64,000 bases of DNA from Sphagnum compactum (lineage: Eukaryota): contig OZ234493.1 of assembly GCA_965153455.1 (NCBI GenBank), forward strand, positions 3,100,001-3,164,000, given 5' to 3'. The position numbers were made by a program, and so were the translations under genes. This document shows, in pieces, positions 1 through 64,000 of the stretch. The number at the start of each line of letters is the position of its first letter. Position 1 is the first letter of the stretch. The notes under the pieces are model-generated. The model was not told where the DNA came from and searched no databases. It saw only the letters and a list, made by a program, of their open reading frames with translations.

Positions 1-312
1 GGCCTCCGCAAGAGACGTTGGACTTCGGTCCCTCGGCGACAGAAGCGCAGTCCAAAGGTGCTCAGGTGCTTTGCCGGAATACAACTGTTCTACCACTGAA
101 GGGATAAGCTCATCCGACAATTCCGTCCTCTGTGATGTGGGAGTAGAAAAGTCCTCGTCGGAGCTCATATTGTTGAGGTTACAACTCTCTGGCTTCACCT
201 CCTGGTTTTGAGCCGGCGAGTGTAAAACTGCGCCAGATGTATGCACAACATGAGAGGAAAAGGGGCATTCGCTTTCCCCACGACCGAGGCTTTTCGAACC
301 TTTGCTATCCAT
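1..312 (-). CDS. 5' part of an open reading frame running off the window edge (possible retroelement ORF1/gag or host gene)
   Basis: ATG at 312 followed by 104 stop-free codons to base 1 (MDSKGSKSLGRGESECPFSSH...DRSPTSLAEA). It is preceded by a ~700 bp leader that starts with the hairpin GGCGCT-N9-AGCGCC (985-1005). No domain recognised. Confidence 0.3.
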   Translation of the reverse strand, partial: MDSKGSKSLGRGESECPFSSHVVHTSGAVLHSPAQNQEVKPESCNLNNMSSDEDFSTPTSQRTELSDELIPSVVEQLYSGKAPEHLWTALLSPRDRSPTSLAEA

Positions 313-1744
313 GAAGTCCTGGGTGCAGGCTATGAGAAACACGAGAATATCCGCAGGAATAAGAGACTTGTTTAGAGTCGATCAACCCGGCACCTAAGCA
401 CGAGAACGAGAACCAAGCGAATTTAATAGAGAGTGATTCACCAAAACGGTAGCAAAAACAAGATTGGAAAGAGCCAACTATTTCAACGAACAAACAAAAC
501 GTACCTACTAATGGAACAAAGTTTGATGAAGAACGGCGTGATCCTTTGGAAGAACTTTGGCGAAAAGCTGGGGTGCGAACAAGACGCATAGAAGCAACTT
601 AGCCTAATGGGCTTTGATCTATTGAACTAGAGAGACGGAGAGCACTGCTGCTGAGAGGGAAGACAACCGTGTTGGAAAAGTATACGCAGGAAGGAGACTC
701 CTGGACACGGCACCTAACACCCCGTCAAAAAAGCTGTCACTGGCCCCGAAGCAGTCTTATGTTTTCTTTGAAGTTTAAGGGCAGAAGTTGAAGATTAGTA
801 CCGTTGCAGAAGGGTAGCGAGGATGTATGATGAGGAGTTGGAAAGTCCACCAGCACCAGTAGCAGAGAAGAGCGCGCGAAAATGGAACGAAAGCGTTGTT
901 GCAAGTGCTGAAGAGGAAGAAGCAGAAGTGAGTAAGAAGAGAGCGCCATCGCTGCAGCAGTGCAAGTACGTAAGCACCCTGACAGGCGCTCACCCAACTA
1001 GCGCCTAGGGAATTTTAAAAAAAACGTACTGGTTTTAACCCTAGGTTTTTGCCTCCCAGTTTCCCTCTGTGTGGTGTGTGTGTTTTTTTATGGGTGCTTT
1101 GCCCCCATTGGGTTTGATTTGCCGGCTGGAGTGAACCATAAAAAAACACCCATAAACAAAGCACCATGAAAAAACACACACAAATTTTATGGTGTTGTAT
1201 ATGTTTTTTTATGAGTGAACCAGCAGCCACCAATGCACCGTTGAGGATGAGGCCGTTCTAGCTGTTTTGGGGATGAATCAAAAACCCATCCTCTTCCCCT
1301 GCCCAGGGATTTTTCAGCCCCTTTCTCTACCCCAAAATTTTCCCCTCCTACCTACCTCCCCCCCCGCCTCCTACCTCCTTCATCACATTTCCCGTTCACT
1401 CCATCTCAAGAGCTTAGTAGAGCTCCTAAGCTTGAGCTGCACAGAGCTTCGCAAGCTCTCGAGCTTGAGCTGCACACAACTTCGCGAGGAAGGTGGAGAG
1501 CTCAACGTTGCAGGAACTTGAAAAGCTGAAGGAACGTGGAGAGGAGAAGGGTTTAAGGGAAGGCTTCATCTGAAATGCAGAAGCAAGAGAAGTAAGCTCC
1601 CTCCCTTCTTTGCATTTTTTTGTCTATGTGTTTTTTATTTTATTTTTTAGCTTGAAAAGAAAAAGACGCCATTGTCTTCTTCTTTAACGTTTTTGTTTCC
1701 TACCTACCTCCCCCTCTTGTCTTTTTTTGTGCTATTGTTGCAGC

Positions 1745-2345
1745 GGCAAAGAAGGCGATAACAAATTGCTACCATCGCCTTCTTCTCTGCCAGATCTTAT
1801 AGAGATGAAGAAGAAGGCGACGACAGCTATTGTTGCCTTCTTCTTTGCCTTTGTCGAATCTTGTAGAGATGAAAAAGAAGGCGACGACAACTGCCGTCGC
1901 CTTCTTCTTCTCTACCGGCTCTTGTAGAGATGAAGAAAAAGGCAATGACAACTGTCGTCGCCTTCTTCTTCTCTACCGAGTCTTGTAAAGATGAAGAAGA
2001 AGGTGACGTTGTCGTTGCCTTCTTCTTCTTTGCCTAGTCTTGTAAAGATGAAGAAGAAGGCGACACTATCGTCGCCTTCTTATTCTTTGTCGGGTTTTGT
2101 AGAGAAGTTGTCATCGCCTTCTTCTTTGCCTTCTTATGTGGTGGTGTTGCAGCAACGAAGGCTATGTCACCTTCTTTGTGTTTGAGAAGAAGAAGAAGAC
2201 GACAACAACTTCCGTCACCTTCTTCAATGGCTTTGTTGCAAACAAAGGCGACGACAACTGTCGTAGCCTTTTCCAATAGTTCTTCTATGGTGGTGGTGGT
2301 GGTGCTGTGAAGAAGGTGATGGCAGCAAATTACTATCACCTTATT
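1745..2345. repeat. Tandem array of ~60 bp palindromic units
   Basis: Unit ~AGAGATGAAGAAGAAGGCGACGACA-AC-TGTCGTCGCCTTCTTCTTCTCT plus a short linker, repeated about ten times with decay. Confidence 0.85.
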
Positions 2346-2428
2346 TCTTTTTTTTGGTCCTTTTGGTCTAGTTCATTAAAATTGAAAATTAACAATGAAA
2401 TGGTGGTTTTTTTATGTTGAAAGTTGTA

Positions 2429-3390
2429 ATGGCTAGAGGAAGGAGACTAAAGAAAGTTAGTGATTTTGAAGCTCCAAAGCAAAATGTTGCTTCATCAAAA
2501 CAAACAATTGGGAAGCAAAATTTTGATCTATTACAATCGAGATTTGGGGAGCAAAATGTTGTTCCATCAGAATTGAGAATTGATGAATCAAACAATTTAT
2601 GTGGCTAGAGTTGATAATGGTGACAATTTGCAATTCAAATGATGAGATCATTCCGAATATAGATTGGGAATTTCGATCAAAAAATGATGGGTTAAATTGT
2701 TTAAGAACTTACATACATTAGATTAAATGCAAATTAAAAAATTATACAAGTTTTTTTTAATTTAATTATATCTGCAGCTTCCATCATTTGATGGAAGTTG
2801 CGGGATCTTTTTTTGTCAAAAGTTTTTTATTACAATACCTGAAAATAGTTAGAGTTTGTAGGAGTTACATCTGATTATGTGATTTTATGTTTTGCAATAC
2901 TTGCATTTTATTTTTTGAACTATTTATGTGTAAGGTTTTAGGGTTAGGATTTTTTTATTACAAAGCAATGAATTTTTTTTTATAGTTTTTGGTTTAAGTT
3001 CGGAACTTGAAACCGACCAAGCTTTTTAGTCACCAACACCCCCTTGTCCACCTAATTTGGCTCTGAAAGACAAAGAATGGACGAAGGTTGGGTCAAAATG
3101 GAAGTGTAAAGTTGGCATTTACATTGTCGCATATTGTGCCAAATGGTTGTTGACCAAACATTTGAAGAAGGTGCATGGCTTGGTGGCAAAAAATGTCAAA
3201 CCTAGGAGGCTTTCAACTTTTTTAAGAGGTCTTTGACATCAAGACCATGTTAAAATGAATGCTCGCATTTTGGGAAATGTCGTGGCCAGATAAAGGCGAA
3301 ATGATCAAAAGGTTGTTAATCGCGCTTATGCCAAAGCATAGCACGAGTGGAATAAATTGATAACTGCTGCAAAACAATGTCCACCATTAC
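2429..3390 (+). pseudogene. MULE accessory gene relic with a C2H2-type zinc finger
   Basis: Probable first exon MARGRRLKKVSDFEAPKQN... from 2429. After an AG at ~2985 the frame reads ...WKCKVGIYIVAYCAKWLLTKHLKKVH... (C-x4-[Y]-x12-H-x4-H, 3105-3176), with scattered stops. Confidence 0.55.
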
Positions 3391-5423
3391 TTCTTTTTGT
3401 TTTGTGTTTATATTTTTACAATTCAACCTTTTTTACTTTCCTAGTTATTGGATATAAAAAGGGTGTCAAGTTTCATTAAATATACGACCATGAATAAAGG
3501 TTTTATACCTTTACACGAATATTTCATATTCAATATCTCTTTGTAGTTTGGTTTTTTCATACCCATATGTGAATAATGCATTGACTCCCCACAACCAATG
3601 TGCGTTTTATGGCCTAAAGTAGGTATTGCATTTTGCACCTCTCAAACAATGTGCATTAATTATCATTATGTGGGTATTGTTACATGGGGTTTTCAAACAT
3701 TGTGGGTTTAAGATACAATCCGGGTATTGCATATGTGGACAATTTCAATGATGGAAGGTTTAATAGCTCAATGTGGGTAATACCAAAGTTTGGTTTAGTA
3801 TATGGGTTCATAATGCAAGTATTGTACGTGATGTACATTGGAACATTAGGTATTTTATATCATGATATGGGTATTGTAATGGGAATTCCAAATCACAACA
3901 TTGATTTTAAAGGAACCATGTATGTATTGCATTTTGGGTTTTTGTTCAATGATGAATGTTTATAGAATTGTAAATTATCTTGGTGCATGAATTTGTCCTA
4001 TTTCTTTCAATCATGGGAAAAGTTCCAAAGTCCCATTTCATGTCCAAAACCCCACCAAGTCCCTTTTCTCAAACAAAGACTTGGTGTGGAGGTCTAGGAT
4101 ACGCCATGGAAGGCAAAATAAAGTGACCATTCAATTTGCTTATGTTGTATATGCTCGCATCTTAAAATTCTTGGAAGGTGAACGAGGTTGGAAGGTGAAT
4201 GAGGGGATACGAGCACCCCTATGGAATGGAATGTTTACAAAAACTTTCCAAGCCAAACGGATGTCAAGCAACCAAATATCAAAAACCACCCCGGGTATAC
4301 GTGGTAAACATTTATGGCATTAACCTTTTTAATTTTTTTAATTCATATACCAAAGATGTAATCATTTACATTTTGAAATTTTTTTGGTCTAAGTATCAGT
4401 GCGGATATGGACCAGAAGACTATCAAGAAAATTCAACCCACATTCGATCTATTAAACGAAGATGCCTAGTGTCATTCTCAATCAAACATCTATACACGGC
4501 CTCATGTGGTTGAGATCACAGTTTATCATAAGGCCCATACGCGAACTGATGGGTCATTCACACATGGTGAACATGACCCGGAATCCATTGTATGTCTCGT
4601 TATGTTCCATGCATGTCACAAACATTGAAGGACCACATATGGGCCCAACTAAGCTTAGGTTACACGATCAAACAAATATATAATAAGCATAAAACAATTT
4701 GGTGGGAACGTGTGAATGCAGGTCAAAGCATGACACGAGATGATTTCATTCGGCTTCAAGACATTGCATATTTAGATCAGAAACATAAGAAAGGGAGTTG
4801 GTGTTTACACACCAATCCTGCTATTTCAATTCAGTCTTGGGTTTTCCAACATCCGGAAAATGTGTTATTTTTCCAAGATGTTGGTGAAATCAACGAGACT
4901 CAAGTCCCATTCACCATAAGTATTCAAACACCAACTCAATGTGAGTCCATGCTATCATATGGTCACAATGGTGCCATTTCTATGGATGCCACATTTGGCA
5001 CAAATGACATGAAATTCCATCTATTCACCTTGATGGGGTTTGATGATCATCGCACAAGTGTCACTTTAACGTGGATCATTACAAGTAAGTAAATAGTTGA
5101 AGATTTGATCTAATGATTGAAACCATTAAAAGATAAGATGTTATCACACATGCCACATTGGAAACCATCACTTTTTCTCATTGATGATGCACTTCAAGAA
5201 TTGAAGGCATTATGGTTAGTTTTATACCTAGTACCTACTTTGTGTTTATTTCCTTCAATGTTTATTAATATATTTCTTTTCTTTTTTTTATTTCAAACAT
5301 AATGATTATTTTATGTTGTATTGACCCCATCCACTCATGGAGGTTTTATTGCATATGTGTCCTTATTAGGGTCGTATGGGGTATGGACAAGGTTCCCATC
5401 TACCTTTGTTGTTGGCATGTTTT

Positions 5424-8010
5424 CACTACTAGAAATTTTGGGTTTTGCAACTGTCGTTTGTAACTAAAATTCAGTTGCATGCGACACATGCAACTGCAAA
5501 TTTGTGTAGTTGCCTAAGACAAGTTGCACATGACATGTAGTTGCATGCAACACTACGTATGCAACATGTATATACGGTGCTAGTATACATGTTCATACAT
5601 ACATACTAATCCAAATGAGATGCACCTTATGTGCAACTTTTCTTGCAACTACAATGCAACTAATCAAAATATGACACATGTTTAAAAATTAGACAACTAA
5701 CTTATGGACACGTGTCATTATTTAATTTTTTGTGTTTTCAAAATTAAAAATTCATTGGATTAATTTCAATCATTAAAGTTTTTGCCACTAGGATGATGAC
5801 AAGTGGCACACCATGGAATGTCCATTGACCATTTAACACGTGTTCATTTTTAACACCAATTATATGGTGACACGTGGCAATCAAGGCCCACCTATTTTTA
5901 AATTTTTAAATATTAATTAATGAAATTTACGTCATCCAATTTATGGCTAGTAAGATGTTGACACATGGTGCCTAGGTAGGTAGGTAATAATTAAACATTA
6001 TTAAGTAAGTAGGTTTATTTAAGTATGTAAGTAGCTTGAAAAATAGTTAGGCTTAGGTTATAAGTAGGTTTAGAATAATGCGATTTATTTTTAGGTTTGA
6101 CCATTTCATAAAGGTTAAGTTTTTTTCATTCACTTGTCCCCAATGGCACATGGTATTTGGTTTCAACATAACTATTGCTCCTAGTTAAATACTGAGCCAA
6201 ATTTAATTGGAAGCCAAAGGATATGGGTTAGAACATTCCATTGCAAACCTCATGAACCAACCTAGTTGCACATTATATGCAACTATTGTATTAAAGTATA
6301 CCAGCCAGGGAGGGCTCTGTTGCTTTTGGTGTCCAAAAAAAACCTGAAGCCCTCCTCTTGGCGCATCTAACACACTAAGAATCATTGAAAACAGATTAGA
6401 AATGAAAAAGTTATGGCTCCCCAAAGTAAAAGGGGTCAAAAAACTCAAAAAAGAAACTATTGAACACTACAAAGGCTGGTTCTTAAACACCCAAAAAGTT
6501 CATTTTATGTTTTTTTTTGTTATTAGAGTTCCAATGTGATTTGTAGGACTTCAGATGGCGCTCCTATAGCACTTTAAATCGTTTAAAATGAATAAGAAAT
6601 AAGAAAGTTATGAACTTTGAAAGTAGGAGGGGTCCAAAGAAAAAAAACAAAAAACAAAACGTTTTATAACTTGGAAAGCTTATTTTTCTTATTTTTCTTC
6701 TTGTTAGTTTCTCATTACTCCTTTTCTTTTGCACTTCAAAGGTGATTATAGGATTATTTTAGTAATTATGATTACTTAATGAAAATATGATTTTAATATT
6801 ATTATCTAGTTTAAATTAATAATTAACTTAGGACATTTGTATCCTTGTAGGTTAATTAGTGTAGCCTATTTACATTAATATTTTAACATAAATAATAAAT
6901 TTTAAATATATAATACCTATTGATTATATATATATATAATCAATTATCACTATAATTATAATGAACATTTAATTAATACTTATGATTATTTATAATTTTT
7001 TAAATATTATCGTACTAATTAATTTTGAATAATTTTTTGTTTAATCAAATGTACATTTTCTGAAAAAATATTCCAAAATAAAATAAAGTCAAACATATTT
7101 AAACCATGGTTTAGTTTAACTTAATTTAATTTAACCATATTTATTTTATCCTAATTTAATTTAGCTTAATTTAGTTTAGCCATAATAAATATATTCTAAT
7201 TGATTTTAGCCATAAATATTATAGCCTAACTTAATTTAACCATAATTAGTCTGGCTTAACCTAATTTAACCATATTTATTTTAGCCTAGTTTAATTTAGT
7301 TTAATTTAGTTTAGCCATAATTAATATAATCTAATTTAATTTATCTTAACTTGATTTAACCATAATTAGTTTGGCCTAACTTAATTTAACCATAGTTAAT
7401 TTAAATTAATTTAATTTAGCCATAATTGGTTTAATCTAATAAATTTAGCCATGGTTAATTTTAGCCTAATTTAATTTAGCCATATTTATTTTAGCCTAAC
7501 TTAATTTAAGTATGGTTAATTTAGCTTAATTTAATTTAATTTAATTTAGCCATAATTAATTTATTTTAGCTTAATTTAACCATGGTTAATTTAACTTAAT
7601 TTAAATTAGCCATTATTAGTTTAGCCTAACTTAATTTAGTCATGGTTAGTTTAACTTTTTAGTTTATTTAGCCTAAGTTAGTTTAACCATGGTTATTTTA
7701 ACCTAAGTTAGTTTAGAGGTTATTTTAAACCCCTTAGTATTAGAGGTACATAATATTATTATATATAATCTATGTAGATATATTAAGTATAGTAATTTAA
7801 GTATGTATAAGTTTAAGCCATTATTTTTATGACATGTGTCCATGTTGTACACATTTAGTTGCATGTTAGTTGCACACACAACCGTATGGCCCAAAAATTA
7901 TACAATACCAAATTTGTAGTTGCAAACATGAGCAAGATAGTTACAAACGACAACCAGTTGCATGCTAGTTGCATAGTGACTGGTTGCAAATGACAAGATT
8001 TCTAGTAGTG
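5424..8010. mobile_element. Non-autonomous CACTA (En/Spm) element nested in the MULE transposase
   Basis: Perfect TIRs CACTACTAGAAA (5424) and TTTCTAGTAGTG (ends 8010). 3-bp TSD TTT/TCT with one mismatch. Subterminal AGTTGCA/TGCAACT repeats. Removing it restores WHVLKAW. Confidence 0.93.
7100..7715. repeat. AT-rich minisatellite inside the CACTA element
   Basis: Many degenerate TTAATTTA(G/A)CCAT(A/G) and TTAGCCTAA units. Confidence 0.85.
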
Positions 8011-9519
8011 TCTCAAAGCATGGCGCTTACGTGGTATTGAAAAAATCAAAGATGTGGAAGTGCGGGGTGGAAATCTCCAAGACCTTCATGATGTGATGTA
8101 CATGTCCATTAATCATGAAGAAATAATTGATGACTTCAAAAAGCGTGGGATGGTTGCTGTGAGAAAAAACCTTCATAAACATAGGCATGGTGATGCATGG
8201 ACAAATTACTTCTAGACTTATTACCATCAATTTGGTAAGTGATAATATTTATCATGGTTTAGTATTCAAAATTCTTTTGTAATAATGTTATTCATCCTTG
8301 TGCATTATGTTTATGTTTGCATAATTATGGATGGTGGGTGTTCGAAAAGTGACCCATTCCAACCAAGACACCCAAGCGAGCATTGAATCATATCATGGTG
8401 CATTGAAACGTTGGTTTGTTTTTGACACAAAAGGCCTTAAAGGGCATAGGATTGACTAGTTGGTGTGGCGATTAACAACAACCATTGCACACCACTACAT
8501 GCACACATTGGAAATGAAAAACAAAAGTTTCATAAAAACAAGGTTATGGAGGCCATTATTACACGAAGTGTGGAAAAGGCAGCCCTTATTCCACTCACCC
8601 ATGTGTACCAACCAACCCTTGAGAGTGATGGAGCTTGGGGTGTACGAAGCCAACGCCTTCCTAATGTTATTTATGCGGTGAAATTCTCATTCATCGAAAT
8701 ATTTTGTTGCACATGTGAATGGGCATTCCAAGGGAACATGTGTAAACATCAAATTTTCACATGCACAAACATTTCTCAAAAGGATATCATTCATTACTGT
8801 GGAACATGGTATGGATCACATCATGAAGGGTTGGGTCACATGTTTGCGAACCCACGACATATTCCAGATGATATGGAGTCTACTGATGATGACTAAAATG
8901 AACATCTTGAAGGTGGTGATGGGATCATGGAATTTGATGGGCTCATGAACATGGAGCAAAGTGATCTCCCTATGGGTGCCATTGTAGGGTCTAATGACAC
9001 AATATATTCATCAACCCAAATGGACAGGGCTCTTGCACAATTGGTCACTACAATGCAAGAGATCACAAATGAATGTAAAGAAGGCGATATGACACTTTGT
9101 GAACATGCCACCTCACACATGAGAGTATTGGCATGTAATATTCATAACATATGCCTCATAAAGGCAAATGCAGTTTTACACCCAGGATTGGTGTTACACC
9201 ACATAGAAAATGGATTGGGAAATAGTGTCAAACGGCTCAAAGATTGGCATGAAACAATGCTCAATCACACAAATGTACGTATTAAAGGCTGTCATGAATA
9301 AATGTCTCAATTACTAATCAAGACTGTTGCCATTAACACTAAGAATTTTTATTTTATAATCAATTTTGTATGAAGGAAACCATAGCCCAAATTTTGTGAA
9401 CATCATGTATTCAACACACACATGAAGTCTAATATGGCACAAAGCTTATTATTGTTTCCAAGTAATAAACACAAAAAATGTGAATTGCAAAAACACAAGG
9501 ATAATGATAATATTAATGT

Positions 9520-9802
9520 TAAATGCAGGTATTATAACTAGGCCCCAAAATCCCAATTGGTAGAAGTAAGTAGAAGTGCAAGTATTGCAATTAGGCCCCA
9601 AAATTCCAGTTGGTAAATGTAAATACGAGTGCAGGTATTGCAACGAAGCCCCAAAATTCCAATTGGTAGAGGTAAGTATGGGTGTAGGTATTGCAACAAA
9701 ACCCCAAAATTCCAGTTGGTAAAAGTAAATACGGGTGTAGGTATCGCAACAAAGCCCCAAATTTTCAATAGGTAGAAGTAAGTATAAGTGCGGGTATTAT
9801 AA
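9520..9802. repeat. 53-bp tandem repeat (~5.5 units) 3' of the MULE transposase
   Basis: Units GCCCCAAAATTCCA(A/G)TTGGTA...GGTATTGCAA. The GTAT core falls at 9529, 9582, 9635, 9688, 9741 and 9794. Confidence 0.9.
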
Positions 9803-12800
9803 GTTTAAATGAAGAATCAACCTTAAATGCAATACCCACGCTTCAAAAGAACCCATCTAGATGGTTTGGATACCTTTAAGTGAAGACCTAGCCCTAAACA
9901 CAATACCCACATGCAAGGTCACTTTGAAATTACCCAACCTTATATGCAATACTCGCATTCAAGGTCATTTTGAAATTACGCATGTGGGGTTTAAGCCTCT
10001 TTAAATGAAAATCTTACCCTAAATGCAATATTCGCATGTTGGGTCATTCCAAAATAATTAGTTAATTTCAAAATAGTATGCTAACAAAGGTGTGTATAGA
10101 GGTTGGGGTTGTTGATTAGGAGTTCCATGATTCTTACTTTGTTTCATTGAAATTGAAAAGAGGTTGTATTGTTTGTGGAATAAATAGTATAATGACAATT
10201 GTGATCAAACTTATTTTGGTGTACGAATTTTTCATGGAAAAGTTGAACTTGCAATCTACAACATGGAATAATTATCTTAAATAGTGATTTTAATAACTTA
10301 TTAAAAAAAAAACATAATTAAATTAATCTGCCAAATATCAAATTAATTAATCTAATTTTTAGATCCAACTTTTTATTATTCAAGTAAATAAAGTTAAACC
10401 AAATGATTAGTTATTATTTAAATAAATAAATGATTATCTAATTTTTGATAATTAATCCTTTAAATTATCTGAAATACTGGTCTATTAATTATTTAATTAT
10501 ATGACAAAATATTGTTGATAATTCATTAATTATCTAAAATATTTTTTAAATCATACATTAAATTGGGGGGAAATTTTTAGGGTTTAAACATATGTGAAAC
10601 AATAAAATTTCTTTATATATCTTTTTCAAAGATATTGGAAAAATTAGGCTGGAAAGATCATACAAAGTGAGAAGCAAACCTTATGTGAAACCCAACCTTA
10701 AATGCAATACAAAATTTATCAAGATCGAAAAATTAAAAGTTCAAGCTTAATTTTTTTTCGAATATGTTCATATTTATGTTTTTTCCATTTTAAAGTTGTA
10801 AACTCATTTCAAAAAACAAAAATATAAATTTTCTAATTTAATAAAATTTTAAATTATGTTTAAAAAAATAAATCAAATCACATGATTTTCTACTTATTTT
10901 TGTTTCACATAATAATAAAAATGATCTCTCTCGTATATTAATCCTATGTCTGATTGAAATTTTATTTTATACTTTTTAAATATATATTAAATAATTTCTT
11001 GGTTAAAATAATCATATAGTGGGTCAGAAACATTTTATATTTTATACATATATAACACAAGTCCTTGTGTAAACTTTATTTTTTATGATGTATAATATTG
11101 GTTTAAATATTGGTCCAAATATATTGTTATTTATAACACATTATATATAAATAATGATATTATAGAATTATATTTGTGATTCATTTCAATACACATAATA
11201 TTGTCATATTTATATAAAATTATTTAAATATTTAAATATTTATAAATTTTAAATTTTATATGTTAACCTATGGTTACGTATATTGCAATTATTTTTAATG
11301 AACTTTGTTTTTAATATGAATTTTTTAATTTCAAAATATTAATAGCTAAGTATGAAAATGTTCATAAGCTCTTAGAAGCTATGCCAGAGTTTGTGTGGAT
11401 TTGGAAGCTTTGTGAGGGCTAAGTTCTTATGTAATGTTTTCGACACCTTCAAAAGCTGAAACATGACTTGACTGTCCAAGAAACACAATAGTGTTCATAA
11501 AAAAACAACCAAGAATCTGTAGCCTTGACAAATTACTAGCTTCAACAAAAACTCATCACCAAGGCTGTTAAATTGACTAAAGTGTCGACATTGACCAAAC
11601 TAAACAACCTAGCCTAAACATGAGTAATAGGTTAGTAAGCTACTTGTTAAATAACCTAACTAACTACCTAGTAGGCTACCTACGTAATATAGGCCTATTA
11701 TGTAGTTTATTCACTTGTGTAAGCCTTATAAATTAATATCTTAAATGGCGTAGATAGGTATTGAAGGTGGTTGAACTTATTAAGTAAACATACTAGTTAT
11801 ATAGGTAGTTTTCTAGCCTAAGCCACGTAAGCCTAATAAGAATTTATGATAGTTTAATGTATATTCCTTATTATATTATAACATATTGAATTTTGAATTA
11901 AAAATAATTATTAAAAAAAGCACATTTTTTCATATAATTGTTATAAGTATATACTATTGGATTATGATTCAAATTTAGAGTTTGGGAAACCCTAAATTAT
12001 CTAACATTTTTTTACAAGTCTATAGTAATTAAAATAAATCTAAGGTGCATTTTAGAGGAATTTTATATGCAAAACAATCCAATATATATTGTTAAAGAAA
12101 GTGAAAGAAATCAGCTTGGAGATATTAACAAATGGTAAGAGACGTACCTTCTTTTATGTTTTGTTACAAATGTTATTTGATTATTTAAAAAATTAAAGTT
12201 AAATTTTTAATTGGTGAAAGTAAGTATGTGTGTGGATATTGCAAAATTATATGAAACCTTAACCCTAAATGCAATAGCCATATTCAAGTTCATTTCAAAA
12301 TAACCCATAAATGATTTAAATAAAACCTGTAGTGAAAGGGCAACTTAAATGCAATACCCACATGTAGGGTTGCTTTGAAATACCCAATATGTAGTTTGGG
12401 TGCGCCTTTGAGTGAAAACCAAAGCCTAGATGTAATACCTACATGCAAGTTCATACTAAAATAATCCATAGGTGATTGAGACAAACCTTATGTGAATACC
12501 TAACCCTAAATACAATACCCGCATGTAAAGTCAATTCAAAATAATTAATAAGTGGTTTAGGTACTCAAAATATGTCTTTTTATATACCTAAATTAATTAT
12601 TATTCTGAGTTGATTTTATGAAAAAATGTAGGTATTGTAATGAATGTAAAAAATCGGCAACTATTATGGGACCTATATGTGGGTATTGCATATTTGAAAA
12701 TGGCCATATGGAATTTATAATAGAAAATGATGTAGGTATTGCACAATGTTCATTTTGATCTTTATAAACCCTAGACAAATTAATGTTACCTATTCATATG

Positions 12801-13115
12801 GGCCTATTTAAGGTTTGAATTTTACATCTAAAGTATTAAGAAAATTATGATAAAGAAGACATATAGGATTAACCGTATACCCATCAAACAAGTGTGACTA
12901 GAAGAAAATATTATATTGATAAAAGATGTTCAAAAATGGGTGGATCAAAAATTGTTAAAGAACCCAATGAAAAAAAAAGGTTCTCTATAATACATCAAAG
13001 GACCAAAGTTCAAACATTGGGTAGTCCAAAAAATAAAAGGGCTGAAAAAACCTAACTAACTATACAAAGTGGAAACCTTAAACCATATCATTATCTACAA
13101 TCCCATGTTTAGCTT

Positions 13116-13772
13116 AGTAAGCAATTGTTGCATTTACAGCTCGTGCTGCATGATGAATAATGTATAGATGGCGACGTTGCATCTCAACCTGAACTGCATT
13201 TGCAACAAATTCTTCCTTTATTGTGTTGTGAACCCTATAAACACCCAAACACCACCAAATTAAACCCTAACACACCTTGGATGAAACAAAATTATTATAA
13301 AAAAAAGCATTGATTTTTTTTTTTTTACCTTCCATAAATCATTCTAGATTCATGGAAATCCAATACATTTGTCAACTCTTCTGTCCGACTTGCTTTAGTG
13401 GACCCTCGATCTCAATTTTTGACATCCCATGCCATCTTCAATCGTCATGCATATACAAAACAGATGGATCAAATCATCTCTTGTAAATCTTCATCTTTCT
13501 CCATCTGTGATGTTGTATCTTGAAGCACGCTTCCCACACCCCATGCATTAAGAACTAACACCTGCAACAGTTGCTCTGAAGCTAATTTGAGTAAAGCTGG
13601 TTTTGGGCTGCTACAAGTTGGTTGTCGTTTTCTAATAGAATGTTGCAAAAGACATATGTTAACAATTGTTCTTCAAGGCTTTACGATGAACATGAAGAAT
13701 GTGGGGAACTCATAATGTGGCAAACCCATTGACCTTCTTGGAGCAATGTGTTCTAACACTCTTTGATTGCCA
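13116..13772 (-). pseudogene. Decayed spliced ORF of unknown identity, probably transposon-borne
   Basis: Reads ...MEKDEDLQEMI*SICFVYA*RLKMAWDVKN*DRG...RMIYG, then a GT-AG intron, then RVHNTIKEEFVANAVQVEMQRRH...AY*. The TGA stops are consistent with CGA decay. Confidence 0.35.
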
Positions 13773-15346
13773 TTTATTAGTGTAAGTGATTTAAAAATCT
13801 GACCAAATTGATATTAAAACACAACGTTGTGATGAATGCAAGTGGTAACATAACTATAAGTTGAAGGGAGTACATTTCTCTACATTTTTTAATTACATTG
13901 CATGGGCTTTTGGTACATCCAACCATAACATAAATTAAATGACTCCCAAGGTTGTACATGAACACAATATACACTTGTTTAATTGTTGCTAATTTTGGTG
14001 AAACATGACTTTTGAAGTTATGGCATAATTCACCACATTTAGTAGAGTCTATGTGGTAGAAATTGTGAAGCTGCAAAGTTAATTTCCAAAAATTCCTATA
14101 CCACCATCTTGTCCAACAACTTTTGTGATGGTTTGTTCAATATTTGTGGTGGTTTTGTTATTTTTCTCACCTTGGACAAATTAAAATGCACTATTATTGT
14201 TTTCAAATTGCTTTAGATGTTGTGATTCAATTATATATTTCATTTGTGAGGTCTATTTGTATGTTATTTGAAAAGAATGTACAATTAATCCACAAAAGTG
14301 ATCATGCCCATTAACCTCAACAGGTTATGTTACAAGTGTAAATTATTCCTATATTATGTGGAATTATGAATATCCTAACCATATTGTTGTGTTGATTTCT
14401 TGTACATAAGGGGTAGAGGTCCATGTTCATTAAAGAATTTGTATTTTGGTGATCAAGAGTCCAAAAGGTCTAGAATCTTCATCAATCTTCAAGGAGGTAT
14501 GGGATTTGATTAAAATTTAGTCCACTGGATAACTACCCATGTACTACCATTGTAAATTAATGTAATTTCAAGCTATTTTGATTTTTTTTTAAAACTTATA
14601 GTTTGTTGTGTGTTTAGGTGAGTTAGGTTAGTTGTTTGGATGTACCACCATTTTGTTGTGGTTTGGATATGTTCAATTAGAAGAAATGTTTTTGTCAATT
14701 TGCTATGCATTTAAGGTGGGTTGCATGGTTGGCAAAGTTAGCTCCTTGGATGTATTGCCACTGCTTGAAAATATTGTAGTTTCAATATGTTCAATCAAAA
14801 AATAGATTGATGTTTGTCATGCATTTAAGGTGGGCTACAAGATTGGCAACTTGGTTGGCCATGTTCAACCATTATGTTGTGGTTTCAATACGTTCAATCA
14901 CAAAACAAATTTGATGTGGGATGTGTTTTTATTTTAGTTACAAAATTGGCAATCATTTATGTGTTTCAGAAGCTAGCTTAAACTTTCATGATCAGACTTG
15001 GAGGAATACTAGAAACCCAATTGAATCTTCTTGAAGGTTTGGAATTTGACTTATAGCTAGAAACAAGCTCCGCATACTACCATGTTTTTCTTCTATTAAT
15101 AAATATCCCACTAAGTAGGATCGAAAAATGACACATGAAGTTTAGGGTGTGTTTAGAGTTTGATCTACAAGTTTGGAAGAAGCCATAGGGTGTTAGGACA
15201 TGCAATCAATAATTTCAACAAACCGAAATTTACCCAACTTTGTGGGGTTACCCCCTTGATCCAATTGGGGTTACTTCAAATTGTTGAAATTGAAGGTATT
15301 TTCTTGGTGCATTCATTAGTCTTACTTGCATATATGTAGATGGCTA

Positions 15347-15603
15347 TTAAGAAGATTGCCAAGTTGTCCAAGTGGAAGAGACAACCAACTATTGCAACAA
15401 GGGGGCATAAAAGAAAAACACCTACTAAACATGGATGATGTGTAGGTATCACACAAGCATCAAAATGAACATGGTATAAAAAGATTACCAAGTTGTCCAA
15501 GTGAAAGAGACAATCAGTTACTACAACAAGGTGTAAAAAAAAAACACCTGCTGAACATGGGCAATGTGCAAGTATCACACAAGCATCAAAATGAACATGG
15601 TAC
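15347..15603. repeat. Two-copy ~128 bp tandem duplication
   Basis: AAGATT(G/A)CCAAGTTGTCCAAGTG...GTATCACACAAGCATCAAAATGAACATGGTA occurs twice. Confidence 0.85.
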
Positions 15604-16240
15604 TGTCCGGGTTCATTGATCCATGGATTCCCCAATGACCTCTTCATCACTCATTTTGAAGTATGCATTTATTTTGTTGTCATTAATATTGAACTTTATA
15701 TTGGAATGATGTTAAATGACAATCCAAATAATTGAGGTGTTGGAAAAAGATTGTTTTTGAATAGGCAACGTAAACAATGAGATAAAAACCCAAGGCATAA
15801 GTTCCAACTAACACATTTGGACATCTGCCTAAGTTTATTAGTTATTGGAATCTCTTCATGGGCATAGGGTTTTTGATTCCAAGTCATGCAAAGCATTGGA
15901 TTCCTCATAGTTTTTTATATCATCACTTAATTCATACCACCTAACAATTTTATCTTTAGTAAGGTGTGTTGTCAAATCATTTTTAGTTTATCTATGAATA
16001 ATTTGATTTTGAACATGGCTTATTTCAATTTCTCTATTGTGGATCTAGGGCACCAATAATAATGTTACAAGCCATTATTGTGAATCAAAGTCACAAGATG
16101 CCTCTATAGACTGTAATCGTAATCAAACTCTAAAAACTAGTTGTCTGGCTTTTGTGCGATTAATCATTCTTATGGGTCTAAGTTTACTAGGCTCAATACG
16201 AATTCATGGGCCTTTAGAACTTGCAACATGATTACAAGCC

Positions 16241-19033
16241 ATGGATGAAAAGTTGTGGCGAAGGGAAAAAGCCTATGCTAATGCAAAAAAATTGACCAAG
16301 CTTCCTTACAATTGCAATGTTTGCCATGGAGCCTGAGGGCTTGGACAAGGAAGTTGGTACGTCAACACCTTTACAGATTTGGATGTGATCTAACCTCACG
16401 CAACATCAAACTTGTTCTTGTAAGATTATGCTCCCTAAACTTGGTTTTAAATTCTTTGTAAGTTTGAGCTTGAATTACATTTAAATTAAGGGGGCCCATG
16501 TGGTTGTGGCAATGAATGACTTTGATGTTTGGGTTTTTTTTTCTACCTTTGGTTTTGTAGGATGCATCATCTAACTCCTCATATGAAAAATGGGTTGATG
16601 GAAGGGATCCTATTGTAACCCAACATGTTGATACACCATGTTGGCACCCAAAGTAATGAAGTGCCCAACACAGATGAAGTGGAATTAAAGGTTCATATGA
16701 TAGGAGCTCTAAATGATGCATGGTAGGCATCTAGGGTAGCACATGATGACATCCTACAACATCATGGGGTAGATCTCAATATGCAAAATCATGTTTTTGG
16801 TTTTACTAATGAGATGGAGTTTGAGATTGGGGGCGTGAACCAAACAACATTAGAGGATCCTCAAATTTTAAATTGCAAAGTCAAAGATTCCCTTGTATGA
16901 AGGATGGCAATTAAATAGGTTGACAAGTACATTCATGGTCCTTAATACTTATGCAACCCATAAGGTCACCAATGGATTTGTGGATGAGTTGTTGTTTTTA
17001 TTACGAAATTCAATTCTACCAAAACCTAACCATTTGCCTAGATCACATTATGAGGCAAAAAAGTTGATTCAAGGTCTTGGACTTGGGTATGTTTCAATTC
17101 AAGCTTGTGAAAACGGTTGTGTGTTGTATTGCAAGCAATATGCTACAATAGATCATTGATCAGTTTGTGGTGAAGTTTGGTATGTTTTTGGACTTAATAA
17201 GATGGCAAAGAAAGTCTTGAAACGTTTTCCCCTTATTCCTAGATTAAGGCGAATGTATCATTCACCAAACATTTCAAACCTAATGCGTTGGCACCATGCC
17301 AACAGAAGTCAAAACGGACTTGTTTGCCATGTAGTTAATTCCAAAACATGGGCACACATTGACAATTCATGGCCAAATTTTGCAAGTGATCCCCGCAATG
17401 TTAAGCTTGGGCTTGCATTGGATGGAGTGAACCCATTTAGGAATCAATCCACTACTTGGTGTACATGGCCAGTGACCATCCTAAATTACAATTTGCCTCC
17501 ATGGTTAACTATTAAGAAGTTATTTCTGATGCTTTCTTTATTAATCCTAGGGGAAAAATTGACGAAGAATAATAACATTGATGTTTACATGGCACCTTTG
17601 TTGGAGGAATTACATGAGTTATGGAAAGGTGTGGTTGCATGGGATGTGAGAAAACCAAAAAGGCATCACATGTTTACATTATGGCCTATTCTTATTTGGT
17701 CAATCCATGACTTGCTAGCTTACGGATTGCTTTCTGGTAAAGTGAACAAAGACTACAACGGTTGTCCTGCATGTGGCCCAAACGCATGTGTAGTCATCAT
17801 TCCAAAAAGCTTGGGAGAATTGTTTATGGATGTCACCGCAAGTGGTTGCAACCTACTCATCCATGGAGATCAAATGCAGCTTCCATGGGAAGTTTGAAAG
17901 AAAGGCAACCCCACCAGTCATGAAAGGATCTGAGGTCTTGGATCATGCTAATGCATATGAGATGTGGAAGTTGAATGGTGGGAAAAAAGATGATAACCCA
18001 TGTGTTAAATTAGAGTGAAGCGCAAGAACATTTTATTTGACTTGCCATATTGGAAGGTATTAGGACTAGAACCACATTAGGAAATTTAGTCTATTATTGT
18101 GTTGGGTACACAAATGGTGGGCATTTTTTTGCGAGTTTAAATGGACTACCCTTAGCTTCTATCTAAAACTTTCTTCATTTCTTTTCAAAACAAAGGCTAA
18201 CCTATGGCAATGATCTTTTGTTATGAACATTTTTGTGAATTTGTAAAACTTCTTAATATGACACACATTTAATTTTATGCATTGTGAGAATAATATGGCA
18301 ATTAATGTTTTGAAAACATTACTTGGTGAAAAAGATACAAAGAAGGTGCAGCATGATCTTTAGGCATGTGATATTCGACTTACTATGTGGTTATAGCCCC
18401 ACCCAACAAGGATTGGTGAAACCACCAACCCTATTGCCCCTTGGGTGATGCCTAAAAAAAAACGCCCTTTCTTTCTAGATTCCTTGGCCAAGTTGAATGT
18501 GCTAATTGGGTACAATGCAGGGTTCAAAAAACATGTAAAAGGTAAGCTCAAAGCTATGAAGTCCCATGATTATCATATTTTGTTTCAGCAAATTCTTCTA
18601 GTTTGTACAAAACACATAATGATTTAGGAGCCTAGGGTAACCATCTTGTGGATTTGTAAAATTTTCCAGCTCATATGCACCAAAGTATATGATCCATCAA
18701 CATACCATGTTTTGAAGGTTAGGATTATAATGACATTATGCCTTCTTAAGAAAGTATTTCCTCCTAGTTTTTTTGATTTAATGATGCACCTTGTAGTCCA
18801 CTTAATTGATGAACTCGACATATGTGGGCCTGTACATTTTTGTTGGATGTATCCCATTGAACGTGCCATGAAGGACTTGAAAGGGTATGTCCAAAACATG
18901 TGCAAGCTAGAAGGGAACATGGTAGAAGGATACATTTTTCATGAGACCTTAGGCTTTTGCGCATAATACATGCAGAATTTCACTCCAACCACAAGGCTTG
19001 TATGGGATTCTAATGAGGAAAAAGGGGTAGCAA
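16241..19033 (+). pseudogene. CACTA/En-Spm Tnp2 (TnpD-like) transposase relic
   Basis: ACENGCVLY, FPLIPRLRRMY, DPRNVKLGLALDGVNPF, YNLPPW, IDVYMAPLLEELHELWKGV, KSHDYHILFQQ, FPPSFFDLMMHLVVHL, GPVHFCWMYPIER. Has frameshifts and is truncated at the 3' end. Confidence 0.93.
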
Positions 19034-20483
19034 AAATCCAACAAAACCATTACATGTTTTTTTAACATGATGTGTAAGAACAAGAAAAATGTATATATTA
19101 ATGTGCATCATACAAAACATGTTACAATATTATATAAAAGAAATTACAAACATTGATCCTCTAAAACCAAAAGTGATAAAATTATTAACATACATAAAAA
19201 AAACAACATTTGATATTAATGGTACCAGAATACATTATGCACTTGTAATACCGTTAAATAAAATTTTTAATGAATTCAAAACATTAAATGATGAAAAATT
19301 GACACGTTAATAAAGACATTTGATCAACTTCAATTAATAATGATAGATGAAAATTTTTAAGTAGGTAATAAAATGTTAACATTTATTGATCATAAATTAT
19401 GTGTAATTAAACAAATTCATAATCAATTCATGGGTGGTCATGATGTCATAATGACAAATGACCTTTACCAAGCTCCACTAGTTTGAGATTTATGGATTTT
19501 CAAATTTAAAACCAATAGTTTAAACATCTTTGGAACAAACCTTTGGCATGAAAATATGAAATGTTATGAATTAAAATAAGTGATGAGACAAAATGATATA
19601 AATTTCATTGACATTTTGAATAGGTTTGTAACAACATCACAAACATTTGAAGACAATTTTGTAAATAAAATTTGTTTTAAAACATCACCTATGGATAACA
19701 TCTTACCATATTTGTTTTATACAAATGCTACAAGAAATGTTACCGTTGTTCACCAAATGCTTTTATTACATTTTGAGTGAATTCACTGGTCTTAACGAAC
19801 ATGACCTAGTGAGAAAGTAGTGAATTCCTTGGTTTAGTGAATAGGGACTAGTAAACTGCACCCACATTTTGTAGTAGTATAAAACAACAAATAATAACAA
19901 TATATTTCATACAACACTTGGTCAAACATTTAAATATTTAGTCCAAGATATCCATTTTGACACATGTCCTTCTCATTTCGAAGCATCAACTATTCCAATT
20001 CAAACGAACAGTTTTCATCATGAATTGTTGTTTGAAAAGACATAATGTTAGTAAAATTGTGTGTAGGAAATTATAACACATTAGATGGTCTTGTAAATGG
20101 TGCAAATGGAACATTCAAAGATTCCACACAAACTTTTTCAAAATCATTTATATGTTGAATTCATGATTACATCATTTAACAAAAATATGCCAAAAGTTAT
20201 ATATATAATTGCAGTTTACAAAGCCCCCAAAATTAAAAATTATATATTTTAATTCAAATTTGAAAACCATATTAAAAGACATGCCTAAAAATTATCCAAC
20301 TAGTTGAAACTCGCTTTTTCTAAAAACACAACCATTAATAATATACAAATAGACCATATTTGAACGAATGCACCAACACAACAATGTCATTTGAAAGTAA
20401 CACAAACATATTGGATAGACCATAAACCTGTATATTTCACATTTAAATTACCATATAATGTTCCCCAATTTATTTTACCATAA
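19034..20483 (+). mobile_element. Helitron-superfamily relic: PIF1 helicase followed by an EEP/AP-type endonuclease (Helentron-like)
   Basis: Helicase: INGTRIHYALVIP, LIMIDE..VG, FMGGHDVIMTNDLYQAPLV, MRQNDINFIDILNRF, GNYNTLDGLVNGANG. Endonuclease: YIIAVYKAP, TTINNIQIDHI*TN, YWIDHKPVY, stop at 20481-20483. Confidence 0.75.
19726..19876. mobile_element. Small degenerate CACTA-like insertion within the helicase relic
   Basis: TGCTACAAGAAATG ... CATTTTGTAGTA resembles decayed CACTACAAGAAA termini. It interrupts the helicase frame just after YLFYTN. Confidence 0.45.
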
Positions 20484-21334
20484 ATATATTACATATCAAA
20501 TATATATCATCTATGTTTTCTAAAAACAAAATCCATCAATTGCCATTTAAATTGAAATTAAATTATGAGTAAATTTATAGTTTCAAAATAATAATTGAAC
20601 ATTAAAATTGTGAACCAAAAAAATAATTACAAGACAATATAGTATAACAATTCAAATAAACAAACACAAATAACAACAACAAATTCACCTTTAAATTACA
20701 CACCAAGTTAATTATTCACATACTTATTTAAAAAAAATTTGAAATAAAATAAACAAACAAGACAAATATACATTCCTGCATACTTAGCTATCTACATATA
20801 AATTTATTTAAAATATATGGGATATCACACTTTTTCTTACTCCTTTCCAAGTGAGAGGGATCCTTCCTGTATTATTCCTTTCCTGTAAACCCAACCCAAG
20901 TGGGTTAAGTGGGTTACTATTATGTAGGTAGGGTAAGAAGCTAGGTAGGGTGCTAACTGGGTAGATGCATGTGGTTAGAACATAAGTTAGTTAATCACCC
21001 TGGTTAGCTCTCTAGGACGGACGGGGGGCGGAAATCGAATGAAAAACAAAAAAAGTTTTCCATGTGCATATATCATTCATCCGGTACGGTGAGCTAGTAG
21101 TGGGTGCAGCCAGTTCATTCTGCCCCGGAAAACCCACAAAAAGTAATAAATAGCCGTAAAAGACTTGCTCGGATTCTTTTAGTTGTACCCGTACATACTA
21201 CAACCGACAATCAATCGGGGCCGACAATTGGGCACTTCTTTGACGAAAACTTAATTAGTTTAGAAAAACGAAGGGTTTGATAGTCTCAAATTTTTTGTTT
21301 CGGAGTTCGAATAATTGAGGAATAAGTATGCAAA

Positions 21335-21369
<35 letters not shown>

Positions 21370-22307
21370 TTGTTTTTATGTATTTGTAATAGTAGCCTAA
21401 AACCCGTGGTTGGGACAAGAAATAATAATTTTTCATAAGTTGAGAGAGTTTGATTTTTTCAACAATTTTGGCAAATATCAATAAAACATTCTCTTTTTTT
21501 CCGGCTAAACATTTTATGAATTATTTTGTGTCGAACATTAGTCGTTGTTCGCATGGTAATTAGAGTCTTTACGCTCAATAAAGCCCTTTGCCAGGGGGCT
21601 TTAGCGGAATCAGGCCCACCTCACCCAAGCCCTTATTCCGGTAAAAAGCCCTTGGCCTCGGCCTTAACTATTTTTTTTAAAAAAAAGAAAAAAGAAAAGG
21701 TCCCAAACAACATATGGTCAATTGGAACTTTTTGGAAAATTTCAAAAAAAGATTGCCACATTTCGAGGAAAAAATAAATTGAAATCGCCAAAGTCTTTTT
21801 GGGAGGATTTGGGCAGAGTTTTAGCTTTCTGCTTCTGAGAATCGCCATATTTAGGTAAATGGGTTCTACTGGTTTCCAACATGTAATAAGATTCCTAGAT
21901 TTTTGTATTTCTTTATTAGTCTTGTAGCCAGAATTTTTTTTTGGCTAAATCCTCTTGATCACCACTTTTGGAGCAACATGAGAAAATTGAAAAAGAAAAA
22001 GAAAAAAAAAAGAAAACACTGATGAGGAGTGAAATGATTCCAATTTTCGCCACAATTTGATAATTATCGATAATTATGATGGTTGTTTTCCAACAACTCA
22101 GCTTCATATTTTAACCAAAATTCATTTCATTATTTTAAAGATTATTTAATGACGAAATTTGGCTACCCCTAGAGTAAAGTATTGAAAACTTGGCAAAATT
22201 TTCCTTAAATAGAATGAGTCGAATCTACACTTGGAAATAGTAATAATAATAATAAAATTCCCCCAAAAACTTCCCAAATTTTTGGTCGAAAAACCTTTAA
22301 AAACATT

Positions 22308-22450
22308 TCCGTCCGTCCGGGCTGCCCGGAGTTGGTCCCCGCTGTTGCCCGCCGTTCGTCCGTCCGTCCGTCCGTCCGTCCCCACTGTTGCCGGCCGGCC
22401 GGCCGTCCGTCCATCCATCCATCCGTCCGTCTGTCCGTCCGTCCGTCCGG
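22308..22450. repeat. (CCGT/CCAT)n microsatellite in the GC-rich 5' region of the E3 ligase gene
   Basis: Directly visible runs of CCGT. Confidence 0.85.
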
Positions 22451-23511
22451 TCTGCCCCGCGTCGGTCACTCCTTCTTCGCGGCCTCTTCGTCGGCCGCTT
22501 CGTCGTCTTGCCTTTCGCGTCAAGGTCTTGTTCTTCTGTGCCTGCTTTGTGCTGGGCGGTCGGTGGTGGCGGGGGTGCTGGTCGCTGGGGGAAGAAGAAG
22601 AAGGAGAAGGAGAAGAAGCAGGGGACTTGTAGATGGGATTTTGTGGTGAAGAACATGATGATGAGCACAAACAGTTTGCTGTCCTTTTAGGTTTTGGTGA
22701 AGCCCATGGGCACTGACGGAGGACGGTGAACGGGTCTCTGGGGTGGTGAAGAGGGGAAGAGAGAGCGGCAGGCAGGCAGGCAGGCAGGCAGGCAAGCAGG
22801 CTTGAGGAAAAAGGAGGAGTTGGCTGGGCGCCTTCTTTTGTGAGGTTGGCTAAAACTCTGCCATGCCTTACGAGTAAGCTTTTTTTGGGTGGTTGGATTT
22901 AGGTTTTGTGGGTGGGTGGGTGGGTGGTTGGGAGGAGAAGCTGGCTTTTTTCTTTTGTTTTGGGTTTGTTTAGATCCAGAGAATTCAGCAGGGTTCCTAA
23001 TTTCTCACGAGTTTTTATTATTTCCATAATAATAGTTATTCTGTCATAAGTTGTTTTTGTTTTGTTTTGTGGGTTGTGAAGGAAATCTAGAGGGGAAGAA
23101 GAGGAGGTTGCTTTTGAAGGTTTTGTGAAGGAGGAGGAGGAGGAGGAGGAGGAGGAGGAGTCTGGGTTGTGTAAGAAAAGAGAGGAGATGGGTGTTGGAA
23201 AACAGGCTGTGTGGTTGTTGATGTGGTGAAGGAGGAAGAGGAGGAGTAGAGATTTCTTATTGACCTTGGTGGGATTTAGGTTTGGAGATTTGTTTTGTTT
23301 TTGTTTGGTTTCTCTGGAATTGATTCAGGACAAAAGAATTGTGGTGGTGGGTTTCCAATTTTGCAGCTGGTGGTCACATGTTTCTTTGTGGGCTGCAGGG
23401 ATCCAGTGTGGATTTTGGAGGAGGAGGTTGTGGTTTCGAAGGTTGAGGTACTGTTGTGTTGCTACAACAAGAAAGGAGGGGGTGGGTGTGTTTTTAGATT
23501 TTGAGGAATAC

Positions 23512-24927
23512 ATGACGTCGGTAGGAGGCTCGCAGTATTGGTGCTATCAATGCAATCGGACAGTGAGACCCAGCACAGATGATATAATCTGCCCTGACTG
23601 CAATGATGGCTTTGTGGAGGAGGTCGACAACAGCTCAGTAGCTGTAGCAACAGTAGCAACAGGAGGTGGTGCAGATGGGCCACCAACCCATCTGCCAGAC
23701 ACCTATCCATTCCCTGGTGGTTTGCAAGGAGATGTGGATTCCTTGGATAATCCACGAGGAGGAGGAGAGGGGCCAGGGGGGGTTCCAGCAGGATTTCGGC
23801 GCTATCAACCTGGACAAAGAGGACAACGACCATTTCCAGGAGGCCAACCTGCATTTCTTCAAGTGCTGGAGGCCATGTCGGCTGTGCTCCAGCAAATGCA
23901 GGGACCACAGGCAGGCCAAGAAGGTGGGGAAGGTGAGGCAGGTGGGGATGCAGCAGTGAGGGGAAGGCCTGGGCCAGGACCTGGAGGAGGAGGAGGAGGA
24001 GGAGGAGGAGGAGGAGGAGGAGGAGATATCTTTCTCTTGCAAGGCCAGATGCAGAACTTTTTTGGGGGCGGAGGCAATGTTGAGGTCTTTTTCGATAATG
24101 GGACAGGAATCCCGAGACGGCTGCCAGGAAACTTTGGAGACTATTTCTTAGGACCAGGGTTAGATCAGCTCATTCAGCAGCTTGCAGAAAATGATCCCAA
24201 CAGATATGGAGCACCCCCTGCATCCAAATCTGCTGTTGAAGCGATGCCCACAATTCAAATATCACATGAGCATCTTGGGACTGATGCAGCACAGTGTGCA
24301 GTGTGTAAGGATGAATTTGAAATTGGTGCTCAAGTGCGGCAGATGCCTTGCAAGCATATGTATCATGAAGATTGCATTCTCCCATGGTTGGCGCAGCACA
24401 ACTCATGCCCTGTTTGTCGGTATGAAATGCCCACCGATGATACTGATTACAATCAAGCACGGTCCTCACAGCAATCAAACTCTTCTGCAGTTCCAACTGC
24501 TGCTCCAAACTCGGGGAACACACAACCTGGGGCTGATGCTGGGCCAGCAACCCCTGGTGGCTTCACATTCTGGGGTTCACCTGCATCACATGGTGTGACT
24601 GGTGTACCTCATGGTGGGGCCGAGAGGAGTTCTGCTGGCTCAGGAGTTACAACACAAGGGGCTTCCATACCAGGACCAGCTCCAAGTGGTGGTGGTGGAG
24701 GGGGAGGAGGCAGACGATTTTCAATCCAACTTCCCTGGCCTTTTCGTTCCTCAGCTCCACCACCAGCTCCTGCTCCAAGTGGGCAAGCAGAATCCTCAGC
24801 ATCAGGTGCTCATGGTGCTTCTTCAGGAGGAGGAGGTGGCCCCAATCGGGGGTCCGAAGGAGGTCAAAGGACAGATGACGATGGTGATCACACAATGTTT
24901 GAAGCAAGGCAGGAGGATTTGGATTAA
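23512..24927 (+). CDS. RING-H2 E3 ubiquitin ligase with N-terminal zinc ribbon (BTL / RNF126-Rabring7-like), 471 aa, intronless CDS
   Basis: YWCYQCNRTV...ICPDCNDGFVEE; GDYFLGPGLDQLIQQLAENDPNRYGAPPASKSAVEAMP; RING-H2 CAVCKDEF...MPCKHMYHEDCILPWLAQHNSCPVCR. The first ATG is at 23512. Confidence 0.95.
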   Translation: MTSVGGSQYWCYQCNRTVRPSTDDIICPDCNDGFVEEVDNSSVAVATVATGGGADGPPTHLPDTYPFPGGLQGDVDSLDNPRGGGEGPGGVPAGFRRYQPGQRGQRPFPGGQPAFLQVLEAMSAVLQQMQGPQAGQEGGEGEAGGDAAVRGRPGPGPGGGGGGGGGGGGGGDIFLLQGQMQNFFGGGGNVEVFFDNGTGIPRRLPGNFGDYFLGPGLDQLIQQLAENDPNRYGAPPASKSAVEAMPTIQISHEHLGTDAAQCAVCKDEFEIGAQVRQMPCKHMYHEDCILPWLAQHNSCPVCRYEMPTDDTDYNQARSSQQSNSSAVPTAAPNSGNTQPGADAGPATPGGFTFWGSPASHGVTGVPHGGAERSSAGSGVTTQGASIPGPAPSGGGGGGGGRRFSIQLPWPFRSSAPPPAPAPSGQAESSASGAHGASSGGGGGPNRGSEGGQRTDDDGDHTMFEARQEDLD

Positions 24928-26050
24928 CTGCTTTTTGCTGCAGAGTTGATGGGGGAAAGTGGGGCGGGGGAGGCTTGAATGGTGGAGTGCTCTCTTCAGC
25001 AATGGAGACGCTTGTTGAGGGATTAAGGAGATCTCTTTCAGGGATTGTGACCAGATATTTCTTTTTAACCTTATGATCAGGTCATCTCACAATTTCTATT
25101 CAGATGGACTTCGATTGTAAGTTTGAGCAGTTCTCAATTCTTATGAGAAGCTATTTCAGGGATTGTGATTAGTAGAGGTCGGGGGGGCTGTAGATGAGTT
25201 GGATAGGCTGAAGTTTGTGTGGGTCTTTTAGGGCACGATTTGTATTTTGGGAGCTATCTATCTACCTCTTCCATAAGAGAAGCTTGATCGTAAAGCCACC
25301 AAATTTCTAGTAGAAAGTATTGGCCCAGAGTCCTAGCACTTGTTCTAATTTTCTCATAAATCATTTGGATGCAAATAGTTTATATCCATGGCAAGTCCAC
25401 ATGCCACTCTCTTTGCCTCAAACTTTTTGTGTAGGACTTTTCCCAAGAGTTGAAAGGTGCAGAGGCCTTTTTGCTGTTTGTGTCCTTACACAGTTGAGCA
25501 GAATCAGAGAGTGATTGAATTCATGAGGAAGGATAGGTAGGCTTGGGAATCCCGCAAAGGTCATTATCTGATTAGCTATGATTATAAGCAAAGGAATAGG
25601 TAATTAGTATCTTCTTTCTTTGTCCCCTTGTGGATCATTATGTGTTTTTGCAGAAAACAAAAATTAATCAGATGAATAAGTTGTTCAGCACATATTTGTG
25701 TAATCAAAGAATTTGGCTTCGCACCTCATATGGCAGTTCTTGACATGCCTGTTGTTGTCATACCTGTGCTTAGTCTGAAATTTAGGGTTAGTATTTCCTG
25801 TAGTCTTCATAGAATCGTTTGCCCAAAATATTGGGTGGATTATAACATAATTATATCCCACCATCAGGGAGCTGATGATGTTAGTGGGTAGTCATGGCAG
25901 CTTTACTCTGCTACTTTTGATGAAGGTGATGATATGTGCAAGTCTGGTGAGGTGACAACTGCACTTGGTGTCATGTTACCTTCAAATTTGTTGTTGTGGA
26001 TATTTCTCTGCAAGTTTCTTAGATTTATGCAAATTGATGTTTACTAGATC

Positions 26051-29000
26051 TTATTGTCGAACCCGGGAAAATCTTCTTAATAAGAGAGAAACAACAGAAA
26101 GTGTGATGAGCATTGTCCATTTCATAGGAACTGATCGATGCAGCTGAATGTTGGAAATCTGTATGTGCATTTTTGGTTTAGCCATGTCCTTGATCATCAT
26201 CGTGTCTTCCTGCTTCGACATCCAAGAATGATCTCTTTCATCATCGAATTCCACTATCTGCATCCATCCTACGTCTTCTTGGTCTGTGCCAGCAATGGAT
26301 GAATTGGGCAATGATATCATTGGATATAGTGAATTGTCTGCAGGAAAACTGGGATCCAATTTGTATGTGGCATCTTTGTGAAGAAACCCCACATGATCTG
26401 GGTACTTGGCATGTAATAATCCTTGCTCAAAACAGATCCTTGGAAGTGTACAACAGGCAAAACTCTTGGCCACATTCTCAAGAAGCAGGAGAGGCTTCAT
26501 CCCGAGTGCAGCCAATGGGGCCAGTGGTTGCAGTAAAACCTGGTATCAGACAGACAGCCAAAGTAGTCAATAAAAACTTCGGAATTTTTGTTTACATGAA
26601 ACTCATTAGGTTGGGTACAGCAGTAGTTGACACCACACACACTGGGGCAAGCTGGAGAAAGAGAGAGAAATGACCTGATATCGATCTCGTTCAGTCTGCA
26701 GTTGGTGCATCTCTTGCTGTAGCTTGCCAACCAGGAACTGTGATTCCTGCATTTTCTTTCCTCCAATGAACCCATTTGTTAGATAATTATCTATCAACCC
26801 AATCTTGGAGTTCCTTTTGATGCGTTTGCCAGTTGGTTATATATCTCTATAAGATATGGTTCATGACCATGAATGCAAAAAATTGAACTACATCTCCCTG
26901 TGGCTATGGAGGAATTGGAATTTCACCACCTGTATCTGCTCATGTAGTTTGAGGCATTGCTTCTCCCGCTTTTCACATTCATGGCATGCAGACTTCAGCG
27001 GAGCATTGACATCATCCAATGGTAGAATTTCCCTTCCCCTTCACAGCACACCCAAAAAAGAAGAAAAGCCATACAACCCATGAGAAGAGACAATTATCTT
27101 CTTTTTGCCTTTAGAAAGGAGACTGCACTCTAGATCCTTCTCATATGAGACTTGGAGGCCACAAATACCCAGACCCAGTTTGAGATGATCCTTACCTTTG
27201 AGATGAAAGGGTAAGTATCCTGCATCGAACAAGGTGGGTCAAGGGGTTTTATGTAAGGCATGCCTGTATTCAACCAAGCACTGCAGCAGTGATGACGCGT
27301 GTTGAAGAGAATTTTCCAAACTGTAGGGTTCACTAGTTCCATGCTCCAGGTCCATACAACACATCCTAGTAGTAAGCAGCAACTCTCTTTGTAAGGCCTG
27401 TTACAAGGGAACAACAACTCGTTACATACAGGATCAATGACTTACAACAACAACGGCTTAACTTACATGTAATGCATTCAAACATGTGTGCCTCACAAGA
27501 CAAGATATTAAAACACCAAAAATTAGAGAAAAAGAAAGAATTTGCACTTCCTAGAATTTGTACCTGATTGAGCATGACAGTATGCAAGTCATGATTGATG
27601 ATGGGTTTGTTGCGAATGTTGCAAGCACGGTTTGCGTACTTGAGGGTATTCAGCGTTTCCTCCAAATTGATTTCTGCTGTGCTGTGCAGTAATAGAAGAC
27701 ATAGACCTTTTTAGTCTGTGCACAGATTGCATGAGACTAGGTATATGCAATACATGTGCTTTGCCATAGCTAGTGAAGAACTCAAACTTTGTTGCAGAAA
27801 TTATTGCAACGAGAATCACAATCATATATATTTTTTACCTGATGCAGGCAATCATGCAAGTTCTGCTGTTTCCACCAAGTGAGTCCTGCAAGAATTGCAA
27901 CTACCAGAGCTCTGTCAGTCACTTCTTGACAACAGGGGATTGCAGAAATATCATGCCAAATCCTTATGTACTATTGCAGAACTATCACATGCACCCAATC
28001 CGTATGTGACATGGGGTAAGATACATTGCAGTTGAGTGTGATTGCTGTTGGGGATATTAGCAAACCTGCAACACACGGGTGAGCTTTGACTGCCTGTAGG
28101 GCACGTGACGACCTTTTTTCCGCTCATCACCCAGTGCACTTTTTCACATCACAAACCAAAAAAACCCTATCAGTTTGATGCATGAACTATCCATCATCTT
28201 TGCCAGTAAGTCTGGGCACCAGATGTGAACAGATAAAATCAGAACACAATCTTAAACACATTTCTCTCAGTCAAATCTTCAGACAAAGAGCTTGAAAGCT
28301 GTAGACTGTAAGTTTGAGATTGATGCAATTGAAGTTCTGTTGATCTCTTCTCTCTACAAATTTATTCTGTTTCCAAACTTGGTCAGATGTTCTCAATGGA
28401 CCTGATGACATTTCCCAAGGCAAGAAGACCACAATTGATGGTCACTGATTCCTTAAAGCTCATCCCCACAGCACCAGTGCGCTTGACCCTTTCTGAGCCT
28501 GCCAAGTCCACCTGCAGAGAAATAATTTCTGTGCGACAAGAAGCAGATCAAGCTTGACATCCTTGTCCAACATTTCCACTTGACTCTTTTTAAGTATCAA
28601 ATGCTTGCTGCAGGTGAAACAAACAGGGGTGGTCCTAAAGAAGGTTTGAAAACTTTTCAGAGACCAACCAGGTGGAACTTTGCAGTGATCACATCATTGC
28701 TAAGAGCATTCAGATTGTGGACAAGAGACCGCTGCTCCACAATGATGGTGAAAATGGCATGGGACCGGCTCGAATGCTGGTTCATCATTGTGCTTCCTGT
28801 TGTGCGGAACATGGAACCATACTCCAAGCATCTGTACAAGCAAGCACATCATCCTGTACAACACTTTTAAGGTAATCATGGCAAGGACTTTCAACCCAGC
28901 AAAAGAGAGGAAGAATATTGCCATGAAGATGATCACGATTGCAAAATTATAGCCATGATGTTTTGACCTTCAATTTTGCACCCTTGAACCATGAGCTGCA

Positions 29001-30553
29001 AAGTCACAACCCAAAACCTTCACACAAAACATGCGGTAAGAACTGGATATGCAAAATGGAGCAGGCCCAACAAACATCATCATGAGCTCACCTGGGACAA
29101 CAATGTCTCATCATCAGCTAGACATCAATCAGAAAGTGCAAAAGAGGAAGAATATGATAGTAGAGACCTGATCATGTTTTCAAAGCTGGTGACAACTTCT
29201 TCCTTAACTCCGGCAAGGATAATGTCACCGTGTGCATCTTCCCGAACAGAGATTGACTTGGATGGTGTGGCAGGATGCAGCAAATCTTTGATCTCCTCAT
29301 TGTGAATCTCAACAAATGCACACTTGATCTGTCACAGATTTCAGCAAACCCCTAGCAGCTGCTTCCTTGAGCTCTCTCTCTCTCTCTGTCTCTCTCTCTC
29401 TGTGTGCATGAGTCCTCTCAACTTGAGAAAACTAACAATGTCATTCTCAGATGCAGTCTGCCAAGAAATCTTGGCAAACTTCTGTGGAGGAATCAAACAA
29501 TTCCTCCACAGAGAAAAATACCAAACGGGGCATTTTCATCTCCTCCATGCAATCTGTTGAGAAACAGTGGTAACTCTGATGTTGAGCAGGCTAAGCTTGT
29601 AACATGGATCATGTCTACTGCTGCTGCTTGTGAGAGATTAGGGTTTTGGAAATTAGGGTTTTAGAGAAATATACCAAATGGGGCATGTTCATCTTCTCCA
29701 TGCAATCTGTTGAGCAGCAGTAGTAGTAGGTAACTCTGATGGTGAGCAGGATAAAAGCTTAATGTAACACGGGCACATACATGACCAAGTCTGCTGCTGC
29801 AAGTGTGAGAGAATAGGGTTTTGAGGGCACTTACGAGGAATTCAGCTTCGCTACTGCGCTCCTCAATGCTGCTGTAGAGTTGGCGAATTGCGCGTGGTAG
29901 AATCCCAAGCTCCGTCTCCGGCAGCAATGGCACATTCTTCCCGCATCCCATTGTGAAGGTTTTGCCTGATCCTGTCTGCCCATATGCCAGCACTGTTGCA
30001 TTGTACCTGAGAAACAGACCCACTCACTCACCCAGGTGTGTTTGCATCTCTGTGGAATTCGGAGCTCCGTTTTTTTTTCTTCGCGAGCTGATCGAGAGAA
30101 GAAGAAGAAGAAGAAGCAAGAGAATCAATCCATCATGGGTGGTGAGTGAGTAGTGAAGGATTTTTTTTCTTTTTTGGTTACGCACCCGGCACAGCAGCTG
30201 TCGACGAGAGGTTTCACACAATCAAGATACACATCTTCTTGACCCACCGTGGGTCCATACACGCGATCGAAGGCGAATATCCTCTTACCCACCAACACCG
30301 CACGTCCATCACTAGTATATGAAACACATTCCTTACAAGTCTTGTAATCCGTAAGCTCATCCTGTTGCAGCGGCCGCGCTCGAACTGCCACTCGCAACAC
30401 CGACAACGTCGTCCCTCCTGCAACACCATTCACATTACCATTCTTATTATATTCGTCTAGAGCAGCTGTGGTGGTACTCGTCGATTGTAATAAACCCAAC
30501 TCTTGTGTTGCAGCAAACTTGTTCCATGAAACAGCAGCAGCGCTCGGATTCAT
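26051..30553 (-). CDS. Kinesin-4-like motor protein, 12 exons, ~671 aa
   Basis: Exons 30553-30186, 30006-29835, 29328-29168, 28831-28669, 28511-28402, 28138-28066, 27885-27839, 27681-27564 (firm), then 27397-27264, 27038-26930, 26746-26675, 26539-26051 (less certain). Motifs [87 protein letters not shown]. Confidence 0.9.
29512..29822. repeat. Two-copy ~155 bp duplication with telo-box-like TAGGGTTT in kinesin intron 2
   Basis: ATACCAAA(C/T)GGGGCAT.TTCATCT.CTCCATGCAATCTGTTGAG...GTGAGAGA.TAGGGTTTT occurs twice. Confidence 0.8.
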
Positions 30554-32664
30554 GTCTTACGCTCCAAATCCACAACTGTTGTAGCTCTCTAGACTCTATA
30601 ACATTGCCACCCACGACGTCCAAAGAGTAAACTACATTGTTGCATCCATGCACGCGAGTGTTTGCATCGGTTTCAGTATGTCAAAAATTTCTTCCTGCAA
30701 GCTGATCTTTACATGATCCAAGCAGAGAAATGCGCACAAAAGAATTGGAAATTCCCCACGGAAAATTCTATGTCGTCGCAAGAACGGATCCGCGAGCGAG
30801 AGAAGGGAGGAATGGCGCAACGTCGCACGCCGCTTTGCGACGACGGGTCGCGACGGGACGCGACGCGTCGCGCGCGCGAGAGACGTCGTCGGTTCCTTCC
30901 TTCCGTCATTTCCAACAAAACCTAAATAAAATAATTACATAAATAAGTAAAATAAATTTTTAAAAATAACTACATAAATACCTACATAGTTAAAATATTC
31001 AAATACTAGAAATTTTCCTCGAAAAAAAAGAAGTTAATTGATTAATTGGCAAATCATTAATTACAAAATCTAGCCAAATTTGGCAATAGTGCAGATCTGC
31101 TAATAATGATTTTATAAATCCTTTCTATATTGTTGTGGCTAACCTATTAGAGCCTATGGTAAAAATATGGCAATTTTAATATATGTTTTGGAAATCTGGT
31201 GAAAATTCGTCACAAAAAGAATTATTGAGCATAACACATATTATTATTATTAGTATTATTATATATCATTTAAATTTGTTTTCATTCATTTTTGGTGTTT
31301 GTTTGTGTTGTGAGGTTTTGGAGCAATTTTCAAGTTTTTGGAAAATTTTGGCAATTTCACTAATATTGGTGTTGGATGGTTTTTTTTAGTGCAAAATTAA
31401 GGCTTTAACTTAAGATCTTTTTAAATTATATATATTTCTCAAATTTTCACATTTTGTAGAAGCTTTTATTCATGCTATTATTTATATTATCTAGAGCAAA
31501 TGTTCTTCGAAGATGTGTGATTGATATTATTCATTGGAGTTGCGATATTATTTTTATTTATTTTAAATTTTTTTCCCCTTTTGAGATCATTCCATTTGCT
31601 TTTTCCATTTCCTAAAGTCCACTTCAATAGTAAATAAAATAATATATGAAAATTTGGCAATAAATATATTTGGTATCTAAGTTAATATTCGACTTGTAGG
31701 GTTTCATTAAGGTGAGAATTGACCCTTAAAATTGGATCTTTTTATTTTTAAATTTCCAAAAAAATTAAAAATTGTGAGAAGGTATTAAAAATAGAGCGAG
31801 GTATAATTCTCAACTAGATGTTCTAGGCTTTCAAAAGAAAATAATATTTATTGAAAATAATTGCTAAATTTTTTGTTGAAAATAATTGAACTTTTAATAA
31901 TTGAGTTGTTTAAAACTTATTGGAAATAATCATTATTATTATTATTATTTTTGAAATAATTGAACTTTTGATGATGGACTTGCCCTTGGGAACCGGCACC
32001 TTTAAAAAAAAAAAGATAAAAAGTGGTTGAATTTTTTTCAAAAGTTTGATCCGATTCTTTTTTATGGAGTTTTAAAAAAAAAGAAAAAAAAAGAACCAAT
32101 TAATTCAGTTCTTGAAATGTTATGCGAGAACAAAAATTGACAATTCTAATAAAAAAGTGAGAACTACATAAATTTTAAATATTACATTTTCTTATTGCCC
32201 CAAGTATTAATGGATGGGCATGCGTAGATTTTGGGTGCACCCATCCAATTGATGGGTTGTTTTGAAGTCTACCCATTTACTTGTTGGGTTTCTTCTCAAA
32301 ATAGGAATGCTGAATAAATGATTTAATTCATGCCTCTTATATTATTTTATTTTTGTTGGGTTGTCACTTGTCTTTTTGTATCACAAGGTTTCAAGTCATT
32401 TTATGAAATGTAAAAAACAATTCATATGATTAAATTTTTTAAATGAAATTTGTTTGATAAACATACAAATAATTATAGCTTTAATAACAAAAACCATAAT
32501 GAAATTAAAAATTGATTAATTTGTTTATTATATTGTTGTTGTTTTTTATATCATAAAAATTTATTATTGCCATAAGATAGTAGACATGTATGATTTTCGG
32601 TTTTACCAAGCATGTATGGGGTGCAAACACAACTAGTTGCATTCGTATTGAGCAAATATGAACA

Positions 32665-33000
32665 TCTATCTATGAAGCAAGGTTGTTTGTTTGTTTTGTT
32701 TTTGTAACTTATGAGATCCACAGAACTAGGATGCTTCAGATCGCGTTCTTCGTCTCTTTGGAAAGCTCTCGACAAGGATAGGTGCATGGGGTTTTGATTC
32801 CATGTCGTTTGGACTTTGCGATGCAGAAAAGTTTTTGAACATTGAATGATTTCTTCACTGAAAATTGAATTAAATCATAGGTGAAATTTTCGGAGGAATT
32901 GGAATGTGCCTTTGGTGTTGTTGGAAAGATCTTGATGAGCAGGATTTAATGTAATTTATTTGGTAAGATTTGGATTCACAATGTGGGAAATATAGATTGA
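32665..33000 (+). mobile_element. Interspersed repeat, probable non-autonomous Helitron (related copy at 53509-54028)
   Basis: Begins A|TCTATCTATGAAGCAAGG. Shares TTGGTGTTGTTGGAAAG...GATTTAAT with the second copy. Confidence 0.5.
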
Positions 33001-33872
33001 AATGTCCAAAGTAACATGTCATGCACACAACCCACCAAGAGTGAAAGGGCATATTAAGTCTCATTTGATTTGCAATTCAATTAACAAAATGCATGTTAAA
33101 CACTTCCAATAGTGAAATCTGAAAGTGTTCATAAGAGCAGAATCAAAGTCTCAAGTACAAAGTGCCATCAGGCAGCTTTAAAATTAACACTTTGTTTCAG
33201 CCTCAAAACATGAAAGTGCTCAAGGAAAAAAGAGAGCTTATATTTGGAGTATTTCTCAGTGTCTGATCCACTGTTGTCCACAGGACTTTAACATAGTGGG
33301 TGGGGGTGGACTATCAATGGTGCACCACAGCCATACTAGTGAGATCTGAGTAAAACATTTAAGCTCAGATCATGTCCTACATTTGGTAAATTACAGAATG
33401 TGCTTCATCATGACTGGCAGGCAAAATTCTCACTTCAAAGCACACAAGAAAAAACAACACCACCGACATCTCATGCCAATATACCAAGCCCAAAATGGAA
33501 ACATCAAGAAATCGCAAAGTGTTTTCAATGGAATAGCAAAAATCACTCGTGAAATACTGTTACACTCACAGCAATATCTGTGACACCTACTCACACCTAC
33601 TCTAACAATGTGACTCTGTTGCGTTGATTTGCATTGAGGTCCTTGGTTTTCCTCTCATCCACCACACCCGTATTTATCTTGATTGCTCACCAGCTAGCAT
33701 GAAGTGAATGGATTTGCTGCTGCTGATGCGGCTGATGCTGCTATCCATCCGTTTGTGTTAAAGACCAGAGAGTGACTGACTGAGTGATCTGTTCTGTTTT
33801 AGCAGCTCTGTGACCTTCCTCCTCCAAGCATGTTTCCACAAGAGGAAGAGAGTAACTACAAAAGCCTAGAAC

Positions 33873-36800
33873 TCACTCATCTTGATCCTTCTCCTTCTTG
33901 GGTGCCACTGCGAAGAACTCAGAAATGATCTCGAGGGGAAGACCCTTGGTTTCTGGCACTTTGAGGAACACAAATATCCAAGCAACCACACTGACAACGG
34001 CAAACAGCCCAAACACTCCTTGCAGCCCAAATTGTTGATTAACAAGAGGGAAGGAGTAGGTGACAATCACATTGCTAGCCCACATGGCAGCAGCACACAG
34101 ACCAATGCACACCCCTCGCACCCTCGTTGGGAAGATTTCAGAGCAAAGAATGTTGGGAATTGGGCCAAAACCAGCCACAAAGGCGCATGTGAATATTGTG
34201 ACACATGTGAAAGAAACCGCAGCTGGAATCAAACCCGTTGTCAGGAACATGTTGACCAGCACAAGTGCCACCAATGAGATAGCAAGAACAGGAATGGTTG
34301 CTAGAAGCAATTGCCTGCAAACAGAATACAACCACAGACTTTTCTGAAAATGTCTTTGCAGATTCAGAACAACACACACCATGTACAATGATTAATTGTG
34401 CAAACCTTCGTGAACAGTGAGAAATACACTACTCAAATGTATGTATGTCAAAAAAGAGAGAGAAGAGCAAGAAATATACCGACGGCCAGAGCGATCCATA
34501 AGCCACATGGCCATCATAATGCAAGGGAGCATAAGGAAGCAAGTCACACCACTTGCCATAATCGATGCAGATTCACCATCAATCCCAATGTTGGCCAACA
34601 GATCACCAGCACCCGATTGCATAAGGATTTGAGGGGTGAAGTACAGCACCGCATTTATTCCACAAAACTGCAACCAGAATATAAAATTTGAAGCAGCTAA
34701 ATATTGCACTTTCAAAAAGAGGTGAACAAAAACACACAAGCTTTTCTACTTCATCAATCACATAGTCAAGCACCCACAATCTCTCAAAAGCTCCAAGAGA
34801 TATCAGAATACCCATCTCTCCTCCATCACCATCATCTACAGGAGGAAGCTCAGAGAAAGTAGTTATGTATTTCATATGTGTTCTGCCACTGACCTGCTGC
34901 AAGATCTGAAGACCCACTCCAACAATAAGAGCTCGGCGGACACCACCTTCAAGCAGATTTGACAAGGACGGCAATTTTGTTGCTGTCTCTGCAGGATGAA
35001 TCATTGCAGGACCCACAGGGTGCTGTTGAAACAACTCCTTCCCAAAGCGTGATGGTGGTCGACCCACAAGGACAGCCGCCTGCACAAGCAATCATCCCTG
35101 TTGGAGCTCATTGCCAAGCAGCCCTCTTACATTTTTGTGAACAGTTCTACAAAAGAAAGAAACTGTAGATTATTGGGAAGGGGAAGTGGTGAGGGCCCAC
35201 AAAAAAAAAAACCTTGAGAGAGAGAGATATGGAAAACTCAGAAACACTGTGCAAGAATTTTACCTGGAAAGCTTCAGGTTCACCCACTGAAGGAGGAGCA
35301 CCTGGAAGTGACATAGAAGATGTAAAATGGGATATGTCGCCACCATCACCCCTGAGAAACACTCGCTTTAATCCACCTTCCTCACCATCAGAACCTCCCT
35401 CTTCCCACCGCCATGCCAGCTGCCAGCCACCCCCTATGCCTATGCTTCCAAAAGATTCTGGCACACCACCATCCTGTGCTGCGCTTCTTGAGTTTGATCT
35501 GGAAAACCGACCAGGAATCCCTTTTGAATTCGAATGTGAAAAATGCAAGTTTGAGCGTGATACTGGGCTGAGCTGCCCATTTCTGTCCCGGTTGGAGTTG
35601 GACCGTGAAAATCCTTGTCCTTTGACAGAGCTGTTGCGAGAGAAGGGAAAGATATTCTTTGCAGACCCGTACTTGTTCCCAGATAGTAAAGGGGCTTCCA
35701 GGGTTTCATCAATGTCACCAACCATGCCAAGGTCATTGTCAGAGTGGTACCCATTGTCACCATGTCGTGGAGTCTGAGCTTCGTCGTCCCATGGCTCAGT
35801 TTTCTGGTCATCTTCAGCTGCAACATCATGAGATGTCAAATGATAATCAAAGGGAGTTTGGAAGCTCCCGAGCAAAGTCACCATGGGGTCAATCAGGGGA
35901 AGAGCATGGCCGCTAGCATGTCGTGACAGCAGAGAATGGGAACCCGATTCGTCTGCTATGGGAGTTGCTAACCAGCTGCTTTCATCAGGACCAAACAACT
36001 TGATTTGGCCTTCCTCAATCACCGACTCTTCATCATCCTCCAGCACTCTGTCAGCTGGCTTCAATAGCCATTCTTCAAGTTGTGTTTCTCCTCCCACTCC
36101 AAGACCCTCCACCAACAGTGCAAGCTCCCCTGCCAGGAAAAAAAGGACCCAAATACAAAAATATGATGCATCAGGCTGGTTTCAATCATCATCATTCACC
36201 TACTTTGTCGACTCAATGTATGCACTTGCGCATCTACTTTGTCTCCTCAATCTGCACTTGCAGAATCCATAAGCATCCCCAAAAAATTTCAAGAGAATCC
36301 ACCCAGTACAACGGAACATGATCTTCTAAGAAATAAGCACAGAAGTGCCACTTTAAACAAAACCCACCAGAACATTGCCAATGGACCGGCAGCATCTATT
36401 TGTGACCAGAATGCAAGAAAGGAGTATGGGGGAGAGAGAGGAGGAGATTCCTACCAGTGACATCTTCCCTGTCACGAAGATTTTGTAGGACAATTTTGGC
36501 CTCCAACATGCGACCTTTACTTACGAGCCAGCGTGGAGACTCAGGTAACAATAGAACCGTAATGAGGACATAGATGATGGATGGAACAGACAAAATCCCA
36601 AGCATAAATCTCCAGTTCACAGTGCTTTGCAGTGAGAGGATAAAGTCCATCACATATGCAAGAAAGAGCCCACCCGAGCCCATGAGCTGTGGGAGTGTTG
36701 CTAATTGTCCACGAATCTCAGCTGGAGCTGACTCAGATATCAAAATTGGTGCAATTGTGGCAGCTAGCCCAATAGCACAACCCACTAGAATGCGGCCCAG

Positions 36801-38124
36801 TATGAGCATGTGAACAGATGGAGCCCATGCCATGACTAGAGCAGCAACCGAGTACAATGCACCAGAAACACATAGCATTGTCTTGCGACCAAGCCAATCT
36901 GCTGAAGGCCCTGCTACAGTCACACTTGCCACAGCTCCTATTAGAGTAGATGCCACCACCAACCCCTCAAGTGCAGGTGTTGCCTCCAAACTGAATTCCG
37001 GCTTTAGATACAACAATGCTCCTGCAAAAACACACACAATTCCCACCCACAATCTCAAACTGTTCAAATCTGCCCGATTTTTCCATCCAAGAACAGATCT
37101 TCATCAAGCATTGCCTTCCTCCAACAACCTCTGCAGGAATCTTTCTTGCAAATTCTACTTGCAATTCTTTGCTAATCTAGAGACACAAATTATTGCGTAT
37201 AGGGTCAGACCAGATTTTGACAAGACATTGTTGAATGGTTCAAACTGTGTTGTGAAGTAGGACAATCCATGAGCATTTCTTTGTGAATTATTCTGCCACT
37301 CTTCTTCTGCTTCTTCAGTTAAACAAAATGTGCACATAGGTTGGTAGTAGTGCAGATACATGGGTAAAAAAAAAAGGATCTAGTTTTCCTCTCAGCTACG
37401 GATCCATACACTGAGGGAAAATGATGTACTGCAAGATATTGCAATAATGCTTGGGTAGACAACTGTAGAATGCACCTCAGGAAAAAACAATCTGAGATAG
37501 TGTTGCAAATTGTTAAAACAGCAGCAAGGAGCAAATTTAGAGCCTTACAAGACAAAGAAGAAGAAGAAGAAGATGATGATAGTGATGAAGGGTCACAGCC
37601 CAGTTTGATGAGGAGACACAGGTGTTAAGACAAAATGCTGACAATTCCATTGTAGTGCACTGTTAGTGGTGGTGGTCAAGTAGTTGTAGAATCAAAACAC
37701 AGATTTGTTGTGCACTTGATTCTTCTACTGCCTCTAATGCTCTTGATGGTGGAGTGGAGGAACAAAGGAGGACAAGGAGGACAAGGAGGATTCATAGATT
37801 TGTACCAGTAGTTTGCTGCAAGTTGGGAAGTGGAAGTTTGAAACCAGTGGGTTTTCCTTGCAGACTGTTTTTTTTTCCCTGTAGCAAACCTTGTACTCTG
37901 AGAAGAAGAGTAGTGCTCAAACAGATGGATGGGCGGGCCGTCACAGTGAGAGAAACAAGGGAGGAGGATGATGTCAAGGGAAGAAGGAAGAAGGAAGAAG
38001 AAGAAGAAGAAGGTTCTTGTAATATTAGGACACACCCACCTGCAATAGCACCACCATCCCATCCTTGCAAGAGATTGCCGATTGCAGCAGCTATTGCTAC
38101 TCCTGTTGCTCCTTTGATCTTCAT
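33873..38124 (-). CDS. TST: Tonoplast sugar (monosaccharide) transporter, TST/TMT family of MFS, 6 exons, 777 aa
   Basis: Exons 38124-38040, 37021-36455, 36129-35264, 35079-34894, 34667-34480, 34314-33873, all GT-AG and in phase. Motifs IGNLLQGWD, LPESPRWLVSKGRM, a large central loop with IGGGWQLAW, QILQQFCGINAVLYFTPQIL, PIPNILCSEIFPTRVRG, KVPETKGLPLE. Confidence 0.96.
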
Positions 38125-38429
38125 CGTTTTAGTAACACAATCTCAAACACCCTCATTCACTATACATCCACCACCCACAACAGTTTCTGCAACCCTCTCT
38201 TTTTCTGCTGCACCACCCACCACCTGCAATCCAAGACATTGTACATCAGCTTTTAAAAAAAGGTAAAAAAAATCCAGCAGCAAAAAGGGAATAAGGATTG
38301 CTGCAGGAGGTGATGATGGATGGATGGATCGATAGATCATGCATGTGCAGTAAAGATCATAGAGTACGTTGTGGGTGCTTTGCAGCAAGCAAGAGAGACA
38401 CAAGAAGAAAAAGAATCCATGGATCATTT

Positions 38430-38472
<43 letters not shown>

Positions 38473-41176
38473 CTCTCTCGCTCTCTGTGTGTATAGTTCC
38501 CATTTTGATGAACACTTTGTGAAAATAGATGCATCAAAAGTCTGAATTGATTTTTCTTTTACACTCCGCAATTCCTCCTTCAAGTGACAAATCTCTCTCG
38601 CTAGAGTATTTGAGTAGAGTAGGCTAGCTAGCTGTTTGAAGCAGGCCGGGAAGAGGAAGAAGATCTGCAAGAGTTTTTTATACACAAAGCTCAGAGACAC
38701 AAGGCAAACACCCACAAAACAACAAAACCAACACTTACCAAGAAAGAAGAAAGCACCCTATACTGCAGGAAGAGAGCGCGACAACAGTGCAACACACCGA
38801 AAATCACTCCCAAGGCCCACTCAACATAACCTCATCTTTCTTTACCGCAGCAGCAGCAGCAGCAGTCAGGGGAACTACACTCAGACAAGAAACAAACAAA
38901 TGAAACGCCTTCTTGTTCTTGTTGTTTGCTGTTCTTCTTCAACAAGAGCAACTGCTACTCACAGAGCTGCTACTGAACACAAATTGCGGGGACACTACAA
39001 CTGAGACCCAAGTTGTGAACTTCCTTTTGTTGCAAGTCGGAATACAGATACAAAATGTAGAGATCGTTGGGAGGGAGAGCAGCGAGCGGTGCAGCGGCGA
39101 GAGAAAAGGAAGGCGCAAAGAGCGTCGACTCTTGTGCTTGTGTGCGCGCGAGAAGCGAGAGGGGGGCGGGGGACGCGGGGAGGAAGACTGCCCGCCTTGT
39201 TCTGCCCGAACTGCCCGAAACTAATGGGGCAAAACAGTGAAGATCTGGGCAGACCCCGACACAAATGATCGGGCAGACCCAAACACGAATTGTCGGGCAG
39301 AAAGAAGGAGGGGGGGGGGGGGGGCGACACACTAATTATAATTATTTTTGGCTAGAAATGTTAAAACATTTAATTGGAAAAAAAATAGTTTTTCAAAGAA
39401 AAAACCCTATACCCTAAAAAAACCCTATTTAAAAAAACACACGGTTTTTCAAGCCACTCAAATGCATCCGTGACAAGGAATGAATGAATGTCGGTTTCGG
39501 TTTCGCACATTCGATCGATGCCATTGGCACATGCACATGCTACCGATTGTCATTCCTACATGCTGTTCCCTCGAAGCAACTGACCGGAACCAAGCCCCAC
39601 GTATCACCACCGGATCCACCTTTGAACCCACCCCCTTTATTTATTTTTTAAAAAAAACCATGAACGGAAGTCCCAGAGCTCTCCAACAAAATAAAATTTA
39701 CAAAAAAATTATTTTTCCAACAAGAAATCTTCAAATTTAATTAATTAATTAATTCATTCATTCATGGACTAACATGTGTTTGAATGGCTCACTCGTGACA
39801 ACGTAAATCCCGATCCTTGTAACCACCGCCTCTCAAGCCCATACCACAAGGGAGGGAGGGCGGGCGGGGCAGGCTCACTCGCTTGCTTGGAAGCATGGCA
39901 CACACCGTGGGCCACATCCATTGGTTCTTTCACAAAAAAATATAGCAATGTGTGGAAAAGTAACAGGAAAAATTCATTTAAAAGTGACGGAAACTCCCCT
40001 TGAACGGTAAGGTTTTCCCTTTGAGGACCACCCCGATTTGGGGGCCAAGAATTTTTATTATGCCATTGGGATGGCCAAAATGTGACCCCCGTTTTTAAAA
40101 AGCTTCAACAAAAACAAAACACCACTTTTGATGTGTAGTTTAGAATAACACGGGCCGACTTGTACGCCCTTTCTTTTACGCCCTTTAATATACACTACTA
40201 TATGGCACAAGTAGTGTACCCCGCGCCTCTCTTCAAGGTGGGCTCGCTCGCTCGCATTGCAAGGTGGAGCATCTTCGCAATGCTATTTTATTGTTGGCAC
40301 ATTGTGGATCCTAATAAGAGATGCTCTCGGCTCCGTGCGTGCTCGGGTGCTTAACTTTGGACTTTTATGACATAAATATCCTAGTGGTGTGTCCACCCTA
40401 CTACTACGTATAGGGCCAAATATGAAAAATTGTTTTTCCGAACATAAGGTGCACATGAAAAAGTCATGTTTGGTGGTCCTAGTATTTGTCCGTCTAGGAA
40501 AACACGGTCCTACTCGTATAAAATATATGTGAGAGAAAAAAAAGGCCGTCCACATGTGATTTTCTTTGATAAATTTTTTTTAGGACAATTGTGCTTTTTT
40601 CTAGTGCAAATTGGAATTTCTTTTTTTTGGGGAAAATAAATTTTTATATCAAAAAATTGGGTTGGTCTAGTAGTCTTAAAGTCCTAATTTTTTTTTATAA
40701 AAATATTTAGTGTAATGAAAAAGGTTTGCAATATTTTCAACTAACTTTAACATCTAAGAAAATTGAAAGGAAAATATTGTTACTAAATAAATAAATAATA
40801 AATAGGAAATTGGGCCTAAATATTTTTAATATAATTAAGTACAAAAAAGGGTTTTTTATTCACTCCACAGCCCCTCCTGCCCATCTGAAACTCGGGCACT
40901 TTACCCGTTCGCAAAAGAAGGAAAACATAAAAATAAAGTGAAACCGTCAGAAAATTTTAATTAAGGGCAGCCAACAGTGACCGAAACCATTTTTATTTTT
41001 TATTTTTTAAATTTTTGGGTGGGGCAGGGGGTGGGTCTGAGATAAACAACCAGTACCAACTTAGTAGGTTACTAGTTACTACTCTAGCTTACTAGTAGGT
41101 AGGCAAATACAACAACCTAAATTTTGTTTTTAAAAAAAAATCCCTTTTAAAAAATATTTGTGAACTTTATTCCCTC

Positions 41177-41291
41177 ACCGACCACGTGGCGCCCCTCTGG
41201 CGGTTTACCCTGACAATACGTGGCATAGTACTTAGGCACCGTTGCTTTCGCCACGTGACAACCAGCCTCGTCCCCCCCATTCTGCCACGTG
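41177..41291. promoter_or_regulatory. Cluster of four ABRE/G-box motifs plus a DRE core
   Basis: ACCGAC at 41177, CCACGTGGC at 41182, TACGTGGC at 41217, GCCACGTG at 41250 and 41284. Confidence 0.5.
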
Positions 41292-44200
41292 CCGGACCCA
41301 GTATCCGAGGTCTCCAAAAAAGAACCCCACTAAGTGGGCCTGGGCCCGGTTAGAGAAAATAATAAATAAAATATATTATTAATACTAAAAACTTACAATG
41401 AAGAGGTGACCGCTGACCACCGCCCCTTCCCGCCCCGGCCCCAAATTCCTGCCCCCCCCGAAAAAAAAAAAAAAAGAGAGTAGAGAGGAGATAAATTTGA
41501 GGCAGTTTTTGTTTTGGACAAAAAAAAATCGTTTTTGCTTTTAAAAAATTGGGAAATGTTTTTTTTGGAATCAAAATTTCTTTTTATTTTAAATTTTTGC
41601 CAAATATTCTATATCCCAAAATTGAGAGAAAAACCGGAGAAATTTGAGGAGGAAAATAGAATTTTTTTGAGAAATATTAAAAAAGAAGTCACATAACCAT
41701 TAAAGATTTTTGTGGGGGAAAAAAATGAAATCCTAGGCTATATTATTAATTGGAATAGGGTTAAACATGCTAACGGGAATTTGTTTTTCAAATAAATAAC
41801 AAAGAAAACCAAAAGGAATTTTTTTTCAATATTACATTCAAGCAAGGAAAAATAAATAAACTTCAAAATAAATAAGAAAGAAAACCTAAAAAGGAATTTC
41901 AATACTAAATACAAAGTAGCAAACCCCACCCCCCCCCTCTCCCTCTCCCTCTCTCTCTCTCCTTACCCACCACCACACACCATCTCTATGAACAATGATT
42001 TTGTACCTTTTACTCTTATAATATGGGAAATCATAGAATATGGATATCTACGGGCCCGGGGCAAATGTATGTAGTACTATGAGCAATGTTTTGATGTTCA
42101 AATATATTATTCCACTCTTTCTTGTCTTATGGTGGGGAGGTAGGGACATACATACATACGAGTGTCCCATTTAAACTTGAAAGTTAAGCAACTTGAGCTT
42201 CAAAAGGGGGTGTGTTATGTGTGTGGCAAAGAGAGTGCGTATTTGTTATATAACATACACCCTCTAAATCGCGCCATCAAAAGGGGTGCGTGTTGAAAAG
42301 GGGATGTGTATTTCATAATACCCATATATCCCTAAAACCCTAATCAAATGGGCCTCGGGAGGTGTTATGTGTGTTGAAAAGGGCATGTTGAATCTTATTA
42401 TGTATATAATAACAAACAACCCTAGATGTATGTGATGGATTAACAAAGATCATCTTCCCACTTACATGATGAGATAGGCCATGAGTTTAACTTGAGGGGC
42501 TTGCTTGATGTAATTAGAGTTTAGGAGATTCTACAATGATTTTTGGATACTATCTATATATATATATATATATAAAATGTTTGCTATGATATGTGTAGGG
42601 TAAATTATTTTTGTTTTTTCTTTGGAAAGGAAATGAAGTTATACCATACGGGCTTTTTGTATTATCATGACCTCGAGACTTCATCATATCATACCATGAT
42701 GCAAAACATGCATCATATGAGGTATATACTATCATACAACAGCCTTGCATCAATCCTATATACGGTGATACCCAAATCCTCTAAAAGGAACCAAAATCCT
42801 TCAAGATATTATAACTCTTATAACTAATCTCAAGTTTCAACACAAGCCAAAATACCATCCTTCAAAAATCCTCATATCAAAATAAATAGACTTATTATTA
42901 TTATTATTACCTAGGGGCCTATAAAAATCCCTTAAGCTACTATACTCTATAATGAATCTAAACACAATATCCTTCTTGCCTTGGTAGGCTAGGCCAATAA
43001 AACCTCATGAATAGGTACACACACTAGTTGATGTACATAGGGGAAAAAAAAGGAAAAAAAATTTAAAAATTAAAACACTTATGTATGTGTATCCCTGAAA
43101 AAATTACCTATGTGAAAAGTTTAAATTTTAATAAATCAAATATATATTAGTACAAAGAAAAAGAAATGGGAAAGACAAAAGGAAAGAGGGCATAAGTGTT
43201 ATTGGAAAATGTGCACAAGTAAGTGTCAATGGAAAATCTTAATTCATGCCCCCAACATACAATATGTTGGCAATGGGAATGGAAAGTGGGTTTCCATATG
43301 GGGCAAGTGGGTTTGGCCACTTCTAAACTATATGGAAAGTGGGGAGGAGTTGGTAAACCTTCTTACATACCAAAAGCTTTGTTAACCAACAACAACTAAG
43401 GTAGAAGCACCTAGAATTGCCATAATAATAAGGATAGTGAGTAAATTAGACTTTAATTTTCTTTCTAACACTTATTTTTCCCTTGAAGACAAAACAATTT
43501 GAAACTCAACCCAAGTTGAAGTTAGTTTTTTGAAAATTAATTAATGAATTTTTGAAAAAAATATCTAAAGCACTTCTAAATGGTGAGTAGGCTCTTTTTG
43601 AATGGTGAGCATAATATTTCAAATTTTAATGTGGTCCAATAATGAATCTCAAAAGAAGGTTTTTTATATGTTAAAACAAGTTCCTAAAATCAAAATCACA
43701 TGTGATCAAATTGAAACAAGGTTTTTTTTTTTTTTTTTTTAAGGTGATTTTGTTTCCAAAAAAAGAGAAATTTGTGACATATTATTTCATTAAAATCGTG
43801 TTGCCTTTAGACAATTTGTCACCACAAAAAAAAGTGAAATTTGTCACATAATATTTCATTTTCAGAAAATTGGGTTGTCTTTAGACAATTTGTCACCACA
43901 AAAAAAAAAGTGAGAAGGGAGGGGAGGCAACCTTTAAGAACTTGGATATTTTTAATCTATTTACAAAGGCACCCTAAACAAAAGAGATTGTGATTTTAAA
44001 TTACACTTTAACAAGTCATCTTGAACATATGGATCTTATTTTTAAAATCACAATGGTGACCATATTGTGTGACTTTTCTCATTCGTACAATCTTGCACTC
44101 CCAAAAAAAATTGAATAGTTATATGGGGGCAATAGTAAGGTGTGGTTTAAAGTAAAATAATGATATTAGGTGCTTCTTCTACCTTACTCCATAAGCCGGC

Positions 44201-45187
44201 AACATGCTAGCATCAAAAGGCCAAAGTGAATCCGCACATTATGCGCAATGGATGGTGTGTGGACAAGAAACACTTTTTTCATTTCATTCTTGTCCCATAG
44301 CTAACCATGGTGGTTAATTGTGTACTAACTAGTATTCACATGCATGCATTTAAAGCAACTTCACCCATATTGCATATTTTTAAACTTACATTTTTATTTC
44401 TCACATCCACTATTACTTATTTATATATCCCAAGACTCACCCATAAACTTGAAAGTGAGACTTAAAAGAATGGATGACCACTAATAACAAAGCAAATGGA
44501 TGAATCAAATAATTTGGCCAATCGGGGATGATGTTACTTAATGGTGGTCACCTAATCGGGTTATCCTTAAAGTCACCCTCTGTTTCACCCCCTATCTCCT
44601 CTGCTTTCGGCCCCTGTCCCCTCTTTCGGTGGTATTCGCAAAGTAAGGAAATTTGATTAAATATGGTTTCGAGAGTACTTATAGTAGTTGTACAGGTAGG
44701 AGCAGTGAAAATATATGTAGCAGCCAGTGCAGGTGCTTAGGAAAAAGGAACTGCAGGATGAAACTTAGTTTACCACCAAAATTGGTGGAAAAACTAGTTT
44801 GGGTCCCAGTTATTTCCTTTTCTAAAATTTTCGTTCCCAGTTATGCGTTTGATGCCCTATTATGCCGAAACTGCCCGTTCTCACCCCCTAATCGCCTGAC
44901 TTTACGGACAACTCTAATGCGTTCTATTACCTAAGCACATTAAAAAACCATTTACATTTTCTGCTTAATTACCTGTGACACTTACTTACATAGGTAGTTA
45001 GTTACTTGGGTAGCATTTCAGAGGTGGGAGGGTTTACAAAATAGGTTACCAAGGTAACTTGGTCATGGGTCATCCACCATCAAGCCCTATGGATGGTGCA
45101 CCGATGGGTACTGCATGAAATAGTCTGAAGCAAACAAGTTGAGAAATGCCTATGTATAGTAACAACACGGGCACCAAGGACCCAACC

Positions 45188-45332
45188 GGTGTTGATATGA
45201 GGCTAACACAATACCAGCCTTATACGAGCATGATAGGGACTTGAGGTAATACAAACCTTCTGTAGCAAGGACCCAACGAGTGTTGATATGAGGCTGAGAC
45301 GATACCAGCCTTATACGAGCATGATAGGGACG
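45188..45332. repeat. Short direct repeat (2 copies)
   Basis: GTGTTGATATGAGGCT...ATACCAGCCTTATACGAGCATGATAGGGAC occurs twice. Confidence 0.8.
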
Positions 45333-45825
45333 ATAGGTAATACCAACCTTATGTACCAATCTCAATATCACACATATACTTGCTTCATATACCAGCCAAA
45401 AATCAGCCTTGAACCCAACTTCACAAGGATGGAGAAATTAAGCTTTCAAAAGTACCCACAATGAGTACGACTCAGCCTCAACCCAGGTACGAACGAAAGA
45501 AAGAGAGAAAATGAAGATGCGATTACCACCACCAGGACCACCAGGCTGGTATGTTCAGAAGAAGTTCGGTATACACGGGACCGAAACTGACTGACTGACT
45601 GACTGACTGCCGACCAACAATTAGTTTGATATAAATTTGTATCATTTCTCATGATTTTTTCTCAACTTGCCGTATATATATGATCGCTGGGGCACATACA
45701 TTATGTGATGAGTTGAGTTGCTTGTTTGATTTGCGTAGTAGTAACGATCTGATGGACTGCCTTCTAGGCATCATCATGTGCACATATCACTACCATCATG
45801 TGCACATATCATCACTACTACCCCC

Positions 45826-45856
<31 letters not shown>

Positions 45857-47373
45857 GCTGTTGAGGTGTTCGCAGTGCACACCCCTCTTTTGATGATGAG
45901 AATGTTTTTTGGAGTTTAGTTGATTTGGGTGGGTTTTTTTTTTCGAAAAATTGAGAGTGATCTGAGCATTTGGGCTTTTATTGGTGAGTTATTGCCATTC
46001 GGGGGAACACGATCGATGGTTCGGCTTTCTTCCATACTGACAAGCATATAATATACTCCCAGTCTCTCAGCCACTGGCTATGTAACAACAAGAATCGGGC
46101 ACAAAGATACATACGGACGGATTAATATGCCACGGAATATGCACAAATGACAAAAGTGGGAACCCAAGATTCCGATCAATATGCCACGGAATGCACAAAT
46201 AACAAAGCTAGTTCCAGACTAAACTCACCGTTTCCGGTTGTCTTATATTAGTTCCGTCTCTCCCCACTCCCCCCTCCGTCCGTCCCTATATGAGCCAAAC
46301 TTGTACTCGTCAGACTTCCACTTGTAGTAGTTGCGGAAAAAAAAAAAAATTGTTTCAAAAGTCTGCTGATGCGGGTATCTTTTGCCTTGCCGGATGATGA
46401 TGATGCTTCCGGTGGTTTTCCGAATCATCGTGGCAGGCGGCCCAGGCTTTCTTCAATTTTGAAGCGCACAGTCGAACTTTGCCCGGCCAAGTCTTTTTAA
46501 CAACTGGAAGTGCGGGAATCCATTGCTTTTGGCGTTTCAGAACCCCCCACGTGGGTGAAGAAGCCTCAACTTGGAAGCGCATAAAAGGTTGCCTTTTTTT
46601 TTTCCGTTCACTTCTTATTAGCTCAACTTGAAAGCCAAATAAGGTTTGCCTTATTTTATTTGGGGAGGGGGGGCGGTCGGGTCTTTGGGTAATTCCTTTT
46701 TTTTTAATAAGTGCATTTTGGACATCTACACTTCAAGACCTTTCCAATGATATGAAGAACGACGAGATGTTTTGATCCTTGCAATCGAGTTCTAAATTTT
46801 GGGGAGTAGACCATTTTTTTTACTACCTATACAATATACCCGTAAAGAAGGAACTGTGAATTTCTTTTGATAATGTTTATATAACGTGGATGATTTCCGA
46901 GCGGAAAAAGGCAGAGTACCTTTGGAATCTGAGAAGGTACCGGCCTAAACCCTAATACATTTTGAGGTTTTTTTAAAGGCATTTCTATTATTTTATATAT
47001 TTCTGAGGTTTTTTTTAAAAAAAAATTAATTCTAATTTCTTTACAAAAGAAAAGGGTCCCTAAATATATATGTATTAGTTATGCATTAGAAGGTTCTTTT
47101 CTCTTTAGACCCTCCTTTATTTTAGTTCCTTTTGGATTGAAGAATTTGTTCGGCAATGAATGTCATCCAACAGCTCCTCCTCCTCCTCCTCCATAGCTCA
47201 TTCAAATTTGCAGCCATCAATCAAAAGCAAACTGAAGAAAGGATGTATGAAAAATATATATATCTAAAATAAAAAATAAAAAATTGCAGATTCTAGAACT
47301 AAAATAAAGCCCCCAAAAACACTTGACTAAGGGGGGGGGGGAAAAAGGAAAAAAAAAAAAAGAGAGAGAGAAA

Positions 47374-47700
47374 ATATGTCAGATAATGGTCAATTTTCTT
47401 CCAAGTTGCCAATTATGTCAGATAATGGCCAATTACTTTTTCCCAAGTGCCAATTATGTCAGAAAATGGCCAATTTGCTCCCAAGTGCCAATTATGTCAC
47501 ATAATGGCCAATCTTCTTCCCAAGTGTCAATTATGTCACATAATGGCCAATTTTCTCCCAAGTGCCAATTATGTTGTATAATGGCCAATTTTCTTCCAAG
47601 TGTCAATTATGTCACATAATGGCCAATTTTCTTCCAAGTGCCAATGATGTCAGATAATGGCCAATTTTCTTCCAAGTGCCAATTATGTCAGATAATGGCT
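47374..47700. repeat. ~37-38 bp minisatellite, about 8-9 units
   Basis: CCAAGTGCCAATTATGTCA(G/C)ATAATGGCCAATTTTCT(T) repeated. Confidence 0.92.
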
Positions 47701-48526
47701 ATTGGTCAGACCTGTCCCCAGGCCCACTTGCTGCCACTTGGCTGGTTCCTTTCAATGGTCATCATCTTGGCCAGAGTGAACCACTTCCAAGGTTCCACCA
47801 GCCAATCATCCACTGGATGTCCATTTTGACTTGAGTTGTGGATGAACCTTAACCGAGTTTATATCTGGTTTCACCTTGATAACCTAAGAAGTAGTAGGTC
47901 CTATCCACAGGTAAAAGATAGGTAGGAAAATAGGGTGACCACTAGGTAAATAAATGGTTTATACATAGATAAAGGTAGTTTTTACTTCCTACCTACTAAC
48001 AACCCGCAAGCAGGTAAAAAAATTACGGTGAATCATGTTGGATGGATGATTCATGGTTAGGAAACACATTTCCATTGTATTCCTATCCCATGTTTAGGAA
48101 GTACTTTCTTTGAAGTCCTTTCTCTCGAGAGAAGCTTGAACACTGGTTAGCACTCTCTCTAACTAAACTCTTTATCTTTGGTGTCTTCCCAGAGTTGATT
48201 TTCTCAGGTGTAGACATAATGTAGAGGGTGAAGGTTGTTGTTGTTGGCAAGGCTTCCGTTAAGAGCATGTTGAGCAGCCTTGAATTGAACCCTTCTTCAC
48301 ATTTAAAAATACATTTCTTCCTTAGGTACAATGAGTGTGTGTCTAAAGGATTGGGTTCTAATCAAAAACGTGTGATTGACATGTGAGAGAATTAGGTTAA
48401 CATTTGGTCTTTCTTTCTTCATCTTTTTTTTGTCTTTTTTTTCAAAAATTCTCATTACAAACAATAGATGAATGTAGTAGGCACAAGATATTGGTGGCTC
48501 TTGTTTTTACTATGGTTCTGCATTGA

Positions 48527-49560
48527 GTGATTGTACAAGTGATTGCATTGCAACAAATAGCTATTGAACAACATTGGAATATGATGAATGCAATGTTATT
48601 TTTCATGGAGTTTGTTGACATGGCATCAAGAGTTCACAACATGTGGAGGTATGAGAGGGCAATGGGATACATGAAGAATCAATTTTTGAAGAGCTTTTCT
48701 GAAAATATGTTTTGGCAACGAACTAGGTTAAGCTATGACACATTTCGTTCATTGATTAAGGTTGTGAGTACAAATCTTGAGCCAAAAAATACACACATGA
48801 GTGCAAACATCCTCGTTGAAACTAGAGTAGCAATGGTTATTGCATGACTAGGTAGTGGAAATTCTTTGCAACGGTTTGGAGAGGTCTATGGCATTATAAA
48901 AAATACAGCGGCAATTATAATGAGAAAATTCTATTCAACAATTAAAAAGCATTTGAAACCATCAGTGATCCTTAAAAACAAGATCAAAGAAATCATTGTT
49001 GATTTCAAGACCTTGCATGAAATTCCATACATTCTAGGTGTCATAGATGGTAGTCATATTCCAATTGTTGAACTTAAGGTAGACCTAAAATTATGTTATT
49101 TTTAAAAAGGATTTTACTTCACATCGATACGAAGAATTGTAAATGTAAAATGTAGTTTTTGGGATTATGATTATGGGTGGGCAAAAAGTATCCATGATTG
49201 GGTTTTTTTCCAAAAAACATATGTAAGAAGCCGTGTGATAAAAGACAAATTTTTACCTTATAAGTTGATAGGAAATGTCGCTTATCCAATATAGCCATGG
49301 TTTTATTCTCCCTTCAAAGGTGAAAAAGATGGATTACCAAGATACAAAACACATTGGAATTTTATATAATCTAATACAAGGATGTCAATGCAAAGAGCTT
49401 TTGGAATGTTGAAAGGTAGATTCAAAATTCAATTAAAAATAATAAACATTTCATTATGCCACATGCTAGACTTGGTCATGGTTTGCATATGTTTGCACAA
49501 CATGTGCATTGTTAACTCAGACGGCTTTGACTATGTTTTGTAAGCTCAAAGAAATGCACA
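48527..49560 (+). pseudogene. PIF/Harbinger DDE transposase relic
   Basis: FWQRTRLSYDTF, ETRVAMVIA*LGSG, LGVIDGSHIPI, YKLIGNVAYP, QRAFGMLKGRF, CICLHNMC. Has stops and frameshifts. Confidence 0.9.
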
Positions 49561-50220
49561 AATTGAAACAAATACAACATTTGGGGACTTGAAAGGAGTT
49601 GATATTTTCAAGGTGGTTGAAGAAGCAATCAAACAAATGAAGAGGTTACAAAATTCAAGGATGGTGGATGAAGATGATAGAAATGACATGGAGGACATGG
49701 AAGACATGGGACATTAAGGTGAAGATGAAGATCATGTGTTAACAACCATGGAAAAATCCAACATGAAAGCAAAAGAAGTAAAAACCAAAAAAATGTTGAT
49801 AGAAGCTATGGCAATTCATAAGACTTTAACATAAAAACTTCCTTAAATCCAATTTGAGAAGAAAAAAAAACCAACATGCCTTCCCAAATACATTCAATTT
49901 TGGGTCACATTGTAATGAATGATTCATAGGTTCACATTTTATATAACCTACGATTTATTTATGAAACTTCCAATTTAGGCATCTATGTTTTTGAGTAAAG
50001 CATTGGTTTCAAAAAATCATTATAACATTGTTGTATTATTTTCAGTCATGGTTGAAAAATGTTCATACACATTTAAAAAAATTGTTTTGTTTTTTAACTT
50101 CATTCAAGGTGAAAGGTTTTTCCATTAGCTCCTTACTACTTTCATCTTTTGAAACACTATCAAAATCTACTTAGGGGTTTTAAACTACCAACAATTTCTT
50201 CAATTTCATTAACAAAAACG

Positions 50221-52178
50221 TTCACATGTTTCATCACATTTCCACTTTAATGTCACCAATTATCCAATGCATCATAAAAGGACATTCATGATGATCATTA
50301 CTTAAAATTTCATTTACGGTCTTGTCAGTTTTGTGTTTTTTGTAAATTGCATTAAACTTCCCCTTGTAAATAATTGGAGTCCTCAAAACTTTAAGGATGG
50401 AAACCAACATTCAACTGTAGAGTTTCAACCATGTATCCACCCTTTAAAAAAAACCAACTAGGGTTAAAAGCCATAAAAAACAAGTTAAAAACAATCCCTA
50501 AAATTAAAAAATCACAATGTAATTTATGGATAAAAGAAATGGAAGCCATGTCAAATCATTTGAAATAAAGATGACTTGGTGGTTAGTTTTTTTCCCTTCC
50601 CCAAAAAAATGAGGGTTCAATCCCCATAATAGCTAAATTGAATAAGGGCAAATGGGGGGAAAGGGGGGACAAGGGCAAAAGGCAAAGATAAGGCCTTTTA
50701 AAGGCCCAATTGGCCCAATCTAAATTTGATTTAATTTGCAAAAAACATTTTTTACTTGTTGCAAATTTTAGACCTAAAATCAAATCAAACACAAATAGGA
50801 TTTCAAAGGTTGAAAAAAAATTCCAAAATGAAGACAAATTTTACCTTTTTTTTTGCATTTTGGTAAATTCAAAATTCATTTATCCTCTTAGAGGAATGAA
50901 ATGTAATACTTGTTAAAGCAAACTAGTGAAATCCCAAGTTTTTTATACTTAAAATGAAATAAGAGGTAATGCCTTGGCTTATACAAATCGATATTGTAAA
51001 CATGCGGCCAAATATATATATAATTTTCCTCTTGTTCTAAGTGCATTGATAAACATTTCAATTCTATAACATTGAATGACAAATAGTCACAAAAAGTTTA
51101 TAAAACCGGTAATACAAATAGACTACAAGTTTTTATCATGTAAAAGCTTCAAACTTGTCAACATATAAGTTCAAAAAAGGAAATACCATAGCAGACAATT
51201 TTAAATTCAAAACACAATGCAAAAAACAAGTGAAAAAGATTATTTCAAGAATACTCTCCCAAATCTCCAACATCAAAATCCTAGAATTACAATAATTGAT
51301 GATACATTTTCCACTCCTTAAGTTTCCCCATATAAAAGCTTTAAAGGGGTCAGAAATGGTGGAAATCTTGAAAAGTTAAAGGAATCCCAAAAATCTGTCT
51401 AAAACTCATAATAAATCCTATTTAAAAATCCTTATTTAAAGTTAGTCTAATCAGCTAACATTTTGGTTTAAAAATATACACCTTGAAAATTGGTAATTTT
51501 TTTTCGGTAATGATCTTTGATAGTAATTTTTGGTAGTAAATCCAATGATTTTTGGTATTGATTTTTAGTAATAGTTTCCGATAATGATTTCCGATAACAA
51601 ATTTCAATAATGATTTTAAATAGTAGTTTTTGATAGTGATTTGCAATAACAATTTCCAATTTGATTTTCAGTAGTAGTTTCTGGTAGTGATTTCCAATAG
51701 TGATTTCCAGTAGCAATTTCCAATAATGATTTTTGGTAGTAGTTTCCAGTAATGATTTTCAGTAGCAATTTTTAGTTAATGATTTTTGGTAGCAATTTCT
51801 AGTAAGTTTTTCTACCTCCAACAATACTTCACAATCCACCTAATTTTTTAGCTTTTCACCTTCTTCATATTTGTTTTTCACTACAACAACCTTCTTCTTT
51901 GGTGTTTTTATCTTCAGAATGAGAACTAATTTAAGGATCTTTTGTAAATCCAAATCCCCTCCCACTTGTGAAAATTGGTGTTTCAATCTTCCACTTTCTA
52001 CCCCGCCTTTAGATTCACCTCCATTTTGTGCACTTGGAAGGGTTGAAAATGCACTCCTTTTAGTAACCACCTTGTGACGATTCACAAAACCAACCATGTC
52101 AACTTTATAATTGGTCAAAAATGGGGGTTCATTGGTGTGCTTTCAACAATGTCATCAATCCATAACATGTCTTCCATT
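50221..52178 (-). pseudogene. Harbinger-associated Myb/SANT-like protein relic, convergent with the transposase and interrupted by an insertion
   Basis: 5' part ...KKKVVVVKNKYEEGEKLKN*VDCEVLL (~51820-51900). 3' part VDTWLKLYS*ML...YKGKFNAIYKKHKTDK...HECPF/YDALDNW*H (50221-50440). Confidence 0.65.
51495..51805. repeat. ~13 bp degenerate tandem repeat within the insertion
   Basis: Units such as GTAATGATTTT(C/T), GTAGTGATTTCCA and GTAGCAATTTC. Confidence 0.8.
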
Positions 52179-53508
52179 TTCACATAATTTGAACAAAGGA
52201 AAAAAACCAAAACAAAAAAAATGATCAACCTTGGACCTTGGTTTACACTTTGGTTATCCAAACCATGAACTCCCTTTAAGCTCTTTTTTGTGGTCTAAAC
52301 CAGTTGGTTTTCCCTCCAAAATGCTGCCATGTAAGCTACCTCACAATTTGATTTGTTTTGGTCCTAGATCTTTGGGTGTTGGCATGGTTGGGTGGACCAA
52401 TTTGGGCATCACAGGGGTACTTTTTCTGCAGTGGGTCTGATTACAAGTGTTATATCTTTTTACATATGTTGGGTTTGGTTAATACGGACTCATTTTCAAA
52501 TAATAGACTTTAATATTTAAATGGTGTAATTTTTTATAATGCAAAAAACATAAAATCCTAAGAGCTATGGACTTTTGAAATTGAAAAATTGGTGTATAGT
52601 ACCAACTACAATTGGGCTAATGGACTTTAATTTGATTCAATGATGGATTTAGAACTTGTTTAAGGAATTGGTTTCAAGGTGAAAATGTATTAATAAAAAC
52701 AATGCAAAAGAGTTTTGCATCATATGAATTGAAGGTATTACATTATGGACTTTTGAATGTTGAAAAACAACACCCTATTTTTATAAGTTCATATCATTTA
52801 AAAACAAAGGTGTTTTGAGTTTAAATTTTGCAAACTTGTATAAATCACTAACTTCTACAATGCACAAATCACATATGGAAAAAAATTGCTAGGAATGGAT
52901 AGATATCAATTTGTCATCATCATGTGTCAACACTATGCACATTATAAATCTTGCAAAATGGACTTTGGGCCAAGTTTTTTTTTTGTCGAATTTTGGTCCA
53001 CCCAACCATGTCAAGACCTTTTTGTTTAAAGGCCTTGGGATTAATTTAAAATTCTTGACCAATAGGAATGTTCAATTTCATTGGACCCTTGTCTAAAATG
53101 GCCCTAAGTCTCAAGGAAAGCAAGTCAAATTGAAAGTAATTATCAATATGTTTATACACATAAAATCAACTCCTTGAAAATAATAAAAGACAAAATCATA
53201 AAAAAGGAGTGCAATAATTGTTTACAAGATTAATGATCTATTTTCAATGAAATTAAAATGAATAATTTCACCTTACAAATGGTATATTACATTTAAAATT
53301 ATGAATTTAGGACAACTTAGTTTTCAAAGGCCAAAATCCCTTCAAGTTATTGTATTCTATAATGATTCTCAACATAATAACCTTGAATTGGTAACTAGAA
53401 TCAATAGCTGATTTATTATTCATGTAAGACAATTGCATTGACATTTTGAATAGCATGTAGCTTCCATGGTTCTTGCCCCCCCTCACCCCCACCCCCACCA
53501 CCACATCA

Positions 53509-54028
53509 TCTATTTATGAAACAAGGTAATTTGTTTTGTTTATCACATTGAAATCTCCCAAATCATGGCATTTAATGTTGCGCTCTTAGTATCTTCAGAC
53601 CCAAAGCAAGAACCATCGGGCGATTGTTTAATCTTGATGAATAAGGGTGCATCATTTAGTTTAAGATTTTTTGGAATTACGATGTGGAAACTATTTATTA
53701 TTGAACCATTTTTCCAATCAAAATTAAATTGAAATTGAAACCTTTATTGGAATTTGGGGGCATTCTTGGCGTTGTTGAAAAGCCCTCAATGAGTTAGATT
53801 TAATAAAGTTTATTTCACAATTTTTAGAGCTAACATGTGGAAGATATTGGTTTTTGAATGAATTTTGTTGCCACAAATTCAAACAAATTGCAAAAATTGG
53901 GTTTGGAAGGAAAAATCAGTTGAGCCTTCAATGTGTTCACATTACCGAATTTAGAATTTTCCAATTTTGAAAATGTGAAAAATAAAAAATATGTTCACAT
54001 TTGGGCTAACAACACATATTACATTAGT
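53509..54028 (+). mobile_element. Second copy of the probable non-autonomous Helitron repeat
   Basis: A|TCTATTTATGAAACAAGG ... CACATATTACATTAG|T, colinear with the copy at 32665. Confidence 0.5.
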
Positions 54029-56053
54029 AACCTTTAAAGGACACCCACATTCCCCTTGGTGATTGGTTTACAAGATGACTATAACAATAGTTGAATCAAT
54101 GACATTTGTTAGGTTTTAATTAAACAATGTTGATTTTCTATAAGTTTTACTTTGGGTTGGAACCCAATTATATGTGAAGGAAGTTTTAATTATTTTATGT
54201 GTTGTGGGCCATTATCCCCAAGGTGTGGTTTTGGAGTCTCATTTTTCATGTTATGAAATTCCAAAGCACATAGGGAAAACATGAGACTTGGTTAGCACCA
54301 AGGTTTGTTGGTTTGTGTTTTGTTTTAAACTTGGATTTTTGCATTTTGTAAGTGAGTTTTAACAAATTTGTGATGTAACATGCATGTCATGTAACAACTC
54401 ACAAAATGCAACATCTATATTGGATGTTCAAAGGATAGCATATGGGTTGTTTCACACCACCATTTGCAAAGGTTTTAGTAGGACATTGGGTGTGTCCACT
54501 GTGGATGATTTGGGGAAGATTGTAACTTTATTAAACGTATAGGACTACAATAGGTGATTAACGATGGGGCTCACATTGCATTCAACCTAGCAATTTCATA
54601 ATGTTTGGAACCAAATTACTTTTCATTAATTATCATATTATATTATGTTTTATTATCGTGTAGATTTGACTATTTGGTGTAAGAGGACCTTTACCCCAAC
54701 TAGATTAGCAATTTGTGTATATATTTTCATGTATGATTTTGTTAGTTTTGATAGTGTTGGGTTTTAATAACACATTTTAATCTAATAACACATGACACAT
54801 TGCAATTACATGTAATATGGCTCAATGGTAAATTGTTCATTCACAAGTCCTCATAAGGTGGCCATGTTTAATTCACATTGGGTTAATGCTTAATGTTCAC
54901 ATATGGTATATATTTTATGTGTGCCAAAACTTGCTATTTATTCATTTCTATACGATTTATTATCAAATATCATTTGGAATTGAGTTTTGAACATTAAATT
55001 GTTCAATTGTTAAATCGAATGAAAATGTAATATGGCAATGTTTTCATGATGAATTTTTTGAAAAACAAATCTAGAACGTGCACATTCTTCCTTGTTCACA
55101 ATGATTCAATTGTTTTACAATCAAAAGTGATTCAAAATGAATTTACAATAAAAATTGGTTGTTGTGCATTTACATATGTGTTACAAGATGATATATATGG
55201 TTTTATGCTTAGTTATTCAAGATAAAACCTCCAACAATTAAACATTATATAATTGTTCAAAGAAAATATAAAGCAATTTTGTTTTTATATTAATCAAATA
55301 TGCACAAGTTATTTGTTAATAATTCAATTGTACACTTCTATTGATTATACACATTATGAGAAATTGTGTTTGTTGTAATTTGTGTTTGCAACTACTTTGT
55401 AATTGCATTAGATAAGTTGCAATGGACACAAAATGTTTTGTAAATATTTATATTTTGTGACTATTTTTTGATAAAATAAAAAAATTAAGATATTTTTTAG
55501 CATTTGACCAAATATTGAAAAATGATTTGTGATCTAGTTGAGTTTGAAGCAAAATATTGAAAATTGACTTACTAGGTAACACTTCCAATGAGAATTACAT
55601 GAAAAACATATTTCCCTCAGAATTAATGTTTTAACACCCATCAAGACATATATGGTTTGATATCATTTTGATAAAATTTAATACCCTACGTATAACTTTA
55701 GTCTAGACATGTGTTTCATTTAGGTACATTATTTATTTGAAGCAATGTTTTTACAAGTGGTATGCAATTATAAAGTCATACTTTTATTTAAAAAAATATA
55801 ATTTAGAAAACCAATTTTGGCATGACCAAGAATTTATTTTTATTTTTTTAAATAATTTTTTTTGGAATATCTAGAAAATTATCAACCACATCTTAATTAT
55901 CAACGAGTTTTAAATATTTTTAATTAGAAGAGATTTTATTTTTGGAGAAAAAAAAAATCTTTATTGTTTCTTTAAAAAAAATACCAAGTCAAAGAATTAT
56001 TGTATTTTAAGGCAACACTTGAGTAACAAAATGCACTCTAATCCACATTTACT

Positions 56054-56480
56054 GCTAGTGTGAACAGGGGAAAAAGGAAAGCAGTTTATGTGTTATTACA
56101 CCACATGAGGACTTGTTACGGTGTGAAAGGATTCCTGACCTAATACTAGTGTGAACAGGGTTTACAGTGAAGGAGTTATTAGTTATTGCACACATGAGGA
56201 GGTGTCTGGTTCTGTTGCTTTGTGAAAGCATTCCAGACCTAATGCCGGTGTGAACAGGGATCAAAGGAGAGGAGTTAATAGTTATTACACCACATGCGGA
56301 GGTAACTGGTTCTGTTACTGTGGGAAAGTATTCCAAGATTCCAGACTTAGTGCTAGTGTGAACAGGGGTTAAATGAAAGGAGTGAGTAGTAGTTACACCA
56401 AATGAGGAGGTGACTTGGTTCTGCTATTGTGTGAAAGGATCCCAGATTTTCGCCGGTGTGAACAGGATCAAATGAGAACC
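56054..56480. repeat. ~100 bp diverged tandem repeat (4+ units) upstream of the cyclin gene
   Basis: C(T/C)(A/G)GTGTGAACAGG appears five times (~56055, 56146, 56245, 56353, 56453). Full units also carry CA(C/A)ATG.GGA and GTG(T/G)GAAAG. Confidence 0.88.
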
Positions 56481-56710
56481 CGTTTGTCGCGTTCTTGGGA
56501 CCCACCCCGTCGTCTCTTTCTCTCTCTCGCGCGCGCTCTCTCTTCTCTCTCTCTCTCTTCTCTTCTGCACTCATGACTTGCGCTTCTTCTTCGCCGCCAC
56601 TACAATCCATGAGCGCCCCAGGTTTGAATTACATTTCTGGCAAGTGGAATAGAGGTAGAGAGTAGAGTAGAGTAGAAGAATGCTCAAATTTCTTGCCTTC
56701 AAAATTTCCA

Positions 56711-56865
56711 GCTCAATAATAATAGCTTCAGGATTTGAAATTCTTCTGTAAGTCAAGCGTTCCTTCAGTACATCACCTTTTTTTTTTCCTCCCTTTGTTT
56801 TTTGGTCGATGTAAATTTGAGCAGCTGCAAAAGAAAATTCTTTTTCTTCCGATATGATATTCATG

Positions 56866-56897
<32 letters not shown>

Positions 56898-57110
56898 TTC
56901 TTCTTCTTCTCTCAAGCTCAATAATAATAGCTTCAGGATTTGAAATTCTGTAAGTTAAGCATTAGTTAGTTCCTCAGCTTTTTTTTTCTTTGGTTTTTCT
57001 CCCCCCTGCAAGTGTCTTGTTGCTGCTTTGTTTTCCGTTGATGTAATTTGAGCAGCTGCAGAGTGTTTTCTTTCCTTCGAATAACGTATTCATGTCATCA
57101 TCTTCTTCTT
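56711..57110. repeat. Two-copy ~200 bp duplication in the cyclin 5' leader/intron
   Basis: AGCTCAATAATAATAGCTTCAGGATTTGAAATTCT...TTTGAGCAGCTGCA...TATTCATGTCATCATC occurs twice. Confidence 0.85.
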
Positions 57111-57470
57111 CTTTTTCTGCTTGTTCGTGTTCTTACTATTGGGGCCGGTCTTTTTCTATCAATTTTTGCTTGAAGGTTCTGACTCCTGTTTTGTGATATA
57201 ATAAGAAGAAGGTGATCCTGTGGAGATTTATGTATATATCTATGGGGGAATTTTGTCGTCTGCTTGTGAGGAGTAAATATGTTGGAGAAGCTTTCTTCTT
57301 GAAACCGGGGAGCTGTTATTATGATAATAATAATTCTGCAGAGGTTGTCGTTGAGTGGCTAGAAGCAGGGGGCTAGAAACAAGGGGCAAAAACCTTAATG
57401 GAAACATAATAATAACTACTGGAAGAAAGAGAGAGAGAGCGAGAGACAGATACATATAATATTGCACAGG

Positions 57471-60400
57471 ATGTGTGTTAGAGATCCGATTATTCGACGG
57501 AAAGGACAAAAGGCGCCTGCGAGGAAATCGCATGTGATGAAGGCGGAGAAAGAGTGGAATACAGACTGCTACAGCAACAAGAGCAGCAGCAGCAGTAGGA
57601 AGAGACAAATTATGTCGCTCTTGAAAGAGAAGGAGACGACTACTCGGAGTGAGAAGGATGCGGCGGATAATAAGAGGATGCAGTTGGAGATGAAGAAAAA
57701 TGCTGTAGATTCTTCTTCTTCTGCAATGCTCATGGTGACGAGGGATTTGATGTGTGCGGAAGTTGTTGTTGAAGAGCAGCAGATTCACATTCATCAAATC
57801 CAGAAGAATTGTTGCAATAATAATGAGAAAGAAGAAGAGAGAACAGAAGAAGATCAATCTGCAGTGTTGTTAAGAGATTTGATGTGCGGGGAAGTCCTGC
57901 AGTGGCCTACTGAAATTCATAATGGCCGTACTGAATCCTTAAGATTCTGTACAACCATGCTGCCATTTGATGATTACACGAAAACAACAGCAAATTCCAC
58001 CAGCAGCAGATGCAGCAACATCCTCCTTTCCGGCCAGCAGCAGCACCAGGATGAGGAGGAGGGGAAGTGGCTACTTGATCCTGTGAAGAATCAAGTTAGA
58101 GAGAACTTTGAAGAAGCCATGGGAGTGTTGTTGGAGAGAGAAGGTCTGATCTATTACAAGCTCTCCAAAGTCTATCTTCAGAGCCTCAAGGCCAGCTGCA
58201 AAATAGCAGCAGCAGCAGCAACAGAAGACTCGTCATCTTGTGGATCAATAGAATCCAGTTTGAGCAGCACCCGCAGAAGATCTGTGAACTGGATCTTCAA
58301 GGTAAGTACTACTCACAAAACACACATACAAAGCCAGCTCCCAAGTCCCAATCTTGATTCACAAGAATCTTATTCAAATCTTTGTAAAATCTCTCTAGTA
58401 AAAATTGTAATCAACAATTGCTGCAAGTCTCTCTTTCTTTGTTTAGAAACCTTGAGTTCATCAACTCTATCATCAGCTTGTCAAGCTACCTCGAGACCCA
58501 ACAACACAAAGTCACATATTTTACTCTGACACTGTTGTAACATTACCATCAAAGTGCTGGACATTTTCTTCTCCTTGGAAAGATGACAACATGCAATCAA
58601 CATTGTTTTCTTTTGTCATTTTTGTTTTGGTGTTCAGTAGACAATTTTGTGCCAGAGTTCTTCTTCAGGACTCAGGGTTCTTTATAATAGACTTTTTTTG
58701 TTTTTTGGGGGTGGTGAGGAATTTACAGCTGGTGCGGTTTCTGAAGATGAGCACCATGATAGCAGCACATGCAGTGGCATTCATGGATCGATTTCTTTCT
58801 CAAAGGGTGTTCCTGGTAAGTGCAATTTAGTACTTTGGCCAAGCAAAAAACCCCGTGACAATGTACTGTAAATCTGGCAAACATTTGTGAGTGGCAGCCA
58901 TTGACTGTAGGAGAGGTAAAAGACTTTTTGGAACTTTGGGTGCCTCCAGGCAGAGATGGAGTCAGAAATGCAGCTGGCAGCGACTGCGTGTCTGTGGATT
59001 GCGGCCAAAATGCAGGACAACTGCCCTGTCCTTCTCACTTCTCTTCAGGTGAATCAACACACCAACCCAAGAACATCATGATTCCAGTTTGATAATTGAT
59101 GATGCACAAACCAATCTGTATGTGTGTTGTTCTAAGTCTGACTGCTCTTTTTTCAGATGAGCATGGCACCCCCCCCCCCCCCCCCCCCCCGCATAATGGT
59201 CAATAGCTGATAAAATTCCAGTTGTGGGTGTTTTGGTGGTCAACAGGATGTGGCAGTAATAGCAAGTGTGGAAGAGCAGAGGATATGGGACATGGAGGCA
59301 GTGGTGCTACATGATCTTGAATGGCGAATGGTGGCAGTCACAGTCTCTGACTTTGTTGTCAACATGGTGGCACACCTTGAAGTTTCGTGCAGTCTCCCAC
59401 TACATCTTGTACCCAAAGCCATCCACCGAGCTGATCTCATCATCCATGCTATCTTACCAGGTTTGTTTTCATCAACACATAAAAACTCTAAAACTAAGAA
59501 GGACCATGAGACATTCAAGAGAGAAAGATTTCCGGCTTAGATTCTCTTTTATCAATCTGCACCAATCTGGGTGGTGGTTGATCAGCCCAGGGTGTCATCT
59601 CAATGACCTTTTCTTTTCTTTGAACATCCGCTAGTTATTGTCTGTCACAGTCTTTTGAGTCGTCCTCTGATCTCTCAATATTTTGTGGAAGAGATTCAAC
59701 TACTCATTTTGCTAATGGGGGTACTGACACAAATGAGAGTCAAACGAATTTGTCAATTGAAGTGGAACTCTGTCAAATCAAGCGACCAGAAGATATTAAA
59801 CGAGTTCTCAACCATCACTTGAGGCCCACAAGTTGGAAATTGAAAGTCTCACATGTAAGAGAGTAAAAGAAGATTTGAAAAAACATGATGGAAAGCAAAT
59901 GTGGATTGTGTCACCTCGGGTGCAGAGGTGGAGTTTTTGGACTATGAGCCATCAGTAGTAGGCATTTGTGTGATGCAATGCCTTCTGGACGAAATTGTGC
60001 CCATTCAAGCTGCCTCTCATATCTCATTCATGCGGAGGGCCTTGGCTGTTGACATGGTACTATTTGCATACAATCTATTTATCCAACAAACCTTTTAACT
60101 TGAGAAAATAAAAGTCCTCAATTTCAAAACCACAAAAGTGTTAACAGGCCGACAAGAATGTAATCTAGATAAACCCATATGGCATGAACATATGACTCAA
60201 CATCATGAATCCAAGCCACGTGCTTCTGGGTTTTTGAATGTTCAGCAAAAGTGGGGTGGGTATCTGAAATGTGATGTTAATAGCACACCTAAATATTAAC
60301 TCAAAAACAGAATTTGACATGTTGGTCATTGTCAAATGACAGACAGGTTCTTCTTCTTCTGTTTCAAGTTGTTCTTCTGGGGATTTCCTGACATGTATTT

Positions 60401-60878
60401 CAAATCATCATGTATGCTTGGATACTTTTGACCATGAGTGCATCATGTCCCCAAAACCAAGTTTTGACAAGCTTTAATCTGTTAACGTAGAATGCTACTT
60501 TATAGAGTTTGGCAGTTGCCCATATGAGGATGGATTTGAAATCATTGAAAAAGACATCCAGCAAAGTGTATATCCACAAACCAACAACAGGTATTTCTCA
60601 AGAAAAAGTGCACACAAGGTCAGTTCTTGTAGGATCAACACAAAGGCACATGGATATGGCTCAACCCCCTGGAGTTCTATTCTTCATTGTATGATGTTTC
60701 TCCATGACCTTACTGTATTCAATCGGAGACGTAATCAAGCTTGTTTGATTATGTGTTTCATTTGTCCTCATAGGTTGCAGTACAGCAATGTTATCATTTA
60801 CTGGTGGACATGGTGGTGGATCCTCTCTCCGCCTGCTCCCTCCCATCTCCAAACCGTGTCCTTGATCACAGGTCCTGA
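57471..60878 (+). CDS. CYCD: Divergent D-type cyclin, 6 exons, up to 488 aa (start codon uncertain)
   Basis: Exons 57471-58301, 58729-58815, 58950-59048, 59247-59460, 59926-60056, 60774-60878, in phase. LxCxE twice. Cyclin box RRRSVNWIFK, AVAFMDRFLS, QLAATACLWIAAKMQD, MEAVVLHDLEWRM, FLDYEPSVV, and C-terminal PSPNRVLD. Confidence 0.88.
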
Positions 60879-62499
60879 TCAACAGCTAGCTGATCACGCA
60901 CATACACTGCAAGTGCACAGCCAGAGGAAAACTCTCTCAACAGTTTGGTGAAGGTGCGGTGGTAACTGTCATCATCAGAAAATCATCTCATCTCATCCCC
61001 AATCCTGGTAAGCTTCATTGCATATGTATTACTTGTCAGTTGTATCCACCATCAACTATGTCGTGGAGAATGAGACCACTAAGTTCAAGATCAATGTTCA
61101 TGTCATGTGCTTTACTGACCAAGACCAGAAACTGAAACTGCGGGGTCATAATAGTCTCAGTGAAGAAGCTCTCCATCTCCCCTAAACTTTGTATGTAGAG
61201 TCTACTGTAAATTTCTTGTATATATGTGCAGCAGTAAGTGTCCATACCATTTCAAGAATAGAACAGATGCAGATGTAGATATGAGTTCCTGATGTTTGAG
61301 AGCTTTGAATGGGACACGACACACTACTTTGTACAGGTCTTATAATCACTTTTTGTAACACCATAGATTTGTAGACTGTTGAGCTGCCGCTTGCTTGAAG
61401 GCCTCAAAGAAAAGAAACCACAAGAGAGAGAGGGTCTCAGGAATATCACTGTCCTTTTGCAATACTTGAGTGAGTGAGTGAGTGAGTGAGTGAGTGAGCA
61501 GTATGACAAAACCTTTCTGCTCCTTTGTAATAAGAGAGGATTCTCACATTCAGTCCTTACCAAGCATTTCTGTAGCTGCTTTTTTCTCACTACAGGTTTC
61601 TGCAGATGAGCGATTGATGAAGTTTCTAAAGGCTTCATAAATCTAGAGTCTTCAAACCTTTGGGTAAGTATCGGATGCCAGTAGGTAGGTAATGTGCAAG
61701 TGGTTCCTATGTTAGTAGAAAATCATATATAGAAATCAAAGAACCTCTGGTTTCTGGTTTTCATGAAAATTTTCGGAAGCGAAAGAACCTTTGCTTTCAG
61801 TTTTCTTTTGAAAATGTTCAGAATCAAAGAATCGTCCAGTTCCCATATATACTCAAACACCCTACAAGAACTAATGGTTTACATGAAATACCACACAAAG
61901 AACTAGCATTCTCATAGAGGGTTTCTTCATCTGGTTCTTAGGTCTTTTGAGAACTCTGCAATTATATATCAGAATCAGTTCTTACATTTATTTTTTCAAG
62001 ACCTGCAATTCTATTATCAAAAGGAACATGAGGGTCCTAAATGCAATGGGAGTAGTAGTCCTTTGCTACCATCCTCAAGGGCCCTTCCCTAATTGCCTGT
62101 GGCCTTTGATGTTCCTACACCAATGTCTTCTTTTCTTGCCTAACATGTCTTCATATTTAGAACATGTCTTCATAAACTATCCAATCAAACATGTAACACA
62201 ATGTTTATTTCTCATTGTTTAAATTCGTAAATTAAATTGACATTGAATAATTTTTTTGGATGAACTTGCATTTGTATGTTTTTTCTAATGTATTATGATA
62301 ACATTTTTTAAAGTTTGAAATGAATCAAATGAATATGGAGTATGCAAAATCAATTTGATGCAGTGTAACATGTGTTTTCACGACTTAATGGATTCTTTAA
62401 GGTCGTTGATTGTTTTCAATGACATGTTTATGATATAATATAATAACCTTTTGGATCATAGATTTTTTTTAAAAAAATTATGTTAACATATAATTCATG

Positions 62500-63620
62500 A
62501 TTTAAAAAAAATTGTATTTGGCCATATCATTTTGATTAAACTACTCATTCCTTTTAAGGACTAAGTCATATGGGTGAATTTGTTTCATTTTAGCAAAAAT
62601 GCACCTAGGGATGAATGTATAGATTGAAATTGCATGCTCTCATGGTGGTGGTAATTCCTAGATTTACAAAGACAACCAAAGCATGCACGAAAAAAATCAA
62701 TTTATTGTTCAAACAACACAAAATCCACAAATTGGCAAATGTTAAATCAAAGGAAGACATATAATTTACATACCAATGACACATAATTGTTTCAATAAGA
62801 AATCAACCTTGAATTGATTTCACAAAAATAACCAACTTCAAGAACAACATCACAATCTACATTTAGAAGTGGCAAGAAAAGTTTTCCTAATCGAGCAATT
62901 GGTATGTTCACCAAAATGGTGGAAAAATAGTTGCATCATGGTGAAAAATTGTGTGAAAACCAAGATTTTATTGAAAGAGTTGACCACAAAATGGATTAAC
63001 CCACAAATAAATTATAGACATGATACCTATTTTGATTTAAAAGTAAATGATGTAATAAAAAAGAACATTTTTACCTTCCCATTCAATTTTATTGCACAAA
63101 ATGAGTTTGCTAATAACTTATGAACTTGTGTGACTTCCAACACCTTTTTAATTATAATTTTTTTGGTTTTTCTATGATTCTAACACCCTTTCAATTATCT
63201 CGTCTTCAACAATTGTCTCCTCATTGTTTTCATCTTCAACTTTTACTTGGTACAAATGCCTTCAAAGTGTTGTCAATGACAAATTTTGTTGATAGTTTGT
63301 TCTTCCACATGAAACATGTCATTGTGTTGAAAATTTCCAAGGAAATGTGTTGGTTTCTTCTTACATTACATGTTCAACTTCTTTTACCCAAGTTCCATGT
63401 GAAAGTTATCTCCATGAATAATGTAAAAATTATGAAAATAAATGTAAATTATAATCACATATGATAAATTTTGTAATGACATGTTAACTCTTTTCAATAT
63501 AATCTCCCTTGGCCTTTCAAAAATTCACATTTGTTGAATTCACAAACGTTAAACAAACTAATAGAGGAGTTGAAAACTTCATATTAAAACATTTGAAGTG
63601 CTCCATGAATATTGGACTAT
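62500..63620. mobile_element. Second, more decayed PIF/Harbinger relic (Myb-like fragment on +, transposase C-terminus on -)
   Basis: + strand LKLHALMVVVIPRFTKTTKACTKKINLLFKQHKIHKLAN (~62625-62745) parallels the relic at 50221-50440. - strand LKGQ/EIILKRVNMSLQNLSYVIIIYIYFHNFYIIHGDNF (~63400-63520) parallels the transposase end at ~49410-49530. Confidence 0.55.
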
Positions 63621-64000
63621 TCTCTAAAACAAAGAAAAAAAAAAATATTTATATGTGATTCATTGATGTCGAATGGGGAGAACACTTACATAAACAAAAG
63701 TCAAATGAATTGTTCGTTCGAAGCTTAGTAAAAAAAAAACAAAATCTTCTTGACTTCTTTTTAATAGAAATCACATACAAGGCTATGATGGAAGCAACCA
63801 AAATGGCTATTTAGATTTAGGATTCATTGATTTCTTCCCTCTATCCATTAAGGTTTGAAGAGAAGGGGTGTTAAATGAAGGATTTTCATTCCCCTAATGA
63901 ATGATTTTGGGATTAGTTTAAAAGGTTTGAGATTAATTATATGTTAATTATTTCTTATGTTTTGATTTTGATTTTTAAGTAGGCTCTCCTTCTTTGGTGA

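Follow-up and report, generated by a model that had tools for sequence, protein, structure and literature searches.

A decayed two-gene Mutator-like transposon carrying phased arrays of a 14-nt motif

Structure of the locus

The window, which is the whole 64-kb stretch of DNA that was analysed, contained a decayed copy of a Mutator-like DNA transposon (MULE) that has two genes and belongs to a high-copy family of a plant nuclear genome. One gene encoded a transposase and the other a small zinc-finger protein, and arrays of a short motif occupied the non-coding DNA around them. We hold this structural description with high confidence, independently of any claim of binding. The coding parts and the rearrangements were the following.

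2738..2972 (+): region upstream of the zinc-finger gene; one model of another copy (P0257) aligns from 2738
2973..3389 (+): zinc-finger ORF, 5' part (family residues about 9-148), interrupted by three in-frame stops
3105-3176 (+): C-X4-C-X12-H-X4-H finger; the second Cys is Tyr in the window copy
Between 3389 and 3390: breakpoint 1
3390..3616 (+): unique stretch from breakpoint 1 to array A; nothing similar elsewhere in the window
4013..9301 (+): broken transposase gene, MULE + SWIM type, with several frameshifts and stops
4036-4182 (+): transposase N-terminal domain
4391-4590 (+): transposase Cys/His region of DNA-binding type, preceding the catalytic core
4577-5220 (+): transposase MULE/RNase H-like core
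5424..8010 (no strand assigned): non-autonomous CACTA-type element nested within the transposase gene and foreign to the MULE
7100-7715: AT-rich satellite (15/30/60 bp) inside the CACTA-type element
8013-8215 and 8325-8459 (+): further transposase parts
About 8700-8750 (+): transposase SWIM-type CxC...CxH region
To 9301 (+): transposase C-terminal part
12746..13327 (-): region downstream of the zinc-finger gene; stop codon at 13325-13327, read from the sequence
13328..13606 (-): zinc-finger ORF, 3' part (family residues 149-241), inverted relative to the 5' part
Between 13606 and 13607: breakpoint 2

The transposase contained the MULE/RNase H-like DDE core of the Mutator-like superfamily. The window piece 4577-5092 matched PF10551 (MULE) at E 3.8e-4 with 21.3 bits, below the 27.6-bit cut-off, and PF21056 (ZSWIM1-3 RNaseH-like) at E 8.2e-4. 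Among the full-length relatives, P0039 (44.1 bits) and P0051 (29.1 bits) exceeded the MULE cut-off. There were 531 relatives at E<=1e-3, and the assignment to Mutator-like elements made in an earlier note on this DNA was borne out. The Cys/His region was conserved in all full-length relatives.

A C-terminal SWIM-type zinc finger (CxC...CxH) is common in MURA-type transposases. Such a pattern was found in the ORF at 8456-8896; in alignments with P0039 and P0035, it fell on their SWIM region. Pfam SWIM scored 14-18.8 bits in four relatives, against a cut-off of 19.6, and gave no match in the window piece. The transposase was frameshifted and interrupted by stops, and the accessory ORF was split and carried three stops. 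This copy is dead, as had been proposed.

The nested insertion had inverted CACTA ends of 28 nt (86% complementary, starting CACTACTAGAAA; inverted pair I11), and was flanked by a 3-bp target-site duplication (TTT/TCT). The related copy P0001 lacked it and showed the empty site.

The accessory gene and the inversion

The extra C2H2-like ORF of the earlier note was present at 3030-3236, and it belongs to a separate second gene found throughout the family. Searches for it in other copies returned at least 221 protein clusters at E<=10, the best 120 of which were 69-85% identical. All of these 120 listed relatives mapped to the 5' part. By tblastn, the 5' part was 66-69% and the 3' part 67-70% identical to the intact relatives P0190, P0199 and P0237. 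None of the 120 had a gene model joining the ORF to the transposase. We also considered the ORF as the N-terminus of the transposase and rejected this, for the N-terminal domain mapped to 4036-4182 in all six full-length relatives that have it.

The family protein is about 205-225 residues long, and its one C2H2-spaced finger precedes a basic stretch. The finger had the classical spacing (C-X2-4-C-X12-H-X3-5-H) and conserved ligands. In an alignment of 15 sequences (A1), the first Cys and both His were invariant; the second Cys was kept in 13 and replaced by Tyr in 2. Profile and structure searches gave little more. The window ORF scored 17.6 bits against PF23077 (C2H2), below the cut-off of 27. 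The three intact relatives matched no Pfam family at E<=1, neither DUF1985/VANC nor C2H2, and no precomputed Pfam domain was present in the 120 listed relatives. The PDB held no sequence relative. The AlphaFold model was unusable (mean pLDDT 41), and the hairpin and helix at the finger position are not trustworthy. All Atlas leads to C2H2 clusters scored below 0.9.

The two halves of the ORF lay on opposite strands, at 2973-3389 (+) and 13606-13328 (-), which indicated a 10.2-kb inversion (3390-13606) cutting through the accessory ORF. Both parts were spanned by 46 of the 120 listed relatives. In 39 of these 46, the junction fell exactly at 3389/13606, residues being neither missing nor duplicated there. 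An error of assembly could also account for the inversion. Neither it nor the nested CACTA-type insertion had been described in the earlier note.

The limits of the element had been placed at 1005-12774. Neither limit was supported: the 3' half of the ORF at 13606-13328 lies beyond the right boundary, and homology to other family copies was demonstrated leftward only from 2738 on. Elements of the MULE superfamily are flanked by an 8-11-bp target-site duplication. The earlier note had the element lacking long TIRs. In this internally inverted copy, whose ends are undefined, no inverted repeat of at least 40 bp linked 1-4020 with 9300-17000 of the window. On the side of the transposase, the stretch 3390-3616 may form the element's subterminal end. 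The tail of P0271, a deleted model, resembles about 12990-13060 by eye, which suggests that 12746-13327 follows the zinc-finger ORF in another copy too.

When the inversion was undone on paper, the two genes would converge, with the arrays filling the interval that separates them and more motif copies just upstream of each. This predicted gene order comes from one rearranged copy.

The motif and its arrays

About 25 copies of a short motif had been reported for the element. Exact matches to RGTATTGYA numbered 18 in the 64-kb window, and 17 of them fell within 2831-12743. One of the 17 (7901) was inside the nested insertion, outside the element's own DNA. Shuffled sequences averaged 2.86 matches and had at most 7; none of 100 reached 18.

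The conservation extended to five bases upstream of the 9-mer, positions that were not used in picking the sites. The longer conserved unit was the 14-nt ATGYRGGTATTGCA (also given as ATGYRGGTATTGYA). At up to two mismatches, it matched 29 times in the window: 26 in the arrays, one in the nested insertion and two elsewhere. In the shuffles, the mean was 3.51 and the maximum 10, and 0 of 100 reached 29. The reported number of copies was thus reproduced. The motif copies and arrays were the following.

2831-2844 and 2893-2906 (-): two motif copies in minus orientation, 95-155 bp before the zinc-finger ORF
3617..3931 (+): array A; seven plus-orientation motif copies with gaps of 51, 50, 52, 43, 52 and 53 bp
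9523..9801 (+): array B1; six plus motif copies in 5.2 units of a 53-bp tandem repeat (Tandem Repeats Finder, 80% matches)
9802..10072 (-): array B2; units of about 80 bp with four minus motif copies (9828, 9899, 9945, 10024); repeat families D4, D6 and D8
10073..12200 (no strand assigned): AT-rich DNA (about 23% GC) interrupting the arrays
10668-10710: isolated unit assigned to array B2
12201..12745 (no single strand): array C, in three parts, with 70% similarity to 9759-10060
12201-12245 (+): array C part 1, one unit of the 53-bp type
12247-12559 (motifs minus): array C part 2, four 80-bp units spaced 80/81/80
12613-12745 (motifs plus): array C part 3, three units of 51-53 bp

Array A ended about 80 bp before the transposase start, its fourth copy being a variant, and array B1 began about 220 bp past the transposase stop. 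The AT-rich DNA between B2 and C contained no recognisable ORF and no Pfam match; it may represent later insertions.

The motif occurred in both orientations, as had been seen before. The spacing was either 50-53 bp or, in a second series, about 80 bp. The former was seen at 3622/3673/3723 and 3818/3870/3923, in six copies 53 bp apart starting at 9528, and at 12631/12682/12735; these are the series reported earlier, whose coordinates had been one base to the right. The latter (80-81 bp) was seen at 12270/12350/12431/12511.

The earlier claim that the DNA between the motifs was not obviously repeated was correct for 3608-3960 and 12617-12772, where Tandem Repeats Finder made no calls at score 30. 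It failed for 9524-9798, the 53-bp tandem repeat. In a ten-unit alignment, the pairwise identity was 77% in the 14-nt block versus 35% in the spacers, the chance level being 29%. In arrays A and C+, the spacers had diverged to about chance level, and the 14-nt block and the 50-53-bp register were retained. The 51-, 53- and 80-bp unit types had unrelated spacers, the 14-nt block being their sole common part. On the other hand, two other blocks of the 53-bp unit were conserved across copies as well as the motif was, by a codon-level proxy. The motif in the 53-bp array is therefore not uniquely constrained.

The arrays in other copies of the family

The 53-bp array was found translated in 103 gene models from other copies. 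At least one exact translation of the motif was present in 97 of the 103, and at least two in 82. The gaps between motifs in these models were 17-18 residues in 126 of 171 cases. The phased arrays in non-coding DNA are thus conserved in more than 100 other copies. In many family gene models, the first residues translate the motif copy at 2893. Gene models of other copies also ran across the boundary where 80-bp units meet 53-bp units.

One copy, P0345, was internally deleted: about 9445 was joined to about 4218, and the transposase was lost. Some of array B survived in it, as did one or more units of array A, the last among them. Keeping the arrays and losing the transposase is the pattern expected for sequences needed in cis.

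Possible function of the arrays

The arrays are probably binding sites of a protein encoded by the element. This interpretation draws on the enrichment of the motif, the contrast between block and spacers, the register kept across the family, the structure of P0345 and the positions before both genes. ATGYRGGTATTGCA, recurring at intervals of 50-53 bp, about five helical turns, or of 80 bp, would provide multimeric docking sites. Docking may let the family recognise its own copies, serving both to build the transposition complex at ends that lack terminal inverted repeats and to activate the two promoters alongside. The weak Pfam and structural support for the finger counts against the docking interpretation.

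As to the protein that binds, we lean slightly towards the zinc-finger protein, acting as an accessory factor like TnpA or VANC, rather than the transposase. One C2H2 finger recognises about 3-4 bp, which is too short alone for a 14-bp site and counts against the zinc-finger protein as the binder. Possible, but less favoured, is that the transposase alone binds the arrays as subterminal recognition sites through its Cys/His domain, with the zinc-finger ORF a helper like mudrB or having another role or none. Ac-type transposases bind their own subterminal repeats. The Cys/His region before the catalytic core, common to all full-length relatives, would suit such a role, and in P0345 arrays remained to either side of where the transposase gene had been. 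The AtMu1c transposase binds motifs in the non-coding ends of its own family and causes hypomethylation and activation without an accessory protein (excerpt of bioRxiv 10.64898/2026.08.24.746577); it is the model for this alternative, although AtMu1 differs in having one gene, terminal inverted repeats that hold the sites and, in that excerpt, no phased arrays. Against the transposase as sole binder, much of the array DNA would lie between the genes, not at an end, once the inversion is undone. Motif copies also lie upstream of the second gene, and some account would be needed of why the second ORF, with its conserved finger, occurs across the family.

Removal of DNA methylation from its own family by the zinc-finger protein, as an independently evolved anti-silencing factor bound to the arrays, we consider unlikely. 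VANC21 of Arabidopsis binds YAGTATTAY arrays formed by tandem repeats in the non-coding DNA of VANDAL21 (Hiun) (excerpt of PMC5735166). The earlier note had proposed a VANC-like system, and the target anatomy agreed with that account: dense short motifs with a GTATT core, in one orientation per array, built from tandem repeats in non-coding DNA upstream of genes and between them. Both elements also have an accessory ORF beside a Mutator-superfamily transposase. The GTATT/AGTATT core overlaps the VANC21 motif, possibly by coincidence. The accessory protein itself did not agree: its finger is C2H2-spaced, and the three intact relatives gave no match to DUF1985 (VANC) or any other Pfam family. 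The motif here is also longer (14 nt), its spacing is strictly 50-53 or 80 bp, and no third ORF was found. The AtMu1c result further means that an accessory factor is not required for hypomethylation and activation.

About equally improbable is that the zinc-finger ORF came from another repeat or a captured host fragment and merely adjoins the MULE, which would make the locus a composite of at least two elements. The ORF is split and inverted in the window copy, the 120 listed gene models all leave it unjoined to the transposase, and MULEs frequently capture host fragments (excerpts of PMC6446971 and PMC2528002). Opposed to this, copies of the same 14-mer lie to both sides of the ORF: upstream, at a site that other copies retain, and downstream (12626-12743). 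The minus strand also continues from the 3' part of the ORF, with no detectable break, into array types shared with the 3' flank of the transposase.

A shade less probable still is that the arrays are functionless internal satellites, sharing the motif through common descent of the units or gene conversion. Tandem repeats are frequent inside transposable elements. The 53-bp array is young and clean as tandem repeats go, and its equally conserved other blocks fit this explanation. It does not account well for arrays A and C+, which kept block and register with spacers at chance level, for a block common to three unit types in both orientations, or for a register retained in other copies.

Comparison with other transposons

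The arrangement of motif arrays is a variation on known self-recognition systems of transposons, not a new kind of system. In En/Spm (CACTA) elements, the accessory DNA-binding protein TnpA acts on many short motifs, in both orientations, in non-coding subterminal DNA, and serves transposition and promoter control. TnpA has been described as a regulator (excerpt of bioRxiv 10.64898/2026.08.24.746577). Its 12-bp subterminal repeats would correspond to the arrays here, and TnpA to the candidate binder. En/Spm differs in superfamily, in producing its proteins by alternative splicing of one transcript and not from a second gene, and in its CACTA terminal inverted repeats.

The gene order of maize MuDR is convergent, as is that of the window copy after the inversion is undone. 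MuDR differs in its long terminal inverted repeats, within which lie the promoters and the site bound by the transposase. To our knowledge, mudrB has no zinc finger, and phased internal motif arrays have not been described for MuDR. MuDR (mudrA/mudrB) is likewise a two-gene MULE (excerpt of PMC6446971). Accessory C2H2 ORFs in MULEs are already precedented in the same excerpt: Mutyl (Yarrowia), whose MutB is ascribed a DNA-binding role, and Spectre (aphids) both have a second ORF with a C2H2 zinc finger. These are fungal and insect elements with terminal inverted repeats, for which the excerpt reports no motif arrays, and the likeness to the window ORF is by description only.

It is conceivable, and in our estimate improbable, that this MULE lineage built its own self-recognition module independently of VANDAL/VANC. 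Such a module would be a small C2H2 protein acting on ATGYRGGTATTGCA arrays phased at about 52 bp, before and between both genes, and activating or de-silencing only its own family. The C-terminal half of the protein may derive from a duplicated transposase N-terminal domain; the similarity between the two was weak and not significant. If true, such an origin would add a second case in which a transposon's regulator arose out of its transposase.

Distribution of the motif

The nonamer RGTATTGYA occurred 18 times in the 64 kb, and 17 of these matches lay inside 2831–12743, one of them (at 7901) within a foreign nested insertion. In dinucleotide-preserving shuffles, the mean was 2.86 matches and the highest count 7, and none of 100 shuffles reached 18. 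The enrichment in the element region, reported in the earlier note, was thus borne out.

Alignment of the instances extended the conserved block to 14 nt, A-T-G-Y-R-G-G-T-A-T-T-G-C-A. The five bases upstream of the 9-mer had played no part in the selection of the sites. With up to two mismatches allowed, the 14-mer gave 29 matches (26 in the arrays, one in the nested insertion and two elsewhere), against an expectation of 3.5 and a maximum of 10.

The 14-mer can be read as two TGYR tetramers on either side of GGTAT (TGYR-GGTAT-TGYA), as at 9629–9642 and 12677–12690. The centers of the tetramers are separated by about one turn of the helix, a distance that would fit a dimer or a DNA-binding surface made of two parts.

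Arrangement of the arrays

Most of the motif copies fell into three arrays: A (3617–3931), B (9523–9801 with 53-bp units, B1, and 9802–10072 with units of about 80 bp, B2) and C (12201–12745).

Motif copies in the element
2831 and 2893, minus strand: two copies
3617–3931, plus strand: seven copies, spaced 51, 50, 52, 43, 52 and 53 bp apart
9523–9801, plus strand: six copies, spaced exactly 53 bp apart
9828–10037, minus strand: four copies, spaced 71, 46 and 79 bp apart
10703, minus strand: one copy
12230, plus strand: one copy
12270–12524, minus strand: four copies, spaced 80, 81 and 80 bp apart
12626–12743, plus strand: three copies, spaced 51 and 53 bp apart

The DNA between the motifs had been described as not obviously repeated. 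This held for 3608–3960 and 12617–12772, in which Tandem Repeats Finder at score 30 detected no repeat. On the other hand, the same program resolved the 53-bp series as a plain tandem repeat (5.2 copies, 80% matches), so the description fails there. When ten units were aligned, the mean pairwise identity was 77% in the 14-nt block and 35% in the remainder, with 29% expected from composition. In 3608–3960 and 12617–12772, the motif and its register were retained while the spacers had drifted to noise.

The arrays between the two genes are split by very AT-rich DNA (about 23% GC) at 10073–10667 and 10711–12200. No ORF, no Pfam or Rfam match and no clear ends were seen in these stretches, which may be later insertions.

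Arrays in other copies of the family

Other copies were examined as predicted proteins and gene models in predicted-protein collections. The translated 53-bp array retrieved 103 gene models from other copies. Exact translations of the motif were present at least once in 97 of them, at least twice in 82 and at least three times in 55. Successive motifs were 17–18 residues (51–54 bp) apart in 126 of 171 gaps, and most of the other gaps were multiples of that distance.

By a codon-level proxy of conservation, the 53-bp unit has two further blocks that were retained to the same degree as the motif. What speaks for constraint on the motif itself is thus chiefly the arrays with free spacers, together with the block common to the three unit types.

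One of these predicted proteins, P0335, is a translated non-coding 53-bp array that one source named a bacterial LptF permease, an annotation error in a public collection.

Split of the second gene and limits of the element

The second, zinc-finger ORF is divided in this copy. In tblastn, residues about 9–148 aligned to 2973–3389 on the plus strand, and residues 149–241 to 13606–13328 on the minus strand. Both parts were spanned by 46 of the 120 listed relatives. The junction was exactly 3389/13606 in 39 of these 46, with no residue lost or doubled, and no transposition-type target duplication was seen there. A splice-site account was rejected, as no GT follows 3389 and no AG precedes 13606 on the relevant strands. 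With an exact junction and no splice signals, the segment 3390–13606 is either inverted or wrongly assembled.

Neither limit given for the element in the earlier note was supported. The right limit had been placed at 12774, short of the 3' part of the ORF. The left limit had been placed at 1005; homology to other copies was seen only from 2738, and 1005–2737 had no link to the family. A search for terminal inverted repeats gave motif-level matches only.

With the inversion undone, the two-motif upstream region is followed by the zinc-finger gene and then, after about 580 bp, by arrays C and B; next come the transposase gene, on the opposite strand, and array A. The two genes then converge on an intergenic region filled with arrays.

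Judged from gene models, parts of this reconstructed order were confirmed in other copies. Models crossed from the 80-bp units through the 53-bp array into the 3' flank of the transposase. Many began with the translated 2893 motif, so this copy of the motif keeps its place upstream of the zinc-finger ORF elsewhere. In P0345, a gene model from an internally deleted copy, about 9445 was fused to about 4218, and the transposase gene was lost, with arrays kept to either side of it.

The zinc-finger protein

The ORF at 3030–3236 is not confined to this copy: of 222 candidates, 221 protein clusters matched it at E ≤ 10. The best 120 listed of these clusters were 120–250 residues long and 69–85% identical. 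The family alignment described a protein of about 205–225 residues with a single C-X4-C-X12-H-X4-H finger, of which the first Cys and both His were invariant and the second Cys was present in 13 of 15.

Three intact family members matched no Pfam family at E ≤ 1. This indicated that the ORF does not encode a VANC/DUF1985 protein. A PDB sequence search with the zinc-finger profile found nothing (best E 1.3, unrelated), and an Atlas search with the protein gave leads below 0.9 only. The AlphaFold2 model, built with 15 close relatives, had a mean pLDDT of 41.

The possibility that the ORF represents N-terminal exons of the transposase was rejected, as the N-terminal domain of the latter maps to 4036–4182, downstream of array A. 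It did so in a single frame in all six full-length relatives that possess the domain; three relatives without it gave no match there.

A weak likeness was noted between 13328–13520 (minus) and 4036–4182 (plus). Homology of the C-terminal half of the ORF to the N-terminal domain was not significant (BLASTP E 0.11; hhalign 0.2% and 1.4% over 14–16 columns). If the likeness were real, the accessory gene would be derived from a transposase fragment.

The transposase gene

The transposase is encoded by plus-strand ORF pieces at 4013–9301, with weak Pfam matches to the MULE and ZSWIM1-3 RNase H-like domains. At E ≤ 1e-3, 531 relatives were found among 1.84 billion representatives. Short fragments at 50–95% identity made up many of the 150 listed, which points to a high-copy family. 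Full-length relatives of 617–1048 residues with matches to MULE and, below the cut-off, to SWIM were also present. A PDB sequence search with the transposase profile found nothing.

The gene is dead, as the earlier note had concluded, with several frameshifts and stops and a 2.6-kb nested element. The latter (5424–8010) is a non-autonomous CACTA-type element. The inverted ends of this element are 28 nt long, 86% complementary and begin with CACTACTAGAAA; the duplication is of 3 bp (TTT/TCT). Most of the interior is an AT-rich 15/30/60-bp satellite (7100–7715). In P0001, a related copy without the nested element, the site was uninterrupted.

Possible role of the arrays

The best-supported reading, which we consider probable, is that the arrays are candidate multimeric docking sites for a protein encoded by the element. 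Docking would allow the family to recognize its own copies for transposition, and would drive the two adjacent promoters. It might also act against silencing, although the specific VANC-like version, with removal of DNA methylation by the zinc-finger protein, appears improbable. The anatomy of the arrays matches that of the TnpA sites of Spm. Judged from sequence alone, it is also the same as that of VANC21 targets, as these are described in PMC5735166. The VANC21 motif, YAGTATTAY, has the GTATT core in common with the motif here, which may be chance.

As to the binder, we lean slightly toward the accessory finger protein over the transposase. Binding by the transposase only is somewhat unlikely, but the transposase carries a conserved Cys/His region of its own, and in bioRxiv 10.64898/2026.08.24.746577 a MULE transposase was sufficient by itself to bind its own ends and cause hypomethylation. 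That the locus is a composite of unrelated elements appears improbable. We regard it as very improbable that the arrays are functionless satellites. The equal conservation of two other blocks in the 53-bp unit would fit such satellites, but spacers at noise beside a retained motif and register, and a block common to three unit types, argue against them.

Extra ORFs have precedents among MULEs (mudrB, vanB/vanC, MutB of Mutyl and the C2H2 ORF of Spectre; PMC6446971), and plants commonly harbor MULEs of the non-TIR kind (PMC2528002). The unusual point is that this plant MULE combines a second gene with C2H2 spacing, present across the family, with a 14-bp motif arrayed in strict phase ahead of both genes and between them. 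The literature outside supplements yielded no account of a plant MULE that has both a C2H2 second gene and phased arrays, which is weak evidence of absence.

If the second protein binds the arrays, the strategy of VANDAL/VANC and Spm/TnpA, an accessory protein with an amplified target motif, would have been invented independently with a different fold. This would support the repeated evolution of self-targeting regulators in DNA transposons, and would offer a simple pair of protein and 14-bp motif for sequence-specific epigenome tools. If the transposase alone binds, the locus would be an ordinary, though tidy, example of MULE subterminal binding sites. The unusually strict 50–53-bp register with free spacers makes a clean test case for the role of helical phasing.

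Neighboring features

The window is plant nuclear DNA of 23–49% GC, with RING-finger, sugar-transporter and kinesin genes. Pfam gave nothing in 16 other ORFs of 1–2700 and 10100–14800, and Rfam gave no match. A CACTA transposase remnant at 17160–18966 (Transposase_21/tnp2, E 2.5e-50; DUF4218, E 1.6e-32) is unrelated to the MULE finding.

A 57–61-bp tandem repeat of 5.4 copies (1748–2105, also 2186–2270) lies immediately to the left of the element, in DNA of higher GC content (47%). Its unit holds a palindrome of about 40 nt, rich in GAAGAAG/CTTCTTC, around GGCGACGAC...GTCGTCGCC. No link to the MULE family and no Pfam match were seen for this repeat.

Just right of the studied region, a stretch of about 128 bp is duplicated in tandem at 15348–15602 (84% identity). 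At 14632–14920 are three units of about 114 bp with a 13-nt stretch identical to the 80-bp array unit just past the motif, and with degenerate motif-like pieces. They may represent an older or related array beyond the second breakpoint of the putative inversion.
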